Assembly (NCBI GenBank): GCA_964199315.1 | Contig: OZ116699.1 | Location: 18,290,001 to 18,354,000 of the forward strand | Direction: 5' to 3' | Source: Orbicella franksi | Taxonomy: Eukaryota | DNA: 64,000 nt | Shown here: positions 1 through 64,000 of the stretch, piece after piece | Numbering within the stretch: the stretch's first letter is position 1 | How the letters are laid out: each line of letters opens with the position of its first letter | Notes under the pieces: generated by a model | Database searches by the model: none | What the model saw: only the letters and a program-made list of their open reading frames with translations | What the model was told of the DNA's origin: nothing | Program-made: the position numbers and the translations under genes

Positions 1-3000
1 GTAGATTCGATGATACATAATGGGTTCAAATTACTGAGTAACCTTATTCTAGCCTGGGACGTGAAATGACGGTTTTTCATACTATGAATGTTGCCACTCG
101 GAGTGGCAACTCGAGCAAGATATGGCTTGCGTTTAGTTGTGCCTGTATGATTCAGTTGTATTGACCTGTTTCAGGTTTTCTTATAACAGGGGCTGAAGGA
201 AAGAGATTGCAACGAGCAAAACTGAAACATAGCTATAATCATTTCTAGTGAAAACCCTGTTATGTAGTTTTATCTTCAGTTACCGGCTAGGGAACTATGT
301 TAAAGACCTCGTACACAGGCAAGACAAGTTTGCGTGTGGAAACAATAAAAACTTTGAGGGCTCCAAGATTCTAACTCATTGTCTTTTCTGACATATTAAT
401 ATTGGCCTTAGTTTTCAAAACCTCGTAATGTTGACCGTAGGTGAATGGACCTGAGATGATAAAGGCTTGATGAATCTATTCTAGTCTACAGGTGTTCTGC
501 AGAGTTCACGGTGATCGTTCTTTTTCTTTTTTAATTTGTAAACGTCATTAAGAAGTGCTACCTACTTTCAAATCCCGCGGCCTCTTGGCCAGGCAAACCA
601 AGTGTATACAGGTAAATTTGCAATAACAGAAACTGTGCATGGTGTCGCGGGAACAGAGAAGACCCGGAGCGGAAATTGGAAATTGAATCTTTCACTACAG
701 CGAAAACGTAGATAACTGTCATCTTGGATGCAAACAGACTAATTACCTACTATTTCAGAAACGCATATAACGCATTATCACTATCGCTAGTCATAATCAC
801 ATTGAACCCAATAATTTTCTTTATCCGCAGAGCCAAAAATTTACCTAACATCATTCAGGTAAACTGCAAAATGCACTTTTTTGGTAGGGCGAAAAAAGAT
901 ATAGGAAACAAGAAAATGATCCGTTGCAATTATGTGATTGTTTTTGTTCAGGCAAAAGAAAAACAGCTGTCATAGATGCTGCTGGCTGATTCGCTACAAG
1001 CAAAAGAAAACCGGCTACTCATGTCAACTGCTTATCATAAGTTCTGTCAAGACTGTCAAGCCATGTCGGTTGAATCTCAAAGTGACCACTTTACCGTACG
1101 ATGCACCTGCAATAAACTGCACGGTTTAGTTACGTACCGATAAAGTGGACAGATTTCACTGACCAGCGTTCCCTCTCAAGCGTCCGGTGATTCAGGTAAG
1201 AGACAGTTTCCCAATGAAGTTGTCTTCTCAGTCGGTTTCCTGTCACGCCAGTTTTTTTGCATTGATCAAGCGATATTGTTTGTTTTCCTTCCCTTGTTGT
1301 AGATATAATACAATTCTCGGCAATTTTTAAAGCTTCTCGAGGGCAAACATTACAGCCTAAATTATCAAGGGGAATAATAATCCAGTCAGTTCCCCTTTTC
1401 CCATAACTGAGTTAGTACATTTTTTGACTATGTTCTACTTCAGTACAAAACTTTCATTTCATCGTTATTGCTTGGACGCAGTAGCTTTCTATCTAAAGGC
1501 GTTCTGTTATTATCCTGTATATTTACACAAGCCTCATGATTTTCAAGACACAACATTAAATCCATAATCATATTTATCAGGTTTCGCTTCTATTCAAAAA
1601 TGAGCTACGACTATCTGTATTATAATTAATCGTTTTTGTAAATTCTAGATCTATGTCTCTCAAAGAGTTCAGAAAATGAGACCCATATTACCTGAAAGGG
1701 AGAGAGAGAAGTATCAAATCAAACGAATGATCCTAACAACAAGGGTTTTCCTTTTTCAGTTGCTATCTTTAAAACATACCACTTTCGAGGTGTCGTTTGT
1801 AGTTTTTTTTTTCTTAATAAAAAAACTCAGTAAAACATTTCAAAGGAAAGTGTTTGTTTGTCTGAGTCCAAACTAACACACGTAAAGATCCCATCCCAGC
1901 CTGAAAATTTGCATAATCCGTCGTGGGACAACTGCCATATGTCTTCCTATCCTGTTAAGATAAACATTATTAAGTCTTATGTTGGTCAGTGCAGGTTAAA
2001 TGTCTCGGAATAGCTCACTTCGTACACATGCTGGCAGTACGATTGCGCTTTTGATGTATTATGCGATATTCACCTCGCCCTTTGTAACGATACAGTGCAA
2101 TCCTGGTGTTCGAACCACCTATGGGACGAAATTAATTGGTTCGATAAATCGGGAATTTTACAAAACTGAGGGTAGAGTTTTTGTAACATTTTGCAAAAGA
2201 AGCAAAATCAAGGTTTCGAAAAATCGGGATTCAACTGTGACAACAACTATAGATTATCTTGTCAGTTTTTTTCTTCTAGGCGATTGTGCAAGAGCTTAAT
2301 CAGCAGTTTAAACCGTTCATTTATAATAAATTTAAATTAAAGGGGAAAAGCATTGGGTAAATTGTGAGATTGCAACGCTAGGCGGGAGTTCGCTAGGTAA
2401 TACATTGCAATGGAGTCCGGCAAACGATTCCTTATATTAATATATTAGCCACGAAAAACAAGAAATTTGTCCCGAGAGATGAAGAGATCAGACCAAATCC
2501 TGGTGTGACTGCAAAGTTTCACAACTCATAGCTAAATAATTTGAAGAAGGAGCCTTTCGAAAGCACTAAAAAATGTCTGAGTTTTTATATTAGTGGGAAA
2601 AAATTTACTTGCGGCTCTCTCATGATCACGAATATTGATAAATCAGTCTTTGTCGGGCATAAAAAAAAATTGCCTTCTTTTCTCCTGATTATAAAGAAAA
2701 GTTGTTTCTAACCAGGGAAATTCGTCAGAACAAAAAAAACGCAGAATATTTAAATAAGGGTGACATGATTACATGTAAAAGGTCATATGCTTTTCTTATT
2801 AAGACAAAGTAATCCCGAAATTAACAGATTGGCATCGAATTTTCTCGCGCTAGAAATCAGTATGATAGTTGTTTTTTTTGTGTGGCATTCGCCAGTACTT
2901 TGTCAGTTACAATACTGAACACCTTATTGACCTCATTGTACTAAAGGACGGTTTATCTTCTTCAAAAATGTGTTCACATGATCAGAAATTTTCTCATCTC

Positions 3001-5131
3001 CCAAATATATTCATAAGTGGTTTAGTGATTTGTCGACAAAAAATCATGGTCTCGACTCAAAAGGTTCTGACTTCTGAGAAGACCGGCGAGATCTTGATCG
3101 TGTGAAATACGTCAAACTTCTTAAAAAAAAATTAGCCTCAGTCTTTCAAGTTAATTCGTCGTTTGCAAACTGTCTAAATCTTTCTCAGTTACTAAAATCC
3201 TCACTTTCTATTGGTTTACTGTTGTTTCTTACGTTTTTTCTGCTTTGGTCAGCCACATTATTTCGAGGCTTTTTCGTTCAGTGGAAGTTGTTTTCTCAAC
3301 ACAAAGAAAATCTTGAAGTATATCGTGACAGCTTCTTCAAATTAATCACCCATTTTGTACAAATAAAGCAATCGACGGGCCATTTTTTTTTTTTTTTTTT
3401 GTTTGTTTTTTCTTTCTTCACTTTTTTGAAGTCGAGTTGTTATAGTTGACACTGCTCGGCTGAAAAAATAAAACGCAATGTGTTTCGCTTTGATTCGGTA
3501 GGTAAGAAGACGACCGTGTATGTTCCGAACCAAAAAGAAAAACAAGATGAGCTGAAATATTCTTGGAAAATCATCATAAATATATCCTTTATTTATTTTA
3601 GATGTTAATAATTTTTCAATTTAAGTTATCTCGTCGAAAAAGTGAATCTGTTTTGGTGGCATGCTATAACTTGCTACGTCAGAAATACACTTGTTATAAA
3701 GAACCTTTTAATCAGTACGGTGCCAAGCATTGAAGTATTGTTGGCAGATATCCTAAACAATTTTAACGAGAAATTATCATGGTAGGTGAATTTTAGAAAC
3801 CAAAAAGAAACTTAGGTATACAGGAACTTCTATAACTAGCGGTTTCGTTGAAGGCGAACTTACCGATTAAGCTAAATCCACCACAGCTAAGCAATGAGAG
3901 CCCGGCAACCTCTCTTAATCGTACCTGTTGAAAGCTTATGAAAACACTGAGTTTCACAGCCCAAGCAGAATTATGGAGTAACAAAGGTTAGTGAGTGACA
4001 GCTGAATTAAAGTTTAGATCAATGAAAGCTGACTTCTGCCCTTTATGCTGTTCATTAAAGTGTAAAAAAATGGAGTTATCCCTTATCTGTATAATCACTC
4101 TCTAGAGTGACGCATTATCATAAATCTCTCTTTAAAACTAGATCACGTTCGAGTCAAATCACTAATGTGAAAAAAATCGTTAACTAACGAGGTGATACGT
4201 AAGCTAACTATGCGACAATTGTCAAGTTCTCTCCACTGCTTCGGTCAGTCTTTCATATGGAGTTTAGACGAGAGAGGGTTAATGCAGAGGGTTGAAAGAT
4301 TTTACGTATGTTTCTGTTCCATTTTCTCTAGCTCCTTCGTTTTCAAGCGAATATTCTCCTCAACAAACATACTGACAACTGACACCTTTTGAAATGTATG
4401 TTCTTCTTGGAAGAATTTATAATCCGGAGAAAAAACAACATCGGCCTTTCTCGGCGTCAAATACATCCATGACATTGTTTTTATCGCTTTTCCTGTTATC
4501 CCATACTATATTTCGCTTTTATCCTTTAAATGGCTTTTTCTAATTGACGATTTATCCCTTCTTCACTAAGCTAATTGGCGACTGGGAAATCTCCAAGTAA
4601 AATCCACCAGGAAACAGCTTGATTAAATAATACTTACAAAATGCGCAGCCTCGACCGGTGAATTGACTGATCGACGTCAGGGCAGATAATCAAGGTGATA
4701 CGAGGTCTACTTACGCATCGCGAAATTAATATGGGAGAAATCGACGCGCTAACGTCACATCTGTTTGCTGAGTCACACGTAATAACGAAAATATATGCCA
4801 TTTTTTCGTTTTTGTGCGGTTATTTTAGAAAGATTAGTATTGTAACAAAAATATTTGAGTGGCACATGAATGTAGACACATTTCCACCACTATTGACTGA
4901 TCAATCACGTTTTTCCAAATAAAGATTTTCTTTCAAAGTTTCGATAATTTTGAAAAACTTCTTATCTCTTAATGAGGATATTGAAGGTTAGAATTGAAAC
5001 AAATTGAAACCCGGCATTTAAGCTGATTTTCCCAAAAAGTTGGAGACAAAGTTTGTAAATTTTTAAAACACCATTGGAAAAAAACAGGAGCCCATTATCC
5101 GGAGCCTCTATCTCCCATACTAACCCTGTGA

Positions 5132-5381
5132 GTCAACCCTTTCCCGTATCTTTCTATTTTTCGTAACAGCTCTCGTGGGAGTTTTCACATGACCCCTATT
5201 CAATACCCAATTATACCCGAGCTAAGGCCATTCTTTGTTATAACGAAGACTGAAATGCCACTTTTGTGCCCTGTTTTGCATTTTCTATCTGTAGGAACAA
5301 GATATTTTGTGGGAAGCCAAGAGACCCTTGCGGTTATTACAGTTCTAACTGAAAAATAGAATGATACGGGAAAGGGTTGAC
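5132..5381. mobile_element. MITE-like element with 31-bp terminal inverted repeats
   Basis: GTCAACCCTTTCCCGTATCTTTCTATTTTTC (5132-5162) is the reverse complement of 5351-5381 at 30/31 positions. The interior is non-coding. Superfamily not assigned. Confidence 0.6.
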
Positions 5382-6792
5382 CCTACTTTACAGTGCGGAT
5401 GGAGGCTTCGGGTGATTGGCTCCTGAAAAAAATTATTTTGTGAAGTAAAAGCATACATAAGCTACCAGAAAGTGAATTTTATCCGAAATATTGATACTGG
5501 GGCTTTTTCGATTAGTCTATGATCTTTCCAAACAAAAATAGTAGCATCGAAACCAACACGCGAAAGTCCTCAGCTGCACGTGGGTGGCTCGAAACTTAGG
5601 ACATTTTTATCATCATTGACGCTTCTATAAACTACGCACGGAATTTAATAATTCGTATTCACATCTCGCACTTAAGATGCCATGAGACTGAAAATGCGCG
5701 AGACAAGGATGGCTAAATGCCCGGCAGATTTGCTTTTCGAGTACTGCTTGTTCGGGTTGAGCTTGACAATTAGTTGGCGTGGAAACTCTAAGGTATTATT
5801 CCCAGATTATGACGAGTACCGCTAAGCTCGTAAAGTGAATCCTGCTTTATAATATTTCGTTTGTGAATTATGGTTAAATGCGCACAATTGCGCTGAAACT
5901 ATCATTGGCAGCAGTTTATTGACTATTTATTTTTGCTGTCACCTGCGAGCTGTGACGCCCTCATGCTGCTTTGAAATGCCGATGACTCTTCAGAATCAGA
6001 CAGTTAAGTTAAGAGGGATTTCTTAATTGATTGTCAAGTCATTTACATAAATTGAATCGAATTTAAGTATATGCATACAGGACGTTTTTTTATCTATATC
6101 ACCGAGTAGAAGATCATTAGCTTTTGTTCGTTTTTATTATTTTTTCCAATATAGAACAGTCGTGACCAGCATATAAATTTTACAACTCTTGCGATAATTG
6201 CAAAAAGCCAATTAGACAGTTTTTTCTTTCGACTCTGTTTACGTCGAAAATTGCATTTACGAGATATGGGCTTGGATTAAATTGGTTAAACATCTCAGGA
6301 AGTGAATTTCTATTCGCTGCGAATGGTAAGTAATTTCTTTGTCAGCACGAATCAGAAAACATCAACAGCAGGCGACGCTTTTAAATAAGGACATTTACAA
6401 AGAGCTTTTACTAGCTCTCTTTGCTATATTGATCAACTATCACAGCGTTTAAAGTGTCAGCCAAATGCAACTTAAGCAGAACAAATGTACGACTTCTTGG
6501 CTAAACCGTTTCTCCACTTTATAGGTAAGCTGAATTCTATATATATCTATCACTGATGCTATAAGACTGTCGCGAGCTTTGATCTACAGTGGGTGGCTTG
6601 AAACAAGGTTTTCTGTGTGTGGAAGCGCGACTCAGGTTAAGGACATGTTTACTCACTCGTTCGCTGCAGGGAACTCTTGAAAAATTTCATTTCCTAGTGC
6701 TATGTTCACAAATTATCTGAGTTTGACTTCTTTATTAAGGAAAGGAGTATTCTTTGCAGAATGTAACATTTCTAAACTAATCTTTCAGAATC

Positions 6793-7235
6793 TTCAGTTT
6801 TACAAGATGACGCTGGTTCGATTTCTTTCGATTTCTTCAGTTCGAACGTACTTAATTAAATGTGCACGTGCCGTGCAGACATTATGGGAACTGCTCATAA
6901 GACACACTCCGTAAAAAATTACAGACATCATTCGTAATTCAGTTTTACCATATGACGCCGGTTCGACTTCTTTAGATTTCTTCGTTTCGAACGTGCTTAA
7001 TTAGATATAGTGTGCACGTGCCATGTAGACATTACCGGAACTGCTCATAAGACACACTCCTTAAAAAAAAAAACAGAGATCGTTCGTAATTCAGTTTTAC
7101 AATATGACGCCGGTTCGATTTCTTTCGATTTCTTCAGTTCGAACGTGCTTAATTAAATCTGCACGTGCCGTGCAGAAACTATGGGAACTGCTTATAAGAC
7201 ACTTTCCATATAAAATATAAACCTCGTTCGTAATT
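6793..7235. repeat. Tandem repeat, 3 copies of a ~145-152 bp unit, each containing CACGTG
   Basis: Units start TTCAGTTTTAC at 6793, 6938 and 7090. Each shares TGACGC..GGTTCGA, TTCGAACGT, GCACGTGCC and GGAACTGCT.ATAAGACAC. Confidence 0.92.
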
Positions 7236-7642
7236 GGGTTAAAATTAAATCCTCCAGATGTCTGTGCAATGTTTCTAATTCCGGAAAGTGCCGCCGAATT
7301 TTGACTTTTAAAAGCCGGTCCAGTATTCAGGAAATTAATCTATCATAGCCATAAGCAATTTCTGACCACTTTCCGACAGTAACTCAACAATAATGACAAA
7401 AAAAGTGACAGCTAAGGAAACTAATTTTCAAGAAGTCAGACAAGCGATATAACGACTCCTCACTCAATTTCCTTACCACTACCTTTCAGCTGCAAGTGGT
7501 TACTGCTGAGGCAATTTAATGAAACCTAGTTCTATCTTTTCAATTTCGATCCTCTCACTATATTTGTCTCTTAATTTCCACAGTAAACGGCGTTTCTTTC
7601 ACAAGAGGCAAAGATTTTCGATCTTCACTGAAGAAATCCCAA

Positions 7643-8668
7643 ATGGAAAACAGTTCATCTAACGAAACAACATCAGGATCTGCGACTTCTGGTTTCGCAT
7701 CAAGAGCAGGCGTGTGGTACTGGGTGCTAAGAGGTCTGATTGGTTTAACAATTTTGGCGGGAAATGGTCCTGTCATTTACGTCATAGTCACTTGTCACAG
7801 GCTCCACAAAGCAGCCAACTGGTTTATTCTCTCACTATCGTGGGCGGACCTATTTGTCGGGCTTTTTTTGATTCCCGTGTCTACATCTTGTGCTCTTTGG
7901 ACGACTTGTAACTTCTCAGTCCTGATACTGAGTTTCGACCTTGTGCTGTTCGTTTCCATCGCCAACATGTGCGCAATGACCGCTGACCGCTACCTCTCCG
8001 TGGTGAAGCCGCTGACCTACTTTCAAAACATGACAAACTCGCGCGTTTTTCTATGGATTTCTGTGGCGTGGATCGTACCCATTCTCTTCTCGCTCATCCC
8101 ATTCGCGTGGATATTTACTAATTCCCCCGCGCAAAGAGAGAGTGCATTCGAGATATACGGAACTTTGCAAATTATCACCTTCAATCTGCTGCCTTGTGTC
8201 GTGATGTTACTGATATACGGACACATTTTCATCATTTCTCAAAAACATTCCAGGCAGATCCGCGCCCTGACTAAACACCAGCACCTATCCCAACCACAAC
8301 TGGCAGTTAGTCCTCGTCAAGTAACTCAAGAACGATCAGCAACAAGGGTTTTTGGGCTGGTCGTGTTATTTTTCGTGTTATGCTGGATGCTGTCGGCTTA
8401 TCGTCATTTGTGTCAGTATTTTTCTCTTGAGTGTAGCGTTTCTTTTGAATTAACTCTCATTTCTCGTCTTCTCATGTTGACCAACTCCGCCATTAACCCA
8501 TTCATTTACGCCTTCCTAAAGGAAGATATAAAGAGAGAAGTAAAGAAATTACTTTGCAGGCATAAACCCAGAACAGTGAGTTTTAACACGCACATCCCAT
8601 CTGTCCATAGTTACAGACAGAGGGGTGAACGCTCCAACGATTTGTCAATAGTTATAAATGCATACTGA
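7643..8668 (+). CDS. Class A (rhodopsin-like) GPCR, orphan, 341 aa, intronless CDS
   Basis: Seven hydrophobic segments with GN in TM1, LSWAD in TM2, MTADRY at the end of TM3, W in TM4, LP..M..IY in TM5, CWML in TM6 and NSAINPFIY in TM7. A polypyrimidine/CAG acceptor at 7581-7583 suggests a 5'-UTR intron. Ligand class cannot be assigned from sequence. Confidence 0.93.
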   Translation: MENSSSNETTSGSATSGFASRAGVWYWVLRGLIGLTILAGNGPVIYVIVTCHRLHKAANWFILSLSWADLFVGLFLIPVSTSCALWTTCNFSVLILSFDLVLFVSIANMCAMTADRYLSVVKPLTYFQNMTNSRVFLWISVAWIVPILFSLIPFAWIFTNSPAQRESAFEIYGTLQIITFNLLPCVVMLLIYGHIFIISQKHSRQIRALTKHQHLSQPQLAVSPRQVTQERSATRVFGLVVLFFVLCWMLSAYRHLCQYFSLECSVSFELTLISRLLMLTNSAINPFIYAFLKEDIKREVKKLLCRHKPRTVSFNTHIPSVHSYRQRGERSNDLSIVINAY

Positions 8669-8744
8669 ACTGTTACAAACATACGAAAAACAGTGTAAAA
8701 AAGAGCATTTTTATCTAGTATTATATTAAATATTTGTTGGATAA

Positions 8745-8987
8745 GGTAGGTTAAGTCTGTGTCTGGCTAAGTGGTCCATACCGCTTGAGCTTATCCAGTG
8801 TTCGGTAGCATGAAGCGAGTAGGTGTATTTCTGCTCTTTCCCCCCGAATAGAATCCTAGTCCTGCACGGAGGGTTAACCTCCCCCCCTCCAACCCCCCCT
8901 TCCCGTACATATATATACACATGGATACGGAGAGGCACTGTGAGAGTAAAGTTTCTTACCTAAGAACACAACGCAGTGACTCGAGCC
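8745..8987 (-). mobile_element. SINE-like interspersed repeat (tRNA-headed family), degenerate copy
   Basis: Shares GAGCTTATCC..TAGCATGAAGCGA and GAGAGGCACTGTGAGAGTAAAGT.TCTT.CC.AAGAACACAAC with copies at ~48870 and ~54371 in this window. Family identity is from recall, not from a search. Confidence 0.65.
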
Positions 8988-9117
8988 AATCGAACACGGA
9001 CATGAACCCGGCTCACAATTTCAGTGTTTTAAAACTACTGCGAGAAAGAGAATCGAAAGGAAAATCACTTTTATATTATTACGTCAACAGCTCGTGCTAG
9101 TTCTGCGTTTCTATCGA

Positions 9118-9812
9118 GTTTTAGTATAAATCTACTAGCGTTCTATCACGAATATCACGAATTAAACAGGGAGAACGTTCCCATTTAAATAACTACAGCC
9201 CTATTTCTGTAATTCCTGTTGTGGCTAGGGTCTTTGAGAGAATCGTATACAATCGATTTTACGAATATTCAACTGAAAATAATCTAATTTCCTGTAATCA
9301 GTCAGGGTTTCGTTCACTTCACTCCACTGTTACTGCCTTACTCGAAGCCACTGATAATTGGGCTTTAAATATCGATAAAGGCAATGTTAACGCAAGTAAT
9401 ATTTCTAGATCTGAAGAGAGCTTTTGACACCGTCGATCACTCTATATTGCTATCTAAATTAAAAGCCTATGGTGTCGGAAGAAACTCGTCTAACTGGTTT
9501 AAATCCTACTTGGATAATCGTACACAGAAATGTTTTGTAAATGGCTCTCTCTCGAATAGCCAACCTTTAACTTGCGGTATTCCTCAAGGTTCAATCCTTG
9601 GATCTCTCCTCTTTATACTCTATATAAATGATCTACCGAACTGTCTTGTTAACTCACATCCCAGATTGTATGCGGATGATACTCATTTGACCTTTTCCAG
9701 TAACGATGTTGCGCATCTAGAGGAAAATATGAACGATGATCTAACTAAAATTACTGAATAGTTAACGACAAATAAACTCACTCTTAATAAGTCAAAGACT
9801 GAGTTTATGTTG

Positions 9813-9865
<53 letters not shown>

Positions 9866-10178
9866 CGACTGTAATTCTATTAAACAAGTAGAATTTACGA
9901 AATCTCTTGTAGTATATATAGATGAAAACTTAACTCGGAACGTACATATCGAACATATTTCCAAAAAAATTGCCTGCTGCATTGGCATCTTGAAGAGAAG
10001 CAGGTTTTTTGTTCCTTTTGAAACGCTCCTATGCATCTATAATGCTTTAGTTCAACCTCATTTCGATTACTGTAGCGTCGTATGGGGTAACTGCAATAAA
10101 TCTCTTTCAATTAAACTACAAACACTACAGAATCGCGCTGCGCGCATTTTGACCTCTTCTTCGTATGATGCCAATGTG

Positions 10179-10215
<37 letters not shown>

Positions 10216-10404
10216 ATCTTGAACGAGAATTAAAAACAGCCACTATGGTCTATAAATCTCTGGTCTCGCCCCTGATTATCTGAAATCAATGTTTACTGAT
10301 CGGAGTCCAATATCTACCTTTTCTCTGAGGAATTGTGAGGGCAAACTAGCTGTTCCACTCCCCCGCGCCAATTTTCAGTTTCAGCTAGTAGTGCGGTGCT
10401 GTGA

Positions 10405-10436
<32 letters not shown>

Positions 10437-10604
10437 AACTCTTGCTAGTTTTAAATCCGGCTGCAGGGGTTTCCTTTTTCATAATAAATAAGTTAATTAA
10501 TCACACAACATTCATGGAAAGTAGGCACTTCGTTGTTGTTTTTATTTTTGTTGTTATTAGATTTAATTAGTAGTAGATTAGTATCTTAACAATGCAATCA
10601 ATGC

Positions 10605-10637
<33 letters not shown>

Positions 10638-10972
10638 ACCCGTGTATAAATAAAGTTAAATAAATAGATAAATAAATAAATAAATAAATAAACTATAAAT
10701 GCTGTCCTCTGAGTGGCTACACTACTCACTATCTATGCTGCTGTAGATAGTGAATAGCGCGGTACAAGTGTGCGCTTGTTAACAGGCTGACGGCCCCTTG
10801 TTCGCGTTTTCGAGGTGTCTATGAAGAGAATTTAGATAAAGTTTTAAACGACTAGTAGATTTATACTAAAACAATTAGATTATCCGCTCTCGATTTCTAC
10901 GCGTGATAGCTGACTCGGGCTGCCTCGTCAACTATCACGCGATAGAAATCTCGAGCTTATAATCTAATTGTT
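9118..10972. mobile_element. Non-autonomous inverted-repeat (palindromic) DNA element interrupted by a LINE
   Basis: Perfect 21-bp inverted repeat GTTTTAGTATAAATCTACTAG at 9118-9138 and 10852-10872. A ~100-bp hairpin spans 10870-10972 (AACAATTAGATTAT...ATAATCTAATTGTT). Confidence 0.6.
9166..10692 (+). mobile_element. 5'-truncated L2/CR1-clade non-LTR retrotransposon (disrupted reverse transcriptase)
   Basis: RT motifs spread over ORFs 9221-9427, 9384-9761 and 9807-10283: [78 protein letters not shown]. Frameshifts and stops are present. The 3' (TAAA)n tail lies at 10648-10692. Confidence 0.92.
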
Positions 10973-12559
10973 AAATAGAATTACATGTTAGGGCCCATGC
11001 AGAGTAACGATATCACTGGAAAGAAGAACTTGATTGCAGTTACGTAGGAAAAGTTCCCCATATTCCTCCTCCGTATTTCTCTCACTCATACCACACTACT
11101 GTTTCATTTATAAGCTTTCCTTCGATTTGAGAGTATACTAATTAAAAACAATTCGCAAAAAAAAAAAAATAGATAAATAAATAAATAACTTCGTGTATCG
11201 GTACAAAGCGTCAATTTTCAATTAATTATTGCGTCATGATACGTGAAATAAACTTAGTTTACATCTTTAGTACTGAGAAATTGTTACCTTTATTAAATAT
11301 TGCTAGATCTTAACACTGAAAGGTTTTGTTGAGTAGAAAAAAAAAACACAAGAAAACAAAAAAATGTACTAAACTGCCGCAACCTGAAATTCAAACAATA
11401 CAAGTGAATATTCTCGAGATCCCCCTTGTCTGTGACCAATTCTAGGTTTGAAAATTCGTATTACCCGAGAACGGAAGACCAACATAGGCAAGTTACTTAA
11501 GTTATATATGGACTTCTACTAAGGAAGATCGTTTTGGTGAGATTTTAACACGCGATTTTCAATGGCCTGCCTTCTATTAATCTGGGCTTTGCGAATACCC
11601 TGTTCAAATGTTTTGTAGTCTGAAAGACAGCTGGATAACTGATAAACGTGAAGCATTCAATTTAGTATCCATTTTTTCTGTCCGTTATGTTCCTGAAGTT
11701 TCTGTCAGTTTTACAAAAACACTGAGCAACTGCTACCCGAAATGGTCCAAACAATAGCACTGGATTCACCGATATTTCTCACGGGAGAATGCGAAAGCTA
11801 TACCCGCATCCAACACTGTCATCTGCGTAAAAGTTAGAAACGCCAATTTCCCAACATCTTAATCCCGTTCCCACGACTACAAGTAACAGCTGAGTTTATA
11901 GCGCGGCTGTACAACTGTCCATTACGGCAGGTACCACATTGTTGTTTAACAAAGAAAAGAAAATTCTCACAACTAAAAACGCCCCCAATTTGTCAAAAGC
12001 CTGTAATTTTGTTTTATTTAACCCTTATTTGCAGTTAAATGATTCAATAACAGAGTTTTTCGATTTGAAATAAGCACAAGAGCCGAAAAGTGCCAATTAT
12101 TTTTCAGTTACGCTAATCATTGTTTGTTCTGGAACTTACGTTTCGCGTGAATACATGATTGTTTGGAATTGTCAAACTGTAGACAAACGAGTTCTCGCTA
12201 TTAAAACTACAGTAATCCTTAATTAAGGACCTGCTCTATAGTTAGCCTGCAGTCCCAAATTTTAAGTGATTGAATAATCCATTATAGGTTTAAAATAAGT
12301 ATACAGACGAGGACCCCATCATATCTTAAGTTAACAGCCGGCAAGATGTCCGCTTCATGTAAAGTTGGTATAGTTTCATTCTGAACGCTTTTGAGTTCTA
12401 GGTTCGTGATTCGCGACTATGAGCAATTAATTTTAACCATTTCTATGTAAACATTTGCTGAAAATAGCTTGTTTAAGATAAAGCCATACATTCGACAGTT
12501 AATTAGTACCATAGAAGTTCAAAGAACTTCCATCAACGGCTCCGAGAAAATAGATAGCT

Positions 12560-12800
12560 AACGAGGGGCGTAGCGCCGAGTTGACCATCTCATATCAACT
12601 CATATCCAACAAGCTCGACTGGAATGATTGTTTTATTAAAAACGCCCCCAAAATATAGAAAACTAAAACTTCCGAAAAATTATGCGTACGCTTTCCATGT
12701 TTGTAGAGAATGGTATTATGGCTCATACCACGTACCACGATGGCTAGGCCAATAAAACTATTGAATTGCAGTTATCCCTGATCCTGTTTTGAATAATTTG
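12560..12800. repeat. Interspersed non-coding repeat fragment (probable non-autonomous DNA element)
   Basis: CATCTCATATC..CATATCCAACAAGC.CGA.TGGAAT.ATTGTTTTATTAAAAACGCCCC resembles a repeat I recall from coral genomes. There is no second copy in the window. Confidence 0.35.
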
Positions 12801-14089
12801 ACAAAGTAACTTGTCCCAAAAGATGATCAAGGTACTTACCTTTATCTTCTCTTGCTTTTGCATATTGTTATAACGCTTAATAGTTTCTTCCACTTTCAGG
12901 TGAATAGATCTGAGCAAAACAGTCTATCTCACCATCGTTTTTTGTTGACTTAAGCTTTGTACACTTTGCAGCTTCATATATATTGGACTTCCAGGGCCAA
13001 TTATTTAACCCACGTTTTAACGCAGTGATCTTGACTTGCGACGCATTCACTTCACTAGAGCGTAGTTTTTCCAACGTATGAGTTCCCCCCCAATTTCCTG
13101 ATTTGAAACACTCTCAAGTATAAGAATAAGAGTTTTGGTAAGTATAACATGCGCGGGCGCAGTACTTTTTAAAAAACCCTTGTGCTCAGATCTTCGAGAG
13201 GATTGCAAAAGGACAGCTCATGCTCGGGTTTATCCGTTACCAGTGCAAACGGAAAAAAGCAGGGCTGCAGGCATAAATGAGAATGTCATTCCCAGTAGTA
13301 TCGATAATGGCAAGAAATAGTGGGCTGTATCGACGAGCTGATAAATCATCGAGTTAAATACATTTAAATTGAGGGGGATACTCGATATACTTGATGCGGA
13401 TTATAAATTCTTAGATATAAAATAAAGGGGTTAAAAGTATGGCGCAATGGACAGTGCACACTGTCAGAATTTAGTATTTTTTTTACGGACAATATATTTT
13501 ACATGTGACTATTTTTAGACACAGCCTCTCCGGTTCTTGTTTGTGCACCCCGCAATCAACAGAAAAGTACGGCCAACGCGTTTTAATAATTGTATTCGTG
13601 ATTTGAGAACGATCAGGCATGTGATGTTAACCTCGCACTTCCTCAAGAAACTTTACGTATGGGAATTTTTCGTTTTTATGAATTTTCAAGGATTCGCAAA
13701 ATTAGCAAAAATATAATCCTGACAACAATTAAAAACATCAAAACGGGCTGACTACACTAGCTGCGAAGACAGACCATGCTTGCTGCATGACGGCTGCGAC
13801 GATCACGTCCACCGTAAAAACTTGCGCACCTTTGGGGCCTAAATTTGCTTTGATGCATGAATTGTATAAATTTAAATACAACTTTTGTCGTCCATAATTG
13901 AGATATTTTGCCTTTGAGTTTATCAGTTTGCATTTATATAATAGAAATAAAATCTTTGTTGAGATAGAAATTCTTTTTTTTTTTTCTCAACATCAGCACT
14001 GAAGCGTTAATGTCAGTGGCAAAATTAAATTCAGCAACCACTGCAGAATACGATTAATATACTGGCTTGGATCTGCACTTGAAACTCTT

Positions 14090-15170
14090 CTTAAACACTT
14101 TACATTTGACGGTGTCATGTGCTTCGGTGTTTATTTTAGTCCTAGGTCGTCATTTCTTATTTTAACTGAACTGTGCAGCAAACAAATATCAAAAACATCT
14201 GCATGTTTTTCTTGCGTATTTGCCAAAAAGAGAGAGAGTAAGATAGGAGAATACTACACAGTACATTTGACTGTAGCTTAATTGGGTTTCATTGCTTGTT
14301 TTACTCCGACCTTCGTCAATTCTCTTTCAAACTGTGCTGTACAAAAAATAAGTATCAATGGAAACTGTACATTAAAAATTACCAAAACACATCAGGGAGA
14401 AAAGGTATAGGAATTGATGAACAGTAAATTTGACAGTGGTTTGCGCATCAATGTTTGCTTATTTCCTAGCTTCGTCATTTCTGAACTGTGCAGCAAACAA
14501 ATAAAGATAACAAATGTACATTCTAGTTGAGCAGTTGCCAAAAAAGAGATTGAAAACAGCAGAAGTATGGTATGATAAGAAGTAATTTGAATGTGGTTTT
14601 GCGCATTCTTGTTTGTTTTAGTTCCCATCTTCGTCATTTCTTTTTCAAACTATACTTTGCAGCAAACAAACATCAATATCAACTCTACATTATTTTTGAG
14701 CGTTCGCCAAAAAGAAATTGAAAACGATATGAGTTTCCAAAGCAGCACATTTTGACTATAGTTTGCGCATCAATGTATGTTTTGTCCTACCTTCGCTATT
14801 TCTTTTTCTTCAACTGATCTACGCAGCAAATTAATAGCGATAACAACTGCATATTTTTGTTGAGCAGTTGCCAAAACCAGAGTGAAATAGATAGGAGAAT
14901 AACAGCGTCATGCATTCATTTTATACAAGTCATGTGCATGGATACGGAAAGTCATTCTACCTTTTCCAGCTTTTTTTTCCCCATTACCTTCGTCATTTTC
15001 AGGCACATATTAGTTCGTGCCTTAATTCTTTCGTTACACCTTTTTGTGCACGGTTTTTTTGTTATCCTTTTCGTAGTAAGCTTTCAATCAGAAACGTGTG
15101 TACAATGTTCAAACTTAAATAGATAACAGCTCATACATATTGGGGCCAACAGTTGCCAAAAATGGCCGTT
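14090..15170. repeat. Old degenerate ~160-bp tandem array (about 6 units)
   Basis: Marker TCG(TC/CT)A(T/A)TT at 14147, 14313, 14472, 14631, 14793 and 14990 (spacing 166, 159, 159, 162, 197). Units also repeat GCAGCAAACAAA, TTGCCAAAAA and TTTGCGCAT. Confidence 0.8.
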
Positions 15171-16868
15171 TATTACTTGCCGTTTTGTTCTTGAGATAAT
15201 AGATAAATGTTGTGTTATGACACATTTGATGTCATTGGTAGTCGTATCGCGCTACAGTATTGATCTTAAGGCACAGCACCTGTATCTGGTGATATTTAAG
15301 TCTCCACCGATGACTTTTCGCCGTTGCACCTTGTGAACTCTTGTTGAACCAGTAAGGAACTTTAGCGCTTGTCAATAGAATTCATTGTTCGGCCGTTTCT
15401 ACGCCAGTAGCACTTTAAAGATTTGCAAAATTTACCCACGGTCATTTATTCTTATGCAAATGTGGAAAAATCTTTTCAAATTCGGCGAGTGATCTACGCG
15501 AAATGATATTCGGCAAATCTCCCTCAATACTTGTTATGAATGCTGAATAAATAACAGTTTTTGTTCGAATTCAACTCGCGCCGTTTATTTTCTAAATGAC
15601 TTTATCATTAGGCCATCCCACTTTTTGTGTTTTGGTGCAACGATTCTTGTTTGTGTTTTCACTCTTCAGAATTAATAGTTGCCTTTTCTAACGCAGGTCA
15701 CCGGATATTTTCCACGTGACTTGATCATGCGTTCTAGAACCAGGTGGTCCTCCTACGCAGCCGACCTTTGTGTTTATGTCTTAATACCATCTCTTGGGAT
15801 GTTAAGCTGAAAAAAAGCGTGAGTGAATTAGCTAGAGAGAGCCCTCTCGGCCATGTGTAGCTTAAGCTGATTTCAGAGTCAACCAGGTCGGTTTTATTCA
15901 TCGGAGATCTCACCACTTCGAATTTTCCGGATCAATCTCGGAATCTGACTGAATTCGAGCCAAAGGTGAAATTGCAAAACTACATGTACATGCCGAATGA
16001 ATGACAATGACCATTTGGCAATCAGCAAATGAGAAAATAACATACGGTATCCTCTCGCCTATCTACCTTGCCACCATGAACAGCAACGAAAAAATGTCAT
16101 CATGGACAATTACTACAATTTGAGTGAGATTTCCTTAGGACATTCGTATCCTAATCTCATTTTGTGCTTTTAAAGCAATTGGGTTTCCGTATTCTTTCTA
16201 ACGGCCAAGCGGCACGATGTGGGTGCAAGTTTCTTAAAACAACTTTGATCCCAATTTTCAACACCCTTGTTCTAAGCTTACTAGTCATTTCGGGCTGACT
16301 CAAGCGTAACAGACTTTTTAATGAGCCAGCATTGGGCGCCACTCCATATCTATACAGAAGGTTCTATAACAATGGTTGCGGTGGTTCGCAGCTAAAACAT
16401 GCAGCCACCTGTGAGTTAAACACTTAATACACGTGACGTTTTTCTCGTCTGCACGCCATTATGTAGTGAAAATTTCTGACTTTTAATTACTTCTCTTTAG
16501 TAAAAGGCTCTGAAAATAACAATATACTCTATTTCACAAAATATAACCACACTTGGATCTCTCTAGCTCTTTGTCCTTCAAATATATTCGTCGCTTACAT
16601 AACTTCTTGTACATTTTTGAATATCAAAAGTTACTTTTTTAACATATTGTTTTACATAAATACACTGTTATTTATATTAGCTCTCCTTAATAAGGTTCTT
16701 TTTCTCAAAGCGTTTCATTTAACTCGAATTGACTAATTCATAGCCCAATACTTCTCTAGTAATCATTTGGCACTCTTACAAAACACGCGCTACTTAATAC
16801 TTGCGTTTTCGTGCGTGCCCGTAAACTCAAAATTACGGAAAACATCTTCAAAGTCCAGGCGGTTAAAG

Positions 16869-19427
16869 TCAGTAAAAGACTTGTTCCCTTTGTGATTCAA
16901 GAAGATTTTTGAACGGCATGTTCTCTCTCATTTGCTCTGTGGCCGTGTCAGGGGGCATGCGGGCGTTTTGCTGCTCGGGGCGATGGTGATTCGAATTTGA
17001 TTTCTCCAGATAGTAGGCGTGATGAATTCGAATATGCGTGCGTAGATTACTCGAGCTGATGAATTTCCAGTTGCAGATGTTACACTTGTACGGTTTTTCC
17101 CCAGTGTGGGTCAGAATGTGCGATTGGAGGTTGCCAGAGGTAGTGAAGGCTTTGGAGCACTGTTTGCACTTGTATGGGCGCTCGCCTGTGTGGATACGGA
17201 CGTGTCTTCGCAGATCGCTCGAGCTTACGAACGCCTTGGGACAGTACTGGCACTTGTGTGGTTTCTCGCCCGTGTGTGTCAGGATGTGTCTCTGTAAATT
17301 GGTCAGCTGAGCGAATCCACGGCAGCAGATATTACAGGTGTACGGCTTTTCGCCGGTGTGAATTCGGTTGTGGATCTTCAGGTGCGCCGCTAGGGCGAAA
17401 GCCTTCGGGCATTTCTGGCACTTGTATGGCTTCTGGCCCGTGTGGATGAGAACATGGCGTTGGAAATTCCACGAGCGGGTGAACACTTTACTGCAGTGCT
17501 GGCACGTGTAAGGTTTTTCGTTTCCCGTGGAATCCGTTTCCTTTTCTTCTTTAATGGCCGCAAAATCCGCCAAGCGTTCGCTATCAGGACGCTCCTCCCT
17601 ATTCCACGCGTTCATTCTTTTTTCACTATCACCATGAAAGCCGTTCTGTCCGTTATATTCCTTGCTTGTGTTGATGACATGCGGTTCGTTGTTTGGCATA
17701 ACTAGGGGTTGGGCATAAGGCGCTGTGAGACGATACAGTTCAGCTTGTGAAGATGCTACAGTTGGTGGGGTATCCTCGGTGTTGTCTGTAAGTGTAAGAA
17801 TGTAACAACTTAGCAACTCTAAGTTTACTTAAGTAATAAGCAGTTACAATTAACATTTCGAGCTCGGGCTTGCTCCTCCCTGGTAGAAAACCGCAATGGC
17901 TTACACCCTAATCGTTTATCATACGCAAAGTGTATCGAGAGAGCTTAACGAGAATACGCCTGTTTGTAGCCGGCAAAGTAGCCAAGATTTTCATGCCGAC
18001 TGGTAGATTTAGCGGTATTAATTCGGCAAACCAATTCCCAATAACTGTACTGTAAACACTGGTTCGTTAACGATTCTCTTTGAAAAGTTTTAAAGGTGGT
18101 AATTAAATTGATTCTTGGTTATTCAGTCTTTACAGTGACTTTATTACACTGCTGAATGCCTGTTTAACTACGAAACTACGCTTAACCAAAACTGTAAATC
18201 CTGAAATTTATAAAAATCTACCGGATTATGAAGAAGGAGTCGGGCTTTTTTGTCTATCTTAGAAGGAACGATGAAATGTAAGCGGCGACAAGTGAAAAAA
18301 GACGAGCAATTTTATTTCGGTTTTACTATGAATGTTTAATGGCTAAAAATACCATTTTATAAAAGTCATCAAACACCACGAAGCCCTTTCTTGATGCATT
18401 TTAACAGTTCTCTTAATCCGAAGGCTCTTTAACAAACCGCAAGCAAGATAGAAAAGCATAATAATTCTATTTCAAATCTTCTGGGTAGAATCAAACGCCA
18501 AAATAACTGGATTTTCATGTTCAATCGAGAACAAAAGCTCACTAGTTCTAAGATGTTATGTATTGAAATGCTGCCTCCAGGACATTAGAATTGCTGTTAA
18601 AAAGCTCTAAATAGATAGAAAAAGAATTTCTAAACCCTTTTGGTGTATAAATGTCCTGATTTTTTCAGGAAGCCTCTGACAGAGAAGGGATGAAAATTGC
18701 TTCGATGTTTGTACTCCAAGAATAAATAATTCAGCACCGGCAAGAAGCTATTCTGTAATCGCCAGAGGACAAACCGTGGACGTGCTTTTTCTCTTCTACA
18801 CTATCACATTTTACTTATATCCTACACGAATTTTTTCAGGACATCCTAATATGTCTAATCTAATTTACGTACCCATTAGGAGTGACATTGGAGGCTTAAG
18901 TAGCTCAGTGGTGATTTTTCTTTGATGCCTTTTAAAAGACCTTCCAGGTATTTTACGGGTAGCAAGGTCGACTCATGTTTAAGATTCTCCACAAAGAGGA
19001 AAACTTAATCCAAGAAATAAAATCTTCAATACAGTCATTCGACAGATATTCGATCCAACAGAATAATATGCTGTGGAAACTACAGTGGAGGAGTTAAACA
19101 GACCGAGGCACTTTCAAATAAACTAGCTAAGTCTCGCTTAACAACTGAGAAGTAGTTTGTCCTTAGTCGCCATGCAGTGAAAAAGGCAATTAAAAAATGA
19201 TTATTTTTGTTCTATTCATGAGAAATAGACTCTCTTTCTTGATTTATTTTAAGAACTTCGTTCTCTTGCTACTAGAAGCACTACGAACTTACTTTAAAAA
19301 AGGCAGAAATTTGTAAAATGAACGGTCACAACTCAAGCGTATGAAAAGGACTTAAATTTAACTTACCAAAGTAAGTGATACTGTTTTTCTTGAATTCCTT
19401 CTTTTTGATTAAAAATGAGCGAGGCAT
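16869..19427 (-). CDS. SNAG-domain C2H2 zinc-finger transcriptional repressor (6 fingers), 2 exons, 325 aa
   Basis: Exon 1 is 19427-19367 (61 nt, MPRSFLIKKKEFKKNSITYF + G|GTAAGT). Exon 2 is 17785-16869 (acceptor CTTACAG|, 917 nt). The phase-1 junction gives ...TYF-D-NTEDTPP and a 978-nt CDS. Six tandem C2H2 fingers are joined by TG(E/Q)(K/R)P linkers. The finger sequences are not those of Snail, Scratch or Gfi1, so no symbol is given. Confidence 0.9.
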
Positions 19428-19885
19428 TCTTGATTTTTGTGGCTGTAGGCTTGATATGTGGATCTCTGTAGATAGATGTCAGTCCGAACTCTGGGATACT
19501 CTTGGTGTATGATTAAGGCTCCGGCGATCGTGCGCTAACTTTGGTTTAAAATGAACTGAAGAATCTTGCGCTGGTTGAGTTATTATAGGCCTCGAGAGTG
19601 GCCTGGACAGGTGTAGCTAGGATATACAGCGGTCGTAAACAATTTCCCACTTGCTAGCCTGGCGCAAACTTTCATACATGGAGACTGAATGCCCCTTGAT
19701 CATATCACGACAAAAGAATAAAACAATCTGTTATTTAAAACAACAACCTCTTTGCAATACTACTGGCCGGGTATTAATTTATTAAAGACCTGCCCCGGCC
19801 CCATCAAGAATTCAATGCTTTGCAGGTTGCGCGAGTAGGAAAATGGCTAAACGACTAATCCTGTTTGACAAAGGGCCGCTGTCGG

Positions 19886-19990
19886 CCAATCTTAACTGGG
19901 GTATCGCATTGCGCATGCATGATAGAATAGTTTGTTTAAAACTTGGCAGGCTTGTTCGCTGCTAGTGGCGCCGGTAACCGACCAATCGCA
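19886..19990. promoter_or_regulatory. Candidate proximal promoter elements upstream of the SNAG-ZF gene
   Basis: CCAAT boxes at 19886 and 19982, NRF1-like GCGCATGC at 19911-19918, and a nearby CAGGTG E-box at 19608-19613. Motif matches only. Confidence 0.3.
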
Positions 19991-21947
19991 GCGCAGAACG
20001 CTAAATAACTTTCGCATGAGCACAACTGAGCGAGAACAATGCTATCGATGAGTATTCTGACCAAGGAGACCGCCATGAATAAAGTAAGACAAAAGACCAA
20101 GGTTTCTTTCCACTTTACACTATCTGATAGCAACACATTCCTTCGCCGTAAAAATAATACGTTGTGGTAATTAGGGTTTCGTTGTCACCTTTGAAAACCG
20201 ATTTAGAAAGCGCACTGTAAACTGAAGCGATGTTCTTTTGTGCTGCGCGTTATGAAATTTTAATTTGGAAATATTTGGAAGTATGTTATTTGTCACTGAA
20301 CCATGCCGTGTCAATTATTCATACAATAGGTAAACTGCCTTTTGTCCCCGGTTCTGAAATAGAGCCATGAAATATCCCATCTATCCTGCCCTCTAAACAA
20401 CTCGTCGCTCTCTCAGAACACGCGATTTATCACACGACTGACATGTTTATTTTGCGCGGGCGAACTTCAAGTTGGTGCGAACGATTTATCAAAACATTTC
20501 AAACAAGATCGACACTTCGTTCAATCGCATGAGCTAATTACTTCTGAGAACATGCTTTTGTTTGATTTTGGCCACTGCTAGCGTCGTGCACATAGCAACG
20601 CCACCAGTCACTCTCGCCTTTGCCACTTGTTCGTTTGGTAAAGGCACGTGCGCTGCAAAACAGGTGCGATACTACCCCCGAGCGATGAGAACAAAGGTAT
20701 ATCGACGTTTTCCGCGAGACAATGGAGGAAATTGAGAAGAAATTTTTCCGTCAGTTCTCACTTAAATCTCGACAATAATTTCATACTGAGATAGAAGAGA
20801 ATGGAGAAGCTCCGTGACTACTTGCACGGCGTTTTTTCACTTTTGGCGCATACCGAGTCGAACAATGCACACGCGCATGGAAAGCCTGAATTGACCTGTT
20901 CTAAAGTGGGGAAGACATAGATGGATGGGAGAATCAGATGAACGAATGGGTGGTTATCAATATATCATAAAATGTGAGTTGACAAAGGTTCAATAGTTTT
21001 AATCCTTAACCTTGAAGTTCTAGAAACATTTTATTTTCTACTAAGGGGAAGCAATGTCAAGGCAAAGCAAAGAAAAGGATACTGTATAATTTTGCGGTTT
21101 CTATTGTAAACAAGGACTTGGTCGATCACTTGACTGGGAAGCTAACGTGAGCGCGATAGCTCAGAAGAAAACCTGTCACGGTAGTCAGATGCCAGATTTA
21201 CGACTGTTAAGAGTCTGAAATCAGTTACATGATAGACCATTAAGAACTTGCAACAAAAAACAAAGAGAAGAGCTGAAAGCGTTTTATCGTCAGAGCAAAT
21301 ATGGCAGCAAGATAGCAGATAACCTATATTGTAAACAAACTGAAATGTTTAAATAAAAGACGAATGAAAAAGCGCGTGCGACTCCGTAGTTTTACAAGAT
21401 CTTCGTCTTCGTTGTCAAGAAAGGAATGTTTTTAACATATGGCAAATCTGACTTGAAAAGCCACATGGCTCAATTTTGCATGTGCTTTGGAATGTTTATG
21501 AAATTATATTGAGGGTGTGACTCAATTAGTTAAACAAATCTATTTAGATTATTTACGCCCAAGCCAACATCTCGGTTTTCTTTTACATCGTATGCGAAAA
21601 AAGTAACATCATTCTAGTCACTGAAAAAAAATTTGTCAAGAAGCACACATTACTGCACGTATGCTCAATTTGAAACCCATTTTCGTCGTCGCTTTTGGCG
21701 CATATTTGATAATAGGGCACTTGCTTTAAAAGGGCAATTAAACTAAGATTTAAATCTCATAAACCTGATAGAGGCTTAAGAAAGTTACACTAATACTTTA
21801 AAAAGCTCAACGGGTCCACTGGGATGATTTAGTTAGTTTAGCAAGAAATACAAGGAAGAAGGACTTCGCGAGAGTTTTTGAATCGAATTCCAACCTGAAT
21901 AGGGCTGATTTAATTTCATTCGTTTAGGAAGTTACCAGCTGACAAAA

Positions 21948-24397
21948 ATGGCAGGTATTATAGACGAAACAAAAAAAGCTGTATTGGAGCAAAATGGTTA
22001 TTCAGTATATATGCCCTGGAGCTGTGCCAAACGAAAGTAAGATGTTTTTTTTCGTGGCTTCTCGCTCTAGAAGAACGAATTAAAATCAACGCAAAAGCCC
22101 TTAAGACATATCCAGAGACATTCAAATATGTCTACCACTTCTCGACGCGAAAATCCGTGTTGCCTCATTATAGCTCAAGGAACAAGGCTTTATTTAAATG
22201 ACCAAAAGTTTGATTAAAACGGCCCACGCTTTCTTTCTTTCTGGAGGAGCAATTTCAATTCTTTGTAGAAACAGATGGCAATCTTTTCTAACGTTGGCTC
22301 GTGTCGCGTAAGATTGTTTCATATATTAGGGCGGTCTGTGCGGACAGCAACAAAACGATTAAGTAGTTAGAGAATTTCGCTATTGGAATTTTCAACTTAA
22401 CACTGTTTCAGTAGATGAAGTTTTAGTTTAGGCATTTACGAATTACATACTGAAATCCTATGGTCACGGCTTGGAATAATCTAAATAAAAATAAGCTTAT
22501 TCTAAATCTTCCTAGTTGAATCGAAGGGAAAACAACAGCAGTCTCTATCGTAAAAGATACATTTATGCGTAACTGATCCAGAATTTAACAGATTGTAAAC
22601 ACGAGGAGTCTTAATGAGTTCCATCTGTATATAAACCTGTGCTTATGCACAAATCTCTCGTATTTGGGATTTTGTCAAATTTTACGGTTCCATTCTACCA
22701 GCCTTGACGGCTCTTTTCCTGACAAAACAAATACATAACCAAAACTACCATATTTCCGGGAATGTTACTTTATTTCAATAGTTTCGCGTGCATAACTTTG
22801 CCACAACAAAAGACAAATGATAAGTTCGTACGTTCCTAAGTGATTGAAGACTAAACAGCTTAGACATGGCATTCGTTTGACCAGGGACAGCGATACTCTT
22901 TCGGCCCATGATAAATCTGCTCAACCACATTTTTTCATGCATGCACTTTCAAACTTAAGCCTAACAGTGGGAATAGAAAAAAGTGCAGAGCAACTCACGT
23001 CTTGCTAAACTGAAAACAGGAAATTCTCGACCCAATCGCGTTGAAACAGAACAGTTACCGAAGGAAACATGACTATAAGCGATGTCGTTTTAGCTTCGGA
23101 ATCCTCGCGGAGTCTTACGAGATGTTAACAAAACCACAGAAACAATAGCGCCATCTGGTCATCAAGTGTATTTAAAACGACAAAGGTAAATATGAAGGTT
23201 CAATAATAGCTTGTTATATTAAGGGGTTACTGAAGCGAGATGGCACTGGAATGATCTAATTTGGAAATTTAATTAGCAAAACTTAAAAGAAATATTTGAA
23301 TAAAAAGGTATGCTAGATACGAAATTTATTTCATGGTAAGTCTCCTTTTGTTGCCAGTTATAACCGTATATTAATTTCCGATTTTTCTCTTCTTGTTCTA
23401 TGAGAAAGGCATCTAAAAGAAGACCGTGGGGTAAAAATAAAAATAACTATGTTATTGACCGAGGTCTTTGATAAGTTCATGATAAGTTTGATTTGGAATC
23501 ATGTCGCGTGTCGTTGTTCGCATTAGCTTGTAGTTTCGTGACGTACGACAATTGTCCACCAAGGATCGATAACCAACTGATGATTTCTTTTTAATTTCTG
23601 ACTAAAACATTGACTCGCTGACTACTTACAACTTGCCCATATATATAGCAGAACAACGAATGAGATTTCTTTACCCTTTCCCACTAAGTTGTGGTGAATA
23701 TTAGCACAGGGCTTTAGTTAAACGGCCGTACCGTCGGTAAATTATTCACTTGACATCAGAGACAAGTGTACATAACCACGCGGTAAGAGTGTTCAAAATC
23801 AATGCAACCGCATGCGCAAAACCCGATTAAAACACGATTCGGATTTGCTAAATTAAGTCACTTCATAAGCCGAGTGCATCGGCTTTCATTTTTACCCACT
23901 GTTATTCTGTTGTCCTTACAGACGATCGAATCTATACTTTGCCTTCGCGATAAAAAAAGTATCCAACCAGTAAGAATAATTTCATCGTCATGTTTGAGAT
24001 TTGAACAGGTACACCTGTTGGAAGAGGCATTGAACAATTCCTGATTCTTTTAAGCCTCATTCCCCCAAATCATTACAATACTATCTCTTCTTAATTTGTC
24101 ATCAGTGTCACAGGTAGAAAGCTGATGTTCTTTTTGTTACTCCAGTGAGGTGATTGTTCGTTCTTTCGTAAAGGTTAGGGGATCTTTATCTAACCCTGAC
24201 CTGTTCAAAAACATCACAAAGCACTCATCATGAATTAAACTGGATTTTCTTGCATTTATTTAATTATTTTATTTAATACTATTTTTTGACGGTGAGTTTT
24301 AGACTAAGCGCCAGTTTCATTTTATTTTCTGTTTTTCAGTGATATGATGCTAGAGAGCGCCATAATTAAGGAAGACGATCTGAGCCGTCAAAAATGA
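21948..24397 (+). CDS. Putative 3-exon microprotein gene (61 aa), unknown function
   Basis: Exons 21948-22036 (AAAATGG start; donor AA|GTAAGA), 22269-22307 (TTCTTTGTAG| ... |GTAAGA) and 24340-24397 (TTTTATTTTCTGTTTTTCAG|). All junctions are phase 2 and the frame is open to TGA. An upstream acceptor lies at 21926-21927 and AATAAA at 24484. Product MAGIIDETKKAVLEQNGYSVYMPWSCAKRKNRWQSFLTLARVADMMLESAIIKEDDLSRQK. No homology recognised. Confidence 0.4.
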
Positions 24398-24941
24398 TTC
24401 TTTATTCAACAACATCGTTGCTTGTGACTCTTTTTTTCTTAATATGACACTTGCTTTTTTCAGGGTATTAGCAATTTAACCTTAATAAAAACCGCGCACC
24501 ATGGGGTGCTTAAACCACAGTCACACAACAAAGAGATATTTTTTTCGTTGAAATTAAGGAGTTTCTTTTTAATTTGGGCGAAATCCGATGCTCCTAAAGG
24601 GGTCGTGCTGAATTGAAATCCGTCCTAAATATCATTGTGTTGTAATAAAATGTGGTTCTTTCGGCCGGATATCTTCGGTCTTCGCCGATGTTGGGAAATA
24701 TTAAGGTTCGGCCTTGTTCGGTCAGTGATGTGCGAGTGTGAGGGCGGCCATGAACAAAGGAACAAAGGTTAATGAGAAAAATGCACAGTTTTAATTTGGC
24801 CAACAATTAAAGTGAGGTATACGAACGTTTAAACGCATTTGTTTTTAAGTTAATTAGAATCAGACCCCAACGCTTAATGGTTTAGTCCATCCAAGAACGA
24901 AAATATGCTTCATAATTTTAGCCTTCATTTACAGTAATGCC

Positions 24942-25318
24942 AGGCCCCGTCAACACTACGCCGGAGAAATTTGAAAAAGGCGTTTTCACTCTGAAAACGC
25001 ATCAAATGTTTTCCATCCACACTACACCGGAGAAGTTTGAAAACGCAACAATCATTGGTTATTTTGGATTTGTGTTCGGGAAACACTCGAGCAGGGAAAT
25101 CACGTGATTATCGCGATGTCATCGTTTTCGAAAAGCTCTGTTTTCAAAATGTTTTTCGTCCATACTAAAACGCAAAGCCGGTGTTTTAAAATTCCTCCGG
25201 TTTGAAAAGCTTTTTCGAAAAGCTCCGTTTTCGTGACGGATTAGTGTGGATGGTAGGCCTAACCGTAGAAATGAACGGCTACGTTTCAGTCAAATTTCTC
25301 CGGCGTAGAATGAACGGG
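24942..25318. mobile_element. MITE (PIF/Harbinger-like termini), copy 1
   Basis: Begins AGGCCCCGTCAACACTACGCCGGAGAAATTTG and ends CAAATTTCTCCGGCGTAG (inverted). Collinear with the copy at 31260-31615. Confidence 0.8.
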
Positions 25319-27574
25319 AGGAGAGAAAAAGAATGTTCTGTCGCATTTTCACTTCTGCGGCAGCCATGCATTTTCCCTTGCTTTGTTCCATGCTTGCGAA
25401 ATGAGCGAGTAAATACTAATTGAGGATTGTTGTCGCTAGCAGGTAAGGAAGGGGAGGTTTGTCAAATTTAATAAATTTTCTATACTAGTTTCTTCACATT
25501 CTAAAAGTTAACCAATAAAAATCAACTTCGTGTCCATCAGAGTCTGTTGTGTGATTCGTAAAAGAAGTCGCATGAATAACTAGCTAAGCATCTTCTCCGC
25601 GAAACTACCATGCAGACTTCATCAGCTGAATTAAGGGCAAACACACGCAATTATACCAAGAATTTGATTTTGATCGTTATACATGTAATGAATACAAGCA
25701 CATTTTGGTCTTTCTATTTTCATGTCCTAATTAACCAAGTGGTTAATTTGATGGACTGCGGGCTAACCGACTATTCTCTTTTCTTCTGCCAACTTTGATA
25801 AATCAGCCAGTCCGGCAATATCAAGAGTTATTTTATGGCTGCGCCTTTCAGCAGGTAGAACCTGCCAAACTTTCATTTTTTCATAACAATAATAATAAAA
25901 ACGTTTAACAGTAGCTTCGACGAAATGCGAAAAAAGTCCTCTCTTCTTCCTGAGAGATAAGCTCTGAACAAAACGAAGCAAATTCATTCAAAGCCCGGCG
26001 ATAACTTATCGGGCTTCACCGTAACGATCTCGTGAGCTGAAAACAGAGATCGCAGTTAATAAATATTAAGCACAGAGAGATTTTTGTTTCGGATTGAAGG
26101 AGATAGAATTAAAACAAAAGAATAATTAGTCAGAATAAGAAATACAGTTCGCTTACTAACTCAGTAATCTCAGATCAAATACTCCTCGTCGCAGGTAAGT
26201 TCATTTCACGACAGAGCGCAGCCTCCTCCCTCCTTTTGTGGCTTATGACCCTTTTCAACGTCAAACGTTTAACGACTGTGTAACAAAAACCTTGAAGACA
26301 ATATCAAGAAATATACCCCAGGCAGCTCAATAGCAAGATGCTTCACATTTTTCCGTTAATGGTTTTGGCATTGTGTTTTTCAAGCGAATCGCTCGGTGTC
26401 TATGGTTCGATCTCTTCTCTCGCCCAGGGTAAGCTTGTATGAGATCATAAATGATAGCGTCTTCGGAAAAGACTTGTCTTTACAAACAGAAGTATGACCC
26501 GTCGCTTCTCGCCTTAGTGAGGGCGCTGGTCAATTAAAAAGTGCGAAGTTTCTTTTTTCACTTATCCAATATCGCCGGACGCTGTTGCTTCGTTTCACTG
26601 CGAACTTGACTTGCAAAATCTGCCCTCGCTGAACAATGAGAAGAATATATTTTATTACAAGTTGAACCCATGCAGCCAGCACACATACACCCATATCAAA
26701 ACTTCAGTTGCTGATGTATATTGTGTAAGCAACATTGACTTGACCGATCATTTTTGACTAAGTATAAACTGGCAAGTAATTCTCTCGTTCATGTCACCTC
26801 AAAACAGCCTGGGAAACCAATATGAAACTGCAAGATAGGTGTAGAACTTTACACAACGAGGAACTACATCTCTTGTCAGCGGTAATTCTCGTTAAAAACA
26901 ATATGGCCTCATGAGACTATGACCTAGATCACAGTCTCTTGATGGCGTCCAGTGCGGGAGAACACGAGCTAAGCTTAAAGGAACCTAGTCAGCCTGAAAT
27001 TATTGATATTGCCTGGTGAATCGAAATTTTTATTGCTTTACTGCAAGTAGTGTTAATTATCTTTAGAAGCTTGACAGTGATTTCCTTCGTTTCGACATAC
27101 TCCGAATAAAATATAATAGCCAAACTCTCGCATGTAAACAAAAACAAAGGCGTGGGCGACTAGAGCCCTTTAAGAGAAGAGAAATGAAAATATCGATAGG
27201 CAAGGACGACCAATACACAAGCAGAGTAAAAAGATTTAATTACCGGACTAACATGGAAGAGTAAAGACTACCGCGGCTTGGAGGGGTATGGCCATTTGGT
27301 TAATAGAGCCTTCTATGGATGATCTATAATTTCTCTCCTTCTCATTTTGTTTTCTCCGTTCGAGATAGCAGAACTTCGAGATATCAAGAAATTAGATGAG
27401 GATCATGTACATGTAACGATGCCAAAAAACTGTTGTAATACTGTTGTAATGCGACAGCTTAGAGAGCCATAACCAAAATCAGCCAATCAGAGTGCTTTAT
27501 TTCCAGTCAAATATTAACTACTTATAAGAAATAACACACAAAGTGCGGTGACAAACATGACAATGAAACGCATG

Positions 27575-27860
27575 TTCGAAAAAAATTCATTAAACTTGAC
27601 GTTTCGTATGTTTCGACATACATCTTCAGACGGAAGTGACGGTTAGAATAGAGTCAAAAGAAGTAACAACTAAATTTTAAATTTAAGATAAGCAACTAAC
27701 TAACAATAACAATGACAGAAGCTGAGAAACTTGCACATTAAAAGTGCAAACCGGCTAATAAAGATAAAGTTCATAAAGCTCTTCGCCAAGGGTAAGAGAT
27801 TTACGGGGATTGTCAAACGGAGACTTTGCCGTATTCAGCAAGGCCGAGGTTTGACATTTT
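27575..27860 (-). mobile_element. 3'-terminal remnant of a Penelope-like retroelement
   Basis: On the minus strand a short frame ending ...EELYELYLY* is followed by an AT-rich UTR and a minimal hammerhead motif of the kind found in Penelope pseudo-LTRs. Family assignment is inferred from that motif. Confidence 0.55.
27591..27640 (-). ncRNA. Type I minimal hammerhead ribozyme motif (Penelope-type)
   Basis: The minus strand reads cacuu-ccgu-CUGAAGA-U-GUAUGU-cgaa-ACAUAC-GAAAC-GUC/aagu. It has the full core, a 6-bp stem II closed by G10.1-C11.1, a loopless palindromic stem III (AC/GU) and a GUC cleavage triplet (27600-27598). Confidence 0.7.
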
Positions 27861-27894
27861 CCTGTATAGACCAAACGTTCGAGGTTAATAAGTC

Positions 27895-28075
27895 GTTTTA
27901 TTATTGTATGGCTAGCTCCGCCAACGTGCGAGATGAATCGAATCCTGTGCTGTGATTGGCTACCCGAGCGGGCAACATGGCGCTACCTTGCCTGCTCGGG
28001 ACTACCCGTTTTGTCCCGCAAAAAATTTCCCAAAAGCCATATAATAAATCCTTTATTGACTACGCTTGTTTTGTA
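27895..28075. repeat. Interspersed repeat fragment (CTACCCGAGCGGGCAA family)
   Basis: Internal inverted motif CCCGAGCGGGCAA...TTGCCTGCTCGGG. A probable fragment of the same family lies at ~51147-51235. Family identity is from recall. Confidence 0.45.
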
Positions 28076-29599
28076 ATAAAATTGTCAATGATAAAAGAAA
28101 ACTCGTGGCAAAAAATGCAACAGATTTACGTTTTAATTTCAATGAAAGCACGTTAATTCTAGTGCATTCCACTGGTGACCTTATTGTCCTCTAACCGAAC
28201 CATGGATCTGTTTCCGGTCAATCAAGTGGCATAGACACTTTTCTATTTCAAAAGAAAATTCATACATAGTAAGGAAGCGTCATTGAAAGTTAATCAGAGA
28301 AGGGTGTAATCGGCAAAGCTGATCTAAGTTAGATAAAGTTCTCACGCCCACGATCCAAGCAGAATTTACACCGCCTACATGAGTATATTCTCTCACTTTC
28401 GCTCGCAAGCAAACAGTGTAGCAATGCCTTCAATATGCTGTCAGCGCAAGCGACAATGACTTATTAAGTTGTATTTAACGACGCGTTTTGCGGATCGATC
28501 GACCCCTTGCGAAGACCATGCGAGTATAGGAATAAAATCACCACTGCACAATTACTTAACTTCAGCCCTACCAAGTTTCCTCCAAAGAAGCTCTCGCTGT
28601 GAGCTGGGCTGAGGTTTTTCTTTAACAGAACAAAAGAAAACGTTGACTGTAGACGAAAGACATATAACGAGACAAAGAAGAATTGTATACTGTAAATGAA
28701 ATCAGTAGATACGGGTGGCGTGTCCAATGACTCTGATGGCAGTCTGCCTCTCTCGGCACTGATTCAATCAGAGATGCGTCAAACAAACCGCGAGGGCCGG
28801 GCAACGCGTTGAACTAAAACAGCTGCATTGGAGCAAATTTACCTAACCATTTCTGGTTGAAAGAGTTAAAAATAGCCACCTTTCGATTGCCAGCCTGCGA
28901 TCTTTGCCAACAAAAAAAAAATTTGGATGAAAAGCGCGAACGTGGAAATATATAATGTAAAAAAAGTGCGAAGTAGAAAAAAATTGCAAGAAAAAACAAC
29001 AAAAATGTTTATGGGGTAATAAATTGTTAATGCGAAGTGGTAAAAGAATTGAATATGTTGTCTGGGTAATGGTTTCGAATTCTTCTCTCATTCACTTGTT
29101 ATCGCGATATGCCAAGATGCATGCCGGTTTTTCCTCAAACGAAATTTCTCTTGTCGATTAAATGAGTGTTGTTAAAGTCAATCGAATGGCTGTTTAACCA
29201 TGTGCGAGTGGCTGTACTGTCTAACTATGCGGTTTTGTGGCATACCAGATTTTAAGCGTACTCTACCCCTCTTCACCCATGCCACTCGTAGTAAAAACCG
29301 TAACAGACTAACTGAATATTCTCCCTTCAAAGGCTTCCTTCCTTACGATTCAAATGTTCCGCTTTTACTTTGTCAACAATGTCTATTGACCAAGTTGTCT
29401 TCAGTGGCGGATGACCACTAGCAGTTGACGTGCTGTCGGCAATTTCCCACTCGAGTTCTCAAGGAGAAGAGACCAAGGAAGCTGTTATTGTTATGTTAAT
29501 AGCCATTCTTAACACACTCATGTCAGCAAACAATTAGGAAGGGCAACGATAGCACACAATAAAATAATTACATTTTAATATTTCTCAACCGTGTATTAC

Positions 29600-30105
29600 T
29601 TCACATTTATTATACAGACACCAGTGAAGTAGCAGGTGAGCTTTCGCGCGAAAACATATCTTCACACGTGAAAATAACGTGTTATTTTCACAAGTGAAAA
29701 GGTCACCGATGCTATGGTTACATAATTTATCCCTTAAACTGTACTTAAATGTGTTACTGTATGATCGAAACATCATCAGATCTTCCTCGGAAATCTTCCG
29801 TAATCTTCGGAAATTTTCGGAAAATGTTCGGAAACGTTTGTTAGGCCTTCAAACAACTTTTGGAGAATTTTCGAAAATCTTCGGAAAGTGTTCGGAAATG
29901 TTCGGAAAATCGTCAAAAAAGTCGCCATTAGTGTGTTTATATAATAAACAAGATAATACATGGCTGCTTGTAGATATGGAATTTCTCTTCTCGTGTTTAT
30001 CTTAATATCTCACTCGCTCACTCTTTCACTCGTGAGATATCAAGTTGAACACTCGAAGAGAAATTCCATATCTACGTTCGCCCATACAATATTCTTTATA
30101 TATCG
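29600..30105. repeat. Interspersed repeat with (TCGGAAA)-like internal repeats and a ~105-bp terminal hairpin
   Basis: Degenerate TTCGGAAA repeats at 29790-29910. GTAGATATGGAATTTCTCTTC (29970-29990) pairs perfectly with GAAGAGAAATTCCATATCTAC (30055-30075). Confidence 0.7.
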
Positions 30106-30996
30106 TCTAAAAGAAAAAAACAGTAGTCTCATATGAGTTACTTAATTTTCCCGCGCATAAGTTGTCCGCTGTCTTAGAGTTTTAGTTCCCGCTAAAAAAG
30201 ACGTCTCATTCCAGTCCCTCCGCGCTTACCAGGCGTCGTCATCGTCTCTTTCTTATGTGGCACGGGAATGAATAAGAATGAAGTAAAAACTAAGTTATTT
30301 ACACTGAGTCTAACAGTACAATCTGAATGAGACTCAGTGCTTAGAATGAGTTTGGGATAATGTTGCCTGGCACTGTGGTCCGCTGACTGCTGTGACAGGT
30401 AACTTCTACGGACTCTCCAATTTAGTAACTACTTATTGACCTAGAGTGAGGTCTGTAGGGAAGATCCCAGACTGAGACCTGGCCGCAAGGCCGCCGCGTA
30501 ACGCTGGCACAATCTGGCCAAGGCTTGAATCGATCCCGTCTAGGGGACAGCAATACTCCTCAGATATGCGATGCAACGGAGAAGAACGAAGGTAAGTTTG
30601 CACATAGCGTAAATGTAGATCCACCTAAATGCCACAGCGGGCAATGTTATTTTTTGTGCCATTCCCCTGTGTAACTCCTCTCTGAACTATGTCATATTTA
30701 TTGAGAACATATGGCTTCCTTTGTTTCCACTGGTAATAGGGATTACTTGTGTTTGGCTTATGTACACTCGTGCACTGTCCAGGCAAGTGGACCAATCTAA
30801 ATCTAGAATAACTGCAACAAAATGTAGTAACGGTAAAAAAAGTATGACTTCGTTGAAAATGTAAATTAGTCTCATTTACAGTGTACTCAACATGAAATTG
30901 AGACAATCATATAAAGACAACAAAGTTCTAACATTCCTTTCTGTTTCCTTTTTCCGTGCCAGTTACCTGCACACCATGAGGCGGTTATTGCGGTCA

Positions 30997-31225
30997 GGGG
31001 CCTGTTTCTCGAAGGTCCCGAAAAGTTTTCGCACCGGAAAGTCACAGCAAAATCTCGAAGCATATGATTACAGAGCTGTTTTATTCGCGTATTCTTAATA
31101 TGAACAGAGGTTCCCTTCAGTCAAGAAGTTTCAGGCGTATACTCCACTCCGTTTTTAGATACAGGTGAACTGAAAGTGGCTTTATGGGCCCGAAAAGTTT
31201 CCGGGGCTTTCGAGAAACGGACCCC
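30997..31225. mobile_element. MITE (Harbinger-like GGGG.C.GTTTCTCGAA termini)
   Basis: The 5' end GGGGCCTGTTTCTCGAAGGTCCCG and the 3' end CGGGGCTTTCGAGAAACGGACCCC form imperfect TIRs. Confidence 0.75.
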
Positions 31226-31259
31226 AGGTCCGTTGAACTCTTGTCAGCAAATAAAACCT

Positions 31260-31615
31260 AGGCCCCGTCTGCACTACGCAGGAAGAATTTGAAAAAGGTT
31301 TCACTCTTACAACGCATCAAATATTTTTTGTCCACACGACGCCGGAGAAATTTAAAAACGCAACGACCACCGGTCATTTTGGATTTGTGTTTGAGGAAAA
31401 CTCGGGCAGAGGAATCACATGATTGTCGTGACTCTGACGTTTTCGAAATGCTCCGTTTTTAATGCTTTCTGTTCACACTAAAACGCAAAGCCAGCGTTTT
31501 GAAGGGCGTTTTCGAAAAGGTTCGTTTTCGTGACGGGTTAGAATGGACGGTAGGTCTAATCGTAGAAATATAGCTGTGTTTTCAAATTTCTGCAGCTTAG
31601 TGTGGACGCTGCCCT
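31260..31615. mobile_element. MITE (PIF/Harbinger-like termini), copy 2
   Basis: Collinear with 24942-25318, including AGGCCCCGTC..CACTACG, AACGCATCAAAT, TTTTGGATTTGTGTT, CTAAAACGCAAAGCC and TTTTCGTGACGG. Confidence 0.8.
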
Positions 31616-32387
31616 GGTGTATCATCGGACCATTCGAGTGAGAGACGTGAATGAGGTTAAGCGATCCGTGCAATCTGTGTATGATCGGCAACCCTTAATC
31701 TGAGGATCTCGCAATAGTTTCTACACTCTATGTAGACATCTGAGGTTTATCAAAATATTGTGGTAACTGCTGGTTTCATAGAGATTAGTAGTAACAGGAG
31801 CAGCAACTGAGAGATTCGTGACCTCTCTGTTAAACTGTACAACGCTACGCAGGCGACATGCAATATTTTGACTTGGCAGTTACTCACGGGGAGGAGAGAA
31901 TCCATATAAAGACAGGGAAGTGATCAACCGTCCTTGTTAAAAAAAAAATAATAATAATAATAAGTAATGAAAAAAAAATTGTATGCAATTGAACACTTAT
32001 CGTTCTTGAGCTGGTAACTGCCACACGGGCAGTTAAGTTTGAAAGTGAATTGAAACCACACCCAGAAAACGAGAATTCGGAATCTTTTCAAAATGCCCCA
32101 TCATCACCACCGTCTCTTCTATATTGATTGAAGTCCTCCCCATAAAATCTCTACTGATTGTTTCTTCACTTTCCTTTGCTTATAAGGAGCTCTCTTAATA
32201 AGGACGGCTTAGGATTTCAGACAGATTCCTATCGACGGACCTGAGATATTTGCATCTGTAAATATTTTTTCAAGACAAATATTCAAACCGCTGTGGATGA
32301 TGAGTGACAGTGAATGCTTTGCTCTTTACTATAAGTTTAAGGGAAAATGTTCACGGCATCCTCTACTAATGACGAACGTTTTTCCTG

Positions 32388-35678
<3,291 letters not shown>

Positions 35679-35945
35679 TTTAAATTCGCATTTTAAAGAT
35701 GCTGCTGACCACAAGCAAAGTAGGCTCGAGAAGTCTGATCTGAGAGAGGTTGGTAAAGAAACTGTGGAAAACTGAAACATTTTTACCATAATTGCTACTA
35801 ATCTCGCAATCTGATTGGCTAATTTGCTGTTGTCGATAAGAGTCCAGACAACGCTGCTCGCGTCAATGTGTCACACTCTTGTTCACGCTCTGAAAAACAT
35901 TGATATTGTGGTAAAAAAAACAAATCGAATGAGGTTTAGAGTTGT

Positions 35946-36746
35946 GATAAGTTAATAAAGATGGTGAATTTTTTAAGCTCGGTAATGAAATGTGAAGGTG
36001 AATTAATCAACATGACACGAACGTGGGACAAAGAAAAATTCTGAATCCCCAACAGGAATCGAACCCATGACCTCCCGAACACCGGGCGGGCGCTCTATCC
36101 ACTGAGCTACGAGAACTCATGGAGAGCAAGGTCATTTAACTGAGTTCATATATGATAGGTGTCCCGCATACTGCTAGGATCAACGCTATCGAATTCATCG
36201 TGAGTAGTGATAAGTTAATAAAGATGGTGAATTTTAAGCTCAGTAATGAAATGTGAAGGTGAATTAATCAACATGACATGAGCGTGGGACAAAGAAAAAT
36301 TCTGAGTCCCCGACAGGAATCAAACCCATGACCTCCCGAACACCGGGCGGGCGCTCTATTCACTGAGCTACGAGAACTCATGGAGAGCAAGGTCATTTAA
36401 CTGAGTTCATATATGATAGGTGTCCCGCATACTGCTAGGATCAATGCTATTGAATTCATCGTGAATTAATCAACATGACACCTTCACATTTCATTACCGA
36501 GCTTAAAATTCACCATCTTTATTAACTTATCACTACTCACGATGAATTTGATAGCGTTGATCCTAGCAGTATGCGGGACACCTATCATATATGAACTCAG
36601 TTAAATGACCTTGCTCTCCATGAGTTCTCGTAGCTCAGTGGATAGAGCGCCCGCCCGGTGTTCGGGAGGTCATGGGTTCGATTCCTGTCGGGGACTCAGA
36701 ATTTTTCTTTGTCCCACGCTCGTGTCATGTTGATTAATTCACCTTC
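35946..36746. mobile_element. Insertion of a ~263-bp tRNA-mimic unit: two tandem minus copies plus one inverted plus copy, bounded by a 15-bp TSD
   Basis: GAGGTTTAGAGTTGT at 35931-35945 and 36747-36761. Minus-orientation units start at 35944 and 36207, the inversion junction is at 36461-36480, and the plus copy spans 36479-36746. Each unit has A box TAGCTCAGTGG, B box GGTTCGATTCC (one variant) and a cloverleaf. Confidence 0.9.
36621..36706 (+). pseudogene. tRNA-like cassette (pseudo-Thr, GGT in anticodon position) within the repeat unit; two more copies on the minus strand (~36040-36125, ~36300-36385)
   Basis: GAGTTCTCG-TA-GCTC-AGTGGATA-GAGC-G-CCCG.......CGGG-AGGTC-ATGGG-TTCGATT-CCTGT-CGGGGACTC, followed by a T5 run. 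The 9-bp acceptor-like stem, mismatched anticodon stem and non-canonical loop indicate it is not a functional tRNA. Confidence 0.7.
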
Positions 36747-37579
36747 GAGGTTTAGAGTTGTCTGTATTCTTATCACCAACGAGATGCATCATCACAGTGG
36801 ATGGCAGAAATCTGACATTTTCTATTATAAGCTTCGCGTAGACACTGCTTATGCTTCCTTTTCCGATACAGGAGGGAACAAAACATGGATGGAAGTCCGT
36901 CTTACTGTGTGTCAGGTATTTCACAGAGAGATAAGCCTCTATTACAGGTCCTAGACCCCTAAAGAAAGCTACTAAAATGCGATTGGCTAAACCTTTAGAG
37001 GAGAGCAATTTGAGATTAAGAGCTTAAGGTGATTCCCTAGTAAAAGAACCCGCCATAGATTTCCGATGAAACTTGGTATGCTGTTGTTACAGGACAAGGA
37101 GATATTAAAAACGTAGTAAAAAGAGGGGGTCACCATGCTTGTTTTCACACCAGAATGCTGACAAATACCGCTATTTAGGTGACTTTTGGTAATCTCTGTG
37201 CGCAACAAATAAGCTTGATTATTTTTCAATGCAGTGTGTTGTATCATCCAGAGTTTGACTTTCTTTGATTGTTTATTCATCTACGTCCCAGAAAAAATGT
37301 CTTCAAATACCTTGCATTATTTTTTATCCTTTAAAGGAAACATAATTTGGACATGCACTGTTGGGCCTGTTATGTCTCCCTCCGTAGTATTTATTCCATT
37401 TGCCGGAAAAGTAGCCATAGAATTCTGCTATTTTTTATCTCAGTTATTGAGGATATTGTTCTCATTGAAATTATGAAATAAAAAGTGAGACCAAGGTTTA
37501 GTAGTATATTTATTTTTCTAATCAACAGTCAGGTGAAAGTTACCGTATGATCATAGGCACGCTTCAACAAGAGAAGGTA

Positions 37580-37791
37580 ATGCTTCTGCCACGTGGGTAA
37601 TCAATTACAAAAAGTTCAAATTGAATACCTGTAATTGGACACCCACGTGATCGCGCACAGATTAAATGACAAATAGGCATGTGGAGAGCCAATCACGATC
37701 CAGGATTTTGTCATAGATACAATTATATTGAAAAAAATACTATTATTTTCATTCATAATATATTATTCTCATTCATAATATATTATTCTCA
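37580..37791. repeat. Interspersed repeat fragment plus a 20-bp tandem repeat at the TRIT1 3' end
   Basis: TATTATT(C/T)TCATTCATAATA x2.5 at 37741-37791 overlaps the TRIT1 stop codon. The adjoining 37580-37725 (GTAATTGGACACCCACGTGATCGCGC...CCAATCAC) resembles a common non-autonomous repeat (from recall). Confidence 0.55.
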
Positions 37792-39234
37792 CTTATCGTT
37801 AACACCAGAGTTTTGATGTCTGTTCTTCTCCTCACACTTGACATGCCATTTGTGTGACCTGGACCTTAAATGTTTTTTCCAGTTTTCTTCACCAAGAATA
37901 ATGCGGTTGCCACAGATCTCACACACATGCCTTGCATGCCGATCATCTTGGATGATCACCCTGGGGAGAGGGTTGATAAGTGGATTTTCCCCTTTTATCA
38001 ATTTATCTAAAATATCTAATGCAGTTTTAAGAACATTGCCCTCCCATTTCTCAAGATCAGTTGCATCTAGTCCATAAACATCAGGTGCAGAGATACTTGG
38101 TCTTGCCAAGAAGCGGTTTCTCACCCATGTCATTTGCTTTTTTGCATACCTACGTGTGACTGTCTTCATGTTTTCGACACCTGTTGTCAAAAGTTCTTTG
38201 TCCTCTTTGGATGCACTGCTTTTATCAAACTTTTTTCCTTCCTGTTTGACAAGAAACTCATGAAATTCTTTGAAACCAATGGACTGAAATATACCTTCTG
38301 TGTATTTTGTGTCGACATCCTTTTTCTCCAACACGTGGTTGTATTCACGATGAAAGTCCAAGAGTTCTTCAATTAAGCCTCTATCCAACATTTCATTGAC
38401 TCTACTATCAAGCCTCTCATTAAGGATCTCTCTCTGACACTGTAGCCAAAATACACACATGTGTTTATATCTCTGGGGTCCACCATAAACACTTCCCCCT
38501 AGTCTCTGTTGCTGTTCTTGCAGAATCTTACTGTGAGGCCTGCCGAGTTGTTCATATACCTGAAGACTTCGTGCAATTTTCCGGGAATCACTTGGATGTA
38601 GACGATCTGCCATGGCTGGATCAACCTCCCTGAGCCTTTCATAGAGGCTTGTCTTTGAGCTTGACTCCTTATTCCGTTCTAAATGTCCTGGCATTTCTTC
38701 AGATTGGCTAGTTCCTTTAGCTGTCTCTCCACACGCCACTACCGTCTCACCACGTGCATCATTAGAGTTTTCAACTTCTTTACTTTGGATCTCTTTTCGT
38801 TGCTTGATACCTTTTGTGCGTTTTTCTGATTCATCTCCGCTACTAGACGAACTAGTGCTTCTATCTTCGTCAATCAAGATATCCCATAAGACTGATTCGA
38901 TGTAATAGTTTGTGCCGCCAACGATTATCGGAATTTTTCCTCTCGTTTTAATGTCTTCGATCAAAGGTAAGGCCATATTTCGGAATTCCACGACAGAGAA
39001 TTCTTTCAGCGGCGAAACAAAATCGATCAAGTGGTGAGGGCATTGTGAGAGTTCCTCAGCAGTCACCTTGTTCGTTATAATGTCCAAGCCTTTGTAAACT
39101 TGCATAGAGTCAGCGCTGAGGATTTCTCCACCTAGTCTTTTACCTATTTCGATGGCTAGCTTGGATTTTCCAGTACCAGTGGAGCCTAGAATTACCACAA
39201 GAGGCAAACGAATGTTTCCCATGGCGGCCGCCAT
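37789..39234 (-). CDS. TRIT1: tRNA dimethylallyltransferase (i6A37 isopentenyltransferase, MiaA/MOD5 family), 481 aa, intronless
   Basis: P-loop GSTGTGKS, ILSADSMQVYKGLDIITNK, PHHLID, PIIVGGTNYYIES, RKIARSL, GIFQSIGFKEF, TRRYAKKQ..W, and a C-terminal matrin-type zinc finger CEIC...W..HL.SRSH. It is one uninterrupted ORF starting at AAAATGGCGG. Confidence 0.96.
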   Translation of the reverse strand: MAAAMGNIRLPLVVILGSTGTGKSKLAIEIGKRLGGEILSADSMQVYKGLDIITNKVTAEELSQCPHHLIDFVSPLKEFSVVEFRNMALPLIEDIKTRGKIPIIVGGTNYYIESVLWDILIDEDRSTSSSSSGDESEKRTKGIKQRKEIQSKEVENSNDARGETVVACGETAKGTSQSEEMPGHLERNKESSSKTSLYERLREVDPAMADRLHPSDSRKIARSLQVYEQLGRPHSKILQEQQQRLGGSVYGGPQRYKHMCVFWLQCQREILNERLDSRVNEMLDRGLIEELLDFHREYNHVLEKKDVDTKYTEGIFQSIGFKEFHEFLVKQEGKKFDKSSASKEDKELLTTGVENMKTVTRRYAKKQMTWVRNRFLARPSISAPDVYGLDATDLEKWEGNVLKTALDILDKLIKGENPLINPLPRVIIQDDRHARHVCEICGNRIILGEENWKKHLRSRSHKWHVKCEEKNRHQNSGVNDK

Positions 39235-39282
39235 TTTGGCTTAGACCGAGAAGAGTCTGGATGTGAGGTTAAAAATATTCAG

Positions 39283-39317
39283 CCTCGTTCCCAGTATCTC
39301 TATTCCTGGGAACGAGG
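39283..39317. repeat. 35-bp miniature palindrome (CCTCGTTCCCAG-11 nt-CTGGGAACGAGG)
   Basis: Perfect 12-bp inverted repeat about 50 bp upstream of the TRIT1 ATG. It resembles a collapsed MITE. Confidence 0.7.
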
Positions 39318-41617
39318 TGCAAAAAAACAATTATTATTGACATGACGTAACTATTACTTGGTGTCTGTAAAAGGCAAATATTCCAGAGTATATCTAGTCT
39401 ACAGAATTTCACTGTAAGTGCGCGTTCAACCTCAGAAAAACTGGGCAGCTATATGGGGAGGTTTTAAAGTATTTGCACAATTAGCCAATTAGATTACCGC
39501 AAAGCCCATGACCCTAATTCCAAAACATTTTTATCGAAAAAGCTTAAAAACCAGCCGTAAAACTTCGATAATGAGCCCTCGAGTGAAATTAAACAAGCAG
39601 GGCTCGAGGTTAATGCTTTAACAACAGTACTTGTCTATTGGCTAATGGCATATCAGATTGTCTTAACCAAAACAATTGCCAACTCGCGAGATTGTCTATT
39701 GCTCAGATGCATGCTAGTAAAGTTTGTTTCAGTGCCTTAAGAACTCACAGGTTCTGGAACTGACACTGCATAAGACTGTTGGTAATGGAGCCAGTTCAAA
39801 ACTAAAAAGTGAGGTCTAGCTTTTGTCATTCTTACTGTGTTCAGCTTGTACATTTGTAGTCACAAATTACAACTTTGCCAAGTCTGATTTTCATCAGATA
39901 CTAGCCAGAGCCTAGAAGAAATACAAAATAAATTACAGGCCAAATGTGGAGTTTTACTAGTCTGTGGCTAGTTGGCTCCTGCAAGTTAGTCTCGAGCTCT
40001 GACAAGGCTTTTTTATTGGACTTATTTTTGCCGAGTTTACTTTCGGAGACTGGAGGCACGTTATCGGAAGGAGTGTTGCGCTTTGTAAATATCGGCGGGC
40101 TCTAATTAGCTGGAAGGAACTAAAAGTCTGAAAACTCAGGTACGCATAACAATATGACCTAAGGGTTCTGCAATCACAAGTTGAGAAACAAGTATCAAAT
40201 ATTTAAATGAGCGGAAAGTACAAAGTCAAGAGCCCCCAACAGCGGGGTAAGAGGCTTCATAATCCGGAGGAATTTACAGTTCTTTCGTAGACAAATCTGC
40301 AAACTCGATACAAGCATAGGCAGGCGTATTGTTGGAGAAGTGTGCAAGATTTGGGGGTTTTGGGGTTGGGGGTGGTTACTGTTGTCGGGGGAAGGGAAGA
40401 AAATTGCAGTCAAACCTGCGCTATATCACCGGACAGCTCTGTGGGTTCCACACAGGGCACATGAAAGACGTATAAGTGATTTAAAGAGTGCACATCATTT
40501 CTTGTGAAAACTTTTAATTCTAAGTTCTCTCATGATAAAACAGATAAAAGAGACGTCCTAACAGTTTAAAAAAATTCCGCTTTTCGTTAATTACACTCTT
40601 AGAATGAACTGAATGCATCTGTACTAACAATAGTGGTGAACGCTGACACGATTTTCAGTCTGCAAGAAAAGTATGAAACTACAGACCTCTTATTGATATT
40701 GGTGAAAAAATGTCACAAACGACGGGGTATCTTTCTAAAAAGTTATCAATAAGATATATTACACGGGCGTCTAAATTTATAAGTACTCGTATATACATTA
40801 CTTGGCCAGTTGGGCTAAAAAACTACAACACTGTAGCGTCGATGGATTGCGTACACCAGAATCTATTCCAACTTTCTTGCAGATTAACTGAAGTTAACTC
40901 ATAGTTACTTGAGTAAGAAAAATAGTAAAAGGAAAAGGAATTCTGGTCACCCAAATTGTAAACTTAATACCGCAATCAAGAGAACGCGTGCTGTTGTAAG
41001 TATTCTCTCGTTAAACTCAAAGAGTTTCTGAGAGAAGTTAGGCAAAACATTGTCGTTTTCAATACACAATTGCTGAAAACCCGAGTACAAGACGCCTGTT
41101 ATCCATTCGCTTGATGCCAGACAGTAGCCTCATTCTTCAAGACTAGCTTTACGAAAATGTAAAATGTACGTGTCCCCCGGGGCGTTCCCTTGGCTGGCAA
41201 GATTTCTCAACATGTTGTCTGACAACCTCACTGAACAATAAATTCTATTTGCGGGTTCATTCGAGTCACCCCGAATTAAGAATTCATCCCAATTTTACCC
41301 GTTCCCTCGAATGCAGGAATAAATAGCCGAAGCATTATCTCATCGAACAGTACAAACCAGCAATCTAACTACAGTTGAGCACATAAGAAACGGGAAGACA
41401 TCTGGGGAGAGTCTCATCCTCACATTCTCTTGCAGAGGGACCACTATTGGGGACAACATGGCTTCTCATCTATTGTCCCCAGTAAAGGCTGCACAAACGA
41501 TTGCGAGATGAAACTCGCTACAGATTTCTTCTCGTTTCTAAAGAGGCGAATTCCTTCTTCTGTAAAGTATGTACAGTCATTAATAACGTGACAGTTATTG
41601 CCTCTTATTTATTTTGC

Positions 41618-41934
41618 TTAAACACGCGCTCTTTTATCGAGTCCCGTAATATCATCTCCTTTTCTTTTTCTCGACTGACAAAGACCCGGTCTGTCCGGTT
41701 CAGCTCGCGTGACCAGTTCAGCGAGTAAGTATTTTTGTGGGGGAGGTGGTGGGTCTTGCATAAGGTACTCGGCGATGTAGTCTGGCTTTAAACACCAAAC
41801 ATTATTCATCTGTAGCGAATCCAGGTCAGACGCTTCCACTTTCGTTTTGGATAAATCTGAAAAGAAAATTAGAATTAATCACTAAACCACTGCAAACAGT
41901 TTTCAGAATGGTTATGTCACGGTGTGCTGAGTAT

Positions 41935-41971
<37 letters not shown>

Positions 41972-44900
41972 TGTAATAGTGTAATAGCGTAAAATTTTTC
42001 AAGATGCGCCACAGTGTAACATTTTAACTTCTCATTTAATTTCTTCATATCATGTCAATATAAAGGTACGTCGCAGGTGTAGAGTTACCAAGAAAGAAGA
42101 CCTTTTCTTTTACCACAGGGCTAGAATCCGTACCTAGAAATGCGTGAGAAAAGTCTTGAGTGTTCTTGAAAGGCGGTCTGAATCCTGACACTTTAGCTCC
42201 CCCAGATTCTAGCAGACGTTTAAATCCTGGTTGCCTTGATTTGTCAACGCACAGAAGAACCACCCAGCCACTGAACGCACCACAGGAATACCCACTTGGA
42301 CCGGTTTCTGAAGCAGCCTGAAAGTTGCAGTAACGTTTCCAAGTTAGCGAGAAACTCCACTTGCACTAAACAAGAGGAGGGAGTGCTCGTAGTCTATCAC
42401 TGGGGAAGAAGACTTAACTAATCCCTGGGGCCCTTTACAGGGATGTACCCCAGGGGAGTTTCCTCACTTGACTTACCGCTCTTTCTTGAAGAAGTTTGAG
42501 CCGCCATCTCCGAGCTGCAGCTGCGAGTTTATTGTGGGGTTCCCCGGGATTTTCTTGTCCCCACTCATGGGGCGTCTCATCCACAAAGAAACCTGCCTCA
42601 CGACTGGCTTCCAGGAACGACTTGTGAAGCACCCACTTACCAGCAGCCACTGCAGCCAGATACTTCTCATTCCTAGTTGACCAAAGGAGAAAATGATTAT
42701 CTACCAACGCAAAGCGACAAGGCAGCACAGCGAGTTCGTTTCCACAGACGTTTTAACGCTCTCCCTTAGCGTAACCAAAGACGTGCACTTTCCTTACAGG
42801 GTGCGACACAAAAGGGGGTCCACTTGCCCCAGACATGTGTTTTGGCCAATGGCCAAGTGGGTTAGCAAACTTACTTGTCCTTTGGAAAAGTAAATTTTCA
42901 GAAAATAACTTTAAATAGCAAGGTGTTCTTAATATGCTTTAGCAGAAAATAAAAATAAAGTATACAGTCGGGTTTTTGCAAGTGTAAAACAGATCGCCTT
43001 TCATAACAGCTACTTTGGGAACCTGAGGTTGGGAGTCAGAGTCAGATCTAGCCTTTTTCCTCGCCTTTTGTTCTTAGGCAAGATATGTTACTCTCACAGT
43101 GCTTCTTCCCACCATAGAGGCATGCTCAGAAAGAAGTGTGGCTGGAGCGGGAGGAATATAACAAGAAACTATCCGATTTGCAACTCTTACCCGTATTTTT
43201 ACTCAGACAACTTAATCCACCTAAGCTGTGACATTAATTCTAGCTGCTTCGACCGACGAAAGTATTTAATGACACATCCTTTAAACGCAAACCGTGTAAT
43301 AATTAGGTCGAACTCACCTGTTTGGTTTACCAACCACCACGTGCGTGCACTCGGGATTAAAGTAAACAGTGTCGAACACTTGACCCCCAAGCTGCTCAAT
43401 CAACGCCGAGTAATCAATCTTCTCTTGAGGCGTCATGACAGAGAGCTGAAACTTGGGCGTGATCCAAGCACGTGTTTGAGTTTGATCAAGTTCCGTGCCT
43501 TCAAGAAGGTTCACTGGTGGTGGTTTTAGAGTGTCTTTGATTTGAAGGCCAAGCTTTGGGGCTGCGGGGGTAGAGCTGGAAACAGGCGAGGGAGGGTCGG
43601 ATTTCATTGTCACGTTTAGCTCTCTTACGTGACGTTCAACAGTGTTGTTGTTGTCAGCAACCGCGACTCCAGTGATTGTAGAATCTTTCGAGACTGTTGT
43701 CTGCATGTTCTACGAGGAACATGTCCAAAGAACGCATATAGTTAGCTCGCATAAAACAAGAATTGAACCTAGATTCAAGTGCTCATAGATGTGAGAAACC
43801 AGTTAAAATTCATTGTACAGTTGATCCCCGCTATGTCGGACTCTCAGGGGAAACGAGTTCGAAATACGAGATAGTAAATGACTGAAGGGCAAATCTAAGG
43901 AAAATGGTTTAAGTTCGAAATAACGGGGAATTCAAAATAACCGAGCTCGAATTAGCCAGGTCCAACTATACTTATTAATATGAACAAAATAATTTAAGAA
44001 CGTGTCTTTAGCTTGATGAACAATCTCCAATTAACTCCGATCATGTTAAATGCAATTTAAATTGTCATCAAATTTTGTCTCTGGAAAATACGCTTTGGTC
44101 GTTTCAGTGGAACTTCAACTAATCAAAGTCTAAAACAGCTCTCTGTTGATTTAACCTTTCGTAGTTGTCTCAAGTCTAGCATGTTTGACGCATATCACAC
44201 CCACCGTGTGTGTTTTGTTGTCCCGTCTGTCCTCCTCCTCGTCTTCTGTATGGAAGTCTGGACTGGGACTGTTGCCTCTTTTGAGTTGTGCCATGATCTT
44301 CTCACGCTCCATCCGTCCCGCGGGATCGTCGTAAGTGATAGTATCACTTTGTGAGTGTTCACTGTCATCATTCATTGGCATTCGGGATTTGACCCGTGAG
44401 GAAGAGTTACTGTCGACACCTTCAACAGCCTTCAATAGAAGCAAACGAACACATTTTTTTAAAGCTTATTGGCTTGGATTTTACCGTTTGTATTCAACTT
44501 TAATGTCCGAAATTCAAAACGTATTACAAGCTGTTAGAAGAATTAGCTGTAAGACCACCTGACAGTCAATGATAAATGTTGAAGATAACAGATTGTGTTC
44601 GGTTTTTGTCTCCTCCGTTCGAAATCAAGCTCCCATTTTTTAGTTACTTTATTGCCGTTCGAGCTCTATTCTGTGTGCTTCTCGAACATTTCAGACGTCA
44701 TGAGCGATCGCTATTTTCTCAACTTTGTTTAATACAAAGAAGAGTTTCCTCGTAGATAAACGAGGAGAATTGAGCCGAGACAAAAGTAGGCACCGAAAGT
44801 GGGAGGGAGACTTGTACCTACCTTAGAACTGACACGTGATCGCAACCTTGATGAGGTCCGTCTCGTGGCCAATGACATCTCAGCATTTGCATTCGCTGGT

Positions 44901-47900
44901 GAATTGTGGGAAATGCTGCTTGAATTTGTAGATGACGTATGTCGTCTGCTTCTTCGCCTTCCTTTCGCCTGTCCAAAGGCACATAATTTTTTAGTTACCG
45001 TTTGTAAATTCCAGACGAATTTTGAGCTCTGCAAACAGACAGCAGCAGAGTGCGAAAAAAGAAATGCTGTCTACTAGGTGTTGATTAAAATCAAAGGGTT
45101 AACTTTAATATAGCTCTCGTGGTAGCGGAGTTCGCTTGTTCCAAGGGCTCGGACTGCGCTCATTTTTTCATTCGTCCGCCCACGTATTTACCTCGGCCCT
45201 CCCTAGCGACTGAAAACATGGACCAAGCTATAGCGGACTGAATTTGAGCCTGCTTAGTCAAACCACAATGTTAACGCCATTCAGTACGCGAAATTTTAAA
45301 ATGGATTTAACAGCTTATTTTCTCCTTACACAAAGGTGATGTTTCTTAACTTTATCACAAAACCATATAAAACAAACTTCTAACGCACTTTGTTTCGTGA
45401 TAAATAATTTTTAAGCCGTCATACATTGCGTCGGGAAAAGAGGAAACGGAGCGAAATGTCAGCGAGCCTCAAGAGAGTTCAGAAAACGGTCTGCAGATGG
45501 CGCGCGCTTTGACTGGTTGAAAGTAAAACCGTACGCGTTTCTGTCTAATTAGACTACAAACCCGAGCTTACTAAAATCGATAGAAACCAGGAACAAATAG
45601 TGAAATAGTTTGGACATAACCAAGAAGCAAACAGAACATCCATAAATGAATCTATTGAAGGTATGTGGTTTACGTTTTCAACAATGATAAACGAAAAAAC
45701 TGTGCGCGCGCTCACGTGATTGACTTTCGATCGATAGATTGGGGCTGCAACTGCGCAGCCAATCAAATTTTCAGTTTTCTCCACAATCGGCCAATAGCCT
45801 GTCAAAACACAGAAATCAAAAACAAAAAAATATCAGTTTTTTAGCGATATAAAGCCTTGTAAAACTGAAGTTTAGATAACGCGCTTCATTGCTTACGTTT
45901 GTTTCGGATTTACTTTGACAATTTATATCAAACGGAGCATATTAAACGGAGTTCGGCGAATCGTTTGACAATTAGTAATAAACTAAAACACATTTTTACG
46001 GCTGTTGGGTGAAGTTCCATTTTAATTATTTGGTTCGAATGTTCTTAAACGTTGCGCGTGCTTTTCGTCATAAAAAGGAGTTTAATAACGTCATGAACGT
46101 AACCAAGACAACTGAAACAGTTCGCTTTTCTCAAGAGACTTTGATAAGAGCTTAGTGCTTCGGACGTACAGGAGAAAGACAAAGAATTTTCAGTTTTACA
46201 ACATGTGTGGGTCTTTGCTATCAAAATTCGCTGGACGCGGGAATCAAGTCGCACCAGCGGATGAGTCAGCTTTCAGAAAACCCAAACGAGTTCAGGGAAA
46301 AACAAAACTTGCGGAGGAGACAACATCAATCCGCGAGTCCAGTCCGGTGGATAAATTATCAATCTGCGAGTCCAGTCCTGTGGATAAATTATCACGCAGC
46401 GACTTGGGAGTTAAGGAAAAACCAAATGCGGCATCGGTAAGAAACTCAAAAGAAGCATTTGAGGCGGAAAGCTCCGCAAACAGTGAAGCGAAGGGAATTC
46501 AAGAATCGTCACCCGGTAATGAAAAAGATGCCGAGGCAAGAGCCATGGACAGTGCGGCAGCCATTCTGTCAGCACAGAGAGCCATGGGTTCAAGTGACAA
46601 GAAGATACGCGCAATGCAGAGCGCTAAAGAAATTTTGGAAGCTCAGATTGACAGCGGGCCTTCAAGTTCCACCACCATCGCTTCCCAGCCTGTGAGTTCC
46701 ACGCGATCAGTACTCATGGGTGCAACCTCAAACGCCATTGCTTTTGAAGTCCTTGTTGGGCAGAGGCCAACAGCCCGCCCTTTAAGCAGGGTTCCACGGC
46801 GCCTAAGCAAGTTGGAGAGCCAGCCAAGAGCGTCAACAAAACAAGTGAATGCTAAACTTCTGGCTGCAGAAGAACGCAAACTCAGAGAGCTGGAAAACAT
46901 CCGAGCCCGCGCATCCAGCAGGGCAGGAGGTAACAGACCACACCCAGCAGAGGCTGCTTCCAAAGCTACTGCCCAGAAAATTGCTTCCAAGCAAGCTGTC
47001 GCCGAGAGAAACAGGAATGACATGATCGCTTCAAAGAAGCAATCCGGAAATAAATCTTCAAGAAAACGGAACAAGATTGCTGCTTCCCAGGCTTCCGCCA
47101 AGGAAGAGCTGCAGTCCGCCATTGAACAGAAAATGGAGAAGGCTGCGCAAAGGAAGGCGGCGAAAAAACAACAACGACAAAATCAGAAAAACCTGAGAGC
47201 AGAGCGCACGAGGAGAGTCAGAGAAAACGTAAGTCGCTATTTTCTAGACGTTTGACAAGCCATTCTTTAAGCTAACTTTCGCGCCTTTTCTTGAATTTGC
47301 CAGATTGAACGCATGTTAAGAGAGGAGGAGAAGGAAGTACTTGAAGATCTTCGGGAACTGGAAGCAGATCAAGCTTACTGTGCCTCTGACAGCGACGAGT
47401 CGTGGGGAGATAAAGATGACACCGTCGTCTACGAGTGGGAGGACTTCTTCCAAGACTAATTAGTCCATTAGGACTAATGCCCTGTCAATAACTGACAGTG
47501 GCTCTGAACGTGAAAGCGAGCATAACGTCACGGAGAATTTACGATACAAAAACTGAAAAAAGAGGATTCCAAATCACGTACTTGTCTCAAAATTCTAAAT
47601 GCTAATTCTGAACTTGGTAATTCATCAACTGTGAACTGATTAACAGAGAGAAAACACGACGAGGAGTCGTGATTCCAGAGAACGGATGTTACCACCTTCC
47701 AGTCCAGCTGTCTCTCATCAATGCTTAAATCACTTTACACTGAAGTTAATCTGTGCTCTTTAACAACACTTGATTGAACTACTGTAGCAACATTTTCATC
47801 CCCCCTCCCCCTCTCTGTAATGCGTCCCCTCCCTTTCCCCTCCACGTACATTTGTGACGTGTGTTAGTGTTACAGTAGTACAATTAGTTTCCTCTCGCTA

Positions 47901-50900
47901 TCCTGGCCTAATAATGTTTGCTTGTTGAGACATAACGTGAAGCGTTGTTAAATAAACAAACAATGTGTGAGCCTCAATTTGTGTGGTTTTATTGTGCTTA
48001 ACCAATCGTGCGGTTTCTTTGTCTGTGATTTTCAAATTGACCATTTCCCAACTTGAATTATGATGTAAGGAATGACTCTTATTTTAGGGGAAAATGGAAA
48101 TGATTTTCCGGCTAGTAAATCCTAGGTAGAGCTTACTCAAAGGGCAATGTCGAAAATTTGTTTTCTTTGCACCCTGTGAACTATTTTTGTTGTTGGATAT
48201 CCATTACCACTAAGACCCTTGTCATTTCACCAAGATGAGTTTTCCTCTTTCACACACTTTTTCTTCAATCTCTGACGACAGGTAGTTAATTATGACGCTG
48301 TTTAAATTGAGATCTCTATTCAGCAGAAAGAAATCGTGTTTACAAAAGTAATTAAAGCTCACTCACAAGAAAAACAATTGATACAAGCTCTTGGAATAGC
48401 ACTTAGAAAGAAAAAGAAAAAAATCTGCATTCACAGCTGTAGTTACCTTGGTAGCATCCATGATTGCCTCCAGCTGTCGTTTGAAATCCTCCCGTGCTTC
48501 TAAAGACTCTAATGTTGCTGGTCCCATTTGGGGATCCTGCTGTACTTGCTCCTCTTCAGTGATCCCCTCTGCCACACCCTGTTCAACGCTAGGTAACTCA
48601 CTTGATCCATTGTTTGTCCTACTTGGCTTTTCGGAGCCATTTTCTTCACTCACACCACTTGCCTTTGCTGTAGGCGACTTTCCTTTCTTTTGTGGTGACA
48701 TATCTTGTTCAAGTGTTGACTGAAGATTTTTACAATGAAATGAGGTCATTAATAGTCCACTGCACATTGTTGTAGTTACTTTTAAGAACAGAATAATAGA
48801 CACATAGAAGATCTGTACAGAACACACACAAATAACATGATGATGTATGGGTATGCAGGCTAGAGTCCCACAAAGCCTGTCATACATGCAGCTTCAGTAG
48901 TATAAGACAACTACACGTATGGCTTTTGCTACACCCTCTGGAAGGAATGCTAGTCCATCATAGGTCCATTCTCGCCCTCAAAAAAATTGTTACACGCAGA
49001 CTGCCCTAACTATTCTCCTAACTAGACTCCTGGATGGAGAGACACAGAGTGAAGTATGGTGTCTTAGCAAAGAACACAACAACACTGAGTTCACTCTAGA
49101 TCATTGTACCTCATTGTACCTTGAGTGGATGTATAAACAGGCAAATACAGTAAACTGCACAATTTAAATCACAATACTCACTGCTTTGGATGATCTTGTC
49201 ACTCTTCTACCTGTCGTTACCACAGGGAGATTTAATTTGGGATTGAATGTGTGCGGATACATGGCCTCATCAACTCTTTCATTTTTCTCCTGGCAGACGT
49301 ACAGCCAATGAGGAGACACAATGTGAATGCCGCGATCTTTTGCTAGGGTGTATTCCTTTGTTTTGTCATTGGCTGAGCCCTGATAAGGATCACAATAATC
49401 ATATTTATAAGTGCCTCAGCAGTGCAAATAGAAAATAGAAACATTGAAAAAGAAGTACATGTATATACCAAAGACGTATTACTACTATCAAGTACACTTT
49501 TTTCTAGACTACCAAAGAGTGAAAGCGTAAGCACGACAAATACAAATAACCAAATGAGTTAATGAGGACTCTACTTCAAAACATGCAAACCACATGTACA
49601 AGTACATGCACTGTCAAATACAGGATAAGTGTGCTTAAACTGAGGTATGGGTGACTTGAACCAAGTTATCTGATAGATAACCTTTGAGGATTGTACAGTA
49701 AACTGTATTTCTTGAACAAATAGTATTCCATATAATTATGTGTTATTTCTAAGCAGATGGTGCAATATCACAGTTACTAATGAGCCGTGATCTCCACCTG
49801 GCAGGTGCACCCATGTGAATAGCAAATGAGATGAATCTGGGCAAGCAATTTAAACTGGATAAATTGGATTAATTCTAAATAAATGAATTGTCAACCATTA
49901 TTGCAATTAGTATTTTTAGTGTTTGTAAGTTTGCAAAATATAAACAGAAGGTACTAGAGGAAACAGCCAAATTAATCATTGTTTCTCTGCAAAACTATCT
50001 TGGAACAGAAAAGAAACAGAAAAACATTACTATTCTCTCACTTGGTGAATGAGATGAGTGCAGGATTCATCATAAAGCCAGCGATAATCAGCACCAAGAG
50101 ATGAAGCCAAGGTGAACAGCTCTGTCTGTTGCTGAGTCAACTTTTTACTGATGGATAAAATAATTCCAGCAAGAATTCCTTTCTGAGGAGATTCTCTCTG
50201 TTCCTATAAAATAACAGCTTGTTAACATGTGAAGCTTCTGTCGCCTGTTAAAGCAACATTTCTTACCTGTTCACAAAGACTACATAATGGGTTACAGTCA
50301 AACCTGTATACAATGGTCACCCTTGCGAAATAGCCAGGTGATCGTTATATACAGGGTGACCGCCGTACACAGATTTCCTTTAAACTCCCCTGGAAGTCAA
50401 TAAATAGCATTTTTATGTGCAAATGATCATTCAATTTACGTTTTAACGACAATAACGAGTAACAGTAACGCAATAAACATGACAAAAAAGGCACATAAAA
50501 TGTCCGTGGTGTACTTTAAGGGAGGTGCAGTATACTTTGATTTAAGTCTCCTGTGAGTGGCTGCATCGGACTGAAGCTGATAGAAGAGAAATTTGATGCC
50601 GAGCGCTGTCTTGGTTTATAAAACAGTAGCCTAATACAGTGTAAAGCCGCCGCTGTCAACTTGATAAGTACCGCAGTACAGTTTTATAATCTGGGAACTA
50701 TGACGAAAGTGAAAACAGTGTGGTACGGTTGTGTTGTTACAGTTACACTAGCTAACTATTGTTTGAAAGCGACGATACTTTAAAGTTATCTGCTGCAAGC
50801 ATGTGTTGGACATAGGCGATGACATGTATTAGTAGTTGTGTTTAGTACTAATATTTGCATTTTTGTGAGAGCCCTTGGTGGCTACTATTTAACGAGCGAA

Positions 50901-53900
50901 TGAATAAAGCTTGTCATTATTCATTAATTGTACCCAATTTCGTGACCGTTATATACAGGTAAAAGATAATGAAATGGTGGATTCAGGAAGTCTAAAGGGT
51001 GACCGCATCCATTATATACAGGTGACCACTATATGCAGGTCAACTTAACAGTAAATATAAGGGATGATTTTTGGGAAGTTGTTCAGTGACCATTATACAC
51101 AGGGTGACCGCTATATACAGGGCCGTTATATACAGGTTTGACTGTATTGACTAATTGTGACCTCGTGACTACGATGTTGGCCAAAAGCAAGTTTGTTTGG
51201 CATGTTTATGGACCAGGAAGGTTCTTCCCACAAACAAAAATTTCAAATAATTTCATGTGAATCCCTGTGCAGAAACCCACAGCGTAAGTACATGTACCTG
51301 TACAGTACAGTGTGTACCTGTATATATATTTCTTTCCCTACTGTACATTGTGTTATCTCATCTCTGATACTGACTTTCGCGGGAAAAAATTAAAAACCCA
51401 GTGCTCATCAAAAATTATATTTTTTTACCAGAAATTTAGCTCGGAACATATACATATTTATTTTCGTTTGAATCGTCAATGAAATGACCTTTTCTGGATA
51501 TTTTTTCCTTCAGGGTCAACAGAAACCTCCAATTACAAAATCACGTCGAACCCAAATGTTGCAAAAAAATCTCCTCAAAACCCTGACTTTGAAGCAATAT
51601 ATCACTTTAGCGTTAATAGCTACCACAAATCGGCAGAAGGTAAATCTATTCCTTAACAATCCAGCATTATCGTGTTAAAATTTCAGCAAAATCGAACAAA
51701 ACCAGAATTAATTAGAATTTTTTTGTGACCTCACTACCCAGACTTGACCTAACAAAGGAAGCTACGGTCGCCCATAGCAACCGAAAAAGACGAACATAAC
51801 AAAGCTGACATTTTGGCCAAAAAACTCCAGAATTATCGCCTGAGAGCTTAAACTTGAATAGGAACATCTTTTTCGAACTTTTTTCAACCAATTTAGATGA
51901 AAGAATGGCCTCGGCGGGCTACAAAAAAGACCAAGAGAAAAAACAGAACAGGAAAGCATAAGAAGCCAATAATATTTCACCACGTGGCTTTCAGCATGAA
52001 AACGAAAATACAGCTTACTTCTGGATAAATTCAGCCTTAGAAGCCAGCAACTGGTCCCAAATTACTTTCTGTATCCATACAAATGTCCTGACTTCCATCT
52101 CCGAAAGAGTTTGCCCCAATTTTGAGCAAATAAACATTTTTCTGACAGCGACCGCCATTACGGTGGCTTGCATACTAAATTAGCTAACTTGACAAAACTC
52201 TCGCGAGGGGGGGGGGGGGGGATATGACGAAAAGAGCTGAAAAATGGCCTGTAATTGGCTAATGATGAGATCATCCCACTGTCCAAATTTGGTGAGAATC
52301 GAAAGTAATACCAATTTTCTGTCACGTTTTCAATCTGTGGCCACTGGAGTGACCAAAATTGATACATCAGTTGGGATAGAGTTTAATTAAGGCATTTTTT
52401 TTTTTTTTTTTTTTTTTTTGCTGTCTGGATGGCACTCTAGATGTGAATGAGGGCCAGTAACCAGCCAAGGTTTTGGCTTTCCAGCTTAAGGTTGTCCTTG
52501 TTTCACATTGCAGATCATCACAGGGATTACATGTAGCATGTTTCTTTTGGTTAACAATCAACAGTGAAAACTCTATATCATACATTCATTGACAACCTAC
52601 CCATACATGACTCACAATGCACTATAGTAATTAATAACAACTGCACCTCTCCTCCTTGGCAAACTTCATCAATAGTTTCATCATTGTTATCTTCACCTAG
52701 GTCATCATCCCTTGTGGGTGGGGCAACAGTTCCCAGTTTCTGAAGCGTCTGCTTGATGTTCTCTGCAAAAAAGTCATCCAGAGGAAAGCTGTTTCTACTG
52801 CCACGACTCTTTCTGCTCTTAAGACTGTGACTGCGACAGGCAGGAGAGGCTAACTCCTCCATCACATCAGTCAAGTCAAATGACGGTCTGAAAGGACGAT
52901 TGTAAATTGATGGCCTCTTCGCTGGTTGCTTATATGTACTGCCATTATTGCAAGCCACCTTGTTTAAATTTGCGACTTGCATAGCAGCTGCTGGATCATT
53001 TGTTTCCATGGCGATTTCTTCTCGTGCAGTTTTCACATTCACTTCCTCACCACTGTCTTTGGTAAGGAGCTCATCACGTCTTAGATTCTCCAATGGATCA
53101 ATATCAATGTTATCTGTTTCTATCATTTTGTCTTTGTCAACTGGATACTTGCTGATGGGAACCAAGGTGCCACTTGCTGCACATGCAAACAGCCATTCTC
53201 TAGTCACAACTGGAATATGCCACTTCACAGCTGCTTTGTATTTGTCCCCATCTGGATCTCGACACAGAAGATGTGTGCTTGCATGATAGTTACTGCTTGC
53301 CTTGCGAACAAAGTACTCCTGACAGTGGGCACCTGGAAACACAACAACACAGTACTGACTCAGTCAAATCAGATATTCCCAATATTTACTAGCAACTATA
53401 AAATAATGCAATTCACAATAACAACATTCCAAACCTAGTGAATCAATCCTAACCACTGACCTGACTCATTTTATGGCTACAGTCACTGCACATGATGATA
53501 AACTGGGAATTACCGTACCAAAAAAGTCAATTTTGCAGACTACATGTACATATACATGTATTTCCTTTGATTCTACAAACACCTTCAAAACAGCTGTCTT
53601 TACAAATTAAACAAAATTTTCTAATCATATCAATTCACACATACTGCTATCGATAACACTGTTCTTGCTGAGTGACAGACATTGCTGAGTGATGCCATTT
53701 TCATTTGCAACAACAAAAAAGCACAACAAAACAAAGACCATAAGCCAGGTTTCCTTTTCTTTCTTTTGCATTGATTCCTGTTGCCCTTTGTGGAAAGGGG
53801 TGGTTTTTCAATAGGCCACAAGTTTTTGCATTTCTGAGTTCCCATTATTATGCCTCAGTCTCCATATGAGTCCTTGCGTGAAACCATCAAAGAAAATGAG

Positions 53901-55903
53901 TTTGACTTGCATGAAAAAGAATCTCTAGGGGGAGAAAATGTTCACAAGAATGGTTTCACACAGACTCTTTTTGACACAGAGGTAGAAGACAACTTGGAAA
54001 TGACCTGTTTTACAAGTAGGTACTAATATAATAACTACATTAATTTTGTTAATAATAATTACATGATTATTAACGAACGCAGATATATCAAACTAAAACA
54101 TCATATTAAAAATTGGCTTGACCAACCCAAAAGTTCAGCCACTTGATACATGTGATCTCTCTCTACCCCGGTAAACTGGCTGATTGACAATACACATCCC
54201 TTGAGTGGTTGGCTTGCTGCTGGGATAGTGAAGGGCTTAAAGAGAAAGCTATCATCCAGTGCCAATAGATGGCCACATTCCAAACTCTGTTCCAACCAGC
54301 AAAACGTCACCTACAACCACACAAAAATCATAAAACACAACATATTAAACTATCTACATTGTACTCATATTTAGTGGCCCATACAGCTGGAGCTTATCCT
54401 GGCCTCTATAGCATTAAGCGACTGGAATGGGATGCTCGTCCATCACAAGGTTACCCTCAGCATTTGTTGGTACCCATTTATTCACCTGGGTGAAGAAAGG
54501 CAATGTGAGAGTAAAGTGTCTTCCCCAAGAACATAACACAATGTCCCTGGCCAGGACGGTGGTTTGATCCAGAGTCAAGTATACCAACCATTAGACCACT
54601 GCACCGCCAACTCCTGTACAGTACAGTTTTGTTGACGCAGAAAAAGGAAAAATATTACATGTACATCTTAACTTAGTTGTCTAGAATTACAGATAAATTG
54701 TTTTTTAAAAAAAAAAAATAGTAAAGTTACTTACTAACTGCTTTGCTTGCAACTTCTCATCAGGAACCATATTCATTGGCAAAATTGCATAGTCAGCAGT
54801 TTGTCCCCTGGCCACGTGCTTTCCTCCATTACTTTCTATGAGTTGCCAAAGGTGTGCCACATGCTCATTAGCAAAGCCAGCAACTGTTAAACACTTCTCA
54901 GAAAGTAAGCCATCTTGTTCAGGTTCACCTTCCTCATCAAGTGTTGCATCAGGGTCTGCATTGGTGCTAGGTTTATCTAATTAATCAAGAACTTACTAAT
55001 TTCATCCCAGTATCATTTATATATAATTTATACAGCTCACAAAATTAATGTTATTTACCAAGCACAAGGGCTTTCATATAATGAGACAATATCACCCCTG
55101 TAGACACTGTATATCAGTACATGGAAATCTTGACAGTTGAAATGTTTTCATGGATTACAGGGGAAAAAAATCAGCTGCCTATGGTGACAAGTCAGAGGAT
55201 GACATTGCCTGCCTGGTTTGACCATCTTAGAGGAAAGGGTTTTTATAACAAAGTTCAGTTCAAAATGTTTTGTCAGCCTGTGAAAACTAGTTGCTCTAAT
55301 GCTGAAAACATTGATAAAACCCCTGGTGTTTGGCTTTTGATGAAACCTCCATCTTCCATACTTCCTTACCAAGGATGGCAGAAAACTACTGTAGTTGAAA
55401 GACTTTACTTTGTTATACTGTACCTATTAGCTGCTCACTGGGATTTGTTCGTGGAGGGTTTTGTGCAGATGTACTGGCATTGTCCATATTCTCAGTCAAG
55501 TACTGCTGGAAAACGTCATCGTCATCTTCAAAGGCATCATCTTGAAGTTTAGCGATTTTTACATTTTTATAATTAGCTGACACTTTTGGTTGAGGTGCAG
55601 GATTGTTTTCTGGTGCTGTCACAAGATTTCCTTCAGGATTTTCATTTTCCTTGCATGAAGTGGAAAGTTCTTCTTTGTCTATCAGATAATCTGCGAAAGG
55701 GAACAACAGTGTGCAGTCCAATAAAATATACAAGTGATGTACTGTAGAACTTCACTTGATTCTCAAGAGTTTATTACGTTTGTGTGAAGAAGTCAGGTTA
55801 TTGTCTGGCTTATATTAGAGACTACAAGTGTGTGTGTTTACAGCATGAACATCTCAATAATCAAGCATAAATACTTTACTGCCAAAATATCATTCCAACA
55901 GGT

Positions 55904-55938
<35 letters not shown>

Positions 55939-58284
55939 TTACAGCTGTATGTATTAAACATATCCAGATTTGCACAGTAAAGACCAAGGCCAACACGTGT
56001 ATTAAGCTTGGCTAACAGATATGTATAATAGGAAAAGAGCTGTAGAAACTTTATCTGGTCTAAGCACACCTTCTGACAGGGTGCGGGGTGCAGGAACTGC
56101 ACAATTCCGCCAAAACCGCACAATTCCCTCATCAAATCCTGCACAACACTTAAAGATTTGCTTAAATATTGAAGTAAAACAACCTCTTATTGGTCGCAGA
56201 GATTATTTTCTTTTCAAAACAAACGAGCAATCTTCCACTTTCCTCAAATGAAGTGCATGGGCAAATACAACAATGGCAAGGCATCAACTTACATTAATTT
56301 TGCAGATGAATTTACATAAACATTAGGGGATAACTTTGGAGAATTTGTAAACCTTAACGCACTAAATGATGAAATGTTCAAGCTACACATTTTCACTGAA
56401 TTAAACAAAAAAGGTAAAGGAACTCAATTATACTGGAATATATTTTACTTTACTATGGTATTCTATAGATTTTGGTTTCATAAACATCGAGTTTAGTCAT
56501 GTCACAACATGACTTTGTTCAGACAGAGTCAGTCAGAGACAGTTTGTTCAAACAAGTGGCAATTGCTACGTGGTATTTGAACTAGTGAAATAAATCTGGC
56601 TAAATATTCATCAATACAGTATTTCCTTGCTGTAGGAATTAGCAAGAACACTAGAAATTGAGATTTGGTTCATCAAAAGATTGCACAATCCCACACAATT
56701 CCCCGCACAATTGAAGTCTTTTTTTTTCCAGAACCCTGTCAGAAGGTCAGTCTAATACTGTTTGTTTGATTTCAATCATTTGGTCTTCTCAGTAATGTTA
56801 ACAGTGACGTAAATGCTAGCATGGAATTGCACTTTTAGTAATTTGATTGTAGGCAAATCAATATTTTGAGTGTTCTTACTTTCTTCTGCTAGCTTTTTCC
56901 CTTCCCTTGCAGAATCCAGAATCCACTGAACACCCACAACAAACATGTGAAATTCACAATTCCTCAGCAATTCAAAGTCTTCATCAACTTTGTCTCCAAT
57001 GATAACATGAGACACAATCTCATTGATCTGATTGAATCTTGTCCCTCCTCCAGAATTAATGATCTTTCTTAGCTTTTCCAGCTTTGCTCCACAAAATCCA
57101 CTCAAGTAAATCTTGCAACCATCCAGAAACATATTTCCAGGCTGGATTCTCACATCAAAGTCAGAGCTTCCTAAATCGGAAATGTGAGTTTCTCCTAATC
57201 TGGAAACACTGTCAAAATTTCTGGATTGATTAGATGACAAGTTACTCTTCCTTCCAGAACCAGACTTAAGATCTTTGTCACCATGCTTTTGTGCACTTTT
57301 GTATGCCGCTTGTGCAGCTTTTTTGGAAATCTTCTTCTCTGCGCTACTCTTGGAGGAAGCCATACCAGCGTTGTTACATTTGGTCAAGCTACGTGACAAT
57401 CTCATCCCTGCCTGAGAACTGTTGTTTACATCGTCACTTAATGTATAATAGTTTGACTCCTCAAGACAGACACCAGACTGAATTGAGTCATAAAACCACT
57501 GAGTACAAACACAATGAAGATTCCACCTCCTTGCAAACTCATATTTTTCTCCCCTGGGAGTATCCACAAGCAAGTGGGTACAAGTGTTCATGTTGAGTTC
57601 TCCTGAGTATGTACCACCATGTTGTGCAACAAGTTTTTTGATTTCTTTCCTTTTCTCAGCATCAATACCTGTCACACAAAGGGTAATGCCCTTGAATGTT
57701 GGGCATAAGTATTCCATGAACTCTTCATCTGTTGCACAAATATGCTTATCATGACAAAGTTCCCAACACTTATAAACCCATTGAGGTAACAAGATTGGTT
57801 TATTAAAACTACACGCAACTCTGTACTTCTTGGAGCCTACTTCGCCCGCAACTAGGTGAGTCACTGAACTGGTGAAGTCTTTCATTACAATGCCTCCCAT
57901 AAGCTGAATAAGCTCGTAAAGTCTGTCTCTTTCCTGCTTGGGCACACTGGTACAGCTGACAGCAATGCCTCGCATGGCAATGGAATAAACTGGGTACTGT
58001 ACATTTGGCAAAGACGTCTTTGTCTGTAAACAAGACAATATACATTGCGGACCAACGATCCTACACTTGTTTACCTTCAAATATTCGAAGTCCTCTCCTT
58101 CGAAATTCTCCAAAACAAACACGGATCGCCTTGCTTCCAAATCAACATCACGCAAGTCACATGCAGGAATCCATTCGCTGTCAAGTGCATATTCTTTGCT
58201 GGCTTCCGATGCTCGTTGCAGATATTCCTCCTTCGATTTATCAACGCTTACAAAGCTAAGAACTGGCTCATCGCCGCTCTCCAT
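41618..58284 (-). CDS. TOPBP1: DNA topoisomerase II-binding protein 1 (multi-BRCT checkpoint/replication scaffold), ~14 exons, ~1590 aa
   Basis: Exons 58284-56880, 55690-55424, 54976-54735, 54310-54127, 53332-~52665 (donor ambiguous, alternative 52647), 50203-50042, 49379-49182, 48719-48447, 44968-44822, 44429-44205, 43709-43318, 42672-42477, 42317-42134 and 41856-41618. Phases are consistent throughout. The domains run in TOPBP1 order: BRCT0-3, BRCT4/5, BRCT6 (SKKLTQQQ...LGADYRW), ATR-activation-domain motif EHSQ...ITYDDP, BRCT7/8 ([16 protein letters not shown]; AFSGWVVLL), and a C-terminal basic NLS-like end. Confidence 0.93.
41940..41970. repeat. (GT)15 microsatellite in the last TOPBP1 intron
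   Basis: Read directly from the sequence. Confidence 0.95.
43816..43970. mobile_element. Tc1/mariner-type MITE (TA-CAGTTGA... termini), degenerate
   Basis: Starts TACAGTTGATCCCCGCTAT and ends ...GGTCCAACTATA. Internal repeated (G)TTCGAA(A/T)TA. Confidence 0.55.
46099..46112 (+). promoter_or_regulatory. RFX X-box-like site upstream of the nested stathmin-like gene
   Basis: GTAACCAAGACAAC versus the consensus GTTGCCATGGCAAC / GTNRCCN(0-3)RGYAAC, about 90 bp upstream of ATG 46203. CACGTG and CCAAT motifs lie further upstream (~45715-45765). Confidence 0.5.
46203..47459 (+). CDS. Stathmin-like domain protein (STMND1/CCDC198-type), 2 exons, ~393 aa, nested antisense in a TOPBP1 intron
   Basis: Exon 1 is 46203-47228 (AAC|GTAAGT), the intron is 75 nt, and exon 2 is 47304-47459 (TTGCCAG|, ends ...YEWEDFFQD*). 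[10 protein letters not shown]...PRRLSKL...KLLAAEERK matches the stathmin core (SGQAFELIL...KLEAAEERR) and is followed by a long coiled coil. It lies entirely within TOPBP1 intron 44969-48446. Confidence 0.8.
48870..49085 (-). mobile_element. SINE-like repeat, degenerate copy
   Basis: GGAATGCTAGTCCATCA and GGATGGAGAGACACAG.GTGAAGTA..GTGTCTTAGCAAAGAACACAAC are homologous to the copies at 8745 and 54371. Confidence 0.55.
50295..51144. mobile_element. Non-autonomous Tc1/mariner (pogo-like) DNA transposon, 850 bp
   Basis: TA|CAGTCAAACCTGTATA ... TATACAGGTTTGACTG|TA gives perfect 16-bp TIRs with a TA duplication. Subterminal TATACAGG(G)TGACC repeats are present. No transposase ORF. Confidence 0.9.
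54371..54608 (-). mobile_element. SINE-like repeat, best copy, with remnant tRNA-like head on the minus strand
   Basis: GTGGCCCATACAGCTGGAGCTTATCC...GGTACCCATTTAT.CACCTGGGTG...GTGAGAGTAAAGTGTCTT.CCCAAGAACA...ATGTCCC. The minus-strand 5' end has an A-box-like TGGTCTAATGG. Confidence 0.7.
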
Positions 58285-58545
58285 TTGAAATCCTGGCGCG
58301 TGGATGAAATCGACAAAATGTCAAGCACTTTAATTTTCATCCGCCATCTTGGATTGCGCCGAAGTCGAAAAACCGAATAGTTCCGGTCCAAGACGATCAA
58401 ATTGGGACCACTTTGGTTGTTATAATCCTGTACTTTTAACAATTTATACTCTATAATGTAGTTTTTTGTTCAAAAGAATGGTTTAAATCTTAAAATTTCC
58501 AAAAACGTCGCACAAAACAAATGCCAATCTTTTTGGCGGGAAAAA
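58285..58545. promoter_or_regulatory. TOPBP1 promoter region with E2F, CCAAT, YY1 and CHR-like motifs
   Basis: TTTTGGCGGGAAAA at 58531-58544 (E2F consensus), GCCAAT at 58523-58528, CCGCCATCTT at 58341-58350 (YY1), and TTTGAA..TGGCGCG next to the ATG. TOPBP1 is an established E2F target in vertebrates. Confidence 0.55.
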
Positions 58546-59124
58546 ATAAGCATGCGCAACATGTTCGAAATTTGTGAATATTTCCCATGAATCCTTGCAA
58601 GACAAAATCAAATATTTCAGCAATTTGTGTCGCATTTTGGGATACTTCCGTGCAGACGGACATTGAAAGCGATTGCAGTTTCTGGTCTTTTTTAGTGTCG
58701 TTTTGCGTCCTTTGATATCTACTGAGAACGCTGCGAATTTGCCCTTTGATAGGAGTTGATCAAACGAGGAAATGCGCTGAGAGGACCCCGGAAACTCGTC
58801 ATACAATCTTCACCAGCAAGCAACAACTTGCCAAATATGCACAAGGTCATTAAGAAAAACATCGTTTAAGTCCTGGAAGATTGAGAAATAAAGGTGAGAT
58901 CGCTTAAATGAACTCATTGTAAATCAAATACAAGTACCTCTGGAGCTCTAGAGACGTTAAACGCTTAACAAGTCATTAATCTGAACGTAATCCAATGATG
59001 TAATGCAGGTACTGTAACTTAACTTATTCATTCGAAGCTGATGTTGCGTTAACGTTTTACCAATTTGACAATTTTGTGCCTAACGTTTGCTCACAATTAT
59101 TGCTCCGTACCACATTAGATAGCT

Positions 59125-59190
59125 CGTGGGTTCAAAGACTGTGAGGGACTTTGATTTTTCTTTGTCCCTCACACATATGACGTGATAAAT
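59125..59190 (+). repeat. Degenerate fragment of the tRNA-mimic repeat family
   Basis: GTGGGTTCAAAGACTGTGAGGGACTTTGATTTTTCTTTGTCCC aligns with ATGGGTTCGATTCCTGTCGGGGACTCAGAATTTTTCTTTGTCCC at 36672-36715. Confidence 0.6.
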
Positions 59191-59331
59191 AGTAAAACTT
59201 AATTACATGTATATTTATCACTCTCGAAGTATTTACAACTTTAGAGCATACTGATACAGTAGGCTTAGAATAATTTAATGGGTGTATAAAAAATTTCTTC
59301 CACTTAGACATACGCAAAGCTGATAACCAGG

Positions 59332-62300
59332 ATGCATATATATCTCAAAGATGGACATCAGAGGCGCTGGGTAACTGATGTCCACCTTCAAGATGGGTTT
59401 TGCCCCTGTATTGGTAATGGATTGACACGGAAGTCCTGTGCAAATGTATCAAGATTGGAGCCTGCCATTTGGTTTAAAGTTCTTGTGCTGGAGTCTGTCT
59501 CAGTAGACTGTGGAAGAAGGATAGTTAGTTGGTCCACTGGAAGTCATTGTGAAGGTTAGTTAAACTAATTAAACAACAGGAAAACATTAAAAGAGGACCT
59601 GCATGCAGATTTCCTTTTCTCTTCCTGTCTCTCTTCTCTTCCTGATCATCGTAGTTACATGTACATACACACGCTGCTTAAGTTGTGTACATAACTGGGT
59701 TTATCATTGATTTTTTCATGAAGAATGTATTTTGTAACACCTGTGACTCACACCCAAATGATATGACATGTTGGTGCACAGGCTTGATCTTAAAATTTGT
59801 TTTTAGAATTAAATGATAGCATCATTGTGGTGCGACAACTTTCAGAGTATTCTTGAAAGTGATTAGATGAAGGGGTGCCTGAAATGAAGCCCTAAGTGAC
59901 TTTTGGAAATTTTCAAGGTAGCTACAATTGAAATATCTCCCAGCAATTTTCATAGATCATTCTGGTATTAATTATTGTCTTAAAAGAACTAGTATTAAAG
60001 AACTAGTTATTTTAAGACATAATAAAAAACCAAAGTAAACTGTGAAAATTGCTGGGAGGTATTTCAATCCTAGCGAACTCAAAATTTTCCAAAAGTCACT
60101 TAGGGCTTTATTCCAGGCACCCTGTCAAATTTGGAACTTTACAAGGTACTTAGTACTTTAACATAGGCTTGGCAAAATGGTGCTTTCTCTGAGAGCCAGC
60201 TGTTACCTAATTTCACAGACAGGAAGAGAGCTTATAAAGTTTCACAAGAAAAAAATACTTAAGGTAACAGTTAAAGGTAGTTAGGCTATTACGTTCCTGG
60301 TGGAACAAAGGGTGGTTACAATGCTGCGTCAGCAGACTCTGTTCGCGGCTGTTCTTTTTACCGTAGTCCAGTGATGTTGGCTTCTTTAAGCCCCTCTTCC
60401 ACTGATCTCCTCCAGGTTTTCAGTGGTCTTCCTACCTTCCTTTTACCCTGCAGATTCCATTCAAGGGCCTGTCTGGTTGTATCAGATATTGTTTTCCGCA
60501 ATGTGTGGCCAATCCAATTCCATTTGCTCCTAGCGATCTCTGCTGGAATACATTCTCGCTATCCATTCCATCTGCTTGAATCATATCTGCCAAGCACTGC
60601 AATGTCATAGCGGCGCATTTCGTTTGCCATTTGTGCGGCGTTACTTGTATCGTACATGGTATGTACATTCCAGATCCCAATCTTTGTTATAGCCTTCATC
60701 GTCAGAAGAGATCTCATCCATCTGGCTCCTGGCAGGGTTTCGCCAGATGGTGTCATATAGCTCACGGAAGAGACCCCCTCACGAGTCAGGCTGGTCATAC
60801 TCAGTATTGTCTCCGTTTCTGTAATCATTTGTATCCACTGGTGGATGATTGGCTCAGTCAGCTTCACCAGGGTCCCCGTTAACCAGCACGTTTCAGGGTA
60901 GATCCAGGCAGGCCTTCATGGCTACTGTAGCAGCTCGGGAAGATTAATCCATCACCATGCATCACTCTGCCTAGCAATCCCCTACTTTGCCTGTTTTCAC
61001 CTCCTACAACATGGACGTGGGAATTGGATTTTGGGAGACACAGTATAAAGTTATACTTATAAAGTTTCACAAGAAAAAATACTTGAGGTAACAGTTAAAG
61101 ATGCAAAGGCAGAAATGCTGGGTGCTTGCTTATTAATGAGCCTCCTTGATTTTTTAACCACGCAGCCATGGGCTGAGCACTGTTCATGTTCTCTGCATTG
61201 TTTATTTTTATTTTTTTTTTTTTTTTTTTCGTTTTGTCGGTGACGAGACCCAAACTTCCTCTCAGCCAAATTTTTAATTCATGCAACCTGTGATGTTTAT
61301 TCACAAAAAGCTCTTGAAACATTAATACACGGACAATGTTACGGACATTGTTTTTCTTACTGTGTGTAAAATATATTTTCTTTTGGTTTTATCAAAGCAT
61401 TGGATTCAAAGGGAATAATAAATCCACTAAAAAAGTTATTATGTCAGCCATGGAATGCGCTGACGTTGCAGCTCTCTCTTTTGCTACGTGACAAAAAAGA
61501 TGGTGTTTACTTTGCAAGTTTATTTTGCCCGGGGGGACAGTCTTTTTAGTTTTCCAAGTATTTTTCATATTTTGAGACAAGAGAAGTGAATTGCCATGCT
61601 GTTTTATTGAAGCAAGTTCAGAGATCAGAAGGAAAATTAAATATTTGCAAGCCAAGCAAAGAACCTGTCAGAACATGCAAGGATTGCGTCATTGGTAGGG
61701 AAATAACCACCGTACTAAAGATAGTCGTGGATAATGTTAATTCTTGAATTATGTGACTCATGTGACTACTTTGCTAAAACCAATTACTTTTAAGAAAGCA
61801 AGCTGTTGTTAATAGTGTTATTATTGTATTGTTTATATCATTCATGCCCGTACATATCCCGAAGGAAGTTCCAGATTAAGACCATTAGGTTATCAGAGAT
61901 TTCACAACAGCTACAACTGATGGTGCAATAATACACTTTGTGTTGATCAAGTGATGTGGTGTCTACAGTAATCAATGAATCATCAAGGACTACTTTGTAA
62001 TGTGCACTGCATTGCAGCTGTAGTGCTAAGAAAACAGTTAAATTTTAAAAGCACGGTTATAAGATCTAGAAGATCTTGGTATTAGAGCTTTACATCTCTG
62101 GTCTCCTGTAATTCAGTTGTAAAGGAGACAGGCAAATCATCTTTAGAGGCTTGTAACAAGTTGGCAAATGTTGTGAAACCATCAGTTAACTTACAATAAA
62201 CAAGCTTCCATATATAGCCAAATCATGTAGTTTTATTAAACAGGGTTGCCACAGGTCAGGAAATGGTCTTAGGAAAAAAATGAAAAGAATATTTTGGTTA

Positions 62301-62720
62301 AGAAATTCCTAATTTTTCTTTAGCAAAACTCTGTATGGCACAATGCCTAATCTGGTGGTGCTCAAAATTGGGTGCTTGTGGGACAGGGGATAGGAAGACC
62401 TGTCTTGCTCTGGCAAGGAGGATGATTCTTGATCCTTCTGCCCTTTAAAAAATTTCAGCCATACTGTAAGGAATCAAAAGAGAAGGGGGCTATCTGCATG
62501 GTCCCCTCCCTAGACCCTTAGATCTGCTATTGTTGTCATAACGATGGGATTTACATGTTAAGTGATATATTTGTAATGCCTGTTTGGTTATTCCTTAGAC
62601 CCTGACTTGCCCAATCAGCAAACCTTTTATATGGAAGGAGAATGTTATGATTATGATGCGGACATTGATGAACTGTTTGTTTTGGCTGGAAAAATCATTT
62701 GCCCAGCTGGTCAAGAAGAG
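59332..62720 (+). CDS. Putative 5' portion of an unidentified gene divergent from TOPBP1 (partial)
   Basis: Exon 62599-62720 has strong sites (TTATTCCTTAG| ... GAG|GTATGT) and an open, protein-like frame (DPDLPNQQTFYMEGECYDYDADIDELFVLAGKIICPAGQEE). It joins in phase 1 to ORF exon 59332-59554 (GAAG|GTTAGT). A possible UTR donor is at 58894 and a possible next acceptor at 63759-63760. No homolog recognised. Confidence 0.4.
59873..60122. mobile_element. 250-bp foldback/MITE (near-complete palindrome)
   Basis: GGGTGCCTGAAATGAAGCCCTAAGTGACTTTTGGAAA... pairs with ...TTTCCAAAAGTCACTTAGGGCTTTATTCCAGGCACCC. The arms extend over 80 bp with a few mismatches, plus an inner TCTTAAAA/TTTTAAGA arm. Confidence 0.85.
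60277..61055 (-). mobile_element. Internally deleted (bipartite) RTE-clade retrotransposon with ~45-bp TSD
   Basis: The minus strand encodes the APE start (IGIWNVHTM...QMANEMRRYDIAVLG...SRWNG) fused directly to the RTE C-terminus (KWNWIGHTLRK...RQALEWNLQGKRKVGRP.KTWRRSVEE). Direct repeats at 60231-60276 and 61056-61100 differ by one substitution and one A. Confidence 0.9.
60976..61039 (-). ncRNA. HDV-like self-cleaving ribozyme fold at the RTE 5' end (probably decayed)
   Basis: GUCUCCC (P1) AAAAUCC AAUUCCC (P2) ACG (P3) UCCAUGU (L3) UGU (P3') AGGAGGU (P1') GAAAACAGG C* AAAGUA GGGGAUU (P2'). It has the G1-U wobble, a CPEB3-like L3 and a candidate catalytic C at 60989. P4 is essentially absent and J4/2 is long. 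Confidence 0.6.
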
Positions 62721-62798
62721 GTATGTTTTACTTTGAAGGCTTCTACAGATGTATAGTGCTATTAAAATTTAAAAACTATATAAGACATGAATATGTAT

Positions 62799-63248
62799 CC
62801 TGCGGGGGAGGGGGTAACTTGACCCATGTTTGTGTATAGGGGTACTGCCAAGGGTTTGAAATCGTCAACCTGTTTAGGACAAAAAGGCTCTAGAAACCCT
62901 ACCCTGTGTACTGGGCAAAGAAACACAAAGTAACTAGACCTACCGGTACGATCTATTCTGTCAATGCACGCTAGTTATAACACTGATAAGTGGAAAAAAT
63001 TTTTTTCCGACAACAATAGCATTCTTGTCAAGAAAATGATCTGATGTTGATTGATGACCTTGTAACGGCCGGTTAACGTCTCTCGGCTCCTAATATACCA
63101 TACCCTGTTTAGGACAGGTTCTGACCCTGTCTAGGACAGAGGCGAGTAAAATTATATACCCTGTTCAGGACAACGAGACCAAAAAACCATACCCTGTGCA
63201 GCGGAAGGTCCCCATATAGCCCAAATAAGGGAGTCATGAACCCCTGGG
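62799..63248. mobile_element. Non-autonomous DNA element with CC..GGGG/CCCC..GGG termini and internal ACCCTGT(T/C)(T/C)AGGACA repeats
   Basis: About five copies of the ACCCTGTTTAGGACA-like motif lie between G-rich and C-rich ends. Family identity is from recall only. Confidence 0.6.
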
Positions 63249-64000
63249 ATGTTTATATTGTATTTATAGCATATAGTCCTTATGCCATCTGACAGGGTAC
63301 GGAAAAAATAACAAATTATGCAGAAATTTTGGGGGAAAAGTGCAGAGGAATGTGTCATTTATGCAGAAAACACACTGGATTATGCGAAAATTTCAGCAAT
63401 TAACAAAACTGATGATGAAGTCCGGACAACAGTGGAACAAAAAGTATTACCCACAATATAGGCTCTTTGATGCAATGCACAACATTTTCATCAACTTTGA
63501 TAATATTATATGCTTGATCTTTTAATGGTATTTGTTAACAGGTATTTCTTCATTTACGTAGTTTTCCATAGTGCATTTTACCTCATTTTGCGTTGCCATT
63601 TTACATTTAGATTTCCTTGTTGCACTCATGGAAAGTCCGTAGCTTAGTAACTAGGAACTACATGAAGTTTCTGGGCTCTTTGCCTATATTAGGTTGGAAT
63701 GCCTGGAGGTTAAAAAATGGCCACAGATGAAATGGTGTTTTATTTTTGTTGCTGTTTTAGGAGAAAAACTACTTCAAAATAATCAGTCTCTTCAAAATGT
63801 GTGCTTGTGGGGTTGTAAGGCAGCTGCTTTATCACTAATATGGAACAATGTTTCTGTTTTATGAGGAAAAAAGCTCTGATTACATTTGGCAATCAGAAGA
63901 AACCCAACAGGGAAGGCCTGACAGAATGCATTCCATTGCCGCTCCACAGGCGCCCCCATTCCTGTTCTTTATCTGTTCCGTATCCCTTCCATATCCGTTC

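Follow-up and report, generated by a model that had tools for sequence, protein, structure and literature searches.

The window, a stretch of 64,000 nucleotides from the coral Orbicella franksi (contig OZ116699.1), carries on its minus strand the single-copy coral ortholog of CnZNF1 (formerly ZNF845), a six-finger C2H2 protein that begins with a SNAG motif. The locus is an ordinary ortholog of a gene that has been described before, role included; the conserved SNAG motif on the CnZNF1 family appears to be unreported. Given this motif, CnZNF1 is predicted to recruit LSD1/CoREST, and it is probable that the protein acts mainly as a repressor through putative recruitment of an LSD1-CoREST-HDAC complex.

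The gene consists of two exons. Exon 1 (19367..19811, minus strand) is delimited by transcript contigs and RNA depth and comprises a 5' UTR followed by 61 coding nucleotides (19427..19367), which encode MPRSFLIKKKEFKKNSITYF plus one G. The original prediction, made from sequence, had described a 61-nt SNAG exon encoding MPRSFLIKKK; 61 nt is the correct coding length and it is spliced in RNA, but the exon itself is about 290-445 nt long with its 5' UTR. Position 19811 is the most distal 5' end among the transcript contigs, and the majority of contigs and reads begin at about 19716 or lower. A TATA-like box, TATAATA (19581..19587, minus strand), is present in the sequence and read depth drops upstream of about 19655; this box may mark a main promoter, which would give a 5' UTR of about 130 nt without upstream ATGs. 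The start ATG at 19427 has an A at -3, and the SNAG motif MPRSFLIKK occupies codons 1-9 (19401..19427, minus strand). The phase-1 donor GTAAGT (19361..19366, minus strand) opens a GT..AG intron of 1581 nt (17786..19366, minus strand) that ends in the acceptor ...cttacAG/AC, with 17785 as the first base of exon 2. The junction forms an Asp codon (G+AC), followed by NTEDTPP..., and the frame runs to the stop at 16869-16871. Exon 2 (16151..17785, minus strand; transcript contigs and RNA depth) thus contains coding sequence from 17785 to 16872, the stop, and a 3' UTR that extends to 16151 or beyond. It encodes six tandem C2H2 fingers (164 aa, 17019..17510, minus strand; six stretches matched by Pfam zf-C2H2) and, in ortholog alignments, a C-terminal motif MPFKNL..REQVFY-COOH (16872..16919, minus strand) that is kept in hexacorals and is weaker in Nematostella and hydrozoans.

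The joint between the exons is supported by RNA. The transcript contigs, four in all, come from three sequencing runs and a JGI metatranscriptome, and they align in two blocks, the first from 19811 or 19716 to 19367 and the second from 17785 to 16151. The segment 17786-19366 is absent from 10 raw reads of poly(A) run X24 (8 distinct starts) and from two RNA contigs; its ends are CT..AC on the plus strand, i.e. GT..AG on the minus strand. Read depth within the intron was nil in run X24, and no alternative joints to 19367/17785 were seen in any of the four RNA runs. The 19367/17785 junction had been proposed originally as an RNA-seq check on a GTAAGT donor spliced in phase onto the six-finger exon, and it is confirmed in sequence and by the 10 raw reads and 4 transcript contigs that join the exons. 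As also noted originally, a list of open reading frames shows an intronic MLSCYILTL in place of the exon, from an ORF starting at TTG inside the intron. The exon was accordingly called hidden; a naive ORF scan does miss it, but public gene models already contain it, as in the Pocillopora damicornis NCBI model XP_027039484.1 (325 aa), which begins MPRSFLIKKK.

SNAG motifs are defined by M-P-[RK]-[SAG]-F-L-[VI]-K together with an extreme N-terminal position, and the coral protein has both. Reading back in frame from the ATG, a stop is reached after 17 codons with no ATG between, the ATGs further up in the longest 5' UTR (at or above 19675) all open frames that end before the start codon, and no joint to an exon further upstream was seen in RNA. 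No start that would displace the motif from the N-terminus was found in this gene. Among orthologs, M-P-[RKH]-[SAT]-F-L-[IV]-K is present in 15/15 full-length sequences (12 aligned and 3 further), across Hexacorallia, Octocorallia, Scyphozoa and Hydrozoa. In the alignment of 12 cnidarian orthologs M1, P2, F5, L6 and K8 are invariant and K9 almost so, with R, K or H at position 3 depending on lineage. After the motif comes a stretch of 90-250 residues that defies alignment between orthologs, and invariance resumes at the first cysteine of the fingers. Gene structure is also shared: exon 1 of Nematostella has the identical 61-nt coding length, the identical GTAAGT donor and a phase-1 intron, and the Hydra intron is likewise in phase 1, with two exons in the coral, three in Nematostella and four in Hydra. 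In Hydra, an ATG in weak context lies in frame 7 codons upstream of the motif, and in the longest ORF called for another coral sequence (P0007) the frame enters the motif from further upstream; a start at either place would leave the motif buried. The back-translated SNAG pattern has 29 matches in the 497-Mb genome, against 3 for the reversed control. A PDB sequence search with the 20-residue N-terminus returned no match, the peptide being too short for phmmer and the search thus uninformative on SNAG.

The fingers identify the gene. Their helices (-1 to +6) are RSWNFQR, LAAHLKI, QLTNLQR, SSSDLRR, TSGNLQS and SSSNLRT, consistent on recheck with the six recognition-helix strings quoted originally. 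Across the 12 aligned orthologs the helices vary at two residues only, one F/Y in finger 1 and one Q/H in finger 5. Over the 164-aa array, identity is 98% to Nematostella XP_001641179.2, 91% to Xenia, 87% to Rhopilema and 79% to Hydra ZNF845, compared with 52-54% to generic bilaterian poly-zinc-finger proteins and 35-48% to SNAG zinc-finger paralogs of the same genome. In a protein search of the whole genome the gene's own locus scores 718 bits (residues 1-304) and the runner-up locus 187 bits (54%, fingers alone). The Hydra member of the matched cluster is titled 'Transcription factor ZNF845' (I3V7W9/AFK74883), and XP_001641179.2, sequence P0027 in the match list, is the Nematostella ZNF845/CnZNF1 (Babonis et al. 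2022, PMC9172639). The gene received its name in Hydra in 2012, and a functional study in Nematostella followed in 2022 (PMC9172639). The original prediction of a distinct, undescribed family thus does not stand, as the gene belongs to an already described ortholog group. ZNF845/CnZNF1 was not among the families listed there for comparison.

The gene appears to be specific to cnidarians, as had been suggested. All matches above about 60% identity that bear an organism name are cnidarian (many such matches are nameless), non-cnidarian matches cover the fingers alone at no more than 58% identity, and cnidarian restriction of CnZNF1 has been stated from reciprocal BLAST (PMC9172639). A profile built from the 12 aligned orthologs matched nothing but giant poly-zinc-finger proteins, through summed finger scores, and is uninformative on bilaterian orthologs. 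With the whole protein, a PDB search returned generic arrays (ZNF568, Aart, CTCF, PRDM9) without family signal.

The gene had also been suggested to be a cell-fate regulator, which agrees with published work: in Nematostella CnZNF1 drives cnidocyte fate and suppresses RFamide neurons, such that ZNF845 knockdown causes loss of cnidocytes and gain of RFamide neurons (PMC9172639). For the coral gene itself, expression was seen in bulk RNA. The knockdown also abolishes PaxA, and CnZNF1 has been placed as an activator in a sox -> znf845 -> paxA cascade. Loss of NvLsd1 leads to a cell-autonomous, near-complete absence of mature cnidocytes (PMC8786827); the defect is late, maternal Lsd1 persists, and PaxA, POU4 and Ncol3 are unchanged in the mutants. 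NvCoREST is reported to form a conserved complex with NvLsd1 and to have a developmental role (PMC9400249). In SNAIL, LSD1 binding depends critically on Pro1 and Arg2 of the SNAG domain, with a Ki of 0.14 uM for the 1-9 peptide, and AlphaFold3 places the domain in the LSD1 catalytic site in 30/30 models (PMC13316430). In the coral genome, SWIRM and amine-oxidase Pfam searches for an LSD1 gene returned scattered exons and one SWIRM ORF that is not evidently LSD1.

On the proposed mechanism, removal of the initiator Met would free a Pro-Arg-Ser-Phe-Leu N-terminus to enter the LSD1 pocket that takes histone H3, as the SNAG of Snail, Gfi and Insm1 does, and the six fingers would bring the LSD1-CoREST-HDAC complex to specific DNA sites. 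CnZNF1 would then chiefly repress, for example the RFamide neuron programme in cnidocyte precursors, and the reported activation of PaxA and capsule genes would be either indirect or SNAG-independent.

Alternatively, the motif may be conserved for a role other than LSD1 binding (another partner, stability or nuclear import), with CnZNF1 mainly an activator. This is considered unlikely, although it has several points in its favor: the published cascade is drawn as activating, PaxA and Ncol3 expression persists in Lsd1 mutants, and position 3 of the motif varies between R, K and H. Additionally, the text on NvLsd1 co-IP/MS names CoREST, HDAC1/2, HMG20 and PHF21A and no SNAG factor, and a search of the supplement of the Nematostella CoREST paper for zinc-finger or SNAG interactors gave none. 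However, the conserved P2, F5, L6, K8 and K9 fall in the 9-residue segment that suffices for LSD1 binding in SNAIL (1-9; PMC13316430), and all other proteins of the genome with this N-terminus and a detected finger array are SNAG-type zinc-finger genes. De-repression of RFamide is moreover part of the knockdown phenotype, and knockdown cannot tell direct activation from double repression. As PaxA is kept in NvLsd1 mutants and abolished by ZNF845 knockdown, Lsd1 is not obviously required for the early role of CnZNF1. The unchanged PaxA of the mutants fits awkwardly with LSD1 recruitment by CnZNF1. A gfi1b-like gene is a cnidocyte transcription factor downstream of ZNF845. It could itself be the SNAG partner behind the Lsd1 cnidocyte phenotype.

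A conserved SNAG motif on the master regulator of the cnidarian-specific stinging cell makes for a specific hypothesis at little cost. Under it, a single factor could promote the new fate while silencing the old one, and CnZNF1 would be a candidate DNA-binding recruiter behind the Lsd1/CoREST requirement in cnidocytes. No instance of ZNF845 and SNAG named together was found in the searchable literature, and searchable papers on ZNF845/CnZNF1 or on Nematostella Lsd1/CoREST draw no link between them. A fuller version can be offered tentatively, at somewhat less than even confidence: CnZNF1 would be a SNAG-dependent LSD1-CoREST-HDAC repressor, its SNAG explaining shut-off of the ancestral RFamide programme and part of the cnidocyte loss in Lsd1/CoREST mutants, its first exon would belong to a shared SNAG-exon/phase-1 module, and the regulator would have been built by duplication of an older SNAG zinc-finger gene or by shuffling of a SNAG exon onto new fingers. 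In that case the present picture of CnZNF1, a finger-only activator that arose de novo in the stem cnidarian, would give way to one of SNAG-dependent repression.

The gene is very unlikely to belong, in diverged form, to one of the SNAG families already established (Gfi, Snail/Scratch, Fezf or Fezf-like). Six fingers with a SNAG are also found in Gfi and non-bilaterian Fezf, the first exon has the phase-1 architecture seen in these families, and CnZNF1 may be among the 'Fezf-like' SNAG genes described from Nematostella in 2010 (PMC2942887). Against this, the same genome has separate loci of Gfi-like (two), Snail-like (two), Scratch-like, Insm-like, Ovo-like (two) and Fezf-like type, each with its own SNAG and a distinct helix set, and their arrays are 35-42% identical to that of CnZNF1, under the generic poly-zinc-finger background. 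All 13 intron-bearing SNAG genes of the genome are predicted to begin with a short SNAG exon followed by a phase-1 intron. The original placement of the gene outside Snail, Scratch and Gfi holds (39-40% array identity, with those families at loci of their own), and the gene also stands apart from Insm, Ovo and Fezf. Lastly, a protein starting within exon 2, with exon 1 a chance ATG-plus-donor or an untranslated leader, would suit the exon-2-only ORF of the naive scan and the many motif-less entries predicted from genomic contigs, but is effectively ruled out by the reads and contigs that join the exons in frame and by conservation of the motif over the whole phylum; in exon 2 the earliest ATG is that of the first internal Met in the frame, so the motif-less entries reflect intron read-through.

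Among known systems, Gfi1/Gfi1b/Senseless have SNAG and six fingers in common with the coral gene. The Gfi-like genes of the genome (C1:11.84-11.86 Mb) have helices TPHGLEV, HTVSLEQ, RSSTLST, QKSDMKK, QSSNLIT and RKVDLRR, of which 0 match CnZNF1, and array identity is 40%. Gfi membership was rejected, as the core RSSTLST/QKSDMKK/QSSNLIT is absent and the Gfi-1 fingers in the PDB score 78 bits, less than generic zinc-finger proteins. Snail and Scratch are recognized by four or five fingers with signature helices, as seen at the Snail-like and Scratch-like loci of the genome; the coral gene was rejected as a member, lacking SLGALKM, RPWLLQG and DRSNLRA and being 39% identical to those loci. The resemblance to Blimp1/PRDM1 fingers that had been suggested is unsupported and comes down to QL.NL-type helices in C2H2 fingers of both, without any specific match to Blimp1 or PRDM1: PRDM1 has five fingers and a PR/SET domain, whereas the coral protein has six, Pfam finds C2H2 families alone, residues 1-112 are too short for a PR/SET domain, and the closest structures are generic poly-zinc-finger arrays. 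With the SNAG zinc-finger repressors that recruit LSD1-CoREST (Snail, Scratch, Gfi1/1b, Insm1, Ovol and non-bilaterian Fezf), the coral gene shares the M-P-[RK]-S-F-L-[VI]-K-K N-terminus, a short first coding exon and a flexible linker of about 90 aa leading to a C2H2 array; its fingers, however, are related to theirs at the generic C2H2 level only (35-42%), it appears to have no bilaterian ortholog, and its LSD1 binding is putative. CnZNF1/ZNF845 has been described in print as consisting of fingers alone, 'with no other conserved functional domains', and SNAG goes unmentioned (PMC9172639), a view that the conserved SNAG qualifies. The coral gene and the CnZNF1/ZNF845 of Hydra (AFK74883) and Nematostella are alike in their six fingers and in the N-terminal motif, with no difference at the level of the family.

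The window gene is almost certainly the ortholog of CnZNF1/ZNF845, a known gene. Orthologs sharing both the fingers and the N-terminus were found by protein search in Hexacorallia (several corals and Nematostella XP_001641179.2), Octocorallia (Xenia and Paramuricea), Scyphozoa (Rhopilema) and Hydrozoa (Hydractinia and Hydra). The Hydra member of the match cluster is named 'Transcription factor ZNF845' (I3V7W9 / AFK74883), and XP_001641179.2 (match P0027) is the Nematostella ZNF845, renamed CnZNF1 (Babonis et al. 2022, PMC9172639). The 164-aa finger array of the window gene is 98% identical to that of Nematostella CnZNF1, 91% to Xenia, 87% to Rhopilema and 79% to Hydra ZNF845, against 52-54% for generic bilaterian poly-zinc-finger proteins and 35-48% for SNAG-bearing zinc-finger genes of the same genome. 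In an alignment of 12 orthologs, the recognition helices are invariant except for one F/Y (finger 1) and one Q/H (finger 5). The gene is single-copy in the 497-Mb genome (718 bits, versus 187 bits and 54% for the next locus, which matches in the fingers only). Among named species, Pocillopora damicornis is the closest (XP_027039484.1, 325 aa, ~87% identical); its protein starts MPRSFLIKKK. As this NCBI model already includes the peptide, the SNAG exon is not absent from standard annotation. The original prediction had proposed a distinct, possibly cnidarian-specific SNAG zinc-finger family; it is described as cnidarian-specific, but is the known CnZNF1/ZNF845 group and not an undescribed family. 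The suggestion of a cell-fate regulator was correct: ZNF845 is needed for cnidocytes to develop in Nematostella, upstream of PaxA (PMC9172639), and suppresses RFamide neuron fate via the nuclear receptor NR12. The name was given to it in Hydra, as a marker for the lineage of interstitial stem cells. It has been described as a cnidarian-specific six-finger protein built by domain shuffling, and is treated along with the oldest finger proteins, the ones having 'no other conserved functional domains'.

On the minus strand of the window, an ATG at 19427 begins MPRSFLIKKKEFKKNSITYF, followed by one extra G before a GTAAGT splice donor at 19366. The acceptor reads ...cttacAG, with exon 2 starting at the following AC (17785). 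At the exon joint G+AC forms a split Asp codon, after which the frame continues NTEDTPP... through six C2H2 fingers (six zf-C2H2 stretches in Pfam, all domain matches being to C2H2-type families) to a stop at 16869-16871. In the mechanical ORF list the exon 2 frame begins instead at an intronic TTG (MLSCYILTL), as had been noted. The 325-aa protein match P0001 is exactly the predicted spliced product, with 100% identity over the exon 2 query in the search table; as printed, its sequence has two residues that are not those of the window translation. P0001 is the product of four short contigs of RNA origin, from a JGI metatranscriptome and three sequencing runs, which map as two blocks, 19811 or 19716..19367 and 17785..16151, with 99.4-99.8% identity. 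In raw poly(A) reads of an independent 2026 RNA-seq run (X24), 17786-19366 is skipped by 10 reads with 8 distinct starts, the skipped ends being CT..AC on the + strand and GT..AG on the gene strand. The same joint is present in two RNA contigs, one at depth 1058. The intron has zero depth in the X24 reads, and no alternative joints were seen in the RNA data within 16100-19900, a stretch of which 0.46-0.60 of sampled words are present in the RNA runs and 0.55 is exon. The SNAG-exon splice is real, and the exon, splice and required phase of the original prediction are borne out by the RNA contigs and the X24 reads joining 19367 to 17785.

Low-depth contigs (2-8x) on both strands of the intron at 17922-19332, from two metatranscriptome runs and absent from the raw poly(A) reads, probably stem from unspliced RNA or carried-over DNA. 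The assembly and the RNA runs differ by single bases at 17268, 17528, 17535, 19381 and 19518, which look like alleles or sister-species differences. The 19381 C>T change in RNA reads converts Ser16, just past the SNAG motif, to Asn, also found in P0001.

No upstream in-frame start displaces SNAG from the N-terminus. The frame upstream of the ATG is closed after 17 codons with no ATG between, and colinearity of the 5' UTR with the genome leaves no additional upstream exon to move the start. The SNAG ATG has A at -3, and upstream ATGs, every one of which terminates, are confined to positions of at least 19675. The longest form of the 5' UTR alone contains four such ATGs (19675-19804, minus strand), of which two are in the main frame with a stop at ~19620. 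A TATA-like box at 19587, together with a drop in RNA read depth upstream of ~19655, suggests a main start site giving a leader without upstream ATGs.

Conservation of the first nine residues extends over the phylum. In the 12-ortholog alignment M1, P2, F5, L6 and K8 are invariant and K9 nearly so, with variation at positions 3 (R/K/H), 4 (S/A/T) and 7 (I/V), and three additional full-length orthologs match this consensus. The 90-250 residues that follow are unalignable, the next invariant residue being the first finger cysteine. Where database entries lack the motif, they are predictions from genomic sequence in which the intron is read through. By protein-to-genome mapping, exon 1 of Nematostella CnZNF1 matches that of the window gene in coding length (61 nt), GTAAGT donor and phase 1, and the Hydra intron is likewise phase 1. 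The annotated Hydra protein buries the motif due to an in-frame ATG seven codons before the SNAG Met (MSERDIT-MPKAFLVK; L053:6001-6090, L054:46-90). The context of this ATG is weak (C at -3, T at +4), while the SNAG ATG has A at -3. In one coral (P0007), the frame equivalent to that upstream of the window ATG stays open into the SNAG Met, and the called ORF runs from upstream into the motif. If used, the Hydra ATG or the open coral frame would bury SNAG. Elsewhere in the protein, hexacorals conserve a motif ending exactly at the C-terminus (MPFKNL..REQVFY, 16872-16919, minus strand; alignment columns ~500-525); it is weaker in Nematostella (QQVYY), and hydrozoans have an echo of it (E-[EQR]-V-[YF]-L). 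A linker motif, K-[KR]-D-L-Y-N-E-[FI]-F-x-L-D (columns ~185-203), is common to medusozoan orthologs (P0052, P0053, P0049, P0121 and P0088) and absent in anthozoans; it may be a lineage-specific interaction motif.

A back-translated SNAG pattern gave 29 matches in the 497-Mb genome, versus 3 with a reversed control. Approximately 15 (among loci L005-L048) read M-P-[KR]-[SA]-F-L-[VI]-K, several with recognisable finger sets downstream, to which family labels were given by signature helices and not by a tool. We take a tandem pair ~21 kb apart on C1 at 11.84-11.86 Mb (C1:11837993, C1:11858887) to be Gfi-like, arrays on C5 (C5:5464851) and C11 to be Snail-like, and single arrays to be Scratch-like (C13:18358555), Insm-like (C4:32779799) and Fezf-like (C11). 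Two arrays ~17 kb apart on C7 (C7:26978611, C7:26995772) are presumably Ovo-like. The C11 loci are C11:6037981 and C11:26894839, one Snail-like and one Fezf-like, and the Insm-like gene is intronless. Four SNAG zinc-finger genes with 4-9 fingers are unclassified (C7:3732560, C7:29120185, C8:11622043, C10:14891233), and no fingers were found within the stretches read around a SNAG exon at C13:1830358. SNAG on non-bilaterian Fezf has already been published (PMC2942887). The helices of the window gene resemble those of no SNAG array in the genome. The gene is outside Snail, Scratch and Gfi, as originally stated, its helices being unlike the genome's own arrays of these types. The loose resemblance to Blimp1/PRDM1 fingers is unsupported: a PR/SET domain is lacking, and the solved structures closest to the protein are generic zinc-finger arrays. 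A search for LSD1 also met a 402-aa open frame with a SWIRM domain (64 bits; C14:22017512-22020742), which looks unlike LSD1.

In all 13 SNAG genes of the genome that have introns, the best donor predicted downstream of the SNAG exon is phase 1, as it is in 9/9 with strong GTRAG[TA] donors; these are predictions within the first 110 nt after each SNAG ATG (L005-L032), that of the window gene being RNA-verified. The first exons have 61-106 coding nt. The finger array of the window gene has no special affinity to any SNAG family. The shared module fits either an older SNAG zinc-finger gene as ancestor or a SNAG exon having been shuffled onto a new array, and extends the published domain-shuffling model.

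As far as the searchable literature shows, the conserved SNAG of the CnZNF1/ZNF845 family seems to be an unreported feature. No paper there contains both 'ZNF845' and 'SNAG', SNAG is unmentioned in the ZNF845 papers examined, and 'Lsd1' has no text mention in those checked for it, the Lsd1 paper appearing only in the reference list of a 2025 review. Neither SNAG nor ZNF845 is mentioned in the Nematostella Lsd1 and CoREST papers (PMC8786827; PMC9400249).

SNAG peptides bind the histone-H3 site of LSD1, with Pro1 and Arg2 critical and a Ki of 0.14 uM for a 9-residue SNAIL peptide, and SNAG factors bring LSD1-CoREST-HDAC to DNA (PMC13316430). The CnZNF1 peptide would likewise bind LSD1 and bring this complex to DNA, a clear and testable mechanistic prediction; judged from the motif, SNAG-dependent recruitment is somewhat probable. 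Such recruitment agrees with RFamide neurons being de-repressed when ZNF845 is knocked down (PMC9172639), and with the near-complete, cell-autonomous loss of mature cnidocytes in NvLsd1 mutants (PMC8786827). NvCoREST is reported to be joined with NvLsd1 in a conserved complex and to play a part in development (PMC9400249). However, PaxA, POU4 and Ncol3 are unchanged in Lsd1 mutants and the defect is late in differentiation, which does not fit the proposal; maternal Lsd1 persists in these mutants. The relevant SNAG partner could instead be the product of a gfi1b-like gene expressed in the cnidocyte lineage downstream of ZNF845; no SNAG factor was reported in the Nematostella Lsd1 co-IP. Regarding recruitment by CnZNF1 itself, its linker of ~90 residues between SNAG and fingers is much like that of SNAIL.

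Follow-up and report, generated by a model that had tools for sequence, protein, structure and literature searches.

The 801-bp block at positions 35946-36746 of the window (the whole 64,000-nt stretch of Orbicella franksi DNA that was analysed) is probably a copy of an abundant non-autonomous retroelement, built on a 261-bp unit that carries a tRNA-like module and integrated by the form of target-primed reverse transcription (RT) used by Penelope-like elements (PLEs). The block is an insertion formed by about two antisense units and one sense unit, and its features, with phases counted along the unit, are as follows.

35931-35945: left target-site duplication, 15 bp, GAGGTTTAGAGTTGT, a perfect duplicate of the right copy
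35946-36464, minus strand: B arm, about two antisense units, with its outer end at phase ~54, the tailed RT start site B, and its inner end at phase 59
35946-35989, minus strand: one-sided tail, unit phases 11-54, present only at the B-arm end and absent at the other end, and likened to the tail described for PLEs (PMC8557442; PMC11167929)
36461-36481, minus strand: templated filler of 21 nt at the inversion joint, an exact copy of unit phases 243-3
36479-36746, plus strand: A arm, one sense unit plus 7 nt, with its outer end at phase 7, the untailed RT start site A
36727-36746, plus strand: start of a mini-ORF of 19 codons (ATG at 36727), which in tandem units spans both RT start sites
36747-36761: right target-site duplication, 15 bp, GAGGTTTAGAGTTGT

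Repeat analysis bore out the preliminary description of a tandem-plus-inverted insertion of this length with a templated filler and a perfect 15-bp duplication. The direct repeats at 35971-36203 and 36232-36464 are 96% identical and have a period of 261 bp; the ~263 bp originally given for the unit applies only where an A/T run has two additional bases. Two pairs of inverted repeats are present, one of 268 nt (35994-36261 and 36479-36746; 98% complementary) and one of 210 nt (36255-36464 and 36537-36746; 97% complementary), and the spacer between the inverted repeats is of 72-217 nt. The left border of the insertion is ambiguous by a few bases, because the left duplication ends in 7 nt (GAGTTGT) that are close to the element sequence (GAGTAGT). 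At the inversion joint, the 21-nt filler shares 4 nt (GTGA) with the left arm and 3 nt (CAC) with the right, microhomologies of the kind expected for template switching. The unit has a GC content of 44% and its RNA is predicted to fold with modest stability (z = -2.5) into a structure that is not rod-like, in which a predicted stem-loop, on weak evidence, may hold site A.

Each of the three units contains a tRNA-like module that scores between 42 and 48 bits in Rfam, where the cut-off for tRNA is 29 bits, and each module is followed by a run of five T residues (T5).

36043-36116, minus strand: tRNA-like module 1 (Rfam tRNA, 42 bits), with intact A and B boxes
36304-36377, minus strand: tRNA-like module 2 (Rfam tRNA, 42.4 bits), with a point change in both boxes
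36624-36697, plus strand: tRNA-like module 3 (Rfam tRNA, 47.7 bits), the best preserved of the three
36702-36706, plus strand: T5 run, in the loop of a GGGAC/GTCCC hairpin 5 nt past the tRNA-like module, which resembles a Pol III terminator

In the unit, the module occupies phases 146-219 and the T5, which is the sole run of at least four T residues on the sense strand, phases 224-228. The cloverleaf had been placed in the middle of the unit, directly before the T5 and unlike the arrangement in a normal SINE, and the Rfam matches agree with this placement. ARAGORN calls the modules Thr-GGT. The anticodon loop (CCGGTGT) has a C at position 33, i.e., it is without U33, and a non-standard pair is marked in the anticodon stem in the Rfam alignment; the module thus lacks both the U33 loop and the fully paired anticodon stem of a functional tRNA gene. 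In an Rfam scan of the insertion (E ≤ 1) tRNA alone was matched and no ribozyme family was found, and the hammerhead core word CUGANGA is absent from both strands. The module most likely has the putative role of a captured Pol III gene or promoter, or of a structured RNA handle, and the ends of the element are not set by it.

The insertion is an ordinary member of the 261-bp family. In a first look at the 497-Mb Orbicella franksi assembly, 1089 candidates were found genome-wide for the unit and 1441 for the tail region; the scored copies are 97-99% identical, and a large, young, non-autonomous and non-coding family is supported. The near-identity of the units had been taken to indicate a young insertion; the copy is a fairly recent one in a young family, and the ~1.5% divergence of the three units at 35946-36746 from the family consensus is average (the family mean is 1.2%). 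The proposal that an older fragment lies at ~59125 had to be dropped, as 59121-59168 is only a 49-nt, 78% match to the T-arm/hairpin region and is single-copy in the genome.

Copies at 30 loci, representing 26 independent insertions, were analysed with their arms oriented by the tRNA-sense strand. In all 26 insertions the sense 3' ends face outward, and they stop at two sites only: site A, at unit phase 7-16 (mostly 10-12), and site B, at phase 54-60. The ends at phases 10 and 54 are without a simple repeat, and the distance between the A and B ends, ~44 nt, is the length of the tail. Two arms are found in 19 of the 26 insertions, with arm lengths of 0.1-5.2 units, and in each of these 19 two-armed copies a single A end is paired with a single B end; the chance of this, were the ends chosen independently at 50:50, would be ~2e-6. 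The remaining insertions include five single-arm copies with either an A or a B end, together with L016, with an A end and a second arm that has decayed, and L020, the B arm of which is very short. The inner arm ends, by contrast with these fixed ends, are permuted, being scattered round the unit, and the two arms of one copy meet at unrelated phases. Target duplications of 12-18 bp (median 14) were found in 17 of the 21 copies measured, their sequence varying from copy to copy, and the other four have an exact duplication match of 7-9 bp; microhomology of 1-7 nt between target and element is seen at both junctions. Target-primed retro-insertion with a Penelope-type layout, as first proposed from a single copy, is thus upheld by the fixed ends, variable joints and target duplications of the family.

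The fixed ends are the sense 3' ends and the variable ends are the 5' ends; therefore, we infer that the RNA template was the tRNA-sense strand, copied from two fixed sites toward its 5' end. That the template is multimeric, which had also been suggested, follows from single arms that reach 5.2 units. In the mechanism that we propose, the target would be nicked on both strands, ~14 bp apart, and each free 3' end would prime cDNA on a multimeric tRNA-sense element RNA, one priming occurring at the internal site A (phase ~10) and the other at site B (phase ~54), which would leave the 44-nt tail at one end. The inward-growing cDNAs would stop at arbitrary points and would then be joined via template switching and microhomology, the joint in 35946-36746 including the 21-nt filler. 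The enzyme would presumably be a PLE reverse transcriptase with a GIY-YIG endonuclease. Fold-back self-priming was considered as the source of the inversion and is excluded, since the arms meet at different phases. Templates of multi-unit arms made by Pol III would need read-through of up to five T5 runs, and read-through or Pol II transcripts of genomic arrays are therefore the more likely templates.

The units also carry a record of their sources. A private marker, G97, is found in three of three units of the insertion at 35946-36746; in L015 the markers 66C and 209T are found in five of five units, and in L017 68C and 134C in three of three. As these markers are common to both arms, a single source lineage gave rise to both arms of a copy, and there are several such lineages. 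In L015 the units have the same order in both arms (a mirrored X-X-Y), with the variants inside and the consensus-like unit outside, and L020 has unlike units in this order within one arm. These patterns favour a heterogeneous linear multimer as template over rolling-circle copying of a monomer, although gene conversion could mimic them. Unit divergence is the same within and between insertions (median 1.9% for both), a comparison that is uninformative on circle versus multimer because of the star phylogeny.

PLEs are known to leave tandem and inverted, 5'-truncated copies with a tail of 30-40 bp at one end only (PMC8557442). In the first in vitro PLE system, described in 2024, both target strands were primed from two internal start sites; the purified protein cuts and extends both strands, RT is initiated at a pair of neighbouring internal sites on the RNA, which mark the limits of the tail, and initiation is reported to occur without homology to the target (PMC11167929). 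The family described here shares with PLEs the partial tandems with an adjacent inverted 5'-truncated copy, the tail at one end only, the short target duplications, the two fixed internal RT start sites and a mini-ORF start that straddles the ends. In the mini-ORF, sites A and B fall near codons 8 and 22, respectively. This parallels Pen2a_Av, in which the pseudo-LTR (pLTR) ends 12 codons into the ORF and the tail extends to codon 22 (PMC3846280), and by this analogy the 19-codon mini-ORF may be a relic of the start of a PLE ORF. The family differs from PLEs in that the whole element is a 261-bp non-coding unit with a tRNA-like gene and its own terminator, in the length of the tail (44 nt versus the published 30-40 bp), in the frequent junction microhomology, as opposed to homology-free initiation in vitro, and in the absence of a hammerhead, which most canonical PLEs and all retrozymes carry. 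Known pLTR-only or non-autonomous derivatives of PLEs include the Pen3a pLTR-framed host genes of Adineta vaga and MRC1/Chlamys of Chlamydomonas.

Retrozymes provide a second comparison. Metazoan non-LTR retrozymes, e.g., those of the coral Acropora millepora, are tandem units of 170-400 nt with a type I hammerhead (PMC7229834; bioRxiv 10.64898/2026.07.22.740005). The likeness lies in small, low-GC tandem units in a coral, in being non-autonomous, in duplications of more than 4 bp and in the proposed dependence on PLEs. In contrast to retrozymes, the family is without any Rfam ribozyme, 74 nt of its unit are a tRNA-like module, and no circular or unit-length RNA was seen for it in the data covered, which are polyA only.

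The preliminary description had proposed that the tRNA lookalike is an RNase P/Z processing signal that replaces the hammerhead and frees unit-length RNA, with replication via multimeric or circular RNA. We consider this unlikely. The unit does have the size and tandem layout of a retrozyme without having a ribozyme, and the module, at 42-48 bits, lies ~30 nt upstream of the region of the mini-ORF and start sites, at about the same place as the hammerhead of PLEs. Arm starts are also enriched in the 3' half of the module, at phases 186-204 (9 of 44 versus 3.2 expected; post hoc P = 0.004), where the folded module may stall the reverse transcriptase. However, none of the 44 arm starts lies within 5 nt of the 5' border of the tRNA and one lies near its 3' border, with ~1.9 expected at each, and uncut, complete modules are found inside arms of up to 5.2 units, which means no cutting of the templates at these points. 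A multimer-cutting role for the tRNA part is therefore unsupported. Moreover, RNase P and RNase Z acting together would cut the module out and not release whole units. The products of RNase P and RNase Z have 5'-phosphate and 3'-OH ends, which RtcB ligase is not known to accept. In retrozymes, the RNA is circularised by RtcB (PMC7229834). Rolling-circle monomer copying would also not be expected to give unlike units in the same arm, as in L015 and L020, barring later gene conversion.

RNA data bear on the same proposal. In the raw reads of a polyA RNA-seq run (X23), 327 reads were found on the unit, with equal mate orientations and a flat depth, and 37 of them cross the unit-to-unit joint, which is in favour of the proposal; transcription of genomic tandem copies explains the joint-crossing reads equally. 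No pile-ups of molecule starts or ends were seen on the unit in these polyA reads, a library type that cannot exclude small or circular RNAs, and this, together with the 55% of reads that run into unlike, unrelated flanks, with loose ends exactly at the A and B borders, speaks against processing into units. Passive co-transcription of the thousands of dispersed copies would give this pattern, and slight DNA contamination would look alike.

In a looser form of the proposal, selection would have kept the tRNA-like gene for a working role, as Pol III promoter, processing signal or structured handle for the reverse transcriptase, in which it would replace the hammerhead of PLEs and retrozymes; this we regard as possible, if doubtful.

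That the family is an ordinary tRNA-derived SINE moved by a LINE (RTE, CR1 or L2), with inversions that arose via twin priming, is decidedly unlikely. In common with tRNA-derived SINEs, the copies have a tRNA-like part with intact Pol III A and B boxes, a high copy number, target duplications and no coding capacity; LINE-type integration, too, typically gives 5' truncation and duplications of 12-18 bp, and a LINE reverse transcriptase is found nearby (RVT_1 in L013). However, the copies do not start at a tRNA head and end in a fixed tail, which the preliminary description had named as the marks of an ordinary SINE: the module (phases 146-219) is internal, i.e., permuted, and not 5', it is directly followed by the T5 terminator, and the ends lie at phases 10 and 54, without an A-rich or microsatellite tail of the LINE type. 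Furthermore, the copies are multimeric and two-armed, an inversion is found in nearly all of them, and the inverted arm has a fixed end in place of variable internal priming points, as the A/B rule (19 of 19) demonstrates. No LINE that shares the unit sequence was found within the 200 kb examined.

An origin at the DNA level, either as a fold-back DNA transposon with arms built of repeats or through capture, at a staggered break, of a fragment of satellite or extrachromosomal DNA, is highly improbable. The arms do resemble those of fold-back elements, being inverted and made of a varying number of tandem repeats, and the duplication length is fairly uniform. However, the termini differ in phase (10 versus 54) and are not mutual inverted repeats, the 5' truncation of the arms occurs at random points of the unit, templated fillers and microhomology are found at the joints, and DNA transposon superfamilies are not known to make target duplications as long as ~14 bp.

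If the insertions are the products of PLE-type integration, as we favour, they bear on a poorly understood process, the mobility of PLEs, and the family offers thousands of natural, young insertion scars with the two-site behaviour seen in vitro. The pairing of a single A start with a single B start in every two-armed copy sampled suggests some coordination between the two primings. The family further indicates that PLE-type mobilisation needs no hammerhead ribozyme in the parasite. In the literature that we searched, PLE-dependent non-autonomous elements are hammerhead-bearing or pLTR-framed, and no paper was found in which PLE-type mobilisation is combined with a complete tRNA-like Pol III gene. 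Were the tRNA-like gene a working part, Penelope-like retrotransposons would have their first parasite of the SINE type (Pol III, tRNA-based), and the tailed/untailed rule would report, in vivo, on a dimeric complex that primes both strands in a coordinated manner.

In the window, the insertion lies in the 2.5-kb spacer between DPCD, whose exons are matched by Pfam DPCD at 32987-35006 on the minus strand, and a tRNA isopentenyltransferase gene.

34914-35003, minus strand: first coding exon of DPCD, with the ATG at 35003
37792-39234, minus strand: intron-less (single-exon) tRNA isopentenyltransferase gene, 481 aa (Pfam IPPT, 232 bits)

As DPCD is on the minus strand with its ATG at 35003, the insertion is 943 bp (~0.94 kb) upstream of the ATG, and not the few hundred bp that had been stated. 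The three A/B-box sites described there are present; the palindrome is an inverted repeat, but it is not spacerless, its arms being 72-217 nt apart. The insertion thereby puts three tRNA-like Pol III box sets and an inverted repeat of 210-268 bp 0.9 kb upstream of a cilia gene. Similar 15-mers, at 35808-35822 and 36976-36990, flank the insertion and contain ATTGG (a CCAAT box on the opposite strand), and the insertion may have split a promoter region in the spacer. A 340-nt contig from a coral metatranscriptome (run X1) aligns outward from the exact first base of the right duplication (36747), and its 29 further letters are unlike the element; it could be an empty-site allele. Run X1 is labelled as RNA, but its contigs also cover the silent flank, and the run therefore contains DNA.

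We also searched for an autonomous partner. More than 1000 GIY-YIG candidates are found genome-wide, some in open frames of 528-1034 aa. At the 12 best-scoring GIY-YIG loci (L031-L042, e.g., L034:234-2811), none of which is a PLE, BLAST with a two-unit query gave chance matches only, and a search of the genome with the tail region alone gave nothing but copies of the family. These 12 loci belong to an abundant repeat in which a GIY-YIG ORF of ~153 aa lies between two inverted ORFs of 230-360 aa, for which Pfam gives low-specificity helical or coiled-coil matches only. No reverse transcriptase was found within 1.5 kb of these repeats and no Rfam match within them, and they are not canonical PLEs.

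Two further loci, L008:1476-3266 and L023:1476-3266 (G000 C5, at ~15.389 and 15.416 Mb), contain arrays of two and three units of the 261-bp repeat, for which a target duplication was not found. Site A forms the end of the arrays, and 13 nt further on is the ATG of a ~480-aa coiled-coil ORF with a hydrophobic C-terminus, while the other side of the arrays has an unannotated ORF of 418 aa; the whole arrangement is duplicated, 26 kb apart. A 512-aa in-frame ORF at these loci was considered as a pLTR-ORF junction or partner and rejected, as Pfam shows neither an RT nor an endonuclease in it and the real ATG lies 13 nt past the array. The ORF is not related to the coiled-coil ORFs that adjoin the GIY-YIG genes. 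Finally, L006:100-290 (minus strand) has an unrelated tRNA-Ser(TGA)-like head followed by a long non-tRNA body, and resembles a conventional tRNA-headed SINE.
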